64,000 nucleotides of DNA, taken from Paramoeba atlantica. Lineage: Eukaryota > Protista > Discosea. Shown here in pieces: positions 1 to 64,000 of the stretch. The stretch is from contig CDRNVI010000019.1 of assembly GCA_977017575.1 (NCBI GenBank), positions 310,001-374,000 on the forward strand. The letters are read 5' to 3'. The notes under the pieces were generated by a model. That model was not told where the DNA came from and searched no databases. It saw nothing but the letters and a program-made list of their open reading frames with translations. The translations under genes were made by a program, and so were the position numbers. Within the stretch, counting starts at the first letter, position 1; each line of letters starts with the position of its first letter.

Positions 1-411
1 GGAGTTTCTGATTATCCCCTCGTCTAAAGGTTCTTCAAAATCAGGAAATAAGGTTCCACACAGTTTCTGTTCAGTTCGTGATGACTCAATAACAATTCTT
101 GCATCGAATGGGATAGGAGACGAAATAAATTCGGGCGTGTTGTCCAGCGCATATGCCATTTCTGTATGGTCCGAATCAATAGCGGTGTACCGCGCGATAT
201 TAACCATTTGCGTTGTATCGCATCCCCTTTTACATTCTCTTGCTTTGTAAGCGCGCATCAGCAGTCTAAATTGTGGGAGTGTAAGTGATGGATGGACGTC
301 AACCACCCAGCCGTGTAGTGCTCGGCAAGCTGTATATCGAGCTCGCTTTAAAAATATGTTTGGTATCTGACTACAGCCATACATTGTTCCCAAAAAAACG
401 GCGCCGTACAT
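1..411 (-). CDS. Hypothetical protein, 5' part only (runs off the window)
   Basis: Read by hand: ATG at 411, then 137 open codons to position 1 (MYGAVFLGTMYGCSQIPNIFLKRARY...). Same strand as all other host genes. No family recognised. Confidence 0.55.
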   Translation of the reverse strand, partial: MYGAVFLGTMYGCSQIPNIFLKRARYTACRALHGWVVDVHPSLTLPQFRLLMRAYKARECKRGCDTTQMVNIARYTAIDSDHTEMAYALDNTPEFISSPIPFDARIVIESSRTEQKLCGTLFPDFEEPLDEGIIRNS

Positions 412-830
412 GGCATAAGTAAGTGACTTCGTGTGAAATCTACTCCACCCTTCATAATCCAAATGAGGAGCTGTCATGAAGATTTATATAGGAAAATGAA
501 ATGAAATAGGAAAAATAGGAATGGGACGTTTTCGCCACGCAAAATTTATCGATCCAAACGAATTGAGGGGCTACGGGTGGGGATTGGGTGTGGTCTCGGC
601 GCCGTCTCGGAAATGAAAATTCCATGAATTTCTCCATGCAAATTTAGGAGAAAAGTTTAAAGGAAGAGAAAAACGCACTGCTGTTAGTAAGAAGGATGAA
701 AAAGATTTAGAAAAAGAAAGGAAAGCTAAAAGAGCACACCGAACGTAAAGTTTCGCCAACTTTTTTATCCATTCCCATCAAAATACAAACCGCGGTCTCG
801 TTGCGGTTATTATTGAAAAAGGTGAAATTA

Positions 831-1747
831 CCGTTAGTACCCCCTGACTTTGCACATTTTTCTGTTTTAGAAAATTTCTTGATGTGCAAAGTCACGGGGG
901 TATCAAAATTTCGAAAAAAGCTGAAAACTTAATTTTTTTTTGTAAAGGACATGTAAAAATTTAACCAGTCGTACAAATGTAAATTGCATTGTTTACTTTC
1001 TGTCATTTTCAACAATGCTATGAATGTCTACAATAGTATGGAAGCGTATGCACCGATCGAAACTTCTACTATTTTAAATCAACTGAAAGATTGTCTAAGC
1101 CGAGTTAACTTTGTTGGTACTGGATACAGCATTGCCCACATTGATTGTCCACAACAACGAATTGGTGATAATGGGTCTGCACTTCATGTCGTCAACAACA
1201 TGTATCGTACGCTTTTTAAGCGTACCAGTGATATTATTTCTCGTAAGGATGTATCAGAAACTTGGACGCCACTGTTATAATAATTGATACATGTTGAATG
1301 TTTAATTTTTGTAATATTGTTTAATTCTGTAATACTTATTTCGATTAGCCTTCGATTTTTTTGTTTGTTAATATTCGTACGTCCAGAGCTGTGTCTTGTA
1401 GTTCTTCTTTGTATCTGAGATATTTTCCACTGTTTTTTTTCTCAGTGTAGAACAATAACAGATTTTTTTTGAGTCCACAGCAACGGTTTACATCATTATT
1501 GCGCATTATGTATTTGTATTTATTCGTATACACGTTCCGTAGGCTCTTTTCGTATTTTCTTTCCTGCTACATCAATGACCCACGAAGAATATGCGAGGAA
1601 ACATTTATGCGCGGAAGATCTCACCCCTTTTCACCCCTTCTTTTTTACCCCCTCAACCCACCTTCATGACTTTGCACACCCCCTGACTTTGCACAAAAAC
1701 CTGATTTTTCGCTGTTTTCGTCGTGCAAAGTCAGGGGGTACTAACGG
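831..1747. mobile_element. TA-flanked non-autonomous TIR element (Tc1/mariner-IS630-like MITE), 917 bp
   Basis: Perfect 25-bp TIRs: CCGTTAGTACCCCCTGACTTTGCAC (831-855) and its reverse complement (1723-1747). TA on both sides (829-830, 1748-1749). Extra internal copies of the TIR core at ~884-900 and ~1668-1694. Confidence 0.85.
984..1280 (+). CDS. Ulp1/C48 cysteine-protease-like fragment inside the TIR element, probably degenerate
   Basis: HCLLSVI..NVYNS resembles the Ulp1 HWxLxVI..YDS motif and CPQQRIGDNG resembles PQQxNxxDCG. The listed start is TTG and the frame is open from 957. Motif-level similarity only. Confidence 0.4.
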   Translation: MHCLLSVIFNNAMNVYNSMEAYAPIETSTILNQLKDCLSRVNFVGTGYSIAHIDCPQQRIGDNGSALHVVNNMYRTLFKRTSDIISRKDVSETWTPLL

Positions 1748-1871
1748 TACGTCCATGTACTTCCAGATGCTGCCAGAGAATGGCAGCAACCGCCAGATAC
1801 CGCCAGGTACTGCGGCGTCCAGGTACTGACTGGAAAATTTGTATCCAGGACTATTCATCTGGAACCTATTA

Positions 1872-2162
1872 CCGTATACCTCCCCCCAGTAAGAGAATGG
1901 GTTTTGGGTCGAAATGGCCAAATCTCTCTTACTGGGGGGGTATGCTTTTTTGGCCAGTTTCCTCTTTTCTCCCAACTTTTTTGACTATTTTTTCTTCTGA
2001 AAACGTGTTAAAACGCTTCTTTGGGTTACCCCCGAGGCCCCCAACATGCAGACACCCACCCCCTACCCCCTATACGCCCCCTGTGGGGCTCCCGAGCCAA
2101 ATCTCTCTTACTGGGGGTCAGCCTCAAAAGGGCTAAATCTCTCTTACTGGGGGGGTATACGG
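1872..2162. mobile_element. TA-flanked MITE, 291 bp
   Basis: TA|CCGTATACCTCCCCCCAGTAAGAGA ... TCTCTTACTGGGGGGGTATACGG|TA. Internal copies of AAATCTCTCTTACTGGGGG at ~1919, ~2099 and ~2135. No coding capacity. Confidence 0.8.
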
Positions 2163-2284
2163 TAGGTCTAAAATCTAGAATAGATAGCCGCGACCTCCGA
2201 TTGCCGCGACCTCTGATATTACGAGTGGTAACAATATCTAAGTTCCAGAGAAAATATGCAGCAGTATTGACAAGTTAGCAACCT

Positions 2285-3598
2285 TCACGGACATGTTGGA
2301 TTGCACTCATCCAAGTCCCTCATTGAAAGAATACAATCCTGATATACCTTTCTCATGCTTGGCGTGTCACTAGGAGAGAGATACCAGTCCACTGCAGCCT
2401 CACCCAGCGTTACATTCCCAATGCGTAAAGTGCGCCACGTATTGTCTTTTTTTCCCTCACAATGCGTAATACATGAGGTGAGAAAACCACCGTTACCGGT
2501 CGCGTTCGTAAAGGCGGGATTTGTCAGTATAGTGTTCAAAAATAATTTTTGATAGTTAACAAAGGGTTGGAACTTTGATACAGGACAATAGTTTAGGTTC
2601 ATACCGCAGTGTTCGTACCCATAGACCGCACTGCAATTTCCATTGACGTCGTAGTCTTGTTGCAGTACCGGCATGGCGGTAAGAATGCAATCTCGAGAAT
2701 AACTATCCATTGATGAATTCAGCACGAAAGTCCGCACTTTGGTGTAAGCGAAACTGTGCTCCGCGAAATTACATTTCCATTCTTCGTTCGTACTAGAGTA
2801 CGCAGCGATACAATGTGGGTTAAGGCCACCGCGCGCATTCGATAATTCGTAAATGGAGCGCATTTGGTCCTCAAATACATTCATCCCGTAAGTATTAGGG
2901 GCCTGTAGAAAAAATCCCGAAATGGGAAACGCGTGCACACTTTTTACGGAAGGAATATGTTCTTGTAGCCAGTCAACCACAGAATCACTTTGAAGGTACG
3001 TGCTGAGCCCACCAGCGGAGCACCCGGTGATAATAATTCGTTCAGCGGTCTTGAAAGAGGTGGTTTCACGTAGGTGGTGCAGTACCGCTTCCTTGATTTT
3101 CTTTCCGTGAAAGTATAGTGGACGACCGTGTACATTAATAGGTTCTGTTCTGTCCCCAGCGAAGCTGTTGCCGTCACAATATTTCATATACACAAGATTG
3201 AAAGTCGAAAAATAGTTCGACTTATCTCGTGAAAGAAGACCGCCAAATAAATCAGGAAGAGATGACGGGTAGGATTTACTGCTCCCCAGATCTTCGAAGC
3301 TGCGCCCATAGCAGTCTTCCTTGTTGTAGCACCACCCTCCTCCTTCAAAGTACAGAATCCAGTCATTAGTAGGTGGAGTCAGTGTACGAAGATAATAGGC
3401 CGCCGGTGTACCGTCCAAGCACCTTCCCTTCGTATCGGATGGTAGTCTATGTAAAATGAGCTCTCCCTCTTCATGAAAAGACTCTGTTGTATCGGCTAAA
3501 GGGTCTTGGATTTGAGCCTGGGGTACGGCAATGCAGACAAGTATTTGAATTCGGAATGTTATGCATAAAAGACCTATGAGCAAATCTATGGCTGACAT
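2285..3598 (-). CDS. Pectin acetylesterase / Notum-like secreted carboxylesterase
   Basis: CLDGTPAAYY, FEGGGWC, YCDG and the GCSAGG nucleophile motif; hydrophobic N-terminal signal; Cys-rich C-terminus. Confidence 0.9.
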   Translation of the reverse strand: MSAIDLLIGLLCITFRIQILVCIAVPQAQIQDPLADTTESFHEEGELILHRLPSDTKGRCLDGTPAAYYLRTLTPPTNDWILYFEGGGWCYNKEDCYGRSFEDLGSSKSYPSSLPDLFGGLLSRDKSNYFSTFNLVYMKYCDGNSFAGDRTEPINVHGRPLYFHGKKIKEAVLHHLRETTSFKTAERIIITGCSAGGLSTYLQSDSVVDWLQEHIPSVKSVHAFPISGFFLQAPNTYGMNVFEDQMRSIYELSNARGGLNPHCIAAYSSTNEEWKCNFAEHSFAYTKVRTFVLNSSMDSYSRDCILTAMPVLQQDYDVNGNCSAVYGYEHCGMNLNYCPVSKFQPFVNYQKLFLNTILTNPAFTNATGNGGFLTSCITHCEGKKDNTWRTLRIGNVTLGEAAVDWYLSPSDTPSMRKVYQDCILSMRDLDECNPTCP

Positions 3599-3750
3599 GA
3601 GGTTAAAATTAGTTCGAGACTACTATATGCGAAAAAATCAAAGTATGCATACTGTACAATGAAATGTATAGTGCTCCTATAGATGGGACAAATTTTGACA
3701 TCACTCTGGCAAAAAACAACACTGATCTCGCTCATGCAGTATGAAAATTA

Positions 3751-5182
3751 GGTTAATGGGGTGATATATTGTAGTCATTTTGGGGAAACGTTGAGAAGCA
3801 AATATATAACATGACATCTCCCTCAGAATACATTGTATTTATGCGTGAAACAAGATTTGGCTTATTTCATTTCTTTTTTTTTCCACTAAATGGCCTCCTG
3901 TTCGTGCTCGGATATGCGTTGTGTTCTCAAGTGGAAAAACGATGGCCCAATTCCATTCGAGCAATTCGAGAAATTTCTTATAAGCCATGGTATTGTGAAG
4001 TCCGAAACTTGTCGCAGGCATGGGGGTACAGAGTGTGCAGAGAGACGCTTTGAAAACATTTGCTGGAAACGATGGAAGAAGGGGAGTTGTCGAAAACGTC
4101 TATCACTGCTGTATCCCTACATGTCTTGCAAACAAAAGAAAAGAAAGCAGAAATTCTCTTTTTGGGTAAAACTGTGTCAAGGTGTTCCAATGAGCTCAAT
4201 TGCTTCGCAATGCGAAGTTGACCGGAAAACTGCATTTACATGGAAAAAAAAGCTCTTAGATGCAGTTTATCGGTACATGAAGTATCGGAACTCCAAGATA
4301 CAGTACTCGCGTTGTCAGGTTGACGAGACTTATTTATGGAGCCGGAAGTACAACCGCGGACGAAGAACTCGTAAGAAACCAACGTGGGTATTGACTCTTA
4401 CGGAAGTTGCAAGGAACGGTAAATCGGTAAGCACGGTGTGGTTACACGTAAAAAATCGAAATAAGGAAACCTTGCAGCAGGCGATCAGGAAGCACACATT
4501 GGACAGCCAACGTACCATAGTAACTACAGACGGGTGGAAAGGATACTCGAACGTTATTGCATTTCGCGATCACCGCACTGTGAACCATTCTAGTAAAGGA
4601 AAGTTTAAGTTTGTAACTGCTGATGGAACTCACACCAACAACGCGGAGTCATGTCATTCAGCAGTGACGCGGGCTATACGTAAACAAGGTAGGTTATCGA
4701 TGTCGTTGAGAGAGTCTAAGCGGACGGTGGCGTTGTTTACCTTATTTTTTAAAAAGCCGTCTTGGCAAGAGAAGTTACAAGTACTGTTATGTGCGTTTAA
4801 AGTAGCTCGAGACATGGGGACAGAAAGTGATAGTGAAAGCGAGTCGGAAGAAGATGAAGTGGAAAGCGAGTTTGAACACGACAAAATGGAAGAAGAAGAA
4901 GAAGAAGACTCTAGTGAGTCGCTTGTTGATGAAAGTGAAGATGAAGATTGGAAGTTCATACAAAGATTGCAGTTATAATCAAAATCGGTGTATTTCTTCA
5001 ATCAGGATATGTATTTGTATCAGGATCTGTATTTCTTTTGAGACAAGGAATGGAAAATATAGGGAAATAACATCTAGCATATCGAAAAACCGCATTTCAT
5101 ATTTCGAAAAAATGAGTAATAGTCCTTTCATGCACTTTCGCAAATTTCCGAAAAATGACTACAATATAAGTCATCTGTAGCC
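3751..5182 (+). mobile_element. Merlin (IS1595/ISXO2-like) DNA transposon, full length, 1432 bp
   Basis: 8-bp TSD GAAAATTA at 3743-3750 and 5183-5190. Ends are GG...CC. Inner 16-bp perfect inverted repeat ATATTGTAGTCATTTT with a degenerate outer 15 bp. Encloses an ISXO2-type transposase. Confidence 0.92.
3890..4978 (+). CDS. Merlin/ISXO2-like DDE transposase, uninterrupted
   Basis: QVDETY, TTDGWKGY, HRTVNHS and THTNNAES (D-D-E); Cys-rich N-terminus; acidic C-terminal tail. Confidence 0.9.
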   Translation: MASCSCSDMRCVLKWKNDGPIPFEQFEKFLISHGIVKSETCRRHGGTECAERRFENICWKRWKKGSCRKRLSLLYPYMSCKQKKRKQKFSFWVKLCQGVPMSSIASQCEVDRKTAFTWKKKLLDAVYRYMKYRNSKIQYSRCQVDETYLWSRKYNRGRRTRKKPTWVLTLTEVARNGKSVSTVWLHVKNRNKETLQQAIRKHTLDSQRTIVTTDGWKGYSNVIAFRDHRTVNHSSKGKFKFVTADGTHTNNAESCHSAVTRAIRKQGRLSMSLRESKRTVALFTLFFKKPSWQEKLQVLLCAFKVARDMGTESDSESESEEDEVESEFEHDKMEEEEEEDSSESLVDESEDEDWKFIQRLQL

Positions 5183-5614
5183 GAAAATTATATACCTCTT
5201 CCAGCGTAGACTACCAATCTCTCCGTAGCTGAGTATTTAATCTCGACGTAAGAACATTGTTAATACATTGAAAAAAAGGCATCAGCAAAGTGGAAAATGA
5301 GGTACAATTACCAAACTTTATAAGGAATGATATTTCGTGACGCTACTTAAGTCATGATAAACTATTATTTCCGACTGTAATAAGATTCTATAAAAGAAAG
5401 TTTTATGTGTAAAACTGTGAAAGTTGCATGTTTATTTTAAATATCGAAGGAAGCAATGATTCAGCATGCAAAAAAGGGCATGCAATTCAACATTCTCTAG
5501 GACGACAAAGAACTAAACATTTCAATATATCCATAACGCTTTCTTTCCCTTTAATTTGCTGCAACCATTATAGTAAATAAGCAATACATGGGTATACGTC
5601 CCTGCGTGAGGGAA

Positions 5615-6214
5615 TTAGTTCACTGCCTTAAAATACTCCTGTGAGCCTACCGGATCAGCCTTCATGGTACGTTTTCCGGGGGTCCATCCAGCTGGACAAA
5701 CCTCCCCATGCTTGTCTGTAAACTGGAATGCCTGGACCAGACGCAGAGTCTCATCAACACTACGTCCCACCGGGAGATCATTCACGGTGGATTGCCGCAG
5801 GATTCCGTTTCCATCAATAATGAAAAGTCCGCGCAGCGCGACGCCAGCCTCCGGACCTTGTTGCACAAGAACGCCGTAGTCAATTGCGAGCTGTTTGGAG
5901 ACATCCGCGAGCAGAGGAATGTTAAGCTTTCCTACCCCTCCCTTGGCTCGATCGGTGTTGGTCCAAGCCAGGTGACTGAACACACTGTCCACACTGCACG
6001 CCAGCACGTGACAATCGATCTGATGAAACTCCGCCACGCGATCTGAGAAGGCCAGAATTTCCGTTGGGCACACAAACGTGAAATCCAGCGGGTAGAAAAA
6101 GAGAACCACGTACTTCCCCATGTAGTCCTGCAAAGAGACTTCCCGAAAAGTCCCATCGGGCATTACTGCTTGGGTGCGAAAAGCGGGGGCTGGTGCACGC
6201 ACTTGTACCGGCAT
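5615..6214 (-). CDS. Typical 2-Cys peroxiredoxin (tryparedoxin peroxidase-like)
   Basis: [14 protein letters not shown] and GEVCPAGW motifs. Likely start is the ATG at 6214 ([10 protein letters not shown]), not the ORF-track start at 6316. Confidence 0.95.
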
Positions 6215-6712
6215 TGATAGGCTAACTAAAGAAAAATGGCAGAGAAAAATAGAAAAATAACTGGATTCATCTACAACAGGAGTATCTCTAAAAGATACAA
6301 TTTTACCACATCGCAAGAGAAATCATCGTCGAGTGTACCGATAAAATACAACCATCTAGAGCGCATTCCCTAGATTGCGAATAATAGATTTATGCTCCGT
6401 ATTTTCCCAAAGAAACAAGATTGATTCAACACATCTCTGAATGCGTTGCTCTCTAGTGCTATAATAAATGACGTGAACAAAAATTTCTACATGTCTTTCC
6501 CATAAATGTATGTAGCGCAATGTAACACGATTTCTGCAACATTATTACTAACGTGACCATGTAAGACTAAAAGCATTATTTCCATATTTCTAAAAGAATG
6601 ACCCGATATATTCTTACTGCGACCACTCATTTTGCCCAAACCTTTAGAAAACGATATTTGACTATGAAAAACGTTTCGTGGCTACCCTATCCACATCTCC
6701 TTACCCAAACGC

Positions 6713-8065
6713 CTAATACTCGTCCATGTCATCCCCTTCCATATCCGCCGAGTCCGCCCCAACCTCCTCATAATCCCGCTCCAACGCCGCAAGATCCTCC
6801 CGGGCCTCACTAAACTCCCCTTCCTCCATCCCCTCACTCACATACCAGTGCACAAACGCTCGTTTCGCATACATCAAATCAAACTTATGATCAATCCGCG
6901 CAAACACCTCCGCGATCGCGGTTGTGTTCGCAATCATACACACCGCCCGCTGCACACGCGCCAAATCCCCCCCGGGCACCACCGTCGGGGGCTGGTAGTT
7001 AATCCCACACTTAAACCCCGTGGGACACCAGTCCACAAACTGGATCGTTCGTTTGGTCTTGATCGTGGCCACCGCCGCGTTCACGTCCTTCGGGACCACA
7101 TCCCCGCGGTACATCAGACAGGCCGCCATGTACTTCCCGTGGCGCGGGTCGCACTTCGCCATCATACTCGCGGGCTCGAACACGCTGTTGGTGATCTCAT
7201 GTACACTTAACTGCTCGTGGTAGGCCTTCGCGGCACTCACCACGGGGGCGTAACTCGATAGGACGAAATGGATCCGGGGGTAGGGGACCAGGTTGGTCTG
7301 GAACTCGGTGACATCGACGTTGAGGGCGCCATCGAAGCGTAGGGAGGCGGTAAGGGAGGAGATCACTTGGGCGACTAGACGGTTGACATTGGTGTAGTTC
7401 GGTCGGTCAATGTCGAGGTTGCGTCGGGCAATGTCGTAGATGGCCTCGTTGTCGAGCATAACGGCGACGTCGGTGTGCTCGAGGAGGGAGTGGGTGGAGA
7501 GGATACTGTTGTAGGGCTCCACGACGGCGGTGGAGACTTGGGGGGAGGGGTAGATGGTGAAACCCATTTTGCTTTTCTTGCCGTAGTCCACGGAGAGACG
7601 CTCGAGGAGGAGGGCGCCGAGACCGGAACCGGTGCCCCCACCGACGGCGTGGAACACGAGGAAGCCTTGGAGACCGGTGCAGTTGTCGGCGAGTTTGCGG
7701 ATGCGGTCGAGGCAGAGATCGACGATTTCTTTGCCGATGGTGTAGTGGCCACGGGCGTAGTTGTTCGCGGCGTCTTCCTTGCCGGAGAGGAGCTGCTCGG
7801 GGTGGAACAGTTCGCGGTAGGGACCGGAGCGGATCTCATCGACCACAGTGGGCTCAAGGTCCACGAACAAGGCTCGGGGAACGTGACGACCGGCGCCGGT
7901 TTCAGCAAAGAAGGTGTTGAAGGCGTCGTCCTCAACGACGGCGCCAGATTCTTGGGGCATGGTGCCATCGGGGTTGATGCCGTGCTCCAGGCAGTAGAGT
8001 TCCCAGCAGGCATTTCCGGTCTGGACACCGGCTTGGCCGAGATGGATGGAGATCACTTCACGCAT
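6713..8065 (-). CDS. TUBA: Alpha-tubulin
   Basis: MREVISIH start, GGGTGSG motif, acidic C-terminus ending EY; 450 aa, no introns. Confidence 0.99.
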
Positions 8066-8435
8066 TGAAAAAAGGGTTTGAGAAAAAGGAGGAAAGAGAA
8101 GATATATAGGAAAGTTAGATAGCGGTTAGGATGTAATGATAAAGGCATACTATAACAATTATCGATCCGTACATAGCCTTAGTTGTATTCCGACGGATTG
8201 CAAAACCCTACGAACGTCCCAGATACCGATCTTAATGATATCGTTTCTCTACTGAAGACCACCTTAAGACGTTCATATAGTTTCTTTTGAGGTTCCAGAG
8301 TTCAATTAGAAAGCAATAACTCTTAAACAACGGCCGATGCCCATGATCTTCAACACTTGTACCTCTCTCAAATTAGCAAAAAAAAGTTCAAAATAGCAAC
8401 AAAAAATTGAAGTTTTCGGTCTTGTGTTGTATCAT

Positions 8436-10364
8436 TTAAAGATCTTCCATATCATCGCTCTCCTGATAGACACGCTGTACGATTGGATTCGTAACACTCT
8501 GTACGCTTTCAAGTTTTTCTTCGTACTCATCCTTGTCGGCGTCAGGGTTTTCATCAAGCCATTCAATGCCGTCGTTCACGGCGTCCATGATGGTTTTCTT
8601 CTCATCATTGCTTAGCTTTTTCGCAAGCTTGTCTTCGTCCTTCACTTGGTTTTTCAGGTTGTAAAGAACGCCTTCCAGTTTGTTGCGCGCCTCAATGCGT
8701 TCGCGAACCTGCTTATCTTGGTCGCCAAATTCTTCCGCCTCGCGGACCATGCGCTCAATTTCTTCCTGACTAAGGCGGCCTTTGTCGTTCGTAATGGTGA
8801 TTTTTTCCTCCCGATTCGTGGACTTGTCCATGGCGCTCACTTGCATAATACCATTCTCATCGACGTCAAAGGTAACCTCGATCTGGGGAACTCCTCGCGG
8901 GGCAGGTGGGATGTCACTAAGGTCGAATTTGCCCAATTGACGGTTATCTTTCGTCATCGCGCGTTCACCCTCGTAGACGACGATTGAAACTGTCTCCTGG
9001 TTATCTGCGGCTGTGCTAAACACTTGACTCTTTTTCGCGGGGATAGGCGTATTACGTTCGACAAGCTTGGTCATCACACCTCCAACGGTTTCAATGCCCA
9101 GAGATAACGGTATGACGTCCACAAGCAGGACTTTGTTCTCGACGTCGCTCTCACCACAGAGAACGGCACCTTGCACCGCGGCACCATACGCCACAGCCTC
9201 ATCGGGATTGATGCCACTGTTGAGTTCCTTGCCATTGAAGAAGTCCTTCAATAACTGCTGAACTTTCGGGATACGAGTGGATCCCCCAACCAGAACGATG
9301 TCCTCAATATCGGTTTTCTTCAATTTGGCGTCAGATAATACTGCTTCCACAGGCTTTAGAGTTCCTTTGAAAAGATCCATGTTGAGCTCTTCAAATTTGG
9401 CTCGCGTGAGTTTTTCAGAAAAGTCGTACCCTTCGGTCAGTCCGTCCACTTCAAGTTGAGCCTCCGGTTGAGAGGACAATTGTCGCTTCGCTGCTTCACA
9501 CGCCTTACGTAGCCGCGCTAGGGCCTTCTGATCTTTGCTGATATCTGTGCTACGCTTCTTTTTGATCATGTCTACGAAGTACTTCATCAGGCGGTTGTCA
9601 AAGTCTTCACCTCCTAAATGGGTATCCCCATTCGTAGCAACGACCTCAAAGAAACCGTCATCGATTGTAAGAAGCGAGACATCAAATGTTCCACCGCCTA
9701 AGTCGAACACAAGAATGTTACGTTCGCCTTTCTTGTTCAAACCGTAGGCAATGGCCGCAGCCGTGGGCTCGTTGATGATACGGGCCACATTGAGGCCAGC
9801 AATAGTACCCGCATCCTTAGTGGACTGGCGTTGGGCATCGTTGAAGTAAGCAGGAACAGTGACCACAGCATTTCGCACAGGTTGTCCCAAATACCCTTCC
9901 GCGATTTCCTTCATCTTGGTTAAGATCATGGCGCTAATTTCCTCTGGGGTAAATGCTTTTTTCTCGCCTTTGTAGGAAACTTGTACGCGTGGCTCACTGT
10001 GCTGAGAGACAATTTCAAAGGATAGCAGTTTTTTGTCGTACTGAACGGTCTTGTCCGCGTACTTACGCCCGATAAGCCGCTTAATGGTGTAGACTGTGTT
10101 CTCGGGATTCTGTGGTAATTGATTTTTAGCGCCATCCCCGATCAACCGTTCACTTTCAGTAAAGCCGACCACAGAGGGTGTGATTCGATTTCCCATCTCA
10201 TTTGGAATAATCTGGACCTCACCGTTTTTCCACACACCGACAACGGAATAGGTTGTTCCGAGATCGATGCCCACCACAGGACACTCGAGCTTTTTGCTGT
10301 CGCCGTCGCGCTGTGTTGTAAACCCAATGCCCAGTAACAGGGTGTAGAAAAGGGCAGTCCACAT
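8436..10364 (-). CDS. BiP: ER luminal Hsp70 (BiP/GRP78)
   Basis: [19 protein letters not shown] and other Hsp70 motifs. Signal peptide from the ATG at 10364 ([12 protein letters not shown]). C-terminal MEDL retention-like signal. Confidence 0.97.
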
Positions 10365-10657
10365 GAACAAGATATATTTTAGTGAAGAACTGGCAAGTCT
10401 TCTGAAAGAAAATACAAAATTAATTCTTCTGAAAGAGATTACAAATCTACAATGCATTTGAGACACTCCGGTATCATTTATCACTCCGGTATCACGAACG
10501 TTGTGAACGTACGTGCTGCTGTGCGCTATATGAATAAATATAATTTTATAATGTACATATCAAACGAGGCACACAACAAGTTTCATGGCTACTAGAAACT
10601 GAACTAATCTCTGATTCGGCTACGATTAGTAAAATAGAGTTAATTTCAAGTTGTTGA

Positions 10658-11107
10658 CTAATTCCATTGCAAGGCAGCGTAAAATCCCGTCGCAAAACCT
10701 GCACTAGAAGGCAAGCCTGTGGTGAGGACCTTCATGAACTTTTTAAGCAGCATTCTGACATCTTGAAATGTGAATTTGCCATCACCATCTTGGTCAAGTA
10801 CACTTTCAATGTCGTGAAGGACGGTTTTCCACTTCACCTCGATATATCCCTTGTAATGTAATATCTGTAAGGCTATAAAACTTAGTCCTAAATAGTAAGC
10901 AGCTTCTTTGGAAAAACGCTTAGCTGCGTACCCACTGAGAGCTCCCAGTAGGGTTCCCATTGTAAATCGCTTTCCCACAGATCGTGCTAGTAGGCTTACT
11001 GTGGACACCGAAACATTGTTAGCGGTGGTTTCCAATGTTTCCTCAGGTTTCGCACTCTTCTGATTAGGGCGTTCGGACACCTCTTTTAATTCTATTTTAT
11101 CAGCCAT
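10658..11107 (-). CDS. FUN14: FUN14-family mitochondrial outer-membrane protein
   Basis: GxxxGxxSGYxxK..GxxFIALQxLxYxGYIxVxW pattern and C-terminal GFxTGF. Confidence 0.8.
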   Translation of the reverse strand: MADKIELKEVSERPNQKSAKPEETLETTANNVSVSTVSLLARSVGKRFTMGTLLGALSGYAAKRFSKEAAYYLGLSFIALQILHYKGYIEVKWKTVLHDIESVLDQDGDGKFTFQDVRMLLKKFMKVLTTGLPSSAGFATGFYAALQWN

Positions 11108-11757
11108 AGTATCAAGAAGAAAGTGGGAACTGATATAGCCCTCAATTAGAATGTGAGTCTTCAGGAGTGCGAAAATAACATATCGTAGTTTTTTGAGTAT
11201 AGTGAAACAAACAGTATGTAATTACAAGTAGGTTCAGTAAAATGCGGGGAGATATTCGTCCAGTAAATACAATGGGGAGATAGCCATTTGCTTTGAAGTT
11301 CTGGACCCAAGTCTGACTTTAAGCAAAAGTCAGTGAATTTGACTGAACTTTAAATTACCTTTGACTGTAAAGGGCTCCTTTTTTAACTAAAGGTAAAACC
11401 TTACACAACACGGAGAACTTATTCTCCTAACGCACGCACCAGGACACTTGCATGACAATACAATCAGTCACTAAAGGTACATAAACAGTGCAATTCTAGG
11501 TTTGTTCCACGAGAGACTCACTGATGGTACATAAAGGCTGCAATTCTTTTTTAGTCCACGAGCATTCCTGACTGTATGACTATGCTCAATTGGGACGATG
11601 CGCACGGCCATCTTATAGAGGGAATTCAGAAAAGAATATGATGTTCTGAAGCTTTCCTCTCGCGTTACGACTTTGGAAAATTGTCCTTCAGGGATGAATC
11701 CGATGAAAAGCACGGGTGAAAGCAGTCTGTGAAAATACCCAAAATGGTCTCGCCTGT

Positions 11758-12558
11758 TTAGTGCGATGAACCCGTAGTTTCGTTCGTAGTACGTACTCGC
11801 GGTGCGATGTCAGAAAAGGACTGACCAACGGAACGCATGTCTGCAAGAACTTGTTCGTAGAATCCTCCTATAGAGTACTTCCTAAAATTAAGTGGATTCG
11901 ATGAGCCACTAAGAAATCGTTTCCCTTTATTGTCCGTGCCGTAGTAACTCGTGAATATATTCAAATCATGAATAGGGGCATCTGAGAGACAAATGGCACA
12001 GTTCTGTTGCCCTGGGTCGCCGAGACACTTCTGTGCGGAATCAAGCCGGCATGTACCCTGCGGAGTACATGTCGGGTTAAAACCAACTCCCACGGGGCGA
12101 TAGTCCTTTGAGTATGTGTAGCGACCATTTTCCAAAGTAATGTTGTATACAAGCATGGTCACGATAGCAGGTCCATTACAGCGCTCGTCGTAACTGTCGT
12201 AGACCACAACACTGGACTCCGGTGGATGATCCGAGTCTGGGACCTCCGATGATAAACCGGAGCCGTACAGCCACAGTCGACTACTCGTTGGAGAAGAACT
12301 CGATGTTGGGTTAAACAGGGAGCTGAGAGAAAATGAATCCGGTGACCTGGCTAACCAGAGTGCGGAGCCTCTTAATTCAAAGCATTGGAATCGGTCAATG
12401 TCGGCTAGAAAATTGTAGAGTTGTACTTCGTGAGAGTTCGCATCGCGTAGCATCCAGCGCACATGTAATTTCGACTGATCGCGTGAGCATGATGAATTCG
12501 TCCAGGGGCGACAGACAGAAGTTGCTTGCAGAGAAAGGACAAAATATGAAGATATCAT
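11758..12558 (-). CDS. Hypothetical protein
   Basis: 266-aa ATG-initiated ORF on the coding strand with a Cys-rich segment. No family recognised. Confidence 0.5.
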   Translation of the reverse strand: MISSYFVLSLQATSVCRPWTNSSCSRDQSKLHVRWMLRDANSHEVQLYNFLADIDRFQCFELRGSALWLARSPDSFSLSSLFNPTSSSSPTSSRLWLYGSGLSSEVPDSDHPPESSVVVYDSYDERCNGPAIVTMLVYNITLENGRYTYSKDYRPVGVGFNPTCTPQGTCRLDSAQKCLGDPGQQNCAICLSDAPIHDLNIFTSYYGTDNKGKRFLSGSSNPLNFRKYSIGGFYEQVLADMRSVGQSFSDIAPRVRTTNETTGSSH

Positions 12559-12740
12559 TTCACAGGTGCAACCTCGATGTAATCTAAAATATGTTTTTAA
12601 AAATCCGTCGTAATTGTATGATGTATCTTTTCCATTTTAAGAAGAATAGTTATGTGGCTACGTACATTAGCTGCATTTATTGTCCTTTTAACCGGGTCAA
12701 ACCGGCATGCATGACAATATTCCATACAAAAAGAAGGCTC

Positions 12741-13490
12741 CTACATGCCTATTGTTGTGTATCCATACCCTTCCATTCCTCCACTTCCTAGATCTATATC
12801 GTCGCAGTCAAAATCGTTCCGAGTGAAGGACGTTTGTATCGTTGGAACAGGTGGATTGCTGTGAAAATTTGCACTGCTGAAATTTAGCAAAGCTGAATCT
12901 GACCTTTTTGCGCTAGTCGTCGTCAAATGCGAACTATAGCGACTCAGGAGTGACTCGTCGCTGTCATATCCTGCAGTACTAAGCTCGTTGGGCGGTGAAC
13001 TCCGCTTTCTTGTGCATAATATTTTTTTAATTTTTCGTTGTGGTTCCTCCTGTATGATACGGTTTTCTGTGGTATGCCTCGGCAAAGCAGGCGCCCTTCC
13101 TTTTGATTTATTGCGGTCCACTTCATTTATTTCTGAACTGAAATTAGGAATATCGTTTTCATTTAAAAGGACCTCGTCCCACGGGTTAACATCACGAGCT
13201 ACTCTTTCCTCCCCCGTGTCGGTTTCTTCTTTCCCTAAATAATTTTGGGCATTTATTTGATTTTCTACACTTGATAATTTTTTCGAATCTTTTATAAGCT
13301 CTTTGGATAGCTGTTCGTTCTCATATCCTACGTCCCTCGCATCTAACTGTGGGGTGCTAGGTTCGCTTTTCGTAGGTTCGACCTCATAACCTCTTTTCAG
13401 CAACGGGAATCGTGTTCGAGGCTGAATAAGAGGAGGTGTGCCTTCCGGAATAGGCCTCGTCAAGTCAAACTCATAGGCAAGAGAAACCAA
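12741..13490 (-). CDS. Hypothetical disordered protein with no in-frame ATG start
   Basis: 249-codon open frame beginning at TTG. In-frame stop at 13500-13502. First in-frame ATG only near the C-terminus. Confidence 0.35.
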   Translation of the reverse strand: MVSLAYEFDLTRPIPEGTPPLIQPRTRFPLLKRGYEVEPTKSEPSTPQLDARDVGYENEQLSKELIKDSKKLSSVENQINAQNYLGKEETDTGEERVARDVNPWDEVLLNENDIPNFSSEINEVDRNKSKGRAPALPRHTTENRIIQEEPQRKIKKILCTRKRSSPPNELSTAGYDSDESLLSRYSSHLTTTSAKRSDSALLNFSSANFHSNPPVPTIQTSFTRNDFDCDDIDLGSGGMEGYGYTTIGM

Positions 13491-13691
13491 AAGAGATTCC
13501 TATGCAGAAGCAAGGCAGAAAGTTACATGCGACTGGACCTAGCTTGTACGCCGGGTATTAAAAAAATCATTTCATTTCAATTAAAATGTGATGTTTATCC
13601 TAAATATATTTTACTAAAGCTAGGGTAGTAAACGTTTTAATAAACAGAATCAGTGAACGCAAATATAATAATTGGTTAAGCACACAAACGC

Positions 13692-14837
13692 TTACACAGG
13701 ACGTAATCCAACTCTGCACAGTTGGAGAACGCTGCGACTGATTGCACGATCTCTTGATTGCTGCTCCCCTTGCGCACATATTCTAGCAAGACAGAATAGA
13801 GCGGCAACCCAATTTCGGCCTACATCATTTAACAACCATTGAAGTGATGTTTCAAGGTACTCTATTTGAAGGGATGGATAAATCGTCAAGTATACACGAG
13901 ACAAGTCCTTGTCTCTCAAAGCATCGACCCTTGAAGTTTGTTGAGCACTTTCATTCGAAACTCCATCTGATGGCGACTTCTTCGGTACCCTACTATGTGA
14001 AGTGCGTATATAATCTTGTGGATTAACGCTTTTCAAAATCCTCAAAACTGAAATGTGCATCCCAATACTTGGGAGAAACTCACTCCTTCGTCTAGCATAA
14101 AATGCGCGCGCGTTAAAGCAAGCTATAATGCGCATGCTAGCAACCCATTCTCCACATGCTGTGGCGGCAGCAGAGGCGCAAGCAAAGGCTTCTTCATGGA
14201 TAAATTTATAAGTGCTCACTGAAGCGGCGGCTTCACGCCATCGTCCAGCCAGGCGAAGACAATGTAACAGAGAAGCTTGCACAGCTAGCACACCACTACG
14301 AGGACCAGTGTGAGACTTCAGTAAATGAGACACTCTAATTGCAGTCTCCCAGCAGGCCACCGCTCCGGGACCTTCACGGCTGTCTAACAGTTTCAACGTG
14401 TAGACAATTTGCTCCGTGCTAAGTGTATTCGACTCCCGATACTGTAAAAGGGCTTGTATTGCGTGACGCCAACTGGTATACCGCTGAGGCTGGTGGTTGG
14501 AAAAGGCTTCGTGGGTTTGCATAGTCAGCATAGAGGAGTTCTTATTTCTTTCATGCCGTAATAAGCTCTCTCTACGGTCCAAGTTATCCATTCTGGAAAC
14601 ATGAGTAGCATGTACGGTGTCCTGAGAAAGCTTGGTACACCTCGGAGAGGCCTTATTCTCCTCTTTGGCATTTAATCGAGACACAAGTCCATCAATCAAT
14701 GAAGATAAATTGCTGGTTTTCGACTGAGCACACGGAAATGCTGTACGTTGTGGCGATGGATTATTCTGGTGGGGAAAGCCTACTCCAACACGGGGTCGCG
14801 TAGATATTGTCCGCAACGACAAATTAATGTTGAACAT
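13692..14837 (-). CDS. Hypothetical protein with possible helical (PPR-like) repeats
   Basis: 381-aa ORF with recurrent W..A motifs (WRHAIQAL, WETAIRV, WREAAAS, WVASMRI, WVAALFC). Family assignment is weak. Confidence 0.6.
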   Translation of the reverse strand: MFNINLSLRTISTRPRVGVGFPHQNNPSPQRTAFPCAQSKTSNLSSLIDGLVSRLNAKEENKASPRCTKLSQDTVHATHVSRMDNLDRRESLLRHERNKNSSMLTMQTHEAFSNHQPQRYTSWRHAIQALLQYRESNTLSTEQIVYTLKLLDSREGPGAVACWETAIRVSHLLKSHTGPRSGVLAVQASLLHCLRLAGRWREAAASVSTYKFIHEEAFACASAAATACGEWVASMRIIACFNARAFYARRRSEFLPSIGMHISVLRILKSVNPQDYIRTSHSRVPKKSPSDGVSNESAQQTSRVDALRDKDLSRVYLTIYPSLQIEYLETSLQWLLNDVGRNWVAALFCLARICAQGEQQSRDRAISRSVLQLCRVGLRPV

Positions 14838-15070
14838 CGTGGGCGGCGCTAAAGAATGGCGAACTTCGAATAAGCATTGGTTTGCAAGCTTTTAGTCTAA
14901 AACGACAAAAAAAATATTCCTTAGTTAAAAAAATACTTATTGAACGACAAGCTTTCAAGCTCCACAATACACACCCAATTCGACCCTTGATTACGCGTTC
15001 AAATTTGCATTAACTTTATCTACTGCCCAAATTACACTGGTGCGCTAACTCGCAGCCGTAGGAGTGAGCA

Positions 15071-16852
15071 TTAGCTCTCAAGACCGGTCTTAAACGACCA
15101 TCGGCACTCATTCATTTGATAGGTGCATAATTCGGTAAGAATTCGTCTGAACATTGAGTTAGAAATTGATTTCTTCAGAGATTCGTATATGGCAGCAACA
15201 ATTGTTTCTCTCGAGGCGCTTCCGCTGCGCAACACCCTTATGATTACTCGCCTGTATTCGTCCAGCTCTGGTTGTTTCCAGGAGCGCAGCGCGGTTGCAC
15301 GATTCTGCGACAACACTAAGACAAGAGGTTTCAAAGCGGCATAGATCTGAGCCTCAGTCAAACCTCGAAGAGAAGAGTTCGGTCGTATCCTCTCTTCTCG
15401 AATTATCGGCATGATGCGGCTTCCGTGAATTACACCACGGGACGAATATAGCTCCCGAACAAAGGCTTCCACCGCAGTTCGTTGTAGCGGTTGAAGATTG
15501 AGGTCCTCGGATCCCATCTCGGTCTTTACATTCGAAGAACACGCCTTTTTATCCCCGGATTTCGCAGAATTCAATGGCGCTTCCCAGCACATGGTCATAC
15601 TACCATGCTCCTGCTCTCCACAAAGCAGTGCTGAGAAATTCTTCTCGATAGCTGATTCACGAAGACGCCACTGTCGTTCTTGATTGTGGACTATCTCATC
15701 TGGTTCCTCCAAAAAAGGACTTTGTCTCATATGGCTATCATTTTGTCTCGTTTCCCTTAGTAATGATTTACCTCTTAAGTACCATAGTCGCTGACCCAGA
15801 TCTTGGTACGCTATAGAAGAAAACGCATGATCGACCATCTCGCCGTACCGCTTCGGAAACAGCGTCATAGCTTCCCCTTTGCGCAAAGCCCCATCACGAC
15901 TTCGATAAAAAAGCAACATGATGTACTCACGTACAAAATAAAATTCCGCGCCGCGTACAACGCAATCTTTTTGGCAAACCCATACCCCGTGTATGAGTAC
16001 AGAGCATTGTTCCAAGGCTACCAACACGGTACTAATAAGTGCATCCACCCCCTTAACATGAGTCTCAGGTACTTGAAGAAGACTTCGCAACGTATGCAAG
16101 GAAATTACTTGGGCCGATAGCAACATGCCGTAAACTTGATCCTGTATGGAGTACGCCGACAAGACTGAGATCGTTGGCAAAGTCTTGGAAGATACAAGGG
16201 GGCAGTTTTGGAGCAATAAATTAGGAACTACACCGGAGAATTTTCTTCCCGATGGCGGTGCAAATAGAAGCGACTCCAACTCCCCTAGGGCGTTTAAAAA
16301 TAATCGCGGTATGAATGAGTAGGAACTTGATCGCTCACACCCCCGTTCGGCGAAAAACAAACTTCGTCGTGCCAAACCATTCGCAGAATGCGAGCGACCC
16401 TGAATAGACTCGTCGGCATCGGAGACAGACTCGGCCATTTCCCTCTGATTCGTAACTTCGCGACTATTCGCGACAGAGGTTCCCTCAGGAATCTCAGGTC
16501 GAAGTAACTGTACGTAGGAAATCGGGTTTAAGTGTAATTCGCCGCTACGAAAAATCCCTACGTAGTTTTGCACTAGCTCTTCCTTCGGAATGTGATAGTT
16601 CGATAATTTGAAGGCATGAGTGTCACATGATATAGAAGAGGAGGAAAACGCAGTTGATACGTCCATTAACTCCTCTAGAAACATGGTCATGCGATGCGTC
16701 TCATTGGTGAGTTCAACCCGTGTGACGTGATCTAGTTTATAAGCTCGATCCACGGGGCGTAGGGGAAACTGCACCAGATGAAGCACCCCCGGAGGGCTTG
16801 GATTTATATAAACATCCAACTCAAACTCCACAGGATCTTCGGCGACTTTCAT
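15071..16852 (-). CDS. RPC5: RNA polymerase III subunit RPC5 (Sin-like)
   Basis: N-terminal DPVEFELDVY..LHLVQFPLRP matches the RPC5/C37 N-terminal signature; 593 aa. Confidence 0.75.
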   Translation of the reverse strand: MKVAEDPVEFELDVYINPSPPGVLHLVQFPLRPVDRAYKLDHVTRVELTNETHRMTMFLEELMDVSTAFSSSSISCDTHAFKLSNYHIPKEELVQNYVGIFRSGELHLNPISYVQLLRPEIPEGTSVANSREVTNQREMAESVSDADESIQGRSHSANGLARRSLFFAERGCERSSSYSFIPRLFLNALGELESLLFAPPSGRKFSGVVPNLLLQNCPLVSSKTLPTISVLSAYSIQDQVYGMLLSAQVISLHTLRSLLQVPETHVKGVDALISTVLVALEQCSVLIHGVWVCQKDCVVRGAEFYFVREYIMLLFYRSRDGALRKGEAMTLFPKRYGEMVDHAFSSIAYQDLGQRLWYLRGKSLLRETRQNDSHMRQSPFLEEPDEIVHNQERQWRLRESAIEKNFSALLCGEQEHGSMTMCWEAPLNSAKSGDKKACSSNVKTEMGSEDLNLQPLQRTAVEAFVRELYSSRGVIHGSRIMPIIREERIRPNSSLRGLTEAQIYAALKPLVLVLSQNRATALRSWKQPELDEYRRVIIRVLRSGSASRETIVAAIYESLKKSISNSMFRRILTELCTYQMNECRWSFKTGLES

Positions 16853-17135
16853 ACTACATCTACTTTTAGAACTGAAAAGAACGAATGAGCATTTCTTTAA
16901 TTTATTGTTGAAGATTTCTGTATTAAAAAAGATATTTTATGGAGAGGCAAACACTGTAACCTAAGTTTAATTCCTGTAGTTCAATTCATGTAACACAACT
17001 GTCCAACATAGAGGATTGCAATTAGCTCACAAACTAATCCGCTTTCCTACATAAACTTTTTCTACAGTAGCGTTTACATTGTAATTTTAGTGCGTATGTT
17101 TGCAACACACAAACTTTTTCAGCAAAGAACTTTGC

Positions 17136-19256
17136 TTAAAGACTAAGTGGTCGTAATTCATGAGTCCTATTACGAGAAAACACCACACTGGAGACAAACA
17201 CTCCAATTGCAATGGACAATGCGACGGTCATGACAGAAATAGCGAACGGTCCCCCAGTTTCTGCCCCTACGATAGACATTGTGGCTCCTCGAACTCCGAG
17301 ACCCCCGGGCACTAAAAGCAAAATACCGTTCAATACGGGGATAATGCTTGGGCGCTTCTTGTAGATGGCGTACAGATTGCCGAGGGTCGCAATGACAAAC
17401 GCCGAACAGGTTGTTGCAATCTCAGGTGAGCAACGCATTTCGCATAACATATGAACTGCGAATCCTACGGTAGAAACCACAATCTGAATCGGCAATTGTT
17501 TAAATGAGCTATTCAAAAGAATGCCGAAACACAGTGCAAGTATCGGAAAAAGTGCCAAAGCCACAAGAGGGAGGTCTACGGAGACCACGACATGAGGATG
17601 TATATGAAGATTGGCAGTCTCCGCCCAAGCGAGTTGTGATCCGATCGTTATTCCAATGGCATACAGGATTACCTTGAACATAGCATAAACCATGCGTGTT
17701 GTACCCGTTACTATTTGTCCCTGTGAAAGTTCCATGACTGATGTGGTCAGAGATAGACCAGGAAGAAGCCACACCATACTTCCAAGCACACTGGGATAAA
17801 AGGCAACTTTGTCTGTCACATAGACTTGGATCAAGCGGACGGCCGCGGCACAAATAATTGTGCTAAAAAATCCCCCAAGCTGATTAAGTTTTGGTGTAAT
17901 TTTAGCCTCGATACGTTGGTCCATGATTCCAACGAACAACCCGAGACCTGAAGCAAATACTGCATCCTCCCAACTTCCACCGAACAAGGCGAGTGTGCTT
18001 ACCCCTCCTGCAAATATGAAGGCCAACAGCGTGACCCACAAAGCCCAAGGGTCATTTTTCATCATAATGCGGTCGAGCTCTTGAATACCTTCCTGAAGTC
18101 CCTCGCCCACGTACGTCCCCTCCGCACAGTTTCGCGCAATGTCATCAATCTTCTCTAGTTTCGCAAGGTTGTATCCCCCGGTGGTATCGACAAACATGGT
18201 TTCATTCGCCCCATGGGTGCCAAACGTAACCAAAACATGGTTGGGCATGGTCTTAAACGTGGACGGAAGACCCAGCCCCTCGGAGGCCAGTCGCAGACTC
18301 TCATCCACGTGGTGGGCGGGACACCCGTAGAGCTGGTACAGCTGCGCCATTCGAATCAGGAAGTCCTCTTTTCGGACAATCTCTACGGCATCGTTCATGG
18401 TGATCGGGCGGTGCATTGCGGCGACCAGGGCGCGGGGGCTTAAGCTGGGGGGGTAGGACTCGAGGTAACCCCCGGGGTGCTGTTGTTGCATCGCACTCAT
18501 GCGTTGGACCTCTCCTAAATCGAGTTGAAGAGAGGGGAGGGACATGCGGTCGTTTGGCATGGTATCGGCGCGGTTTCGAGGGGTGGGAGGCTCGTAGGAG
18601 TGGGGCATCGGCGAGGACATGGGAGAGGCCATAGCGATCTCTGGTTTTTCCTCGGACTGGCAAGGGGAGGGCGTCGCGGGTAAGGATTCAGAACTTCGTA
18701 GTCCGCTGGTCTCAGGGGTGGAGGAGGGTAGAGGGGGACTGGTGGGGTCCGTGCTACATGCGGGCTGAAGGAGAGAGGTCGGTCCGTGTTCATCTGGGGT
18801 GTCAGGGAGACTTTCCATAGTTGGCGTGTGTGGCGGACTTCGAATGTAGCTGTGCCCTGCTGCGTGCAAATGGCTGGCATAAGGTGAAGCGACCGGAGGA
18901 GAGTCCGCCTCGTGCCTGCCGTCGAGCATTCGAAGAGAATTGGGTGAGGCCATGGAGTTTGGCGGTGCATAGAAATTTGAAAAACTGCCTTGGCGTCCAG
19001 GGGATTGTGGCATGGCGTAACTGGAGGTGCCCATGACGGGCCTCGTCTGTAAGAGTTCGAAAGGTGCGGCTGGTGATTGGCCTTTAAGAAGGCTCAACGA
19101 TGGACTTTTGCGCTTTTTAGAGGAAGTGGACTTATTGGTTTTCGAAGACCCGTTTTTCTCTACGGGGAGATCAGAGACACTGGGGGATGGGCTAATGCCA
19201 AATGAAGCGACTTCAGAGTGTGAAGAAATCTTCTTTTTTGAAGATGCAGGAGTCAT
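17136..19256 (-). CDS. ThrE/PRM10-type threonine/serine exporter-family membrane protein
   Basis: Long disordered Ser/Pro N-terminus, then YGCPAHHVDESL, YNLAKL, LLPGLSLTTSVMEL..GTTR and LLLVPGGLG, with about 10 TM segments. First ATG at 19256. Confidence 0.8.
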   Translation of the reverse strand: MTPASSKKKISSHSEVASFGISPSPSVSDLPVEKNGSSKTNKSTSSKKRKSPSLSLLKGQSPAAPFELLQTRPVMGTSSYAMPQSPGRQGSFSNFYAPPNSMASPNSLRMLDGRHEADSPPVASPYASHLHAAGHSYIRSPPHTPTMESLPDTPDEHGPTSLLQPACSTDPTSPPLPSSTPETSGLRSSESLPATPSPCQSEEKPEIAMASPMSSPMPHSYEPPTPRNRADTMPNDRMSLPSLQLDLGEVQRMSAMQQQHPGGYLESYPPSLSPRALVAAMHRPITMNDAVEIVRKEDFLIRMAQLYQLYGCPAHHVDESLRLASEGLGLPSTFKTMPNHVLVTFGTHGANETMFVDTTGGYNLAKLEKIDDIARNCAEGTYVGEGLQEGIQELDRIMMKNDPWALWVTLLAFIFAGGVSTLALFGGSWEDAVFASGLGLFVGIMDQRIEAKITPKLNQLGGFFSTIICAAAVRLIQVYVTDKVAFYPSVLGSMVWLLPGLSLTTSVMELSQGQIVTGTTRMVYAMFKVILYAIGITIGSQLAWAETANLHIHPHVVVSVDLPLVALALFPILALCFGILLNSSFKQLPIQIVVSTVGFAVHMLCEMRCSPEIATTCSAFVIATLGNLYAIYKKRPSIIPVLNGILLLVPGGLGVRGATMSIVGAETGGPFAISVMTVALSIAIGVFVSSVVFSRNRTHELRPLSL

Positions 19257-19629
19257 CAATTGCGAGATTCACGAATCTCTGGATCAAAACTGTGCCAATG
19301 CGAAGCTCTCACGAAGCATCCAGCCTAATAGGGAGTTAAATCTATAAAAAAAAATATAAAAAAGACTAAAAAATGAAATCTATTGAAAACAACTTATTCC
19401 TATTTTTATAATATAGCTAGTGTACGACTTTTTGACATCAAATAATGGATGATTGGTTACAATACTGGGTCTTTCCTTCCAATATGCTATAAAGACTATT
19501 TACAGAGATTTCCAATGCCGTACAGACGTTTCAAAAGTGGTACACATGTTGTAGTTAGTGATAGTTCAAGACACTGTCTTTAGATACATGTGGGTGATCA
19601 ATAGTTTATAACTAATAATTTTAAGGCTT

Positions 19630-20832
19630 TCAAGAGCCAATAAGCGGGCAATCAAGTTTATGTCTTAATTTTCGTATAATGAACAAGTTCCCTTCCTGTC
19701 TTTTGGCACGTGCGAGGACTCTTTCCTGCATTTGCATGTTAGCAGGCGATATTTTACCTCCTTTCTTGAGGAAAGGTCGAACCAATTCTTTCTGATGGGT
19801 GCGCATATAGGGAATGACTTGTAGCTTGCTTTTCTTTTGCATTTTCTTGAGCTTGTTCTTTATTTTCATTTTTTGTGATTGAATTCTTTTTCTATTTGAT
19901 AGAAGAGCCTTGGATGTATTTTTTGTTTTATTTGGATTTAGCGGCGGGGGTTTAAGAAATATTCTTAATGCTTCTATTTGATTCGTCTTCGCAGTAAGTC
20001 CGTCCTTTTCCTTATTGTGTGTAGAATGCTTCGCCTTCTTCTTTGTTCGCTTTTTCTTTTTAGTCGGTCGCAGGCCGCTCCTTCCAATTCCAAGGAGGTG
20101 TACCATTGAAACATTCTGTGGGGTTGGAAGCGGGGGTATGGATGGGACCGATTTTGGTACATCATCAACCTTAGTACTCGACTTTGCTTGTCCCTTCAGC
20201 ACTACTTGAGTCTTCTTGTCATTTGAATGACTACTCGCATTTGAGTCTAAAACAGGAACAGGAACAGAAACAAGTTTTGGAGGATGGAACAAGCGACACG
20301 AAGAATTAGCGCACGCCACTCCGTATGGGCAATTAGGATGTTTTTTCGTGCATTTGGTGTTGCGGCACCATTTCCCAAAAGGACATGGATCACAAGAAAG
20401 ATTGGGACTTGAGTCAACATAGACGAAGTCTGGCCCTTTCTTTTCCTGTGGCTCTCTGCCTACAACCACAAGAGAGTTCGTTTTATTTTCTTTTGACGCC
20501 AAAGTAGGGTGACTAAACGCGCAATCGGGATCGCGGCAACTTTCGCCACGGAGGCACAGGGGATGTTGTAAGCGACAATGAGTATCGGTACATCGGCTTC
20601 CCTGGGGGCAAGGAGGGATAGTGGAGGATGTGCGATACCACCAGGCGGGAACATCTGGCATACGAACTTTCACCTCCTTACGAGCAGCTTTGGGGGACCC
20701 TATTGTCATTACGCACGTTATGAGCTGTCGGCAAGATTCCTTCCATGGCCTGTTTGACTCAACTCGAGCTGCAGACGAACAAAGCAAGAGCGGAAGCCTT
20801 CTCCGCCATGTGCCTAAACAAAGATTTGACAT
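19630..20832 (-). CDS. Tandem CCCH zinc-finger protein (Nab2-type spacing) with basic C-terminus
   Basis: Four C-x5-C-x4-C-x3-H-P units (e.g. CPQGSRCTDTHCRLQHP); Lys-rich tail; Arg/Leu-rich N-terminus. Confidence 0.75.
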   Translation of the reverse strand: MSNLCLGTWRRRLPLLLCSSAARVESNRPWKESCRQLITCVMTIGSPKAARKEVKVRMPDVPAWWYRTSSTIPPCPQGSRCTDTHCRLQHPLCLRGESCRDPDCAFSHPTLASKENKTNSLVVVGREPQEKKGPDFVYVDSSPNLSCDPCPFGKWCRNTKCTKKHPNCPYGVACANSSCRLFHPPKLVSVPVPVLDSNASSHSNDKKTQVVLKGQAKSSTKVDDVPKSVPSIPPLPTPQNVSMVHLLGIGRSGLRPTKKKKRTKKKAKHSTHNKEKDGLTAKTNQIEALRIFLKPPPLNPNKTKNTSKALLSNRKRIQSQKMKIKNKLKKMQKKSKLQVIPYMRTHQKELVRPFLKKGGKISPANMQMQERVLARAKRQEGNLFIIRKLRHKLDCPLIGS

Positions 20833-21227
20833 GAACCTATTGATCCAGATATTTCACAGTTCTATTGCTTTTTAACCAGATTAAAACTGGCATACATTTT
20901 TTAAAAATATTTCAGAAATACATGTATGCAATGTATGTCATGCTAGAGGTACATGCTTTATACATTCAACTCTGTACAATGCAACTTCTAGTACACTGAG
21001 ATAGTGTACAATACTTTATGCATGGTATAGTATTGAACTTTCCTAACCGAAGTTGTATGTGACGTGTCGTACAAAGAGATGCATGTACACTTGCTTGTAT
21101 TCCGTAGACTAGAAAACAGAACCTCAGAGAAACGTCTATCTATTGCAGAGTTCAACAAATAAACATCTATCTATCACTGAGCGCCTGACACTTCCTGTAT
21201 CACAATTTGCTAGGAACCAGATCACAT

Positions 21228-22550
21228 CTACCTATTAATATTCGTTAGGAAGGAAATCTGCATTTTTGCACGCTCCTCCAAGAAATCATGATACAAATCA
21301 AGATACCCTTCATAATGCTCCGAAAGAAGAGCCTCCAACAACCTATACAAACCATCCCCTCCTTCCTGCGCTCTTCTCCTTCCACCCTCCCCACTCCCCC
21401 CCATCCCCGTCTCCGCCTCCTCCCTTGCACTACTCGGCAGCGACCAAAACGCGTTCTCCTCCACAAACCCCGAACCCACCCCACCCCTTCCCCCCTCCCT
21501 CCCCACCTCCCTCTCTAGAAACCCTTTCCCTCCCCCGCTCCTCCGCACCCTCCCCTGGGACTCCGCACGTCCTCCCCGTGAACCCCCCTCCCCCTCCCCC
21601 TGTTCCCCCACCCCTCCCGTTCCCCCACGGCGCCTACGGGAGCACACCGTGGGGTCGTGGTACCGCGGGGGGTGACGACCACCACCACGGCCAACACGAC
21701 GGTTCCCCGGGGTCGCACTCGCGTCCCGGTCCCGCATGGAGTCCCCGAGCGGGGGGCGGGGCTCGGGGGAGCCCCACGGTCCCCGGACACTGTAGGTGTG
21801 GCGACCGGGGGGGAGGGGGGGATGCGACCCGACGAGTCCCGTACGACTCCCGGTACTCCGGGCGTTTGAAAGGGGTGGGGTCGGGTCGAGGGGTCCGGGG
21901 GGAGGGGGACTGCCGGGTTTGAGGTCCGAGGGGCGGGGGTAGGTGAAACGGGAACGAGGTCCCGGGAAGGTACGGGTGAGGGGGTCGGGGAGGGGAGGGG
22001 AGGGGTGGGGGTAGGGGTAGGGGTAGGGGAGGGGGGAGATGGAGCGTGGGGGGAGGCTGGGGTGTCGGGGAAAAGGGGGGGAGGGGGTATGTGTAGGGGA
22101 GGGGAAAGGGGGGGAGGAGAGGGGGTTGGGTGTGGGTAGGGTGTGGTGGTGGTGTCGTCTTGTGGGGTCAGGGGAAGGGGTTTGAAGGAGTAGAGTATCG
22201 AGTTTGTGCATCATGGTGGTAAATTTGTTTTCAAGAGAGTCAAGGCGCTGATTTAAGGTAACGGTCTGGGGTCCTTGACCACGGACACTACTCGCCTCGG
22301 CCCCATTCCGCGCGCTGAGGTGCGTGTCTGTGGTGTTCCGCGTGTGGACTTGATTCAGAGGAATGTGCGAAGCAACCAAAGGCTTTTGCTCACTCAGCAC
22401 GAGAGAAGCACTCTTTGTGTCTAATATTTCTTCTCTGGTTACATCAGAATGTACAACAGTTCGCATTGATACATTGCGCGTATGTTGAGGGAAAGCTTCC
22501 CGCAAAGTTCTTAGATTACGTTCTTTTACAGATGACGCATCGTCAGACAT
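21228..22550 (-). CDS. Hypothetical low-complexity protein (Pro-rich middle, Gly/Arg/Glu-rich C-terminus)
   Basis: 440-aa ATG ORF with ordinary-complexity termini and a short coiled-coil-like stretch (LNQRLDSLENKF). Confidence 0.6.
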   Translation of the reverse strand: MSDDASSVKERNLRTLREAFPQHTRNVSMRTVVHSDVTREEILDTKSASLVLSEQKPLVASHIPLNQVHTRNTTDTHLSARNGAEASSVRGQGPQTVTLNQRLDSLENKFTTMMHKLDTLLLQTPSPDPTRRHHHHTLPTPNPLSSPPFPSPTHTPSPPFPRHPSLPPRSISPLPYPYPYPHPSPPLPDPLTRTFPGPRSRFTYPRPSDLKPGSPPPPGPLDPTPPLSNARSTGSRTGLVGSHPPLPPGRHTYSVRGPWGSPEPRPPLGDSMRDRDASATPGNRRVGRGGGRHPPRYHDPTVCSRRRRGGTGGVGEQGEGEGGSRGGRAESQGRVRRSGGGKGFLEREVGREGGRGGVGSGFVEENAFWSLPSSAREEAETGMGGSGEGGRRRAQEGGDGLYRLLEALLSEHYEGYLDLYHDFLEERAKMQISFLTNINR

Positions 22551-22656
22551 GAGATAAGAAGAAATATTCGTACTTTCTAAAAATCAATGTAGTAGCATTA
22601 TTCAGGCTTGAACTGAGTTATTCTATTAAAATAATTTTGCCGTGGTTGTATAACTA

Positions 22657-22959
22657 CACCCCCTTTCATTAATAATGATAATTGGAAAAACATTTTCACC
22701 TCGGACTGTTAAAATTACTCAAAAAATTATCAAAAACATTTCATTCCATCGTTACTCCTCCATGTTACCTCGAGGTTTTTTCCATCATCTCTTTAATCTT
22801 GTCTTGTTTTTTCCCTTCGTAGACAAAGAATCATCCTACACAGATGTATGTTTGTTTCTGATCACCCCTTATTGCGTTCGTAAATAACGATAATGATAAT
22901 AATAATAATAATCTCAGAAAAATTATTATTATCATTATCGTTATTTATGAGAGGGGGTG
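22657..22959. mobile_element. TA-flanked AT-rich MITE, 303 bp
   Basis: TA|CACCCCCTTTCATTAATAATGATAAT ... ATTATCGTTATTTATGAGAGGGGGTG|TA (26-bp TIR, 3 mismatches). Internal inverted copy forms a 23-bp-arm hairpin at ~22882-22947. Confidence 0.75.
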
Positions 22960-23535
22960 TACCGCTCTACCCTCGATTAGTGAAAAAAAAGTGAACAAAA
23001 ACGGTGAAAATATAAAGAGAAACACAGTAATATAATAGAAGAAAAAAATATAAAAGCGGGCCCCGGTGGTCCAAAACTAAAAAAAAAATTGAAAAAAACT
23101 GGGGTCTAGGGGGGGGTCCATGGGGAGCATACGTCGCTATTTTTTTTTTTGGCATTTTTTGTTTTTCAAAATCGAGCGCAGGGAAGTGGTAGAGTAGGCC
23201 GCGGCGATGACTTTCCACCCCCCCTGGTACGCGCAGGAGGGATCCGACAAGGTGAAAATTTCCGAAATTTTTGGGATGACAAAAAAAAAATTGACCCAAA
23301 GAAAAGAAAAATATTTTTTTTCCAAAATCGACTCCTAAAACGTATTTTAAGAGTTTTGGACCTCAGCTACCATTTTACAAAGTTTTTTTCCACAGATTCG
23401 CCTCCCACCACTACTGGCAAGGCATCAAAGACGGCCCAAATTTGGATTAAAATTTCACAATTTTTGGGGAAAGATCGCGCTTTTTCACCCAAAAAACTAG
23501 ATTATTCATGATCTTTTGGCGATTTTTCTTTTCTA

Positions 23536-23630
23536 GGCTCTTCGTTAAACGTGGTGGTAGTTTTCAACGTGAAGCGCGCATCATGGATGACTTCTAAGTT
23601 GAAAACAACTACCGCGTTTAACGAAGAGAC
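23536..23630. repeat. 95-bp TA-flanked inverted repeat / mini-MITE
   Basis: CTCTTCGTTAAACGTGGTGGTAGTTTTCAAC pairs with GTTGAAAACAACTACCGCGTTTAACGAAGAG (28/31). TA on both sides. Confidence 0.65.
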
Positions 23631-23751
23631 TAAAAAAGATATTCATACTTGACCGAACATAAAAAATACGCGGTGGAAGAGATGAACTAGTAGAACCATA
23701 CTTCGACCGAAAGTAGCAAAAGTGTAAATTACCCCCCCACCACCTGAAAAC

Positions 23752-24525
23752 TTACAACATGACATTGGCCGGTGTGACATGCGGTATGGTTCCGTTAATT
23801 TTATTGTGTCTGAGATCCAAACTCCACAATGGTGAAGGCAATTCGCGCACATCAACAACGCCTTCGAATTTGTTGTTGTGTAATGAAAGAATTGCGAGGT
23901 TCTTGGGCAGGTGCTTCAGTATCAGCTCGCCAGAAAACTGATTACGATGTGCTTGAAATTCTAAGAGTTCTGGCGGGAGACACTGCAACGTGAGTACCCC
24001 ACAAAGTAGATTATTGCTCACGTTAATCGCTTTCAAAAGGGGTGGAAATGCGTCAGCGTCTATACTTCCTGTAAATTCGTTAGCAGAAACGCTGAAAAGT
24101 GACAATGTTTGGGGTAGATTCCCACAGCTAATATTTCCTTGAAAGGAATTGCTTCTACAATAAAATGTAGACAGGACACGCGGAAGCACCTCCCACTCCA
24201 CGATTCCACTAAAACGATTGCCCTGTATGTCAATGACCTCCACCGTATCCGGCAGATATTGCCACAAGAGAGGTCCAGAAAAACCGATAAGAATCCATTG
24301 AATAGATTGTACTAATCTATGCTTCGTACACAAAACTCCTTTCCAAGAACAAGCGTCGATATCTGTATTCCAGGACTCGTGCGGGTTTTCAATTTTATGT
24401 GTAAATCTTGCCAAATCGTACTCAGTAGGAAGCGTTGCACCTCGCAACCGTCCCACTCTGCTACTGTTTTCCATTATAGGGGGCAGACCTTTCAAAGTAA
24501 AAATCCAGACTATCAAAAGCCACAT
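23752..24525 (-). CDS. Short leucine-rich-repeat protein (family copy 1)
   Basis: SWN...ACSWKGVLC cap, then repeated LPxxLxxLxLxxNxFxGxxxxxx units. Confidence 0.9.
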   Translation of the reverse strand: MWLLIVWIFTLKGLPPIMENSSRVGRLRGATLPTEYDLARFTHKIENPHESWNTDIDACSWKGVLCTKHRLVQSIQWILIGFSGPLLWQYLPDTVEVIDIQGNRFSGIVEWEVLPRVLSTFYCRSNSFQGNISCGNLPQTLSLFSVSANEFTGSIDADAFPPLLKAINVSNNLLCGVLTLQCLPPELLEFQAHRNQFSGELILKHLPKNLAILSLHNNKFEGVVDVRELPSPLWSLDLRHNKINGTIPHVTPANVML

Positions 24526-24668
24526 GAGCTCAAATTAATCCTATATCACCATATTTCGAAATGATCTACATGTGCACAGTATAAATTCTATTTAACATAC
24601 TGTAAAATGCTAGCAGAGCAGAAAAACTTCGAATCAGATGCTCTGCGTCTGGAACTTCAGCAACCTAT

Positions 24669-26399
24669 TCACAAAGGACAAGAACAGCCCATCATGCAAT
24701 GACGAATGATGGCGCGCATGTACGCGTCCATGAAATGGTCTAGAGGTGTGATCTCCGATACCTTTTGTGACAATGATTGGAAAACTTCTTCCGAATCCGA
24801 TGTAGTATGATACGGTATACCGGAGATCGAAAGCAAATGAAATGTGCCAAAAAATTCAAAAGACCTCATCAAAGGAGCCATCTCAGGGATCAATAACTCT
24901 TGCGGCGTGGCACTTGAGACTCGTCGACAGCGTGCTGGAGAGCTTCTTGTACTCCCAGCGGGACTGACATCGTTTGAGTCGTTTAGGACAGTGTCAGAAA
25001 TTAGTGAATATGTCACGCGCTTGGGTTTTTCTAGATCACTCCAAAACCACGTTGACACTTTGCGGCGAGCTTCCTCCGCGGCACCTACTATAGTTTCTCG
25101 AGCACTGTCGATCGCATTTAACGTGTCCCGAATCAGTTGCCTAGGAGTGTTGTGTCCCATGGCGATTCGTGGAAATAAGTCCCCACGGTAAACAAAATGG
25201 TGAAAATAGCATGACGCGTTCATAGACTTCACATAGTCACGGAGTCTGTGGTTTCCGATCATGGGTGTTCCTGCAGTGACACAGTACAGTTTACCGTAGA
25301 GCTCATCAAAATGACAGGAGAGAAGGTGAACCGTCGCCAAGGCAGCGATTGCACCGCCCAGTGAGTGTCCACAGTAAACTATGGTAAAACCGTCGCGTAC
25401 CCAATCGAGTACTTCTGGAATCACCACGCGATTGGCTTCGGCCAGAAATCCGCTGTGCACTTTATATCGAGGACGAAGACTTATGCTGTGACAAACCCCA
25501 GGGGTGTCTCCTACGCAAGGCCGTGCCATACGAACATGCACCCGACTGATTTGCATATCGGTCAGACCCGTGCGTGCGTCATGGGTTCCTGGAAACGCAA
25601 CATAACGAATACGACCCGGTGACTCAAACACGGAGTAACGTTGACTCGTAGAAATCACCCGGAGTTTTGTGGAGGCTGGAAGAGCATGGTGAAGGAGGCA
25701 TATCTCTGGGTAGCGCGGGTACTCGTAGCACATGCCGGCGCAGATGAGAGATAACGTAAGAATGCGGTTTACCTTCGGATCTGGAACCAAATTTGCGGTA
25801 TACAATGTCGGTGGGGGAGTGCGCAGCAGGACATGTGTGTCATTTGAGATCCCTATAATCGACCTTGAAAGCTTCTTCATTTTCCACCAGGGCTCATTTT
25901 CTTCGTACGGTACATCTACGACACGGTCGTCGTAGGGTGTGAGTGGGATTGTCGGGAGGAGGCACTCAGGACAGGTCGCAGAGTACGAAAGCGAGGGACA
26001 AAGCTCTCGTTGCACACAGCATTTTCCTGCGTCACACACTTCCAACAGAAGCAATAATCCACTTTGAGGTGTATCACACAGAGCATGATCGTACATGAGC
26101 AGACGCGAGAGACTTTCTCGCATTGCACACCGATCGCAGACATGGACCGGACTGGTAGTAATGCCAAGAGAGGTGTACCTAGCGCGAGAGCAACAAGAAG
26201 CACACACGGCTTTCATACATCGGGCACAGTGGTTTCTTTGTCGATAACTGCGTGTGCAGACGCTGCAGGATAAGCAAGTACAGCGTCCGACGGTATTAAG
26301 ACATGTATTGCATTGCATTCTCGTCATGTCGCGTTGCGGAGAACGGGAACCAAGTGAAAGAAGATCCATTTTCCGTACAGCATAAAATAAATTTCCCAT
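24669..26399 (-). CDS. FYVE-like zinc finger + class 3 lipase
   Basis: N-terminal CSVC..RNHCARCMKAVCASC..VCDRC; lipase motifs VHSGF and GHSLGG, with DLFP. Confidence 0.85.
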   Translation of the reverse strand: MGNLFYAVRKMDLLSLGSRSPQRDMTRMQCNTCLNTVGRCTCLSCSVCTRSYRQRNHCARCMKAVCASCCSRARYTSLGITTSPVHVCDRCAMRESLSRLLMYDHALCDTPQSGLLLLLEVCDAGKCCVQRELCPSLSYSATCPECLLPTIPLTPYDDRVVDVPYEENEPWWKMKKLSRSIIGISNDTHVLLRTPPPTLYTANLVPDPKVNRILTLSLICAGMCYEYPRYPEICLLHHALPASTKLRVISTSQRYSVFESPGRIRYVAFPGTHDARTGLTDMQISRVHVRMARPCVGDTPGVCHSISLRPRYKVHSGFLAEANRVVIPEVLDWVRDGFTIVYCGHSLGGAIAALATVHLLSCHFDELYGKLYCVTAGTPMIGNHRLRDYVKSMNASCYFHHFVYRGDLFPRIAMGHNTPRQLIRDTLNAIDSARETIVGAAEEARRKVSTWFWSDLEKPKRVTYSLISDTVLNDSNDVSPAGSTRSSPARCRRVSSATPQELLIPEMAPLMRSFEFFGTFHLLSISGIPYHTTSDSEEVFQSLSQKVSEITPLDHFMDAYMRAIIRHCMMGCSCPL

Positions 26400-26728
26400 A
26401 AAACCAACTTTACGAACGGTAATGTTTCAAAGTCAAACCTTGGCCCCTACAGGGTAACATTCTAAAATGAAATCATTAGAAATAAAGAGACGCATTCCAG
26501 CGAATCTTAGCTTATCTACCACTGTTGTGATCCGGACGAAAAAAAATATTTCAGAATCTCAACAGTAAGGTAATTCTTAAAGATATTACCATCTCCGTTG
26601 TGATCGACAATATATCTGTAACTGCAGAAATTCAAAGCTCATTACTGTGTCTACCGTTTGTAGCATCATACGAATGCGAAAAAAAGAAGTACTCTTTCGA
26701 AGAACATCTTGCAAAATACATCTCCCCA

Positions 26729-27703
26729 CTATCGTCGTTTCTTCAGAAAATCAAAAATCCTCTCCCACACCCGTCGCGCGACCAGCAACGTCTTATGCTG
26801 CGTCGTCGGCGAATCCCGTGGAATCCGCATAATCGCCACATTCCACATCGTCACCGCAGCCTCCACCTTTTCCTCCTCAAAACACAAATGAAACCCCAGC
26901 ACACGGCTGAGGATCTCCGCCACACTCAGCTCCCCCCCTTCCCCCTCCTTGGGGAACCACCCCGTAAACTGCCACGTCCTCCCCGAGACGAAGCACGCGG
27001 CCACGCTCCCCCAGTCCCCCACCTCCCGGGGGTGGTCCACCACGACGAACGGCCCCGGGCCCGGGGCCCCCATCACGTGGGCGGGGCTCACCGCGACCGC
27101 AGGGGGGCGGGCCGCGAACCCCGGGGTCGAGGGGGGGGCGTAGTGCCCGCGGGAGAGGAAGCCGTGGATGTTGGTGAGATTCAGCGCGGTGGTGGTGGAG
27201 GGGGGGACGAGCAGTGTGATGGGGGGAGGGGAGGGGAGGGGCCGGGGGGGGTGGGGGAGCGCTCGTGAAGAAGTCAGTTGTAAAGAAACCGGTTGTGAAG
27301 AAGTCGGTTGTGAAGACGCGGTCGTGGAGAGCGTAAGCTTATCTCCGGTGGTGGAAGCGGGAGTGGTGAGAATAGATATTGTGTTTTTTCCATGGGTGAG
27401 GGTTTCTTGTGGGGCTTCTTGTGTTGGTGAGTGGGTTGTGGGCTTGGTGTGTAGGCTTTGTTCAAGACGTTCCATAGCGTCGTCGACGAGTTGAAGGATT
27501 TGTTTTGCGGGTCCAAGGTGGGCCTCGGTGGCGTTTTCGGGGGAGTGTGTCATGGCATAGAGCGGGTCTTTTACGAAGAAGGGTTTTTCGGATGCGGCCA
27601 AGCGGTCCGTTGCGGCTTGTTTTAAGGACGGCGTCAAGGTTTGACGACCGAGCACAACCTCGCGCCATTCCTGATAAAACGCATCGTCTGTAGAAGGTAT
27701 CAT
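26729..27703 (-). CDS. CDC73: CDC73/parafibromin-like Paf1-complex subunit
   Basis: C-terminal LLVPPS..ALNLTNIHGFL..FVVVD..DWGSVAACFVSGRTWQFTGW..GFH matches the CDC73 C-domain pattern. Confidence 0.75.
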   Translation of the reverse strand: MIPSTDDAFYQEWREVVLGRQTLTPSLKQAATDRLAASEKPFFVKDPLYAMTHSPENATEAHLGPAKQILQLVDDAMERLEQSLHTKPTTHSPTQEAPQETLTHGKNTISILTTPASTTGDKLTLSTTASSQPTSSQPVSLQLTSSRALPHPPRPLPSPPPITLLVPPSTTTALNLTNIHGFLSRGHYAPPSTPGFAARPPAVAVSPAHVMGAPGPGPFVVVDHPREVGDWGSVAACFVSGRTWQFTGWFPKEGEGGELSVAEILSRVLGFHLCFEEEKVEAAVTMWNVAIMRIPRDSPTTQHKTLLVARRVWERIFDFLKKRR

Positions 27704-27988
27704 GAATAAGAAATAGGAAATCGAACAAATGTCTTCTAAGTGTGCTATGAAAAACTGATTGCTTGTTCAAGCGACATAATAAGTTCGTTAGAACAACAGA
27801 ATGTTTTCTACTTTATACACTTTTAAGCTTTTGAAACAGGTGGTAGTAATAAATGGAGCCGACTGAACTGATTTACTATTCTAGTATTTTTATAATAAAA
27901 TGAATCAATAATTCTTCCAACTTCGTTAGCTTATCCTTTAAAATGATCGTCTGCACCGCGGGCTTCAGTGCGGTCTTACGCTCCGAGA

Positions 27989-28474
27989 TTACTGTAGCAT
28001 TTTTTGTGTGGTTGGCGAAACGTTCTTTCCCAATACTTTCATAGCGATGCGGTCGCAGTCTTGACGGGCATTTTTAGTGATAACGCGGCCCCCATCATCG
28101 GACTTTGCGAGTAACTTCAGCTTCTCCAGACTGTGCAACACGTGGCGAATCACACCACCTGAGGCTTTCCGGAAGTGCAACGGTCTGGATTGGCCCCATG
28201 TGTTGCCGAACACTTTACGCAAGCCACCAATGCCAGTGAAGGGGCGGATGTACACACGGCGAAGTATGGCTGCCGCCTTGACGTAGAACCAGTCAGGGTC
28301 TTGAGGGGGGAGAATGCGCGACGTACCGGTCTTTGCGTAGTCTACGAAATCCGGAATATCCAGCTGTCCTTGCGCCTTAAGGTGGTCAGCGAAAGCCTTG
28401 ATCCACAGACTCGCTTCTACATCCTTGATTCCCACGCCTCCACGTCGACGAGTGGTGCGAATGTTCTTCACCAT
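27989..28474 (-). CDS. RPS19: 40S ribosomal protein S19 (eS19)
   Basis: IKDV...KTGTSRILPPQDPDWFYVKAAAILRRVY; GRVIT..QDCDRIA. Confidence 0.95.
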   Translation of the reverse strand: MVKNIRTTRRRGGVGIKDVEASLWIKAFADHLKAQGQLDIPDFVDYAKTGTSRILPPQDPDWFYVKAAAILRRVYIRPFTGIGGLRKVFGNTWGQSRPLHFRKASGGVIRHVLHSLEKLKLLAKSDDGGRVITKNARQDCDRIAMKVLGKNVSPTTQKMLQ

Positions 28475-29113
28475 GAATATCCTTCTTTGTTTAAAGTAAA
28501 ATGTTCTTTGTCAAGTCTAAAAGATTGAACAATGAAAGTTTGCACAAACATGGACATTTCACTAATTTAAGGGCTGCATGCATTATACGTAGTGAAACCA
28601 CGTATGATAACATAACAAAAAATATGCAATTCAACTACTAGTAATACTAACTAAGTACTAGTAATAGAATAACATGTGGTTCCTTTTTTTAAAAGGTGGT
28701 TCACTCATTAACACACCTACATGTATTTCGGTGTGTTAATAAGCGAAATGTGCTAATACGTTCATCTCATAGCAGCAGTAATAATTTTTGTAATAGAAAT
28801 TATTAATAATTTTTATTATTATAAGAAGGTGAATTATTAATAATTATTATGAGGACTTCTTTAGCCCTCATGGGGCGTATAGTAAGCGTACACATGTGTA
28901 CATCTGGATATTTCAGAAGAGATTCTCGTCTCCCATTTTGTATGTCAAGCCCATTCGATACAGTAGCAAATGATATTCCAGGTTTAACCACGTTAATAAA
29001 ATTCGTTTAAAAAGGGAAAAACGAGGACAATGATAGGAAAGCATTTTAAAGATTATATTTTTCTTTATTTAAATCTTTTTCCTCTTTTTAACAACTATAT
29101 AAAAACTAGCAAA

Positions 29114-29177
29114 CCAACTTTCCCACTTCCCAACCTTCCCACTTCCCAACTTTCCCACTTCCCAACTTTCCCACTTC
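29114..29177. repeat. 16-bp minisatellite x4 (CCAACTTTCCCACTTC)
   Basis: Four consecutive copies with one substitution. The minus strand has regularly spaced GGG tracts. Confidence 0.9.
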
Positions 29178-29339
29178 CCCTTACCGAACTTCCACCTTTC
29201 CAGGGAGGGTAAGGTCTCCCTCTGCCTCGCCTCGCACCTACGCCACAAGAGGGTTTTTGATGATAAAGAAGGGGGGAGGCGAGGTCTTCTCCAATCCATT
29301 CGCGCTCCCATCTTCCTCATGCATGTTCCGAACCGGGTC

Positions 29340-30214
29340 TTTTTTTTTTTTTTAAATAAGACACAGTAAAAATAAAAACAAGCAATCCAGACCCAATCCA
29401 TTCGCGCATTTTTTTTTTTTTGCAGTTAATAAGGGGGGAGAAGTATGAATCGCGGCATTGCCTCTATATTTTGACCCAGTAGACGAACCAAGTAGGTCCA
29501 TTGGGGGGGAATACGAGTTGAAAACAAGTAAATTTTTTTTTTTATATGATTTTAAAACAAGCAATCAAATTAGCAATTTCATATTTTGGAGCCCAAAACT
29601 AGCAATTCGATCTCCCGTAAGTATAAGAACATTAAAAACAATAACAATAAAAACAAGCAATATATGCCCAATCCATTCGCGCGTTCCGGACCGGGTCTTT
29701 CGACCTCTCCACGGCCTGACTTGTGAACCCTTCCCTTGTTATATGGGAGGGCGCAGGCGCGGGCCTGTGTCGACAGCGACACGGTCGCGAAACAGGATGC
29801 TGGCCGACGGGGAGGAGATTTTTTTTTTTTTTTTTTTTTTTTTTTGCAATTAATAAGGGGGGAGAAGTATGAATCGCGGCATTGCCTCTATATTTTGACC
29901 CAGTAGACGAACCAAGTAGGTCCATTGGGGGGGGTATACGAGTTAAAAACAAGCAATCAAATTAGCAATTCTTTTTGTTTCCACAGAGGTACCTTTTGTT
30001 TTTTCTCAGCCCAAAACTAGCAATTTAATCTCCCCTAAGTATATACTACAAACAAGAAACAGTAAAAACTAAAACAAGCAATACAGACCCAATCCATTCG
30101 CGCGTTCCGGACCGGGTCTTTCGACCACTCCACGGCCTGACTTGTGAACCCTTCCCTTGCTATATGGGAGGGCGCAGGCGCGGGCCTGTGTCGACAGCGA
30201 CACGGTCACGAAAC
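29340..30214 (-). repeat. Head-to-tail array of ~400-bp poly(A)-tailed units (SINE-like or small-RNA gene repeat)
   Basis: Units 29819-30214 (396 bp) and 29409-29818 (410 bp) share a GC-rich structured block, an AT-rich spacer and a ~100-bp block ending in an A-run on the minus strand (27 and 13 A). A truncated unit lies at 29340-29408 and a further degenerate head at ~29291-29339. Confidence 0.85.
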
Positions 30215-30259
30215 TTTTTTTTTTTTTTTTTTTTTTTCCTTCCTAATCCCATCGCCCAG

Positions 30260-33200
30260 CTAGCCTCGTACCCCGCGGCGGTACCAGTCCTGTACTGCCG
30301 CCTGTACAATCTGGGCATTACCTTTCTGGATGGCCACCCCTATGGCCATCAGAAGGTGGGACATGCATCCGTTCTTGTCGGATGAGTGAGCCCGGGCCAC
30401 CTTGGTTAGGAAGTTCAAAGTCTCTGGGCCCGGGATCCCATACGTGGTGAATGCCAAGGGGTAAAATTCCATCCCTCGGGCGGTCGCCATCTCATCGTGT
30501 GAGCGCCGCTTGTTGGCCTCTGCCATCCTCAGGGTATGAGAGGGCTCTGCGGCCTCCTTCTCCACGTAGGACGGGGCCAGTGGGTTCACCACGGTGACAT
30601 CAACTAGGGCAGTCTTCCGTCCCAGCTGGAAGCATATGTCGGGCCCCCGTCCATTGTCGAACCTCGGTTCGTGTAGGTCCGGTTTGAAACCATACTGCAC
30701 AAGAAGGTTTCGAAAGGTTTCCTTGACCTCCTTGTGGCGGGAGGCCTGGGTCTTCCCCTTAACCTTTTTGCAATCCAGTGCGTGTACGCAAAACTCCTCA
30801 TTGCGGAGGGTTGCACCGCACACGCACTGGAGCTCAGGTTCCGAGGTGGGGGCGACCAAGTACCGGAGACGGGCCGCAGTCTCCCACTGCGGGTCCCGCA
30901 TGTAATACTCCGGCCTGTTGGGCCATGCGTTCATCCACTTAGTGGAGTGAATGTTCTGGGTCTGTCGCATGCAGACCAGTTGGGTGGCCGTCGGGGCTTT
31001 CCCCAACGCGGCCTCACAGAGGTTGCGCCGCTGTTCCTTGGCTGACATGCCTTGGGGTCGGCCCTGTAGGGCGTTCTTCGCCTTGGCCTGCATGTCTTCC
31101 GCCTTGTGCGCGAAGGGGATGGTCCCCAGGAAATCTGCCGTGAAAAGGTTATTGGAGAACGGCGTTTTTCCCAAGGAGCCCATCCCCCCGAGCAAGGCCT
31201 CAGCACATGCCAGGACGGCTTTGTCGACCTGGGTATTGGCCACTTTAGTGACCGGGGGGTCGTGGGTCCTTACGATGTAGTTCCATCCCACAGAGTCCCA
31301 CAGACTCTGTGGGAGTCCCACAGGACTCCCACAGAGTCTTAAAAGGGGCAAGGCGCATTGCCTGCTAATGTCCTTGAGTTTCCCCAGGAAGGAGATTACC
31401 TTGGGGGCCTTGGAAAGCACCCATTCTTCCTCCCTAGCCTCCGACACCCCGATGAAGGCCCCCAGTAGTTTGACCCCCCCGGGGGAGTGGACCATGCGAG
31501 ATCCGGAGAACTCGGAGAAGAGGTCCTCGCGTCTGGTAGCTACTTTGCATTTAGCAGTATTTAACCGTAGCCCAAGATGCTTCAGCTCCTCGCGGAGGGC
31601 CTCTAGGGCTTCCGCGCAAACCTTGGGTTCACCAGCAAAGGTGACGTCATCCAGGTACGCCCAGACCTTCAGCGTGCCTGTGAAGTTGGCCGCCACTCTG
31701 GCGATTGCCCCCTGGATCCCTATGGCAAATAGGATGGGAGCCATGGGGTCGCCCTGCTTGACCCCCCTTGAGCTCGTGATGCATTGGCCTTCCCCAAGGT
31801 GAAGGGTACTGGTGGTGCCGTAGCTGAACAGGGTGATGCCCTCAATGGGGAGGAGTTTCGGATCCCCCCTTACCGCCCTAAAAATTGCCGACCGTGAGAT
31901 GCTATTAAAGGCGTTCTCGAGGTCTGCCGCCACGATGACCTCCTTCGGCCTGTCCCTGAAGTGCTGTCGCACATTATAAATTATGTGCTCACACCCCTGC
32001 GTGTATTGGGCTCCAAACTGGATGCCCTGAAAGTAAGTGGGGAGATGTTCCCGGATTTTCTCCAGGGCAAGGAGCCCCGCCACCTTGAGGATGCACTCTC
32101 CCATGGCGATGGGCCTGTAGGAAGAGTGGTGCCCCGCCGGGGAGTCCGGTTTGGTGAATAGTTTTAAGGACGCCCCCGTGAGAAGTTCCCTCATTGAGGG
32201 GGGGAGGGAGTTGGTCATTATCCCGTGGATTATCCACGTGATACACTCGCGGGGTCCATCTTCCATGAGGACTGGGACAAGCAGTTCCTTGGTCCATCCC
32301 GTAGGTCCGGGGGCGCGGATAGGGGCCAGGATTTGAGCCTTCCTGGCCACATCGGCGGGGGAGGGTAGGGTTCCGTGTCGGTCCCTGTTGTACCTGAATT
32401 TCCCCGCAGTGTAGGGCCCGCCTGTGGGGTGTAGACGTTTTGCCTGTTCTAGGGCCGCCGTGGGGTTGGCCGGAGGATTGAGGGGCGCCTCCATCGTTTT
32501 GGCCGCCCTGGAGAAGCAACCCGCCCTGCACAATTCCTCGACCCGTTTTTTGACAGACCACGGGGGGCCGTTGGCCTGACTCGGGGATGGAGCCAAGGTC
32601 TCCGAACCCTCTAAATGGGCGCGCATTCTAAGTTCGCGCGCTAGCTGGCGTTGCGACAGCTTGTCCTCGGGGAGGAAAAGGAAACGTTTAACGGCGAGGA
32701 GGAGGTTCCAGGCTATCTCGACCTTGCCCTCCACCGACTTATTAATAAAATCGTGGCATACACCGGCAGTGTATTCCTTCCAAGCCGGGTATTGGAGTGC
32801 GTACAGTTTACGTAAGGACCCCCTCCCCAGGAGCTCTGCTAAATTTTCGGGGGAAGGGGCTTGTCCACGCACCTCAACTGGAGCGCCCTGGGTTGTCGGG
32901 GTGGATTGCTTGTTTCGTGTGGTGGAAGACACTCCCCCCACCTCCGATGTCCCCCCCTGTCCCGTCGTCCGCTGAGAAGTTTTGGGCACATTGGCGGCCG
33001 CCGCGATGTGCTCGATCAGGGTCCCGTGAGAGTGCGGGGTTGGCCCCCCATTACAATGGGATTCTGGATACGGGCCAGCTCTGCAGCTGCCAGCCTCGGC
33101 GCGATCCTCGCTGGCGTCCGGCATGGCCCCCCCCAGAACAGGGGTTGTGGACTTAGGGCCCGATGAAAAGCTGTGGGGTGTCGGGGTGGGCCCCCCATTA

Positions 33201-33712
33201 CAATGGGATTTTGGATACGGGCCCGCTCTGAGGCTGCCAGCCTCGGCGCAATCCTCGCTGGCATCCGGCATGGCCCCCCCCAGAACAAGGGTTGTGGACT
33301 TAGGGCCCGATGAAAAGCTGTTGGGTGTCGGGGTGGGCCCCCCATTACAATGGGATTTTGGATACGGGCCCGCTCTGAGGCTGCCAGCCTCGGCGCAATC
33401 CTCGCTGGCACCCGGCATGGCCCCCCCCAGAACAGGGGTTGTGGACTTAGGGCCCGATGAAAAGCTGTTGGGTGTCGGGGTGGGCCCCCCATTACAATGG
33501 GATTTTGGATACGGGCCCGCTCTGAGGCTGCCAGCCTCGGCGCAATCCTCGCTGGCATCCGGCATGGCCCCCCCCAGAACAAGGGTTGTGGACTTAGGGC
33601 CCGATGAAAAGCTGTTGGGTGTCGGGGTGGGCCCCCCATTACAATGGGATTTTGGATACGGGCCCGCTCTGAGGCTGCCAGCCTCGGCGCAATCCTCGCT
33701 GGCATCCGGCAT
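30260..33712 (-). CDS. Retrotransposon RT-RLE polyprotein, downstream frame
   Basis: RT motifs APGPTGW, YRPIAMGE, DLENAFNS, GVKQGDP, YLDD and GLRLNTAKC. C-terminal CVCG..HALDC zinc knuckle, RH, and GPDI..LVDVTV RLE core. Confidence 0.92.
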   Translation of the reverse strand: MPDASEDCAEAGSLRAGPYPKSHCNGGPTPTPNSFSSGPKSTTLVLGGAMPDASEDCAEAGSLRAGPYPKSHCNGGPTPTPNSFSSGPKSTTPVLGGAMPGASEDCAEAGSLRAGPYPKSHCNGGPTPTPNSFSSGPKSTTLVLGGAMPDASEDCAEAGSLRAGPYPKSHCNGGPTPTPHSFSSGPKSTTPVLGGAMPDASEDRAEAGSCRAGPYPESHCNGGPTPHSHGTLIEHIAAAANVPKTSQRTTGQGGTSEVGGVSSTTRNKQSTPTTQGAPVEVRGQAPSPENLAELLGRGSLRKLYALQYPAWKEYTAGVCHDFINKSVEGKVEIAWNLLLAVKRFLFLPEDKLSQRQLARELRMRAHLEGSETLAPSPSQANGPPWSVKKRVEELCRAGCFSRAAKTMEAPLNPPANPTAALEQAKRLHPTGGPYTAGKFRYNRDRHGTLPSPADVARKAQILAPIRAPGPTGWTKELLVPVLMEDGPRECITWIIHGIMTNSLPPSMRELLTGASLKLFTKPDSPAGHHSSYRPIAMGECILKVAGLLALEKIREHLPTYFQGIQFGAQYTQGCEHIIYNVRQHFRDRPKEVIVAADLENAFNSISRSAIFRAVRGDPKLLPIEGITLFSYGTTSTLHLGEGQCITSSRGVKQGDPMAPILFAIGIQGAIARVAANFTGTLKVWAYLDDVTFAGEPKVCAEALEALREELKHLGLRLNTAKCKVATRREDLFSEFSGSRMVHSPGGVKLLGAFIGVSEAREEEWVLSKAPKVISFLGKLKDISRQCALPLLRLCGSPVGLPQSLWDSVGWNYIVRTHDPPVTKVANTQVDKAVLACAEALLGGMGSLGKTPFSNNLFTADFLGTIPFAHKAEDMQAKAKNALQGRPQGMSAKEQRRNLCEAALGKAPTATQLVCMRQTQNIHSTKWMNAWPNRPEYYMRDPQWETAARLRYLVAPTSEPELQCVCGATLRNEEFCVHALDCKKVKGKTQASRHKEVKETFRNLLVQYGFKPDLHEPRFDNGRGPDICFQLGRKTALVDVTVVNPLAPSYVEKEAAEPSHTLRMAEANKRRSHDEMATARGMEFYPLAFTTYGIPGPETLNFLTKVARAHSSDKNGCMSHLLMAIGVAIQKGNAQIVQAAVQDWYRRGVRG

Positions 33713-33850
33713 GGCCCCCCCAGAACAGGGGTTGTGGACTTAGGGCCCGATGAAAAGCTGTGGGGTGTCGGGTTGAGCCCCCCATTACAATGGGATTTTG
33801 GATACGGGCCCGCTCTGAGGCTGCCAGCCTCGGCGCAATCCTCGCTGGCA
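33040..33850. repeat. 147-bp (49-codon) tandem repeat, ~5.5 copies, inside the retrotransposon ORF
   Basis: The CCCATTACAATGGG landmark recurs at spacings 147, 147, 147, 147 and 146. Copies differ at only a few positions. Confidence 0.95.
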
Positions 33851-34335
33851 TCCCGCTTGGCCCCCCCCTGATGCGGGGGTGTGGGAATGGGGTCTGTAAT
33901 GTGGGGGTCGGGTAGTGGGGTAGGGGTGTCCTCGGTTTGTGTGCTCGTCTGTCCCGTTACGTTCACGGGGTTACTGTCCGCGGGGCCGGAGGATTTGGGC
34001 GTTTTATTCTTCCGTTTTGCGCGGCGTGGTCCCGGGTTGGCTTCGATGCACCCTCTACGGAGGTTACACCGGACTAACTCGGCCGACCACCCCGAGTCAG
34101 CTATCAGTCCCTCCGTGGGCGTGAAGCTCCAGCAAGCCGTTCCGCCCTCCGACGCGAACGGGGTCCAGGCTCCTGCAAAGCACTGGGCTATACCAAGGGC
34201 GTGGCATAGGAAAAAGGGGATATGTTCGCCTGGGAGATCGGACGGCGTCTCTATGCTTGCTCCTGCTCCCGATCCGTCGAAGACTTTGACGTGGGGACCG
34301 TGGGAGGGGCCGTGGTTTGGACTCAGCCTCTCCAT
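33713..34335 (-). CDS. Retrotransposon polyprotein, N-terminal part (out of frame with the RT part by one base)
   Basis: The ORF from ATG 34335 reads the first repeat copy in the same peptide (DASEDCAEAG...) as the downstream frame. The C-run at 33715-33721 has 7 C versus 8 in the other copies. Restoring one base gives a single 1358-aa ORF. Confidence 0.75.
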
Positions 34336-34404
34336 TAGACAAATGAATTGTCTCCACCTTGTGGGCTACTTCCCGTTCTTTTCCCAAAAGCAATTTGCTC
34401 CAAT

Positions 34405-34740
34405 TCACCGATAAGGTATTGTATTCCGAAGGAAATGAGTGTCTTCCTCGTGTTCTTTGCGCGCCTTGCGTCGGTTTAGGTTCTGCGGATCATTAAAAAA
34501 GACTCGCACCATACCCTCAAGTAGGTCGTCAGAAAGATGTCTCTTCTTGTTTTCTATGTGCAACATGTGACCAAATTCGCGCTCCGTGTGTGTTTCGGAA
34601 AAGTGAATCCGGTTTATTGCTTGTCTAAACGTATTTTTGAGAAACAGAACTTCGCCAATAGTTCTCCACAACTTGTCGCTGTGTATCATCAACCACGCGA
34701 TCAAATTCCGACTCCAACCGCGATGCCTAAAAAAGTTGGA
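34405..34740 (-). pseudogene. hAT transposase C-terminal dimerisation-domain remnant
   Basis: SETHTEREFGHMLHIENKKRHLSDDLLEGMVRVFFN resembles S..xERxFS.M..I...R..L....LE.L..I..N. No ATG; the N-terminal part is missing before the TIR. Confidence 0.55.
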
Positions 34741-34952
34741 TTATCAATTGTAATAATTTATAATAATTATTATTAAAGAAAAAAATTATTAATAATTTTG
34801 CTACTATGGTTCATCTCCTCTTAGAACATTCTAGTCTAATACCAGTGTTAATATCGCGTTGAAACCATTCTCATTACAAAAGTAAACGGGGTAGGGCGAT
34901 TTTTTTGGAGTCCAAAAACAAGCATTTTAATCTTTTTATGAAAGCTAAAAAT

Positions 34953-35537
34953 TTAAAGACGTTCTATTTTTGTCCCACTTATGATTAAACAGTGTATACC
35001 ACGCGGTAAGTCATTTGTCACTAACGTACCAGTAAGCTTCGGATTCTCCGACAAACTTAACTGCCGAAGCCCTCGTGGAAGTTTCGCAAATAATATAGGA
35101 CCTGTAAAATCATTTCGCATTAAGTGAAGAAACATTAGATTCGGGGGGCAATCGTGTAAATCCAACGAACCACTAAACCTATTGAATTGCAATCTCAAAG
35201 CACACAAATGACGCGGCAACTCATCGAAAAACACGTTCCCGAATAGTTGATTTGAAGACAAATCGACATCTTCTATAGTTTGAGGAAGTTGTGACCAGTG
35301 TAAATATCCTCGTAGCATTCGACCTTCCCATGAAAGGGCAGTAACTGTTCCGTTGATATTACAAGACACACCAGGCCATTGGCACGCAGGTTCTTGTTTC
35401 GGAAAACGCCAATCGGATTCTTCCACGTCCCTCAGGAAAAGAGCAAGTTCGAATTCTGGCGGTCTTCGAGCACTTATACGAGCTAAACGGGGCCCGTCGG
35501 AGGGATCCTCAGAATTCGCAAACCGGAGAGTAAGCAT
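34953..35537 (-). CDS. Short leucine-rich-repeat protein (family copy 2)
   Basis: PACQWPGVSC cap, then LPxxLxxLxLxxNxFxG repeats; paralog of 23752-24525. Confidence 0.88.
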   Translation of the reverse strand: MLTLRFANSEDPSDGPRLARISARRPPEFELALFLRDVEESDWRFPKQEPACQWPGVSCNINGTVTALSWEGRMLRGYLHWSQLPQTIEDVDLSSNQLFGNVFFDELPRHLCALRLQFNRFSGSLDLHDCPPNLMFLHLMRNDFTGPILFAKLPRGLRQLSLSENPKLTGTLVTNDLPRGIHCLIISGTKIERL

Positions 35538-35542
35538 ATACA

Positions 35543-35585
35543 GTTGTAATAAGTGAAGTTGTAATAAGTGAAGTTGTAATAAGTT
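35543..35585. repeat. 15-bp tandem repeat x~2.8 (GTTGTAATAAGTGAA)
   Basis: Seen directly, immediately upstream of the LRR start codon. Confidence 0.8.
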
Positions 35586-35642
35586 AGTGATATAGCAATA
35601 AGTTTTATTTTAATTGAATAAATACTACACGACTCTTGTATA

Positions 35643-35745
35643 CAGGGGGTGGCACGAAAATATGGGGGGGGGGTCAAAAATCGTATAAATTGTCCAATTT
35701 TGGAAATTAGCACCGCATTCGAGAGCTTTCGCAGAGATACGCTTT
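35643..35745 (+). mobile_element. Solo left end of a Tc1/mariner element related to 58113-59668
   Basis: TA|CAGGGGGTGGCACGAAAA..TCGTATAAATTGTCCAATTTTGGAAA..CGCATTCGAGAGCT aligns with the TIR at 58113. No partner end seen. Confidence 0.75.
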
Positions 35746-36225
35746 CGCAGAGAGTACGTGTCACCTGCTATTGCGTTTCCCGTGCTTCTAATTTTTTTTA
35801 ACTTTGGACAAGAACATACGTTTCCGGAACTTGCAATTTTCTTCAAATTCATCGATTTTTTCGATATCTTAGGTATCTTCCTTATAAATCCTTATTACCC
35901 AAACCCGTTTCCAATGTTCATGATCGCCTTAGAGAATAGATAGATCACGCGATCAAAAGAGTACTAAGTTAAGCGCACCAAGTAAGTTCCACAGTGATAG
36001 TATCCCGATCACAATGCGAAGTCCCCACCGACCTGAACGTCCTCATTGAAGCTCTTGTGCCATCGCAAAGCATCGTGAAATAATTTCCTATTCTTTGGGA
36101 ACGCCAAGCGCACATTCATGGTGTTTACAAGAAGGAAATGCCCATACTCGAAATGGAACAGCCCTCTCCAGGTTCCTTCTGGAAATGGAAATATTTTCGA
36201 ACATAACCAACTGCAACACACTACA

Positions 36226-37095
36226 CTAAGAGCCTTTATAACACGGTATCCGTTTCTCGATGAATGCATTTATTCCTTCCAATCGGTCTTTGCTGTTCAA
36301 TATAGAATGGTAGCACGCGCGTTCTATTCGCATATGCGCATCAGCATCTACTTCCGTTAATGCGGATGCTCTTAATGCCTTTTTCGATGCTCTAACAGCG
36401 AGAGGTGCGTTATTAGCAATAGTACGACCAAGGTCAACAGCATTTTCTACGGCTTCACCGGAAGTCACGACCGCGTTGACTAGGTTTATGCTGAGTGCCT
36501 CGCGTGCATTTATCTGTCGTCCGGTGAATACAAGTTCACATGATTTACTATAGCCGACAATCAGGCTCAAATGTTGCGTACCACCTGCACCTGGAATAAT
36601 ACCGAGTTTAGTTTCAGGTAGTGAGAAGACGCTCTTCTCACCCGCAACACGCATGTCACATGAAAGTGCTAACTCGAATCCGCCGCCGATAGCCGGCCCC
36701 TCTATAGCAGCAATTGTGGGCATTGGTAATCGTGATATTGACACGAAAAGGCGACGCAAAATGTCGACAAAAAGAATAGTTTCCTTGTTTGACATTTTCT
36801 GTCGTTCATGTAAATCAGCTCCTGCACAGTACACCCCTTCCACTGCGCTTGCAAAAATTAGGCATCGACATTTAGAATTCACGCTCATTTTGGTTACATG
36901 CTTTTGTAGTTTGTTCACCAATGACTTGCTCAGAGCATTCCTTCGCTCAGGACGGTTCAATTCTAGGACATAAACACCGTTCTGTCCGATTTCCAGTCTA
37001 CATTCGTGCTCAATTGATTTCTTAGTACAGGGTGCATCAACAGCAGCAAGAGTGGTGCGACAACCTTTTGCACATCTTACAAACGATTTAAGCAT
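36226..37095 (-). CDS. Enoyl-CoA hydratase/isomerase family, methylglutaconyl-CoA hydratase (AUH)-like
   Basis: LNRPERRNAL, YCAGADL, AIGGGFELAL and ETKLGIIPGAGGTQ; presequence-like N-terminus. Confidence 0.9.
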   Translation of the reverse strand: MLKSFVRCAKGCRTTLAAVDAPCTKKSIEHECRLEIGQNGVYVLELNRPERRNALSKSLVNKLQKHVTKMSVNSKCRCLIFASAVEGVYCAGADLHERQKMSNKETILFVDILRRLFVSISRLPMPTIAAIEGPAIGGGFELALSCDMRVAGEKSVFSLPETKLGIIPGAGGTQHLSLIVGYSKSCELVFTGRQINAREALSINLVNAVVTSGEAVENAVDLGRTIANNAPLAVRASKKALRASALTEVDADAHMRIERACYHSILNSKDRLEGINAFIEKRIPCYKGS

Positions 37096-37391
37096 TTAAT
37101 ATTTACTTTCACGCTAAATTCCGAAACCCAAAATTACTTTTGAAAAGAAGGTTTAAACGACAAGTAGTTCGGTACCCGGCGTTCCTATTTCTGACTATGC
37201 GTCATAGTTACTCCACGCATTTTCAAAACCGTCTTTTAAAAACGGTTTAAAAATTTTATAAGCAAAAGAGGGGTTGTCGGAACTTAATTTGACATCATAA
37301 AAGCCCGAGTACTCCAATGGCAATCTGTACCACAATAAATTTCATGGGCATTGCATGCTACATGTGCTGAATACGGATGCATTGATAAATG

Positions 37392-38075
37392 CTAATCACG
37401 ATGTTCAGGATGTTCTTCTTCGTGTACGTATTCGCCTTGTTCATTTCCTTCGTCGAGAATTTCATCATTGCGCATTGAAGTAGTTCCGTATCCGGCATTG
37501 CAATTCCCTGCGAGTAGACCCGTAAGTCCGAATCCTGCAATAGGGTCATTCCACTCTGCTTCCTTTTGTATTTGCTGAGCAATTTGCTCAAGGTAATTTC
37601 CCATAAGAACTTTCTCTGGAGGGCGAACCAAATCGTTCGTAAGTGTAGCAATGTTTTCACACAATGTTTGGGGTAATTCTACCACTGACCTCTTCGGCAT
37701 ACAAACCTGGACATATTCAGAGGTAGTTGGTTTATGATTGCAAAGCTCAATTCTTTCCGTAGGTGTAAGCTCCGGTAAGTCACGGTTCTTCAGTAATTTA
37801 TCCACAGTTACTAAGTATTCCTTCAAAATATTAGAAGGGGGAAATCCAGCAGGACTCCTTTCATCTACCTCAAACTCATTAGCGTCGTTCTCATCGCTTG
37901 TGAGGTAGGGTCTTTCTGATCTCAAAGCGCACAGTAGATGATGCTCCAATGTAACCACATTGCTTGGTAGCGGGACTAAATCGCGCGATTCTAGAAAGGA
38001 CTGTCTTTGCTCTCTACGCTTGAGCAATAGCTTAAGCATTTCGAGATTAGTTATGGGGACTGATGCGTCGGACAT
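37392..38075 (-). CDS. Rpb4/RPC9 (C17)-family RNA polymerase subunit
   Basis: ITNLEMLKLL at the N-terminus and LTPTERIELCNHKPTT match the C17/Rpb4 pattern. Confidence 0.6.
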   Translation of the reverse strand: MSDASVPITNLEMLKLLLKRREQRQSFLESRDLVPLPSNVVTLEHHLLCALRSERPYLTSDENDANEFEVDERSPAGFPPSNILKEYLVTVDKLLKNRDLPELTPTERIELCNHKPTTSEYVQVCMPKRSVVELPQTLCENIATLTNDLVRPPEKVLMGNYLEQIAQQIQKEAEWNDPIAGFGLTGLLAGNCNAGYGTTSMRNDEILDEGNEQGEYVHEEEHPEHRD

Positions 38076-38395
38076 GTAGCGTGCCAGTAATAGTAAGTTC
38101 TATAAAAACATGGCCTTGGTAAATGATTTAAAAATTTGATCGAAAGAGAAGGCCTGAAGACATAACGCAGTACTCGGCTTAAAATGATAGTAACAGTGGA
38201 GAATTATCCAGTGTCCCGGTTTTTTGTATATGATAGCTGGAAAAGGATATTTAGACTTTTACCTGAGAAATGAGAAAGAAAACTACGTTTTGAATCTAGT
38301 GTGATTAAGCGCTTGAAGCACAAAAAAGTCTGAAAACATCAGTTTGCAGGCCTTCTCGTTCCAGGAAAAGGCCCACGACGTGTATTAACGCAGCT

Positions 38396-38644
38396 CTAGG
38401 AATTCCACCCAGCCTTTCGTTGATACTTCTCCCTCATTTTTTTCTTCTCTTCTTCGCTCAACGGAGGATTCATGTAGAGCATAATTCCTAATGCCACAGG
38501 AACTATAACCAGCTGCATCCGAATCATTTTCTTGCCCTCCAATTTGATTTTATTCCATGTAGATTCGTCTATACAGGTAGGTATTTGAAATGGTGTTCTC
38601 CATGAAGTATTTCTTTGGCACAAGAGTCGGATCGCAGCGCGCAT
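38396..38644 (-). CDS. Small single-TM hypothetical protein, possibly mitochondrial
   Basis: 82 aa; presequence-like start, one hydrophobic helix, charged tail. Confidence 0.55.
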   Translation of the reverse strand: MRAAIRLLCQRNTSWRTPFQIPTCIDESTWNKIKLEGKKMIRMQLVIVPVALGIMLYMNPPLSEEEKKKMREKYQRKAGWNS

Positions 38645-38945
38645 ACCAAAAGAGGATATTCTATACTTTAAAATTTATATATTGTAGTTTGTATTGCTTC
38701 TTTTGTTGTTTGTATTACTATTTTGCACTCTGCCGCAATATAAAGAAAAATGCACTCATTTAACTGAGTGTCTCAAAAAGTGAATGATCAACGACGAAGA
38801 AACAGGGGACAGCGAACTCTACCGAGTAGTAATTGTAAACAAGATCCGTCAAAAAAGAAATAGAAGAAACGAAAAAATCCGAGCAAGACCGAATGTTGTC
38901 GTCACTTGGCAAGTAAATTTTTCATGCAAGTTTCTCTACTCAAGT

Positions 38946-39317
38946 TCAATATAATCTGAAACGACCGCATGATTTACACCGAATTGTGTATGCCTCGTTG
39001 CGGTTTCGACACTCAAAATAAGAGCAGTACCAAGGTACTCGCACTGTGGGTGTCATTTCCTTCCACTCTACAGGACGAGACGCTGAGCAAGACCAACAAT
39101 TTTTTTGGGCATTATTGCTGCACATTCCGCAACCCTTACAGTGCCACTGTCCAAAAAGCAAAGGTTTTGCGGGACGTACTCGAGAACAGTTCTCACATTC
39201 GCCTTTTCTCTTCTCGTTCAATCTATTACATACACAAAGCCAGTCTCCACATCGGGGTCTTTTGATGGTCCAGGGTCGCAGTAACACACGTGGCCAAGGA
39301 GAGGATATTATTTTCAT
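38946..39317 (-). CDS. RanBP2-type zinc-finger protein (3 fingers)
   Basis: GDWLCVC..N..CENC, GQWHCKGC..CWSC and WYCSYFEC..N..CKSC. Confidence 0.75.
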   Translation of the reverse strand: MKIISSPWPRVLLRPWTIKRPRCGDWLCVCNRLNEKRKGECENCSRVRPAKPLLFGQWHCKGCGMCSNNAQKNCWSCSASRPVEWKEMTPTVRVPWYCSYFECRNRNEAYTIRCKSCGRFRLY

Positions 39318-39541
39318 TTCGATGTCATGTAATACGGTTCACAGCGCAAAGGTCGTTCATGTATTTCGAAACCTGTAAATAAGGAGGAATTCGCATGAGG
39401 ACAAAAAACATTTTTATCTGCATACAGAAATGAAACTGTATTTCTAGGCCGGGTGGTTTGCCAAAATAAATCTATTCGCAACAGGACTTAATCAAAAAAA
39501 ATACTAACCTATATTTAAAGATAATCTCGGGTACCCGCTTC

Positions 39542-40174
39542 CTATTCAAGAAGACAAGTCAAATCCTCATCATTCATATCCACCTCTTCCCCCTCACCTT
39601 GTGGCAACCTCTGAACAACATTCCCATGCCTGTGTCGTTTATGTATCTCCCGTTCCACCCTCTCCTCCACCCTCTCCTCACGACCACTCTCCTCACGCCC
39701 ACTCTCCCCCGTTTCACTTTCCGAGTTTTCAAACCCACCCTCGCGCCGCTCGCCTCCCCCTTCTCCCTCCTCCTCCTCCTCCTCCCCCTCGCTCCTCCCC
39801 CCACTCGAGCGACTCCTCTCACTCCCCGACTCCGCCTCGCGGTCGACGTACCGCTGGGCGTGTCGCGCGGCGCGCTGTCGCGCCTTCTGCTTTCGCGCCC
39901 GGCGCGCGAGCCCGCGCTCGCTGACGTAGCCGGTCGCCTTGTGGTAACGCTGCAGGGTGCGACGGGCGACGTGCTCGAGTCGCCACGGGAGCTCTGCCGC
40001 GGGGAGGTCCCGGTTGGTGAGCACCGCGCGGAGACCGCGACGGAGCCCGGGGTGGTAGGCGGGGGGGATTTCCTGCATCTGACGGAGCAGAGCGAAGAGG
40101 GTCTCCGGGGGGACGGTGTCCGGGGTGAGGTCGACGGCGATGCGGTCGTTGTAGTGGTTGGGGAAGGGAGGCAT
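39542..40174 (-). CDS. Hypothetical protein with Glu/Arg/Gly-rich C-terminus
   Basis: 210-aa ATG ORF with a helical-looking N-terminal half. No confident family. Confidence 0.6.
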   Translation of the reverse strand: MPPFPNHYNDRIAVDLTPDTVPPETLFALLRQMQEIPPAYHPGLRRGLRAVLTNRDLPAAELPWRLEHVARRTLQRYHKATGYVSERGLARRARKQKARQRAARHAQRYVDREAESGSERSRSSGGRSEGEEEEEEGEGGGERREGGFENSESETGESGREESGREERVEERVEREIHKRHRHGNVVQRLPQGEGEEVDMNDEDLTCLLE

Positions 40175-40477
40175 GGGTGAGGGGGGAGGAAAAGAAAGAA
40201 AAAGTTTCTTGGAAAAGATGCTTCTACACTGTAGTTTACCATTGTAAGTTATAACTTTTTTGATCCTTTTTTTCCCGTTTGCAAAAATAAACCTCTAGAA
40301 GAGCTTCGTCTTGTGTGTGACGGAAGGAGATGTGAAATGCCATGGAAAGACGCAAAAAGAATAACGTGTGAAAAGTAACATGTGAGCTCCTTACACTGTT
40401 CATACATTGTAGTTTTAGGAAGTCGTAGAAGTGTAAAGGAAGAGTAAAAAACGGATAGGGTAAAAGCTCCACACAGA

Positions 40478-41263
40478 TCATGCATTCTCTGCACTAGGTA
40501 TGGACAGTCTGCGTGGTTTCTTGGCCTGTTTTGCTTCCGCATCCGCAAGAGTGATTCGTCGTCGTCGAGGGCGGCAGGACAGAGGGTTGGGTCCCTTTGA
40601 TTTTCTTTTTTTCCGTGGCTGCACAAATTCTGTGGAAGCGTCGCTGGTCTTCCTTTCCATAAGATTTTGTTGTTTCGCAGACATCGGTTCTCTACCAATA
40701 GTTTTAGGGCTGGACATATCAGATTGCCCCGTAGTCCGTGATTGTCCACTTGCATTCGGGGGTCGAATTCGTAACTCGGCCAGATTTCGGTCAAAAACAA
40801 GGACTGGTACCTGAGGAAACATTCGCGTAATATCGGGTGCGTGCAAGGAAGAAGTACAAATCATGCAGCTCTTTTTTCTGTCCAAATATTGAAGGTTCAT
40901 TCTTATCCAGCGGTCAAGCAAATCAGTGCTGTTTTTTATTTGCTCAATCTTCACCTTTTCTCCAGACTCGTCCATTATGGAAACGTATTGAAGCTTTTGA
41001 CCGAGACGGAGCGCCGCCTGATGACCGCTTTGCTTAAGACTTTCCAATGTCCAAGTATGCGTACATACTGAAAAGAGTGTTGGTTTGCCCAATGTGGTTA
41101 AGAGTCGTGTAACTGCTTCTCTTGGTGTAGTCTGTCGCGAAACGCATTCCTGCAAAAAGTCACTCTCAACCCATACACGATACGGAGGCCGATGATTGTG
41201 ACATATTTCGTAGTTAAGAAGCGCCTTTTTATTGTCCTTCCTGCGATGTACGCGTGATTTCAT
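40478..41263 (-). CDS. UTP23: rRNA-processing protein UTP23 (PIN-like)
   Basis: PPYRVWVESDFL N-terminus and C-terminal KKRKSKGPNPLSC signature. Confidence 0.8.
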   Translation of the reverse strand: MKSRVHRRKDNKKALLNYEICHNHRPPYRVWVESDFLQECVSRQTTPREAVTRLLTTLGKPTLFSVCTHTWTLESLKQSGHQAALRLGQKLQYVSIMDESGEKVKIEQIKNSTDLLDRWIRMNLQYLDRKKSCMICTSSLHAPDITRMFPQVPVLVFDRNLAELRIRPPNASGQSRTTGQSDMSSPKTIGREPMSAKQQNLMERKTSDASTEFVQPRKKRKSKGPNPLSCRPRRRRITLADAEAKQAKKPRRLSIPSAENA

Positions 41264-41429
41264 TTAAAAGCGTAAGTCTGGGGTATAGAAGATAACTCTC
41301 TTCCTACGGTGACATAAATAATATATCCAAGTATTACATAAGAGCTTCTTTAGTCAACCATTTTATTCCAAAATTTGTAACTACATGCGTACCTCTAATA
41401 AACAGATAAGACTTTCAATCTCCGAACTG

Positions 41430-42425
41430 TCATCGATCTTGCTCGGCTGCTTCTTGCTTGAACGCGATAACTTTGCGCAACGCAGGTATTGCACAGTGGG
41501 CGATTAGCAAAGGAATTGTAATGGTTGGGTCGGCGTGCACTTTGATGTGCCTCGAACCCGGTGCCAGTTTACCCCAAGACACGGCCTCATCGGGGGAAGC
41601 TCCGGAGTCGCTCCCGTCAAACTCTTGTAACGTACTCAAATAAATCGCCAGATCAGCCCCATTACGCATCAAATTGGCGTTACAGGTATGATGTTTCACG
41701 ACTCCGCCGCCGGCAATAATCATTGCGGTGCGTCGGGCGTCCATCGCTATACGGTTGATTTTACAAATATCCGAGACAAGATCAACACAGGGCATAGGGG
41801 TGTGCTTGGACATAAGTTCGGCCATTGTACTGTCAGCCCAGGCTGGGATAAAAATGGGGATGTCATGTTGGGCGGCCCAATAGACAAAACTATTTTCGCA
41901 TTCTGGCTCAGACATTGACATAACACACTTTCCAATCATTGTAGCCAGTACTGATGGGGAATACTTCATGTTAGGGATCATCGTCGCAATAATTTCTTTT
42001 GCAAACCACTCATCAAATTTCTCTCGATCACACAACACTCTTGATATGTCGCGTTCGATGGAAGCCCCCGATACGACAAGGACATGTAATAGTTTATGTT
42101 GCGTAAGAAACACTGCCGCATCATGTACGCAGGTATCTACGAAATTGTCAGAAAAAGCAAAGAAAACCGTGCTCTTCGTTTTGAACCCAACTTCGCTCTC
42201 TGAAGCTGAGTCTTTCTGAGTACTCGAGTCATCGTTCTTCCCGAGGGACCAGCCGATCATTTCTTTAAATATTATGAATGCCTGACCTAGATTTGAAGCT
42301 TGAAAGCCGGTGGTCAGATATCCATCTAGAAGAGTGCAAAGATCTGGAGACAATACCCCATTGACCTGCAAGTAGTCAAATGTAGGATCTGAGGGTTGAA
42401 AAACTGCAGAGTGAGCATCGTCCAT
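41430..42425 (-). CDS. DHS: Deoxyhypusine synthase (catalytic-Lys-bearing paralog)
   Basis: TTGFQASNLG, GGGVVKHHTCNANLMRNGAD and EFDGSDSGASPDEAVSWGK. Likely start ATG 42425. Confidence 0.9.
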   Translation of the reverse strand: MDDAHSAVFQPSDPTFDYLQVNGVLSPDLCTLLDGYLTTGFQASNLGQAFIIFKEMIGWSLGKNDDSSTQKDSASESEVGFKTKSTVFFAFSDNFVDTCVHDAAVFLTQHKLLHVLVVSGASIERDISRVLCDREKFDEWFAKEIIATMIPNMKYSPSVLATMIGKCVMSMSEPECENSFVYWAAQHDIPIFIPAWADSTMAELMSKHTPMPCVDLVSDICKINRIAMDARRTAMIIAGGGVVKHHTCNANLMRNGADLAIYLSTLQEFDGSDSGASPDEAVSWGKLAPGSRHIKVHADPTITIPLLIAHCAIPALRKVIAFKQEAAEQDR

Positions 42426-42885
42426 CACGAATGGGAAAATAAGCTTAGGATTTTCGTACACGAGCTGTGCAACTTGAAATGAACATGTATGTAACAGAAC
42501 AGTAAGCTTAACTATGATCGAAAAAAATACTGTTCTCCCCATATACTTATAGTCGAAGAAAACAATGCTCGTTAAACCTCCAATTCACGATTCCTTTAAT
42601 CGCGAAAGAGATGTGATTGAGCATCTTTGAGACAACCTTGTGAAAAGTAAGATGCAAAGCAAAAAATTAGTTAAATCAATTCATGCCTCTTTAAGGATCA
42701 ATACACTAAATCGGCAAGGTTATCACATGTGTCCCGTCATTTCTTCTATGCTTATAGCACTAACACATGCGCAGCACTCCAGTAGGTATGCTTAGTAGAT
42801 GCCTCTAATTCTATCCACACTTCGTTTCCTTGGAATCACAGACCACGCCGATGCTCGTAATCCGTAGCTCCGATGTTTCGTTAGT

Positions 42886-43236
42886 TTATCTTTGGCTACG
42901 AAGAATGTAGTACAGGAAAAAGAAGACAAAGGCAACAAACATAATTAAAGTTCGCATGGGGTGAAAGTTAGTGTGTCGGTGCATCACAACATCGATATGG
43001 TGGAGACTTCGTTGAAGCGCTCCACGTGACTTTAGCATCAGTTTATCCATTCCAGATAGAATCGACGTCTGTTCGGAAACTTCTTGTTGTAGAGATTTGC
43101 ATGCACCATGTAGTTGGGAGACTTGATTAGACAACGCGCGTAATATGGCCTCATTTTCTTCGAGGACGTATTCGCCCAAGCCTCCACTGGAAGCCGTAGT
43201 TCTTCTCTTGTCGGTGCTTACTGTGGTTGTTGGCAT
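42886..43236 (-). CDS. Bet1-like Qc-SNARE
   Basis: LEENEAILRALSNQV..EVSEQ SNARE heptads and a C-terminal TM anchor; 116 aa. Confidence 0.75.
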   Translation of the reverse strand: MPTTTVSTDKRRTTASSGGLGEYVLEENEAILRALSNQVSQLHGACKSLQQEVSEQTSILSGMDKLMLKSRGALQRSLHHIDVVMHRHTNFHPMRTLIMFVAFVFFFLYYILRSQR

Positions 43237-43530
43237 AATCTCACACTCGCTCTTCTTAGTTTCATTTCTTCTTTGGAAAATGCTAATTTATTAAAAGCGA
43301 ATAAAGAGGAGGTTCTTTAACGTAGCGAATTATAGTATTCAGAAATAGGTCTCAGTATAGTAGTAATTTAGAAAATATACGATGAACGGAAAGCTACAAA
43401 TAGTATTTTGCTTAATTTTTCTTTGAGAATGCTCAACCACTAAAATTTCAGATTTGCTTCGGTATCAATAAATGCTGATACAACTTTTCACTTTCTTTCT
43501 TGCTACTTGCGCTTGACTTTGTATGTGACC

Positions 43531-44256
43531 TCAAATAAGGCGTTTAACGAATTGATTCATATAGGCCTCACGGTTCCCAAAGTCTCCCCCTTCGATAAAA
43601 TGTCGGCGTTTCTTGTTAATACCACCACGCGGAGCGCTGAGTTTAAAGGGCCACAGCGTAGACGATACCTTGGTGAAACGAGGTCCGCACGTCGCTAGCT
43701 CGTGGACTATATCATCAAAGCATTGAATCGTCTTGCAGTAGGGCAGCGCCTTGCGCACCACCTCATTGTCAGTGAGCCGAATTCGCTTGCCTCCGATCTT
43801 TGCGTAACCACGTTTCAGGACGAGCTTCTGCACGGTACTCGGGCTGAGCTGACCATAGGTTACCCAGGGTTCAATCATGCGCAGCATCGGCATTGTGGCC
43901 TTGTTAAGACGAAGGAACACTCCGTTGTAGATTTGACGCAGCCGGAACAGAGTCAAGATCTTACGGGGGCGGGGAGGGACCTTGTGAATCCCTCGGGTAC
44001 GTACAACGAAGGCTACCTTCGGGCTTCCCTCAGTGACGTATTTCCCCTCGCGTTCGGCGGTACGCTTCAGGGCAGCTTCAGATCGCTCCACCTGTTGGCG
44101 CTTTCGGGCATTCGTAACGGCTCGTTTCAGTACCGTCGCGCGCTGTTGGGCCTCTCGTCGGGCTACCTTGCCCTGTGACTGAGTCACGGCTTTGACGCGG
44201 TCCCGCTTCACTTTTTCCTTCTTCAGTTTCGATTCCGGTACGCGTTGGGTAGTCAT
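43531..44256 (-). CDS. RPL7: 60S ribosomal protein L7 (uL30)
   Basis: KVAFVVRTRGI, LFRLRQIYNGVF, EPWVTYG, LWPFKLSAPRGG and GGDFGNRE. Confidence 0.95.
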   Translation of the reverse strand: MTTQRVPESKLKKEKVKRDRVKAVTQSQGKVARREAQQRATVLKRAVTNARKRQQVERSEAALKRTAEREGKYVTEGSPKVAFVVRTRGIHKVPPRPRKILTLFRLRQIYNGVFLRLNKATMPMLRMIEPWVTYGQLSPSTVQKLVLKRGYAKIGGKRIRLTDNEVVRKALPYCKTIQCFDDIVHELATCGPRFTKVSSTLWPFKLSAPRGGINKKRRHFIEGGDFGNREAYMNQFVKRLI

Positions 44257-44466
44257 AACGAACGTAATTTATAGAATATACTAGACTGAAGTAATAGGTC
44301 TGAAAGATACACCCCGTCTCTGTTGTCGAGAAACTATGCTTAAAAACAGTACCAGGTATGCCTGATGTACAGTGTAACTGGATATAAATTCTGCAACTGG
44401 TTGTACATGCCCTTACCTTCGAAAAACCCAAAATTTACTTATGAACCCTACATCCCACCCTCTTAT

Positions 44467-45792
44467 CTACTCCAGTAACCGCCACGAGCCCTCACCCTGG
44501 GGTGTGTGCCGCGTGATCCGGGCATTGATCTCATCCACCTCGTACCACGCCTCATTCTCATCCTTCCACGGCTCGTACGGGTTGTCATAGTACCCCTCAT
44601 ACATCGGTTTCTCCGCCTCCTCTACGCGGGCCGCCACCTCGTCCTCTACCGTTACCGGAGCGGCGGTCATCAACCCCCGCGCAGGGAGCTGATTCCGAAT
44701 ATGCGGCGGCAGCTCGGTGTACTTCGCCAGCAGCACCTCCTGCTGCATCTGCAGCACCGCCCCCTCGGTGAGCACCAGCCGGTCATGCTGCAAACAATCG
44801 TACACATTAAACCGATTCAACGGAACCGGGTTCTTCGGTCCCTTCGGTCCAAGATACTTCAACCGCTGCCGCTGTCGGTTCCAATCCACCGGCTCCTGGC
44901 ACTCCACGATCGGGCGCACCGTCTTCACCCGTCCCTGGGCGAAGCTGCCGTAAAAGAACGACCGGTTAAACTCCTTACTCGGGGCGACCCGGGAGCCCCC
45001 GTCGATGAACAGCACCCCGGCGCCCGTGTGGCGGGTGTCCCACCGCATGCGCCCGCAGAGCGCGCTGAACCCCCGCGGGGTCGCGCGGGGCAGCGCGAGG
45101 CGCTCCACGACCTGGAGCTTCCCCTGGAGCAGCTTGGTGGTGAGCGCCATGGCGTTCGCGATGCGCCACTTGTGGGGGTTCTGCGGGGGCATGCGGCGGG
45201 TCCAGGGCTTCATCGGGTTCGAGAGCGCCCCCCAGCCGTACTTGGCCCCTTTGCGGGGTCCGGCGCGGATGAGGCCGGTGCCGGTGTTGGGGTAGGGCTT
45301 CTTGTTGCTGAGGTAGAGCTCGCGACAGCCGTGGTCGGATTGGATTTTGAAGTTCTGACAGCGCTGGTCCCAGTAGTTCCAGGCCCAGTGCAGGTGCTCC
45401 GTGTTGGGGTAGCGCCCGAAGAGGTAGGGGTCGAGCTCGGTGGTGTGGCTGATCTCGTTGTCGAGTGTGAAGACGGGGACAATGAGGGGGACGCGGATGG
45501 TGTTGTGGGTGTAGACGGGGGTGACGGAGCATTTAAAGTGGGGAAGCTCGGGGAGGGGCTCGGTGAAGTAGGGGTGTACACGTTGGGGGGAGGGGGCATA
45601 GGGAGAAATCAGTGGCCAGCGCAGGGAACTCATGACCGCCCCTCGCAGAGGCAGGGGGTGGGCTCCCGGGATCACTTGGTCGGGGTGCTCGAGTTGAAAG
45701 TCGACCCCCGCACGAGGAGCCAGGGATTGTCCCTGGTCCATTTTCTTCATCTTACTAACAAAGCGGTGGGCAACCCAGTTGCGGTGTAGCAT
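44467..45792 (-). CDS. Mitochondrial ribosomal protein uL4m
   Basis: KKPYPNTGTGLIRAG..GWGA..PMKP (L4 loop), AMALTTKL..LQVVE and FNVYDCLQHDRLVLTE. Confidence 0.75.
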   Translation of the reverse strand: MLHRNWVAHRFVSKMKKMDQGQSLAPRAGVDFQLEHPDQVIPGAHPLPLRGAVMSSLRWPLISPYAPSPQRVHPYFTEPLPELPHFKCSVTPVYTHNTIRVPLIVPVFTLDNEISHTTELDPYLFGRYPNTEHLHWAWNYWDQRCQNFKIQSDHGCRELYLSNKKPYPNTGTGLIRAGPRKGAKYGWGALSNPMKPWTRRMPPQNPHKWRIANAMALTTKLLQGKLQVVERLALPRATPRGFSALCGRMRWDTRHTGAGVLFIDGGSRVAPSKEFNRSFFYGSFAQGRVKTVRPIVECQEPVDWNRQRQRLKYLGPKGPKNPVPLNRFNVYDCLQHDRLVLTEGAVLQMQQEVLLAKYTELPPHIRNQLPARGLMTAAPVTVEDEVAARVEEAEKPMYEGYYDNPYEPWKDENEAWYEVDEINARITRHTPQGEGSWRLLE

Positions 45793-46066
45793 GGTGGAAG
45801 AAGGGAGGTAACGTTAACGTGTGAAGAGCTATCGAAAAACAACTGGTTGTACAACTAATAAAACAGGGGCATGGCCCTACACTTCACAGTATCCTATGCA
45901 ACAAACACTAATAAACCAGAGGCGCCCGTGCGATAAAATAGGTGAGCAAGAGTAACTCAATAATGTGACCTCACTCATCTTCTATGAGCTCACTTCTACT
46001 GCAGTTGTATTATTTCTCTACTGCATCTCTCTACTGTACAGAAGACTGCTGTAGTAGTTTAGTGCT

Positions 46067-46777
46067 CTATCTTTCTTCATCGTTTCTACTAAGCGAATCC
46101 CATATTTCAATGTTGGGTGGTATTAATTTCGGTAATAGAAGTCTGCGATGAGTACTGATAGTAATAGTTACTCCAGATATGTCGGCGCCGGGCGTCAATA
46201 AGAACTTTCCGTAAAACCTATTGTAGTGTAGCTGAAGATCGCTAAGGGTACGAGGAAGCATGTCTAATCGAAGATCTCCGCTAAATCGGTTGGCGAATAA
46301 ATGAAGAGTATATATTTCGAGGGGCAAGTTCGTCAGATCCACATGGCCTCTGCACCTGTTCCACGAAAGCGTGAGAGTGTCCAGCGTACTTGGAAGTTCA
46401 GCAAAGGATAATGCTCCAGAGAATTTCATATCCAATACAATCTCTACGAGACCACCAGGTAAGTCTGGTACACTCACGATGCCGTGCAGCGAGTTCTGAC
46501 GTATGTTTAGAAGCCGCGTCTTCTCCGGCAGATACATCCACTGAAGCTCACCTCGCAATCCCCTGAAACACCAGGAGATCCTGATTTCAGTGTTGTATGT
46601 ATCTATGCCCGACCAATTCTGTACAGGAGTATCAGCGTTCCATGAACTATGTACATTCTCAAGACGTTCTACAAATTTGCAAAGAACATATTCCGCAGGT
46701 AGATTAGCCCTTCGCACTCTCCCAGGTCTAACTGCAAAAGTGTCGCACGATTGGGCCGCATACAAGCAGAAACTCAT
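46067..46777 (-). CDS. Short leucine-rich-repeat protein (family copy 3)
   Basis: SWNADTPVQNWSGI cap, then LPxxLxxLxLxxNxFxG repeats. Confidence 0.88.
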   Translation of the reverse strand: MSFCLYAAQSCDTFAVRPGRVRRANLPAEYVLCKFVERLENVHSSWNADTPVQNWSGIDTYNTEIRISWCFRGLRGELQWMYLPEKTRLLNIRQNSLHGIVSVPDLPGGLVEIVLDMKFSGALSFAELPSTLDTLTLSWNRCRGHVDLTNLPLEIYTLHLFANRFSGDLRLDMLPRTLSDLQLHYNRFYGKFLLTPGADISGVTITISTHRRLLLPKLIPPNIEIWDSLSRNDEER

Positions 46778-46963
46778 CGGTAGGTGACTAATTTCAAATG
46801 CTTTTTACTTCTACAGTAATTTGACATTACTAATTTCTGTTGTACGCCTTAAGAAATTCGGATACAACATATTAATTCGATAAAACGTCCATTCGATGCC
46901 TCAAAAAAAGTAAAATTGGTAAATTTCATTAACCTACCGAGGAGTTTAATATATTTGCGGTGT

Positions 46964-49396
46964 CTAATTGCGATGAAAATGTCTTTTCTTCTGCATCATT
47001 TTCTTTTTCGCCTTGTTTTCAGCAGAGCGCATGTGCTGTTCTAACTGCTTGCCTCGGAGGCGCTTCTTTTTCCCTTTAACCATAGCGAATGGACTAAAGC
47101 AGGTTTGATCGCCTTCTGGATAATTCCTCACATGTTCTTTCTCACCCACATCAGGTATCTGCATTTTTGTTTTCAGCATCCATTTTGAAAATGTCTTCCT
47201 GTCGGTTTCAATCTTTATTTTGGATCCCGCCTCGTTCCTAAGACCGCGAAGCATAAGCTTTGCTCGACCAACGTCTTCCTTAACATATTTCTTCGTTTTC
47301 TTATTCCACGCGTATACTGAGCGAAGACTGTTCATTGCCTCAGCCGAGTCAGCGCATAGGTCGTCCGCAACATTTTCTAAGGTGTCTTCCACTGCAGTAA
47401 CACATGGTTCGGAAGAAATGTAGTACGCTTCCTCGGAGCTACGATTCCATTTCTTTTCATTTTTGGGGATACTTGACCTCTTTCCGGTTGGCCTTACTGG
47501 AATCTTTTCGTGTTTTCCTATTTTTGTGTCTAACATTCCATGGAGGTCAGTTTTATTGTTAGTGGTCTCAGTTGTGTTGGGAAATGAGGCGCCGGTGACT
47601 CCATCTTTATGCTTACTCTCAGTCAAATTAGATATGAACTTCAAGGCTTCGCGAAAACTATTCTTTTTTGACTCTGAAAGATTTTGCTGATTTTTTGCTT
47701 GAAATATCGCCCCTCCTCCCCGAAAGGATGAGACATTCTCCACGGCTACATTTTTCTCAGTTTGGTGCTCTCTGATTCTTTGTAGCTCAGAGTGAATTGC
47801 CAGTTTGTGCATAAGCTCTCTTCCCTCGGCGTAAAGCGCATGAGCGCAAACCGGTCTAGATCGTTTGTATTGCTTGTACCCTTTATTTGCGGTGTCTCGA
47901 AGCGACATCAGCTCAGCATGATCTCGTAGGGTCATTTCAAGCCATTCGTGCTCGGGTTTCAGGAAATTCGCTGGCACTTTACCATACTCGACAGAATGAC
48001 TCATGTTTTGCTGCTCACTGTTCCCTTTTTCGGAAGGTTCCAGTTTCAGTTTGTTTCGGACGTTCATAAGATACGGGAGCTCATCAGAGGCGACAAAGGA
48101 AAAGGCCACGCCTGGAGCGCCCGCCCGTGCCACGCGCCCCCCTCGATGGATAAACAACTTTTCGGAATGCGGAAAAGAAACGTTCAGCACATAGTCTAGG
48201 GCGGGAATATCGATCCCCCGAGCTGCGAGGTCCGTTACAAGTAAAAGTGTTGTGTGCTTTCGAATGAATTGACCCATGGCTTCTTTCCTCGCCTCTTGAT
48301 CCATGGACCCGTGCAACGCTGAGCATTGATAGCCGTAGAGACGCAACAATTCACTGCAATACTCCACATGATACTTTGTGGGGAGAAATACGAGAGCTTG
48401 TTTGTGGTTGGAAGCAGTATTAGGGTTCGGGTGCTTAGTCTGTTTCCCGAGCAGTTTATTGTGATGAGATGGCGAGGTCGTAGATGCGTTTTTGTTAGTC
48501 TCTCGCTCTATGTTAAGTACGTGCTGTAACAGATAAAGTAGTAATGGAATCCTTTCGTCTTCACGTATGACAAAGAAAGATGAAGAAAGTGTGTCGGGTA
48601 ATTTGGTCTCAGATTCTAAACGAACAAACGTAGCATCGCTCAATCTCGCGGTTGCAAAGTCAGAGAGAATAGATGGCATTGTGGCCGAAAAGATAGCTTT
48701 TTGACAATGTTGAGGAACACGATACATTATTTCTGTGATTTGCGACTGAAATCCTTGCTCGAAGAGACGATCACCTTCGTCAAGTATCAGCATTTCGATA
48801 AGGGAAAGTTGCAACTTTGTTTCGCTTAGTACATGAAGAAGCCGACCTGGTGTCGCTACTACAACATCGGGATTGTTCGCCAGATTGGTGAACTGCTCCT
48901 CCAAGGCGTCACCACCCACTAGAACACAATTACGCAAACTGGTAAATTTCGAAAGATCGCGGAGAAATCTTGCCGTCTGAAGAGCTAATTCTCGTGTGGG
49001 AGATAATATCATGCCGCGAATACCGCATATTTCGGAGTGACTGCTCAACAGTTGTAACATTGGGATGAGAAAGGCGGCTGTCTTACCGCTTCCGGTACGT
49101 GCCATTACAATTGCATCCTTACGCTGAAGCAAAAGAGGTATGGTACGTCTCTGAATAGGCGTCGGGTTGCTGTATTTTCGATAGGCAATTCCGCGCGTAA
49201 TTTCGTTGGACAATCCAAACTTTCCAAATCCAGTCATGTTCTTACGAATCTTTGATTGTAGCCCTACAGATACTTCAGCTATGGTTCCTTCCACACCTGG
49301 AAACACGGTAAGCCGATCGTGTCGCAGAGACGTAAGACATGCGTCTGCTGTTTCCTTTTCATCATCGGAGGATGCTCCTGTGCTCTCCAACTTCAT
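46964..49396 (-). CDS. DBP10: DEAD-box RNA helicase DBP10/DDX54
   Basis: F..FGLS..PTPIQ, ARTGSGKT, PTRELA, DEGD, SAT and HRGGRVARAG; C-terminal WNKKTKKYV DBP10 motif. First ATG 49396. Confidence 0.88.
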   Translation of the reverse strand: MKLESTGASSDDEKETADACLTSLRHDRLTVFPGVEGTIAEVSVGLQSKIRKNMTGFGKFGLSNEITRGIAYRKYSNPTPIQRRTIPLLLQRKDAIVMARTGSGKTAAFLIPMLQLLSSHSEICGIRGMILSPTRELALQTARFLRDLSKFTSLRNCVLVGGDALEEQFTNLANNPDVVVATPGRLLHVLSETKLQLSLIEMLILDEGDRLFEQGFQSQITEIMYRVPQHCQKAIFSATMPSILSDFATARLSDATFVRLESETKLPDTLSSSFFVIREDERIPLLLYLLQHVLNIERETNKNASTTSPSHHNKLLGKQTKHPNPNTASNHKQALVFLPTKYHVEYCSELLRLYGYQCSALHGSMDQEARKEAMGQFIRKHTTLLLVTDLAARGIDIPALDYVLNVSFPHSEKLFIHRGGRVARAGAPGVAFSFVASDELPYLMNVRNKLKLEPSEKGNSEQQNMSHSVEYGKVPANFLKPEHEWLEMTLRDHAELMSLRDTANKGYKQYKRSRPVCAHALYAEGRELMHKLAIHSELQRIREHQTEKNVAVENVSSFRGGGAIFQAKNQQNLSESKKNSFREALKFISNLTESKHKDGVTGASFPNTTETTNNKTDLHGMLDTKIGKHEKIPVRPTGKRSSIPKNEKKWNRSSEEAYYISSEPCVTAVEDTLENVADDLCADSAEAMNSLRSVYAWNKKTKKYVKEDVGRAKLMLRGLRNEAGSKIKIETDRKTFSKWMLKTKMQIPDVGEKEHVRNYPEGDQTCFSPFAMVKGKKKRLRGKQLEQHMRSAENKAKKKMMQKKRHFHRN

Positions 49397-49770
49397 AAAT
49401 GTAGGATAAAAATTTAAAAAATGATGCAAAACAGGTAAATATGTAAAGATAAATAAATAAACGTGGTGTTTTTTAAAGTTTTCTTCTAAAACAAATGTGA
49501 ACCAAATATGAAATGAAAATCGAGGGACGAGTAGCCATACTTACGTGGTATCTAAATGCGAGTTGTACGAGCAGCAGTGCCGTGTGGATTCCTCTATGGG
49601 ATTCCTGCAACAAGTTATTCTTTATTACATCATCAGATTACTGGTCTAGTAATTCCAGTCTGGAAGCTTAGATGCAATTGGGACCAGATTAGATTTCTGG
49701 AAGAAACCTATCAGAGCAGGTAGGCATAGTTCCATCTCCACCGCTAGCCATCTCTCCAAACGCTGTGACT

Positions 49771-50793
49771 CTACGTACTCTCCTTCGGGGCTTCTTGATT
49801 TGAAGCTTCTAAATATTTAACCCACAACTGAGCCATTTGACAAAGTTTAACAACTGTCAACTTCCACATCGGCAGGGATGGGTCAACCGCTACCTCTTGT
49901 GAGATGTATGCCGCGACTTCCGGAGGCATAGCTCGAGTGAGACCTTTGTGCACCGCCTCCTTGTGACGACTACGAATAACCATTTTTAAAAACTGTGAGA
50001 GCGCCGCACCGTCCACAGACACCAAAGGAACGCGTCGAGGACGGAACGCAACAATGGCTGCAGGAGCTTGTGATGAGGGATAAAATGTTTCCTCCACGAG
50101 CGTTTTCTCAACCCGGGGTGCGAAATAATTCTGACACATGACGGAGAAATATCCAAACGAGTTTGTATCCGATGCAGCACATATTCTCTCGGCCACAGGT
50201 TGTTGGAAAAGGGCACGAAATGGCACGGCACCAAGTGAAAAAAGTCCCGTCCGCCGACTCGCTCCCACACAATATCTAAAAAGCAGTTTGTCTACAGTGT
50301 CAAACGGAACGTTTACGAACAAGGAGACCTCTGGATCGGCATCCCACGGTGAAGACCAATTCCGCTCTGGGAAGGTTTCGGCAATTAGAGCGGCTTCGTC
50401 GCAATTCAAAATGTCTGCATTAATCCACCGGAATCGATGCCCCGTTGTCCGCTGAATTCCTTCCAAATAGGTGTTATATTTTGTGTCCCCCTCAATACCC
50501 AATATTCCGTGACATGGTCGAGTGAGCAGACTTCGGGTCAGAGTGCCGGGACCGGATCCCACCTCCACAATAAGTTTCTTCTCCTGCGGGTGAATTGCCT
50601 GAACTAAAGTATGAGTTAGCTTGAGATTCATCATGAAGCGATTTCCTTTGTGTAGCTGGGGGAGCTCGTGTGATTTATGCACTTTATACATGTATCGCAC
50701 GTCCCCACCGCGCATGCGAGGGCCACCCGGACAACGGAGCGTGTCCACCCATTGTCGTCCTTTTTTCGTGAGGGGGACGCGCCGAACGTCCAT
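49771..50793 (-). CDS. KsgA/Dim1/TFB1M-family rRNA adenine dimethylase, mitochondrial-type
   Basis: NRFMMNLKLT..IVEVGSGPGTLTRSLL, GIEGD, NVPF and FQQPVAERIC. Confidence 0.8.
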   Translation of the reverse strand: MDVRRVPLTKKGRQWVDTLRCPGGPRMRGGDVRYMYKVHKSHELPQLHKGNRFMMNLKLTHTLVQAIHPQEKKLIVEVGSGPGTLTRSLLTRPCHGILGIEGDTKYNTYLEGIQRTTGHRFRWINADILNCDEAALIAETFPERNWSSPWDADPEVSLFVNVPFDTVDKLLFRYCVGASRRTGLFSLGAVPFRALFQQPVAERICAASDTNSFGYFSVMCQNYFAPRVEKTLVEETFYPSSQAPAAIVAFRPRRVPLVSVDGAALSQFLKMVIRSRHKEAVHKGLTRAMPPEVAAYISQEVAVDPSLPMWKLTVVKLCQMAQLWVKYLEASNQEAPKEST

Positions 50794-51033
50794 GAATTAC
50801 ATAAACTTTTATCTGAATATCAATTTGCCTTGTGGATTTGGTTCTGTCTTTATGTCACCGGTTTTCGGTAGTACGAAAAGTGTTGCAAGCAATACATCTT
50901 AAAAAAATTCATTTTAGGGAAATAAGACACATGATTATGGCTACATGCAAAATCTTAGTAAAGTTATAAGAATGATTACGCGCATGTATCATTGATGCAA
51001 TAATTCGTGCCAGACGCCTTTAGGAGTTATTGT

Positions 51034-52332
51034 TTAAATGGCGCAACCCCACAGACGAAGCACACAATCATCACATCCGGTCATGAGAGATTGCTGTGTT
51101 GGTGAAGCCTCAAGACTACGGGCAGTACTTGGGTGAATGAGGCGGCACAATTGCTGCTCAGAATGAACGTCATATCCTATTACTACGCAGTTCTCGGCGT
51201 CTGCATTTGTCACAATGACGTTCTCGCGGAAAAGGAACCGCGCGGTCGGTCGTTGAAGTGCATTCAGTTGCTGGGGCGTGCCATAGGTTCTTACCGCTGT
51301 GCAAAATTTTCGCAAATCCCACAAAATACAACGGTTGTCACGCCCGGCACTTAGCAAATAGTTGCCTGTACGTGAAAATCGAACACTGGTGACATCCACT
51401 CCGGAGTGCGCCTGTGTGTTGTTGTGCGTAAGCTCCGCACTCGCACCGTCCCACACTTTCAAAGTGCCATCTGCACTACCAGTTGCGAAGAGATCCCCAT
51501 CCGGGTGCAGCGCAAGATCCCAAACCGTGTGTTGATGCGCGTCGGATTCGGAGACGGCACTGGTCAAAGTGGCGCTGGTCTCTAAGTCGTGAATACGAAC
51601 TACGGGATGGTCTGTTCCATAGAACAGATATTTTCCATCGGGGTGAGCTGCTAAACATCGCACAGGGAAGTTGTCTTTAATCACGGACACAGCCTTGCGA
51701 GATTGCGGTCGCGTATAATCAAAAATGTGGATGAGACCATCCCTGCCACCAGAGAGAAGCACCGGCTGTGTGGGGTGGAACTGGAGAGCCAGGACGGGCT
51801 GTAAATGGTCTGTGAAAACGCGGCACAGAGTCTTAATTTCTTGTCCTTGTATAGTAGGGTACAAAGCGCGAGAGTGTATAGCATCCACGTCGTGGACATG
51901 AATTGTACCATCTATGTAACCACTGGCACAGTATTCGCCTTCGGGTGAATAGCATACCGAACATGCCGTACTCTTATGTGTCGCTGTGAATTGTTCACAA
52001 AATCGTGTCGAACGCTCGTCGGTAACATACTTAGGAATGAAAGGTACGAAGTCTTCTACCGTGTCGCGAGCTTTTGTTTTTGAACCCCATCCTAGCCGAT
52101 TCGTGGTTTCTTCGGATATAGCACACTCAGCAACATACTTCGCATGCCCCAGTGCGTCCCCCAATTTTCCAAGTGAAACGAGTTCGGATAATTTGTTTTC
52201 GTTAGAGTCAAGCGGTGAAGAAGTGCACATCGTACTGCGGCAAACTGCACGTGCCGCGTCGTGAAAGCCATCGGCATGCAATTGGGCAGCCATGAGCTGA
52301 TAAAGCTCTTCATGACTTGTACCATTCGTCAT
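51034..52332 (-). CDS. CSTF1: Cleavage stimulation factor 50-kDa subunit (WD40)
   Basis: N-terminal LYQLMAAQLHADGF dimerisation motif, then WD40 repeats with FHPTQPVLLSG and GTDHPVVRIHD. Confidence 0.8.
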   Translation of the reverse strand: MTNGTSHEELYQLMAAQLHADGFHDAARAVCRSTMCTSSPLDSNENKLSELVSLGKLGDALGHAKYVAECAISEETTNRLGWGSKTKARDTVEDFVPFIPKYVTDERSTRFCEQFTATHKSTACSVCYSPEGEYCASGYIDGTIHVHDVDAIHSRALYPTIQGQEIKTLCRVFTDHLQPVLALQFHPTQPVLLSGGRDGLIHIFDYTRPQSRKAVSVIKDNFPVRCLAAHPDGKYLFYGTDHPVVRIHDLETSATLTSAVSESDAHQHTVWDLALHPDGDLFATGSADGTLKVWDGASAELTHNNTQAHSGVDVTSVRFSRTGNYLLSAGRDNRCILWDLRKFCTAVRTYGTPQQLNALQRPTARFLFRENVIVTNADAENCVVIGYDVHSEQQLCRLIHPSTARSLEASPTQQSLMTGCDDCVLRLWGCAI

Positions 52333-52666
52333 TCTGAGTCAAACCGTGACAAATTAGAACGGAAAAAAAACTAAAAAATCTTGAAATACACATTTCATAT
52401 ATCCCCCCTGCCCCACGTAAAATACGTACTAGTCTAGTATGGCTCTGCTAATCACTGCAGATCATGCCTAATAAACTGTTAGTTCCGAAATTGATAATGC
52501 TATATTCAAAAGAATAGTAACGCTTTAAATAGTACACATACGTAATAAAATGTAATGGTTTAAATAACAGTTTGTATACGAGAACCATAACTCACGCTAT
52601 AACCGCGAATCTTTTTGCTTCTGCGATTATTATACCTCCGATCAATGAACCCGAGTATCAAACTTG

Positions 52667-53758
52667 CTAGTCACTCGCGTGTGGCATATCCTGTTCATCA
52701 ATAGAAGGTACGCTGTCATGATCGGAGAAAGATTCAGTGATACAATCTGCCATTTTCAAGTCCTCGCGTATCGTTCCAGCCTCGAGAGCAATTGCAGCAT
52801 GAATGCAGTTGTTTTCCACTAGTGGTAGGTTTTCTATGGGCTTTTCATTTTGTTCATCGGATGTGTCCGAAGGTTCTGCTAACCTTCGACCCGGATCAAG
52901 CTGCAGATAGTGAAACACATCAGTGTCATAGGATGCGCACTTCGATCCGTCTAAAGATCTCGTTGAAAGTAGACTTTCATGCTTTAACATAGACGTACAA
53001 TTGGCGTTTGCTTCGAATCGTTCCACTTTTTCAGGCAAGTCGCTTTCGTAAAGAGAAGGGCGAATCGGTTGGTTAACCAAGGTGATCAGAGCTAAACTGG
53101 TTAGCATTACTGTACGTTGCTCTGCATTAGTGCAAGAAGCAATGCTACACTTCAGGCGTCGGAGAATATGTGACATGAAAGAAGGAGCTTGTGGTCGCGA
53201 GAAAGCTATAATAGCCTGTACCCAAAGGTTTGCCTGAAAATCATAAGGTTGATGAAGAAAAAGTTGTAGGATGCAACCTTCTAGATCCGTCCTCAAAGAA
53301 ATATCGAGGAATGGCATTGCACTGACATATAGGGCTCGAGAAATACGCAGTGCTAAATTAAAAGTATCTTTATCGTTCTCTGGAGACCATGGGGGCATGT
53401 CTCTATCTTTCATGGCTACGAGAAGTCGTGACGCTGACCGTACCCCAAACAGCACACCAACGGACTCAGTACACAACATTAGCAATTGTAACACTTCTCC
53501 TGGTTCACGAGATGTGCGCCTCCAAGCGACGCACAATGCCTCCAAGATAGCTTCAGAAAAAGGGAGGTAAAAAGCAAGTAAAGAAGAGGCTCTTCTAGAA
53601 TCCTGCGCGGTTTGAGTTGTTTGACGAGAGTCTAGTGAATTTAACAACCGTTTCATGGAACCAAGTCGGAGATTTTCTTTTCTTGACACCAAACTGGAGC
53701 ACATTTTGGTTACCACTGTTTCCACCCCAACAGTAAAATTTTCTGCCTTGTTTTCCAT
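52667..53758 (-). CDS. Hypothetical helical protein
   Basis: 363-aa ATG ORF on the coding strand. No family recognised. Confidence 0.65.
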   Translation of the reverse strand: MENKAENFTVGVETVVTKMCSSLVSRKENLRLGSMKRLLNSLDSRQTTQTAQDSRRASSLLAFYLPFSEAILEALCVAWRRTSREPGEVLQLLMLCTESVGVLFGVRSASRLLVAMKDRDMPPWSPENDKDTFNLALRISRALYVSAMPFLDISLRTDLEGCILQLFLHQPYDFQANLWVQAIIAFSRPQAPSFMSHILRRLKCSIASCTNAEQRTVMLTSLALITLVNQPIRPSLYESDLPEKVERFEANANCTSMLKHESLLSTRSLDGSKCASYDTDVFHYLQLDPGRRLAEPSDTSDEQNEKPIENLPLVENNCIHAAIALEAGTIREDLKMADCITESFSDHDSVPSIDEQDMPHASD

Positions 53759-54007
53759 CGCTTTCGGAGTTCCCTTAGTTCCGTACCGAAGGATGCATTC
53801 TTCTATACTGTATAGTAGTTGTTATGTTGATATTTGAAAAGCAAAATGTATAATGCATGTATTTTAAAGTCGCGTTGCTCCGTATGCTTAATCTGTTTTT
53901 CCTCTCAATTAATGTTCAAGTGAAAAAATTACAAATAAGCTATCAGAACGAGATCCAACTCGCTCAAGAAATACCACTGTTTCATCTATGAAGTAAAACA
54001 GTGTGTT

Positions 54008-55345
54008 TTAATCGTCCGTCAAGTCATCAAAAGAGTCGGGAACAATATCAGATACTTCACTTGAATGGCTATGATCATCGAGAACCAAGCCGACTTGTTC
54101 TTCGTCGGAGGTCGAGATCGTTCCAGAAACGTTAATAAAAAATCGTCGAGGGCGAGGTATATGTTCGTGCAATGGATTCCTCTGCCACATAATTGGTTTC
54201 GAAAATAGATATCGGCTTTCACTGAGGCCCTCTTTTCTTTTCACATTGCTTTCGCAAACTTGTGTTCTTACGCAAGTTACCGGTCGCCAGCTTGACCAAT
54301 TATTGTTGAAGAATTGTACCGTTCCAACATCGGGATCTTCAAATACCACTGTGTGAGTGCCGTCAGAAAGTCGGACCTCGTCTCTACCAAAATTGAAAGC
54401 AATCTGAATTTCTTTAGCGACTGCTGACGAATATGCAGTCCATGCACGTGAATCGTCATCACGCAATCGCAAGTGTGACTTCCAAAACCACTGTTCAGAA
54501 GCATTCGAGTTTTCTTCTGTACAACAGCTCGATAATTGTTCAAGGTTTACGCTCTGATGTACGGATCTGTCCAGCTCGCTCGATGATGCGCTGCTCAAAC
54601 ATACGGTGTCCCTTGCTACATTTGGGGGATGCAACCCTGTGTTGCTTTGCTGTGATGACTCTTGCTTATGAATTTTAATGTCATCTGATACAGACTCCAA
54701 TTCGATTCGATCATTCGAAGGTTCAGCAAGCGGGTAATGAATTTCACCCCTCACAGTGGCTATTTCCGTGCTACGGACAACAAAGAGCGGTAATGAAGAA
54801 AGTTCTCCCTTTCCGTACTCATTTTCTTGCGTCGGTGATTCGTGTCTGGGGTGAACAACAGCAATCACATCTCCTTCTGAAAGGTAGCTCACGTTCGTTA
54901 TTTCTTGGAAACTGCGCTTCCTCAATTCAACGCCATTAACAAACGTTTTATTCTGTCCAAAGTGTTCAATGGCCAGTCTGGGAGACACATCGGATGTATC
55001 ATTAAAGTCGTTCTTCTGACAGTATCCAACAGTGAAATGATGCCGCGAAACCAGTGTAGACAATATTCTTTGGCCCGGCGGAATCAACTCATCTCGACCA
55101 AATCGCCACGTGGGATGCAAATGTCTCACGCACAAAGAAGAACTAATGGATTGATTACATTCTTTGGGTGGTGTGGCCGAACTGTCCAACACATATCTGG
55201 TCTCAGGAGTCATAGAAGAGCTGACGTGAGGCGAGGCTACTTCATTCATATTCTCTGTATCGTACAGCAGCGGAATAGAAATGCCAGAATGGTTATCTTC
55301 GCTATGCAATTCATTGCATCTGTCAATGCGCTCAAGGTACCACAT
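54008..55345 (-). CDS. FHA- and WWE-like domain protein
   Basis: FGR..VSRHH..GQNKTFVNG (FHA) and QWFWK..WTAYSSAVAKEIQIAF (WWE). Confidence 0.65.
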   Translation of the reverse strand: MWYLERIDRCNELHSEDNHSGISIPLLYDTENMNEVASPHVSSSMTPETRYVLDSSATPPKECNQSISSSLCVRHLHPTWRFGRDELIPPGQRILSTLVSRHHFTVGYCQKNDFNDTSDVSPRLAIEHFGQNKTFVNGVELRKRSFQEITNVSYLSEGDVIAVVHPRHESPTQENEYGKGELSSLPLFVVRSTEIATVRGEIHYPLAEPSNDRIELESVSDDIKIHKQESSQQSNTGLHPPNVARDTVCLSSASSSELDRSVHQSVNLEQLSSCCTEENSNASEQWFWKSHLRLRDDDSRAWTAYSSAVAKEIQIAFNFGRDEVRLSDGTHTVVFEDPDVGTVQFFNNNWSSWRPVTCVRTQVCESNVKRKEGLSESRYLFSKPIMWQRNPLHEHIPRPRRFFINVSGTISTSDEEQVGLVLDDHSHSSEVSDIVPDSFDDLTDD

Positions 55346-55761
55346 TTTCTGGTGACCTATGACCTACTTAGATGCTGCAACCAGAATTCATGTGATGTAG
55401 TATGTATACTGTAGCTGCACACTATTCATGACTCTGTAATGGTTGTACATTAGTTATACAGTTTATGTATACAATACTATGACACTGAGATATCTATATT
55501 CAAGATGAAAGGGAATATCATATTAGCTACCAAACTCCTACAAACTTTCCCAAAAGTATGAAGATCATGATCTTACAACAAAAACTTCAGTGCGGTTAAA
55601 TTACTGTCCCCACTATTCAGTGTTGAGTGAAATTTGGCTAAATTCAACACTAAGTTATTTGGGGGTTGAGCACTCAATAGTAAATTGGGGGGACAGTAGT
55701 ATCCCAAACCCATCGTTATCCGAGCAAAAACTTGAATATGAGTACATGCTCAAGATGAGCG

Positions 55762-56568
55762 CTAGTATACTAAAGGAAACATTTTCCATCGAGGGAGCTG
55801 CATCTTCCCGTAATGTGATTCGTACCATTCATACTGTTCCCTGGCTGTCAAACCCAAATTTATCGCGGTAAAAAGGGCTGGAAAGTAACAAAGTGTCCCT
55901 CTTTGTACATTACACAAGGTCAGTATAAAGTAAAAAATAGTTTCGCAGGTGTAATGAGGGAAAATGATGTAACGAAAAGTGGGCAATGCGTACGCTGGTG
56001 AAGAAGAATCGATTTTACGTAGCAAATATAATTGATGGTGTGCATAAGATTGGGCAGCTTGGCAAGTCATGCATAAACTTAAAGCACCCCAACAAACGTT
56101 GCTTGCATAAATTATTTCCTCACCAGCGTAAAAGAATGGATTTGAAAGAAAGTATGACAATGGTGTAGCAATATAGAAGGAGGCTCCAGCGAATGACTGA
56201 ACAAGCCCTACGTTTGGAGATCTTGTAGATCGATGCCATATTAATGTCTCAAGCATGCGACGCGCGCAATGGAAAGCAAGTATGGCTAATGCGGTGGTAT
56301 TTCTTGGGGAAGCAAAAGTTATTTGTGACCAAGCAAGCGCTGAACATGAAAATAATAAACCGGTGAGGTAAAACATCGTAAAACAGAGCGGTCTTGTGAT
56401 TCGAAATTTTCTCCATCGCGATGTCGCCAGTGATTGTGAGTTGTACAAAAAGGCAGCCTTTCCATAAGAACACCATGCACGAAACTGAACAGAGAAATAC
56501 CTCAATGCAAGGGATGCAACAGCGAGAATCCAATATAAATGCAAGAGGTTGCATACATGCTCTTCCAT
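55762..56568 (-). CDS. Polyprenol reductase / steroid 5-alpha-reductase family (SRD5A3/DFG10-like)
   Basis: SYGK, HCARRMLET, HHQLYLLRK and FRYIIFPHYTCE; multiple TM segments. Confidence 0.8.
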   Translation of the reverse strand: MEEHVCNLLHLYWILAVASLALRYFSVQFRAWCSYGKAAFLYNSQSLATSRWRKFRITRPLCFTMFYLTGLLFSCSALAWSQITFASPRNTTALAILAFHCARRMLETLIWHRSTRSPNVGLVQSFAGASFYIATPLSYFLSNPFFYAGEEIIYASNVCWGALSLCMTCQAAQSYAHHQLYLLRKIDSSSPAYALPTFRYIIFPHYTCETIFYFILTLCNVQRGTLCYFPALFTAINLGLTAREQYEWYESHYGKMQLPRWKMFPLVY

Positions 56569-56952
56569 TTCTTCAAACGAGTCCTACGAGGGATATCTTG
56601 CTCGAGGTTCAACGACCTGGATAGTTACACGTAGAGCCCTCTATGCTCATGCGAAAAAGCGAACGATAGCACTACGTTTTTATTTTTCCACGAAACTATA
56701 ACAATCAATTATCGACTTTTTCTGTACATTATCCAGCACGTCGATAATCTAAGGAAATGGCAAACTAGACAACGAAATTTTAAGAACTTGCAAAGTTGGG
56801 GCAAGTAGGCACGTATATGTAAAAAGAAATTATCACAACATACAGGGTTAATGTCCAAATAAGGATTCCGACTTTTTCGATTTAATCTCCTAGCCACAAT
56901 GCATCAGCATTGTTTTCTTTTCGTTTTTAAACTGGAACAGACATCCACGCAG

Positions 56953-57957
56953 TTACTTCTTTAGTGAAACAACAGTGCCTCGTACAGGATCATCGTACAC
57001 ATCAAAAAATTTATCTTGGTGTGCACGAATTACTCGCTCAAACATGTTAAAACTAGGATGAACAAATTCTTGGTAAGCCGGGCAATGCAATTCCAGTTCT
57101 TTCATAATGAACTGCGAGTCACACTCCCCGTGCCGATCAATAACTCCACGAAGGAAGTCGTGCACCTGTGTTTCCGCAGCATGGCGCGTGTAATCCCTAC
57201 GACGATCTTCCTCAATCATTATATGTAAGTGTTCTCTTAACGCTAGGCGAAGTTCGTTCGCATGACATGTGTGCGTTATATTATACCTTTTGATTTCCTC
57301 TGCGGAGTATTTAAAGAGATGAAACATCTGTTTATGAGCGCTTAAAAAGCCGTGCCACTTTCCATCGTAGAGTTTCGGAACAGTTAGGGGGTAGTGATAA
57401 GAAATTAGGACCAGAGATTGAACATAAGTCGATGGCAAGCTTCCGTGATACTTCTCATTTTTAAATACCTCGGCAACTTCCTGGACTAAACATTCTTCGT
57501 CGGTCTTTAGCGACCTGGCTACACGACGGGCCTCTATTTCAACCTTTCGGGTATCTTTAGCGATGCGAGTAATCTCAAATGTTATGTGTTCAGGATACTT
57601 TGCGTGCATGTAGCTAAGTTTGTGAAGTGTGTTCGCCTTCGAAAGGACGCCCAGAGCGTATGCCTCAGAATCTATAATGAGGCGCGCCTCAAGGATAGGG
57701 GATGTTCTGCCATCAGTGGAATAATAATTCCCGTAATCAGCAATAAGAAACACACAGTGCAGAGATAACGGAGTAGCAAGCTGACCTGAGGCCATATCAT
57801 AATCGGGCACCTTCAGAAAGAGATCTCTCTCCGCTACTTGAGTCGTATTCATTGTTTCACCTATGCAGTGTGGAATTCGAACTTTTAATATCTGCCGCGC
57901 AGCATTTACATACAATACGGCATGCGGCGATGTAGGTGACAAAGAGGTTTCGTTCAT
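56953..57957 (-). CDS. Hypothetical protein
   Basis: 334-aa ATG ORF of ordinary composition. No family recognised. Confidence 0.7.
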   Translation of the reverse strand: MNETSLSPTSPHAVLYVNAARQILKVRIPHCIGETMNTTQVAERDLFLKVPDYDMASGQLATPLSLHCVFLIADYGNYYSTDGRTSPILEARLIIDSEAYALGVLSKANTLHKLSYMHAKYPEHITFEITRIAKDTRKVEIEARRVARSLKTDEECLVQEVAEVFKNEKYHGSLPSTYVQSLVLISYHYPLTVPKLYDGKWHGFLSAHKQMFHLFKYSAEEIKRYNITHTCHANELRLALREHLHIMIEEDRRRDYTRHAAETQVHDFLRGVIDRHGECDSQFIMKELELHCPAYQEFVHPSFNMFERVIRAHQDKFFDVYDDPVRGTVVSLKK

Positions 57958-58112
57958 AAACGAAGATATAACTTCTAACGAAAATAAAAATAATAAACTT
58001 ATTGAAGTAACGATGCTTTTGGCTATGAAGTGTTACAATTCTTGCTTTTCACGCTTTTTAGAGGACGAAGGAGGGTACAGTGTCGCTTTATCAACTCGCT
58101 AAAGGGTAAATA

Positions 58113-59668
58113 CAGGGGGGTGCACGAAAAAGACACTTAATCTGAAATTCGTATAACTTGTCCGATTTTGGAAAATAGTAGCGCATTCGAGAGCTCTCGA
58201 AATACTGAGTGTCGTAGTGGAGCGCCTTTTTCGTTTTGTTTGGGTTCATAAAAGGTTTTTCCCTTCTCATTATTTTTTTGTGAAAAAACTTGCAGATTTC
58301 CTTTTCTCTGAAGAATTCTTCGGTTTTTCCGCGTAAAATGACTTCTCGCGAACCAATATTGGGAGAAGCTCTTACAGATCTGGACAGGTCAAGCTAACCC
58401 ATCGTATGCTCCTCGTTGAACACTATTATCGCGTGGGATCGATCCGAGCCACTGCACGCCACTACAATGTGACTAGCTGTACAGTTCGTCGTTGGGTTCA
58501 ACGTCACGAGGAAACGGATGATGTTTCGTGGACCCCAACTAGTCGCTCCAACCCTGTGATCACCCCTGCCTTTATGATGGACAGTATCGCGGTAATGGAT
58601 CACCTAAACGCAACACTTCCCCTACGTTGCCCTTCATGGACCTTCTTGCATAAAGAAGTTTTAAAACAAACGGGCTCATAGTGCAGCCGAAGAGCCTTTA
58701 TTAGAGCCCTAAAGGAAGAAGGTAATGTGCAACGAGGTTCCCCAAGAGTACCCAATCTCACTTCTCGGCGCAAAAGGCTTGAGAAAGGCTTGAGTTCTCC
58801 CAGGTGATGTCCTCGTGGACCGATTCGCAATTGCAAAAAAAATTTGGACGGACGAGAAGAAGTTCACATGCGGACTACGGAACAGAAAGGTCTCTTACAT
58901 TTGCCGAAGCACCGACCCACCTTTGGAAGGGCTACCAGAAATGCAAAAGTGGCATGGGGGGGAAGGTATCATGATATGGATGGGAGTTAGTCTAGAATAT
59001 GGAATATTCTTTTTTGAGTTCCCTGACAAGGATGAAAATGGAAACAAACAAACTGTTAACTCGCAAAATTTTATGGCAGCAATGACAAGAAACAAAGGAT
59101 TTTTCAACGTTCTAAAACGCCATCAAGGAGCAAGTGTTGTCATGGATGGCAGCCCTGTGCATAACAGAGCTAAATCTCTATTTAGAAATGAATGTGTGAA
59201 AGTTCTTCCTTGGCCCTCCAGATCCCCCGATTTGAATGTTATTGGAAATATTTTTTCGAATCAGGTCAGGGCTAGTTGACCAGAAGAACCCCCACAACCG
59301 TCAAGAACTTCGCCAGACAATCAATGATTCGATCTTTATTTACAGAGTGATGGGAGACAAGTATACGAAAATACATTAAAAAGCGCCCCGAAGCATTTCA
59401 TTGCATGTATTGAAAACGATGGGGGGCATTGTGGGTACTATGTAATAAATATAACAACTGCACATAATTTGTCTGGAAATCTTCACTTGCAGATTTTCGA
59501 AAAGTGCAGTTTTTTGACCGTTCCTACTTCTGAGTAATGAAAGATTGCAAAAAAAGCGCTCCACTACGACACTCAGTATTTCGAGAGCTCTCGAATGCGC
59601 TATTATTTTCTAAAATTGGACAAGTTATACGAATTTTAGACTATGTGTCTTTTTCGTGCTCCCCCCTG
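58113..59668 (+). mobile_element. Tc1/mariner DNA transposon, 1556 bp, inactive
   Basis: TA TSD (58111-58112, 59669-59670); ~118-bp TIRs starting CAGGGGGG with 8 mismatches; transposase remnants inside. Confidence 0.92.
58338..59450 (+). pseudogene. Disrupted Tc1-type transposase
   Basis: HTH (SIRATARHYNVTSCTVRRW), WTDEKKF, MDGSPVH, WPSRSPDLNVIGN and the terminal ACIENDGGHCGY. Broken by frameshifts, a TAG at 58679-58681 and an 11-bp duplication AAAGGCTTGAG. Confidence 0.88.
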
Positions 59669-59691
59669 TATATTAAATGTTAAATTATTTA

Positions 59692-60300
59692 TTAAAACAG
59701 GAATGACTCGCCACATCCACACTGACCTTTAATGTTGGGATTCCTAAACACAAATCTTTCTTCTGTTGGTGATGAAACGTAATCTAATGTAGTTCCAATT
59801 ACGTAAAAGAGTGCAGACTTATCTATAGTAAGCTTAAAATCCGGAGTACTTATTGTATCTTCATCTAAGTTTTTCTCGATAGATGCCGTCGCATATTCCA
59901 TGACGTAGGAATAACCGCTACAACCGCGTCGTTTTACACTTAGCCGAATGCTGTTATGTGGCTCAGGAACACGACTTTGTAGCACACGTAGTTGGCGCTT
60001 TGCTGTATCTGTGATATCAATGACCTTTTTATTTTTATTTTCTCGCATTCTCCTTTGCAAGGCACTTTCATTTTGATGATCTACAGCGATTGAAGAGATT
60101 ACGCTTGGTACAGAGCGGTTAGAAAATGTTGTAAATAACGAAGGTCTATTTTTCGGAACAGTCGAAGGGATGCGTCTTTGTTTGTAATCTACGCTCCTAA
60201 TTTCAGTAGAAGAACGGAGTAAGAGGCAGTTACAAAACCACCTTGCTGTCCACCACATGTCAGTTCGAACTGTTCTTTTCGTAGCACGTAGTGAATGCAT
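59692..60300 (-). CDS. ISCA1: Iron-sulfur cluster assembly protein IscA (mitochondrial ISCA1-like)
   Basis: RLSVKRRGCSGYSY, IGTTLDY and FVFRNPNIKGQCGCGESF. First ATG 60300. Confidence 0.9.
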   Translation of the reverse strand: MHSLRATKRTVRTDMWWTARWFCNCLLLRSSTEIRSVDYKQRRIPSTVPKNRPSLFTTFSNRSVPSVISSIAVDHQNESALQRRMRENKNKKVIDITDTAKRQLRVLQSRVPEPHNSIRLSVKRRGCSGYSYVMEYATASIEKNLDEDTISTPDFKLTIDKSALFYVIGTTLDYVSSPTEERFVFRNPNIKGQCGCGESFLF

Positions 60301-60568
60301 TTTAAGCAAAGAAGAAGTTGGTTACAAATTTCTAAAAGAAAATTCATAGAAAACATCACTCTGTAAAAAGGTTTAATTATTTGGCAGTTCTCATTTTCAA
60401 AAATCAAGAGAAGCTTTTGGTCCTTGATAAGGAGTTTATACAGCGAAGCGCTTTCGCGACACTTTCTTCCCATCTATTTTCCTTTGACAAAGTAGAAAGG
60501 TGAGTTTCACTGGACGACGATGCTCCAAACAAATTCCCTAAAACAATAAAAATTATACTCAATGCGAG

Positions 60569-60799
60569 CTAGAACAGGCGCCAGAATAAGGATGTCAGTG
60601 CCAGCAAGACGTACATACGGGCGGCGGAGAAGCAACTCTGCGCTTTCGTCTCAAGGTCCCAAATTTCTTCTCTGGAGTTAGAGTACATGACGAATGTGGG
60701 ATGTCTGCATTGGAGAAGCATTCCAAACATGAAGAGCAGCAGGAACGCTGTACAAAAGTAGGCAGTAATTATGTTCAAAAGTATCGGGGGTCGTTTCAT
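60569..60799 (-). CDS. Small two-TM protein, RNASEK / V-ATPase subunit f-like
   Basis: 76 aa with two hydrophobic helices; AQSCFSAARMY resembles the family CFxAAxxY motif. Confidence 0.5.
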   Translation of the reverse strand: MKRPPILLNIITAYFCTAFLLLFMFGMLLQCRHPTFVMYSNSREEIWDLETKAQSCFSAARMYVLLALTSLFWRLF

Positions 60800-61192
60800 T
60801 CACAACACAACCTCAAGATCACGCTACAGGAAAGGAGCACAAATCTTTTTCTCGGCATTCGGTTCAAACAATAAATTAAATAGAATATTTGTTTCCTCTA
60901 AGGTAGTATAAATTATTATTAGAGTACCCTATATTACACAGTACTACATGCATCAGTCAAGAAAGTGAACAAGTGCGGTGATTATAAAAAAATGTCAAAC
61001 GAGCAATATCAAACACAACGTCATGATACAACACTAAATTCATTAGCTAATCGCGTCGTGGAGAACTTATGCTCTTTTGTTCCTATAATATTTTGAGACA
61101 TGCTTTTCGTTGCATAACTATTGAAAATGCATAGGATAACTGCTACTTGACATGTCAGGTCATAAACCTCATTTACTGTTCAATGTTTCACA

Positions 61193-61474
61193 CTATAAAT
61201 GCAGCTTCCCCTCTCTATCCCATTGCATTGTGCTGTCGCACCCACCAACGAATTCACCCTTTAGAAACACGGCAGGTACAGTGTCATGCTGGTAACGCTC
61301 TCGAAGCTCCTTACGGATGCCCTCACCCTCTTCACCCATCGTGTCCACGAGAATTTCGCTATACGGAAGATTCCGTCTTTTTAGAAGCTCCTTGACATCC
61401 ACACAGAATGGGCAGTGCGTGAAGGAGAACACAGTCACAGGGGCGCGAGCAAAGAATGATGAGATAACGCTCAT
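61193..61474 (-). CDS. GRX: Dithiol glutaredoxin
   Basis: CPFC active site, TVPAVF and GGCD. Confidence 0.92.
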   Translation of the reverse strand: MSVISSFFARAPVTVFSFTHCPFCVDVKELLKRRNLPYSEILVDTMGEEGEGIRKELRERYQHDTVPAVFLKGEFVGGCDSTMQWDREGKLHL

Positions 61475-61715
61475 AAATAAAAAGTATCAGATACCGGATT
61501 TAAAATAGGGGAGCATCCATGTAATGCATAACGATTTGGACTCTTCGATATTCTAGATACTATCATTTTTTCAGAAGTAAATTTTGGAATGTCAACATAA
61601 TTAAAGCAATACAATCAACGGAGAGATCAACCAAAGTATATAACCGTTTTCATCGCCAGTCATCCAGAAACCCAATACTCTCGTAGGTTGTCTAATACTG
61701 TAAAGTTCAGTGGGT

Positions 61716-63311
61716 CTATTCTATCCAACCTTCTGCGTTGAATGCATTGCTGTCGTCCTCCGAAGCAGGATCATCGTTTTTGTCATGAGATTGATCAAGA
61801 TAGGTAACTGAGCTCGCGCAACAAATAAGAATAGCGAGCGTAACCATTTCATGCTTAGAAACACTTGAGGCAAGGTACATACTCAGGCTTGCACACAGAG
61901 CTTGCATTCCTTGAACACTGCCAAAAACAATTGCAGCGGGATAAGCACTAAATGCCACGGTGCCGTAATACAGAAGGAATACGTTACAGCACGAATTCGC
62001 TGTACCAATAACGAATGACAAAATAGCGACACCGAATACGGATTGTGCGAAATGAGGAAGATAAAGCATTCCTAATGAGGCAACCGTAACGCAGAGGTTC
62101 AATAAAATCAAGTTATGACGCGACTGAGAAAGGGCTAAGGATGCGGGTGATACAATCGACGGTGCATTCGTCGGCGTAATTACGAGTTGAGGTATCGTAT
62201 CTCGAAGGTTGTGTACGGCATTGATATTGCCGCTATATTCGGAATCTGGGAGAGTATGATAACCTTTGCCCTCTTCTTTCGTAGTACGATCACACAGTAA
62301 CCCTAGTATGTAGGACATTACAGAATCAGCTAAACCAACGCCAGTCATAACTAGCCCTATGCGTTGCACCCCAAGAGTGGGTCCAACAACATGGCCAGGG
62401 AAAAAGCTAAACCATAAGCCTACGGAGAAGCCGCTCCATGCCGCGACTGGCAGAAACTCGGCTAAATCGGGATGGTCAAAAATGAAACGAAACAATGACA
62501 ATAGTGAAGCTAATACGGAATTCCTTTTCGGTGTCGATAGTTCGATTGTTGTGTCGGGATGGGCGCTGCGTGTCACGTTCGGCGTACCTCGCGGGGTGGA
62601 CTCGCAAGAGTCACATACCGATGAACTTTTTTCCCCATTATTAGCATGAACGTGACTGCGTTCAGCCATTCGTGTCCCACTCGATGATAAGTCTGGTAAA
62701 AGCGCATAAAGCAGAAGAACTCCAAGGCAGGATAGAACACCGTACACTAGAAAAAGGGACGAGTACAACACTTGCTCTTGTAGCAGCACTGTCGTAAGTA
62801 GATTGCCCCCCACTTGAGAGAGTTGCAATAACATGTAGAACATTCCTGCGCGGTATCCTACTCCTGATTCATCTGCTGCAGAGGACATAAAGCTCCCTTG
62901 TGCAGTCCACAGCACTCCGGCAGCCAGCCCGAAGAGAACGCTAGTAATTAAACACAGCACAGTGTATTGTGGTGTCTTCCAGCGCGCTACATAGTACGGT
63001 AGGAAGCAGATTCCACTCCAAATCAGAGCGTATCGTGTACCACGTTGTTGTACGATCTTGGGCGCAAGAAAAAGGGCTGAAATGCTGTAAAAAGCATACA
63101 ACAGGGTCAAAGAGAGTGCACCGGTGGCCCCAAACGCTGCCTCCATCACTCCTAGACTCGCGTTGTATGCTGTGTACATGACGCATATTCCTAGAGACAA
63201 CACTGTTGTAGGTCTCAGACGAGGCAAAAAGGAAGAAATGGTATCATACCTCTCGTTTTCTTCTCCTACCAGGAGAACTGTGCTCATACCATCATTGATG
63301 TTTGTGTCCAT
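61716..63311 (-). CDS. UNC-93-like MFS membrane protein
   Basis: Multiple TM segments; FGLAAGVLWTAQGSFM matches the UNC-93 LWxAQGxY motif. Confidence 0.8.
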   Translation of the reverse strand: MDTNINDGMSTVLLVGEENERYDTISSFLPRLRPTTVLSLGICVMYTAYNASLGVMEAAFGATGALSLTLLYAFYSISALFLAPKIVQQRGTRYALIWSGICFLPYYVARWKTPQYTVLCLITSVLFGLAAGVLWTAQGSFMSSAADESGVGYRAGMFYMLLQLSQVGGNLLTTVLLQEQVLYSSLFLVYGVLSCLGVLLLYALLPDLSSSGTRMAERSHVHANNGEKSSSVCDSCESTPRGTPNVTRSAHPDTTIELSTPKRNSVLASLLSLFRFIFDHPDLAEFLPVAAWSGFSVGLWFSFFPGHVVGPTLGVQRIGLVMTGVGLADSVMSYILGLLCDRTTKEEGKGYHTLPDSEYSGNINAVHNLRDTIPQLVITPTNAPSIVSPASLALSQSRHNLILLNLCVTVASLGMLYLPHFAQSVFGVAILSFVIGTANSCCNVFLLYYGTVAFSAYPAAIVFGSVQGMQALCASLSMYLASSVSKHEMVTLAILICCASSVTYLDQSHDKNDDPASEDDSNAFNAEGWIE

Positions 63312-63851
63312 GGAAGACCGGAATGCCGCGGCCAGTGTGTCACAGGTTGGAAAGCACGTAGCGACATGTACCTACCTCATGTTGTAATCATACTGTTGTT
63401 CTATTATCATTCACCAAGTTTATTGCATAGTGGTGTCGTAGTCATAATTTATTACTTTGTAGTTGTTTTAAAGTAGAACAACATTTTTCTTTGATACAAT
63501 ATAATGAAAACAAGCAAGAAAAGAAAAATAGAACACAAACGTTCGTTTTTTAAACATTCCAGTACAGTTTGCCTTGTTTATTTTGCGTCCCTCTTGCCAG
63601 CTCAAAATACGAAGTACATACGTAGTATTCCGAAAATATGTAGTACATACGTATTTCAGTAAGCTCTCTTGGCTTCTTTCGTCCCTTCAATCCAGATGGA
63701 TGAGCTAAGGGTCAGGATTGATGCCCTACATCAAACCACATGTCAGATGAATTCGGCATTCAATCCGGTTTATTAGGGTAAAAGGCTTGCTGTATTCATG
63801 CGCTTCCCCTAACATTTGTTTTTAATAGAAAAGAACCGAGATTCTACACAT

Positions 63852-63998
63852 TTATTCGCTATCATAAGCGGCGCATAGTGCGTTGCTTGCAACAAGTTGA
63901 TTCGATGACGAGAGCTGCTTCCGTTTCGCATCAAATGTCCGGTCGCGGGTGAAGATTGAAGAACCAAAAAAGGTTAGCCTTTCCGTACGGTTTTCGCT
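63852..63998 (-). CDS. Possible 3' end of the next upstream gene (truncated by the window)
   Basis: One minus-strand frame is open from the window edge for 48 codons to a TAA. Short, so it could be chance. Confidence 0.3.
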   Translation of the reverse strand, partial: SENRTERLTFFGSSIFTRDRTFDAKRKQLSSSNQLVASNALCAAYDSE

Positions 63999-64000
63999 TC

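Follow-up and report, generated by a model that had tools for sequence, protein, structure and literature searches.

The A-tailed units that lie head to tail behind the retrotransposon in this stretch of DNA are 5′-truncated 3′-UTR ends from at least three lineages of one 4.35-kb LINE, a family different from that of the neighbouring LINE (here called W) whose A-tail they follow. What the stack displays is a known retrotransposon behaviour, the nesting of truncated LINE ends on A-tails; unusual are the host and the high frequency. A false lead is removed, in that there is neither a new SINE class nor a substitute for the spliced-leader (SL) array here; what remains is a measurable stacking habit of R2-like, SL-capped LINEs in a kinetoplastid-type protist. 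The favored explanation, to which we assign a probability of a little under one half (about 0.47), is that the stack would have grown by sequential target-primed insertion into earlier A-tails, with W as the founder at one point of a repeat named Z.

All members of the stack lie on the minus strand of the window, i.e., of the whole 64-kb stretch of DNA that was analysed, and their coordinates are collected in Table 1. The exact A-runs were read, and the layout is the one originally drawn: the stop of the W ORF at 30260 is followed by 22 nt, the A23 run and then the units with their tails. The four joints enter one GC-rich head at four different points (GTTTCG, TCTCC, GCGCGAATGG and GACCCGG), so that the claim that each A-run joins another point of the same head was borne out at every one of them. 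Other parts of the original prediction needed adjustment. The lengths of 396 and 410 bp given for the two larger units are correct if the A-tails are counted and become 369 and 397 nt without them; the extent of 29290-30237 gave the right location, but the stack reaches about 245 bp below that start; and what had been taken for a “degenerate head” is really the 5′-truncated 3′ UTR of another LINE lineage (E5), which runs to about 29045. BLAST of unit A against the whole window found units A and B to be 83% identical, and TRF described the stack as a period of 421 with 1.9 copies and 85% matches; in the tail region of E5, it reported a 16-mer array, CCAACTTTCCCACTTC on the + strand. A or T runs of 13 or more are found only four times in the 64-kb window, and these are the four A-runs of the stack (A23, A27, A13 and A14), all on one strand and within 900 bp, a clustering far beyond chance.

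Table 1. Members of the stack and the interrupted repeat, in positions of the window.
Feature	Position	Strand	Description
LINE W	30238..34327	minus	Seems full-length; RT ORF 30260-33712, N-terminal ORF with 147-bp repeats, 3′ UTR of 22 nt only
A23, tail of W	30215..30237	minus	Exact run positions
Unit B, 369 nt	29846..30214	minus	5′-truncated 3′ UTR of one lineage of the parent LINE (LINE1); start ~165 nt past the ORF stop
A27, tail of unit B	29819..29845	minus	Exact run positions
Unit A, 397 nt	29422..29818	minus	5′-truncated 3′ UTR of another LINE1 lineage; internal A11 at 29533-29543
A13, tail of unit A	29409..29421	minus	Exact run positions
55-nt internal 3′-UTR piece	29354..29408	minus	5′-truncated; A-tailed at a non-standard upstream point
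A14, tail of the 55-nt piece	29340..29353	minus	Exact run positions
E5, fifth member	29045..29339	minus	Begins GACCCGG (29339); 5′-truncated LINE 3′ UTR; 16-bp repeat in tail region; AT-rich end
Repeat Z, left half	34331..34703	minus	Interrupted by the stack; copies on contigs C55, C6, C30, C52 and C8 end at the same base
Repeat Z, right part	28755..29044	minus	~319 nt of Z missing in the window copy, kept on contig C43

A search of the genome that contains the window (45.7 Mb, 248 contigs), with unit A as the query, established what the units are. They form a dispersed family and are not confined to this site, with at least 78 scored matches of 650 candidates on many contigs, and in 30 fetched loci most copies carry on with conserved sequence upstream of TCTCC (in the orientation of the units). 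This upstream similarity extends without a break for more than 1.5 kb into an ORF, the stop of which lies about 140 nt before TCTCC, and the 5′ ends of the copies form a continuous spread with no shared discrete start. The units are truncated LINE ends because the genomic copies run unbroken upstream into this ORF of 1266 aa; both collinearity with a full-length autonomous element and a poly(A) tail combined with a variable 5′ end were observed. The joints are retrotransposition joints, as had been proposed, in which an A-tail is followed by a variably 5′-truncated copy. On the reference copy (L034:4150-8502, 4353 nt), unit A starts at ~4023 and unit B at ~4050, both aligned to ~4350, with the starts of the 55-nt piece (~4158) and of the fifth piece (~4142) placed by eye. 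Unit A matches the 3′ end of a longer copy on C2 (L003) at 100% identity and that of a copy on C60 at 99.5%, unit B has about 40 copies elsewhere at 96-99% identity, and E5 is 100% identical to four copies (two on C16, the others on C47 and C87) and is similar to the 3′ UTR that lies upstream of the L034 LINE. A piece like the 55-nt one comes after a tail in L026. Across the family, the points at which A-tails are joined are scattered over the 3′ UTR, and an internal A-run of the RNA is among them. Any target-site duplication at the joints would be hidden inside the A-runs, and the stack as a whole allows one of at most 1-3 nt.

The LINE from which the units derive is autonomous, SL-capped and R2-like, with a restriction-like endonuclease (RLE). 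Its intact copies (L033, L034 and L035) consist of a 4.35-kb element with the single 1266-aa ORF, in which Pfam found RVT_1 and whose best relatives among solved structures are R2 proteins. The end of the ORF in L025 carries a CCHC finger (CPADGC...H...C), RHN, and RPAD...LDFAV...K, a PD-(D/E)xK nuclease motif; the order of an RLE-type LINE, i.e., RT followed by CCHC and PD-(D/E)xK, is therefore present, with the nuclease motifs read by eye only. At its 5′ end, the element has the spliced leader copied into DNA (...GATACAGTTTCTGTACCTTGTTG) and joined to the 5′ UTR, and this junction has 253 occurrences genome-wide; in the whole window, the SL core is absent, as was stated from the start. The best 120 relatives of the ORF include no named CRE/SLACS protein, the named ones being sponge hypothetical proteins, and no named clade was obtained from the ESM Atlas or a large protein search.

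W is a LINE of a different family. Its ORF matches Pfam RVT_1 (E=4e-20), its best solved relatives are again R2 proteins, and CCHC/nuclease-like motifs were read by eye from the nucleotide sequence at its C-terminus. At least six genomic copies begin at the identical 5′ base, the many copies in the genome are 94-100% identical, and copies on C12 and C185 match the 3′ 659 nt of the window copy at 100% identity. Elsewhere, the A-tails of W are joined at slightly varying points, and unit pieces or an SL head come next. The RT of W shares 27% aa identity with that of the parent LINE, and no DNA similarity of W to unit A was found, the 3′ ends included, BLAST of unit A against the whole window giving no other match either, so that W did not hold up as the partner of the units. 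The N-terminal coding part of W (33035-33868) contains a 147-bp repeat in 5.7 copies with 96% matches (TRF).

The insertion site could be followed through copies of Z and through a sister contig, C43, which aligns collinearly with 20 kb of the window (98.5-99.4% identity), carries the same stack with A-runs that differ by one base, and looks like the other haplotype. The recurrence of the stack on this collinear contig means that the array is real and no assembly artefact; public short-read contigs (2,001 letters, from four runs of one study) were short and broke at the A-runs, so that the array was not confirmed by reads. C55 and C6 carry Z as a contiguous sequence; going by match coordinates, the matches to its two halves are 1 nt apart there. 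Since both halves adjoin there, the whole stack of 5.3-5.7 kb appears to sit at a single point of Z, with a change of the target that would amount to at most 1-3 nt. At window position 29044, C43 has 430 extra nt, made up of further A-rich tail, a 64-nt piece with an A25 tail, and the ~319 nt of Z that are gone from the window copy and kept on C43, C55 and C6; the window copy later lost these 430 bp. The 64-nt piece (L031:9529-9592, minus strand), absent from the window, is an additional member of the stack, which comprises W plus four pieces in the window and W plus five on C43. It was also found with both boundaries the same and at 98-100% identity on C75, C19:589377, C94 and C12; Rfam gave no match to it, and it may derive, by retro-copying, from a discrete short RNA. 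A short ORF of Z was considered as hAT by an eye-read likeness to a C-terminal motif and was dropped, Pfam being without a match. Directly upstream of Z and the stack lies a leucine-rich-repeat-like ORF (34953-35537, minus strand) with weak Pfam LRR matches below the curated cut-offs.

Stacking is a genome-wide habit, in that about half of the LINE tails directly carry another LINE 5′ end. Of the A-runs of at least 10 that come after a recognisable LINE 3′ end in the examined loci, 32/55 have a same-strand LINE piece within the next 14 nt (27/50 when the inherited internal joint described below is left out), and 59 of the 114 SL-headed 5′ ends on the reverse strand, each site listed once, have A8 or more at most 20 nt upstream. 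All four joints of the stack studied here would fit a newcomer sitting on an earlier tail in the same orientation. In at least 32/45 cases, the partner upstream of a LINE piece is itself the 3′ end of a LINE, in loci that were picked via LINE ends. The relative ages of neighbours were compared by nearest-neighbour identity in 59 loci only, a noisy test with members that are mostly all young; a gap of more than 3% was seen in 6 of ~22 well-sampled pairs, and in L010, for example, the upstream element has 90.8% and the downstream element 100% nearest-neighbour identity. For the present stack, each member is 99-100% identical to copies elsewhere and no arrival order is visible. The mean length of the A-runs is ~20 nt for internal and terminal runs alike, and these lengths do not discriminate between insertion into tails and template jumping. 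A filled and empty pair, with a member present in one locus and absent in the other, was not found among allelic or duplicated locus pairs.

According to the favored sequential reading, the poly(A) of the LINE RNA would pair with a T-tract at the nicked target and thereby prime reverse transcription, and the A/T tract supplied by the tail of an earlier element would be the best landing place genome-wide. W would have inserted first, at the one point of Z, and the short pieces would have arrived later, one by one and in the same orientation, most of them breaking off in the GC-rich structured part of the 3′ UTR. If each next copy landed on an earlier tail in this manner, every joint would consist of an A-run and a different head point, which is the head-to-tail pattern described above. 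The attachment points of the A-tails vary, and therefore initiation by A:T pairing fits better than recognition of a fixed 3′ end. L1 and Alu elements insert into older A-tails. A precedent is found in the nested clusters of the LINE Zepp (PMC3446292). The truncations in the stack are internal and short, unlike those of classical end-to-end jumping, LINE tails predominate as upstream partners, some neighbour pairs elsewhere are unequal in identity, and the tails of W, too, bear LINE pieces. There are also points against it: five further insertions on a very young founder are a lot to ask when all members are 99-100% identical to copies elsewhere, the filled and empty pair was missing, and it gives no account of how an RLE nuclease would nick in A/T tracts.

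R2-type RTs jump between templates and give head-to-tail products in cells (PMC11371274; PMC8857657), which counts against sequential insertion. Alternatively, the stack would be a single composite cDNA from one event of target-primed reverse transcription, in which the RT stalled in the structured 3′ UTR, jumped serially between poly(A) RNAs and ended on a full-length W; we consider this a close, though less probable, rival. R2 proteins jump from a finished cDNA to further RNAs (PMC11371274; PMC8857657), the 5′ junctions of R2 products in cells have the 3′ end of one template abutting the full-length or truncated 5′ end of the next (PMC11371274), and double template jumps were inferred for a fungal LINE (PMC2104539). 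Jumping would agree with the single point of Z and its target change of at most 1-3 nt, with five or six members that are equally young, with R2 as the closest solved structure of both LINE proteins, and with the 1-7 nt of extra bases found at many joints. However, classical R2 jumps take place at the 5′ end of the template, whereas four or five of the switches here would be internal, after 55-397 nt, and the last template would nonetheless have been copied for 4.1 kb. Abundant cellular mRNAs would be expected as acceptors, yet the partners are so often LINE 3′ ends (in loci selected for LINEs), and some neighbour pairs elsewhere look unequal in age. A genome with both haplotypes in the assembly could separate A-tail-targeted insertion from template jumping in vivo, a question of current interest for R2-based gene-insertion tools.

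A wider version of the single-event explanation draws on the 3′ UTRs themselves. The internal A11 of unit A is flanked by a duplication of ~22 nt, is common to at least five copies (L003, L004, L009 and L016 among them), and is a fossil tail-to-head joint inherited inside the 3′ UTR of this lineage; transcription can therefore pass through a stack, which is then copied as a single 3′ UTR. In addition, a module of ~240 nt in the 3′ UTR (L034:8090-8330 and homologues) keeps 93-98% identity across lineages that are 50-76% identical in the adjacent ORF ends, a discordance that reflects either strong constraint (e.g., a protein-binding RNA element) or exchange of modules by read-through. One module in diverged lineages hints at a possible RNA recognition element; in 12 copies, RNAalifold found double changes at only 5 pairs, for the most part owing to a single diverged sequence, and the copies are too alike for a structure to be tested. 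On the basis of the fossil joint and the discordance, stacks might be seen as concatemers that an RLE-type RT produces in vivo in one event, by serial template switching, with read-through letting lineages swap or acquire 3′-UTR modules. We regard this as doubtful; if true, stacking would offer retroelements a way to evolve in modules and to be mobilised in trans, in a genome where every RNA is trans-spliced and polyadenylated.

Growth on the 5′ side, as in the original prediction, with the tail of each newcomer attached to the 5′ edge of the previous element in the manner of telomeric or break-healing insertion and with W as the latest arrival, is improbable. The order and the variable truncation do match the HeT-A/TART arrays of Drosophila (PMC5537684), and W, the member farthest to the 5′ side, is intact, with 100% identity to other copies. 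It is rated low because the site is internal, between both halves of Z, in a contig of more than 600 kb with no open end; moreover, non-native 3′ ends such as that of the 55-nt piece are not expected from erosion, and no age gradient was seen.

The original prediction had proposed a new SINE-like family growing beside its autonomous partner, or else a tandem small-RNA gene repeat replacing the SL array as the target. That the units are a true non-autonomous SINE-like family with a promoter of its own, mobilised by W, was suggested by their being short, non-coding, abundant and A-tailed, with a strongly conserved head, and is now very improbable. Instead of having a 5′ end of their own, the copies lead upstream, collinear with the LINE, into the RT/RLE ORF; the units have no similarity to W, tRNA, 5S or 7SL, and the candidate thus lacked both a discrete 5′ end and a head derived from a small RNA. 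The fold of the head gave a z-score of only -1.36, which is not significant, Rfam returned nothing at gathering score in the whole window and chance-level matches only in the region at E up to 10, and ARAGORN found no gene. Least probable of all is that tandem small-RNA genes, or an error of assembly, account for the array: the TRF period of 421 bp is set against units that are only 83% alike and come from different dispersed lineages with different start points, there is no match to an RNA family or tRNA, the structure came out of the assembly a second time, independently, on C43, where the A-runs differ slightly in length, and SL genes are not the target of the LINEs, which bear the SL at their own 5′ end.

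Several known systems resemble the stack in part. Higashiyama et al. reportedly described in 1997 that Zepp copies attach to the poly(A) tails of older ones and are 5′-truncated to varying extents. A-tailed, variably 5′-truncated LINE copies in head-to-tail piles of one orientation are shared with Zepp, which forms nested LINE clusters in Chlorella and Coccomyxa (PMC3446292). In contrast, Zepp is an L1-type (APE) element that nests in itself with about one cluster per chromosome, whereas several RLE-type families are mixed here in stacks on many contigs. The L1-type “dead-on-arrival” copies are 5′-truncated and insert in older A-tails; A-tail-dependent priming, truncation and the preference for A/T tracts are common to both, but the endonuclease is of another type and the share of tail-to-head joints (about half) is far higher here.

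In their mode of action, the elements resemble R2-type LINEs that make use of poly(A). They have the single large ORF, the central RT and the C-terminal CCHC and PD-(D/E)xK of R2 and other RLE LINEs, with R2 as the best solved-structure match, and head-to-tail products are documented for R2 proteins (PMC8857657; PMC11371274). R2 is specific for 28S rDNA, has its own 3′ UTR recognised and lacks poly(A), whereas the present elements are A-tailed at variable positions, dispersed and SL-headed. Poly(A) tails and internal repeat regions also mark the CRE, SLACS and CZAR elements of trypanosomatids, which are likewise RLE LINEs of kinetoplastids; insertion in the CRE clade is at one fixed position in SL RNA genes (PMC12278014). 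In the parent LINEs, by contrast, the SL is at the element’s own 5′ end, fused to the 5′ UTR; the flanks differ from copy to copy, and the SL head is often preceded by the A-tail of another element. Because the flanks vary and the SL is on the RNA and not in the target, these LINEs do not belong to the SL-gene-specific CRE/SLACS/CZAR group as defined (PMC12278014).

The 3′ part of the spliced leader was also found joined to another sequence, GTACATTTTGC..., in 163 dispersed occurrences. Four loci of this family (L056-L059, i.e., C2:38803, C3:18104, C3:71391 and C3:184361) start at about AAGATACAG and have unrelated upstream flanks; the GTACATTTTGC family is another SL-headed retroposon family and does not represent SL RNA genes. 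Elsewhere in the genome, retroelement sequence forms tandem arrays of fixed period (C21:272-11710, C22:137441-155727 and C55:290688-308923), with SL-headed junctions every ~2283 bp on C21 and C22 and 3′ ends of the unit B lineage every 4470 bp on C55.
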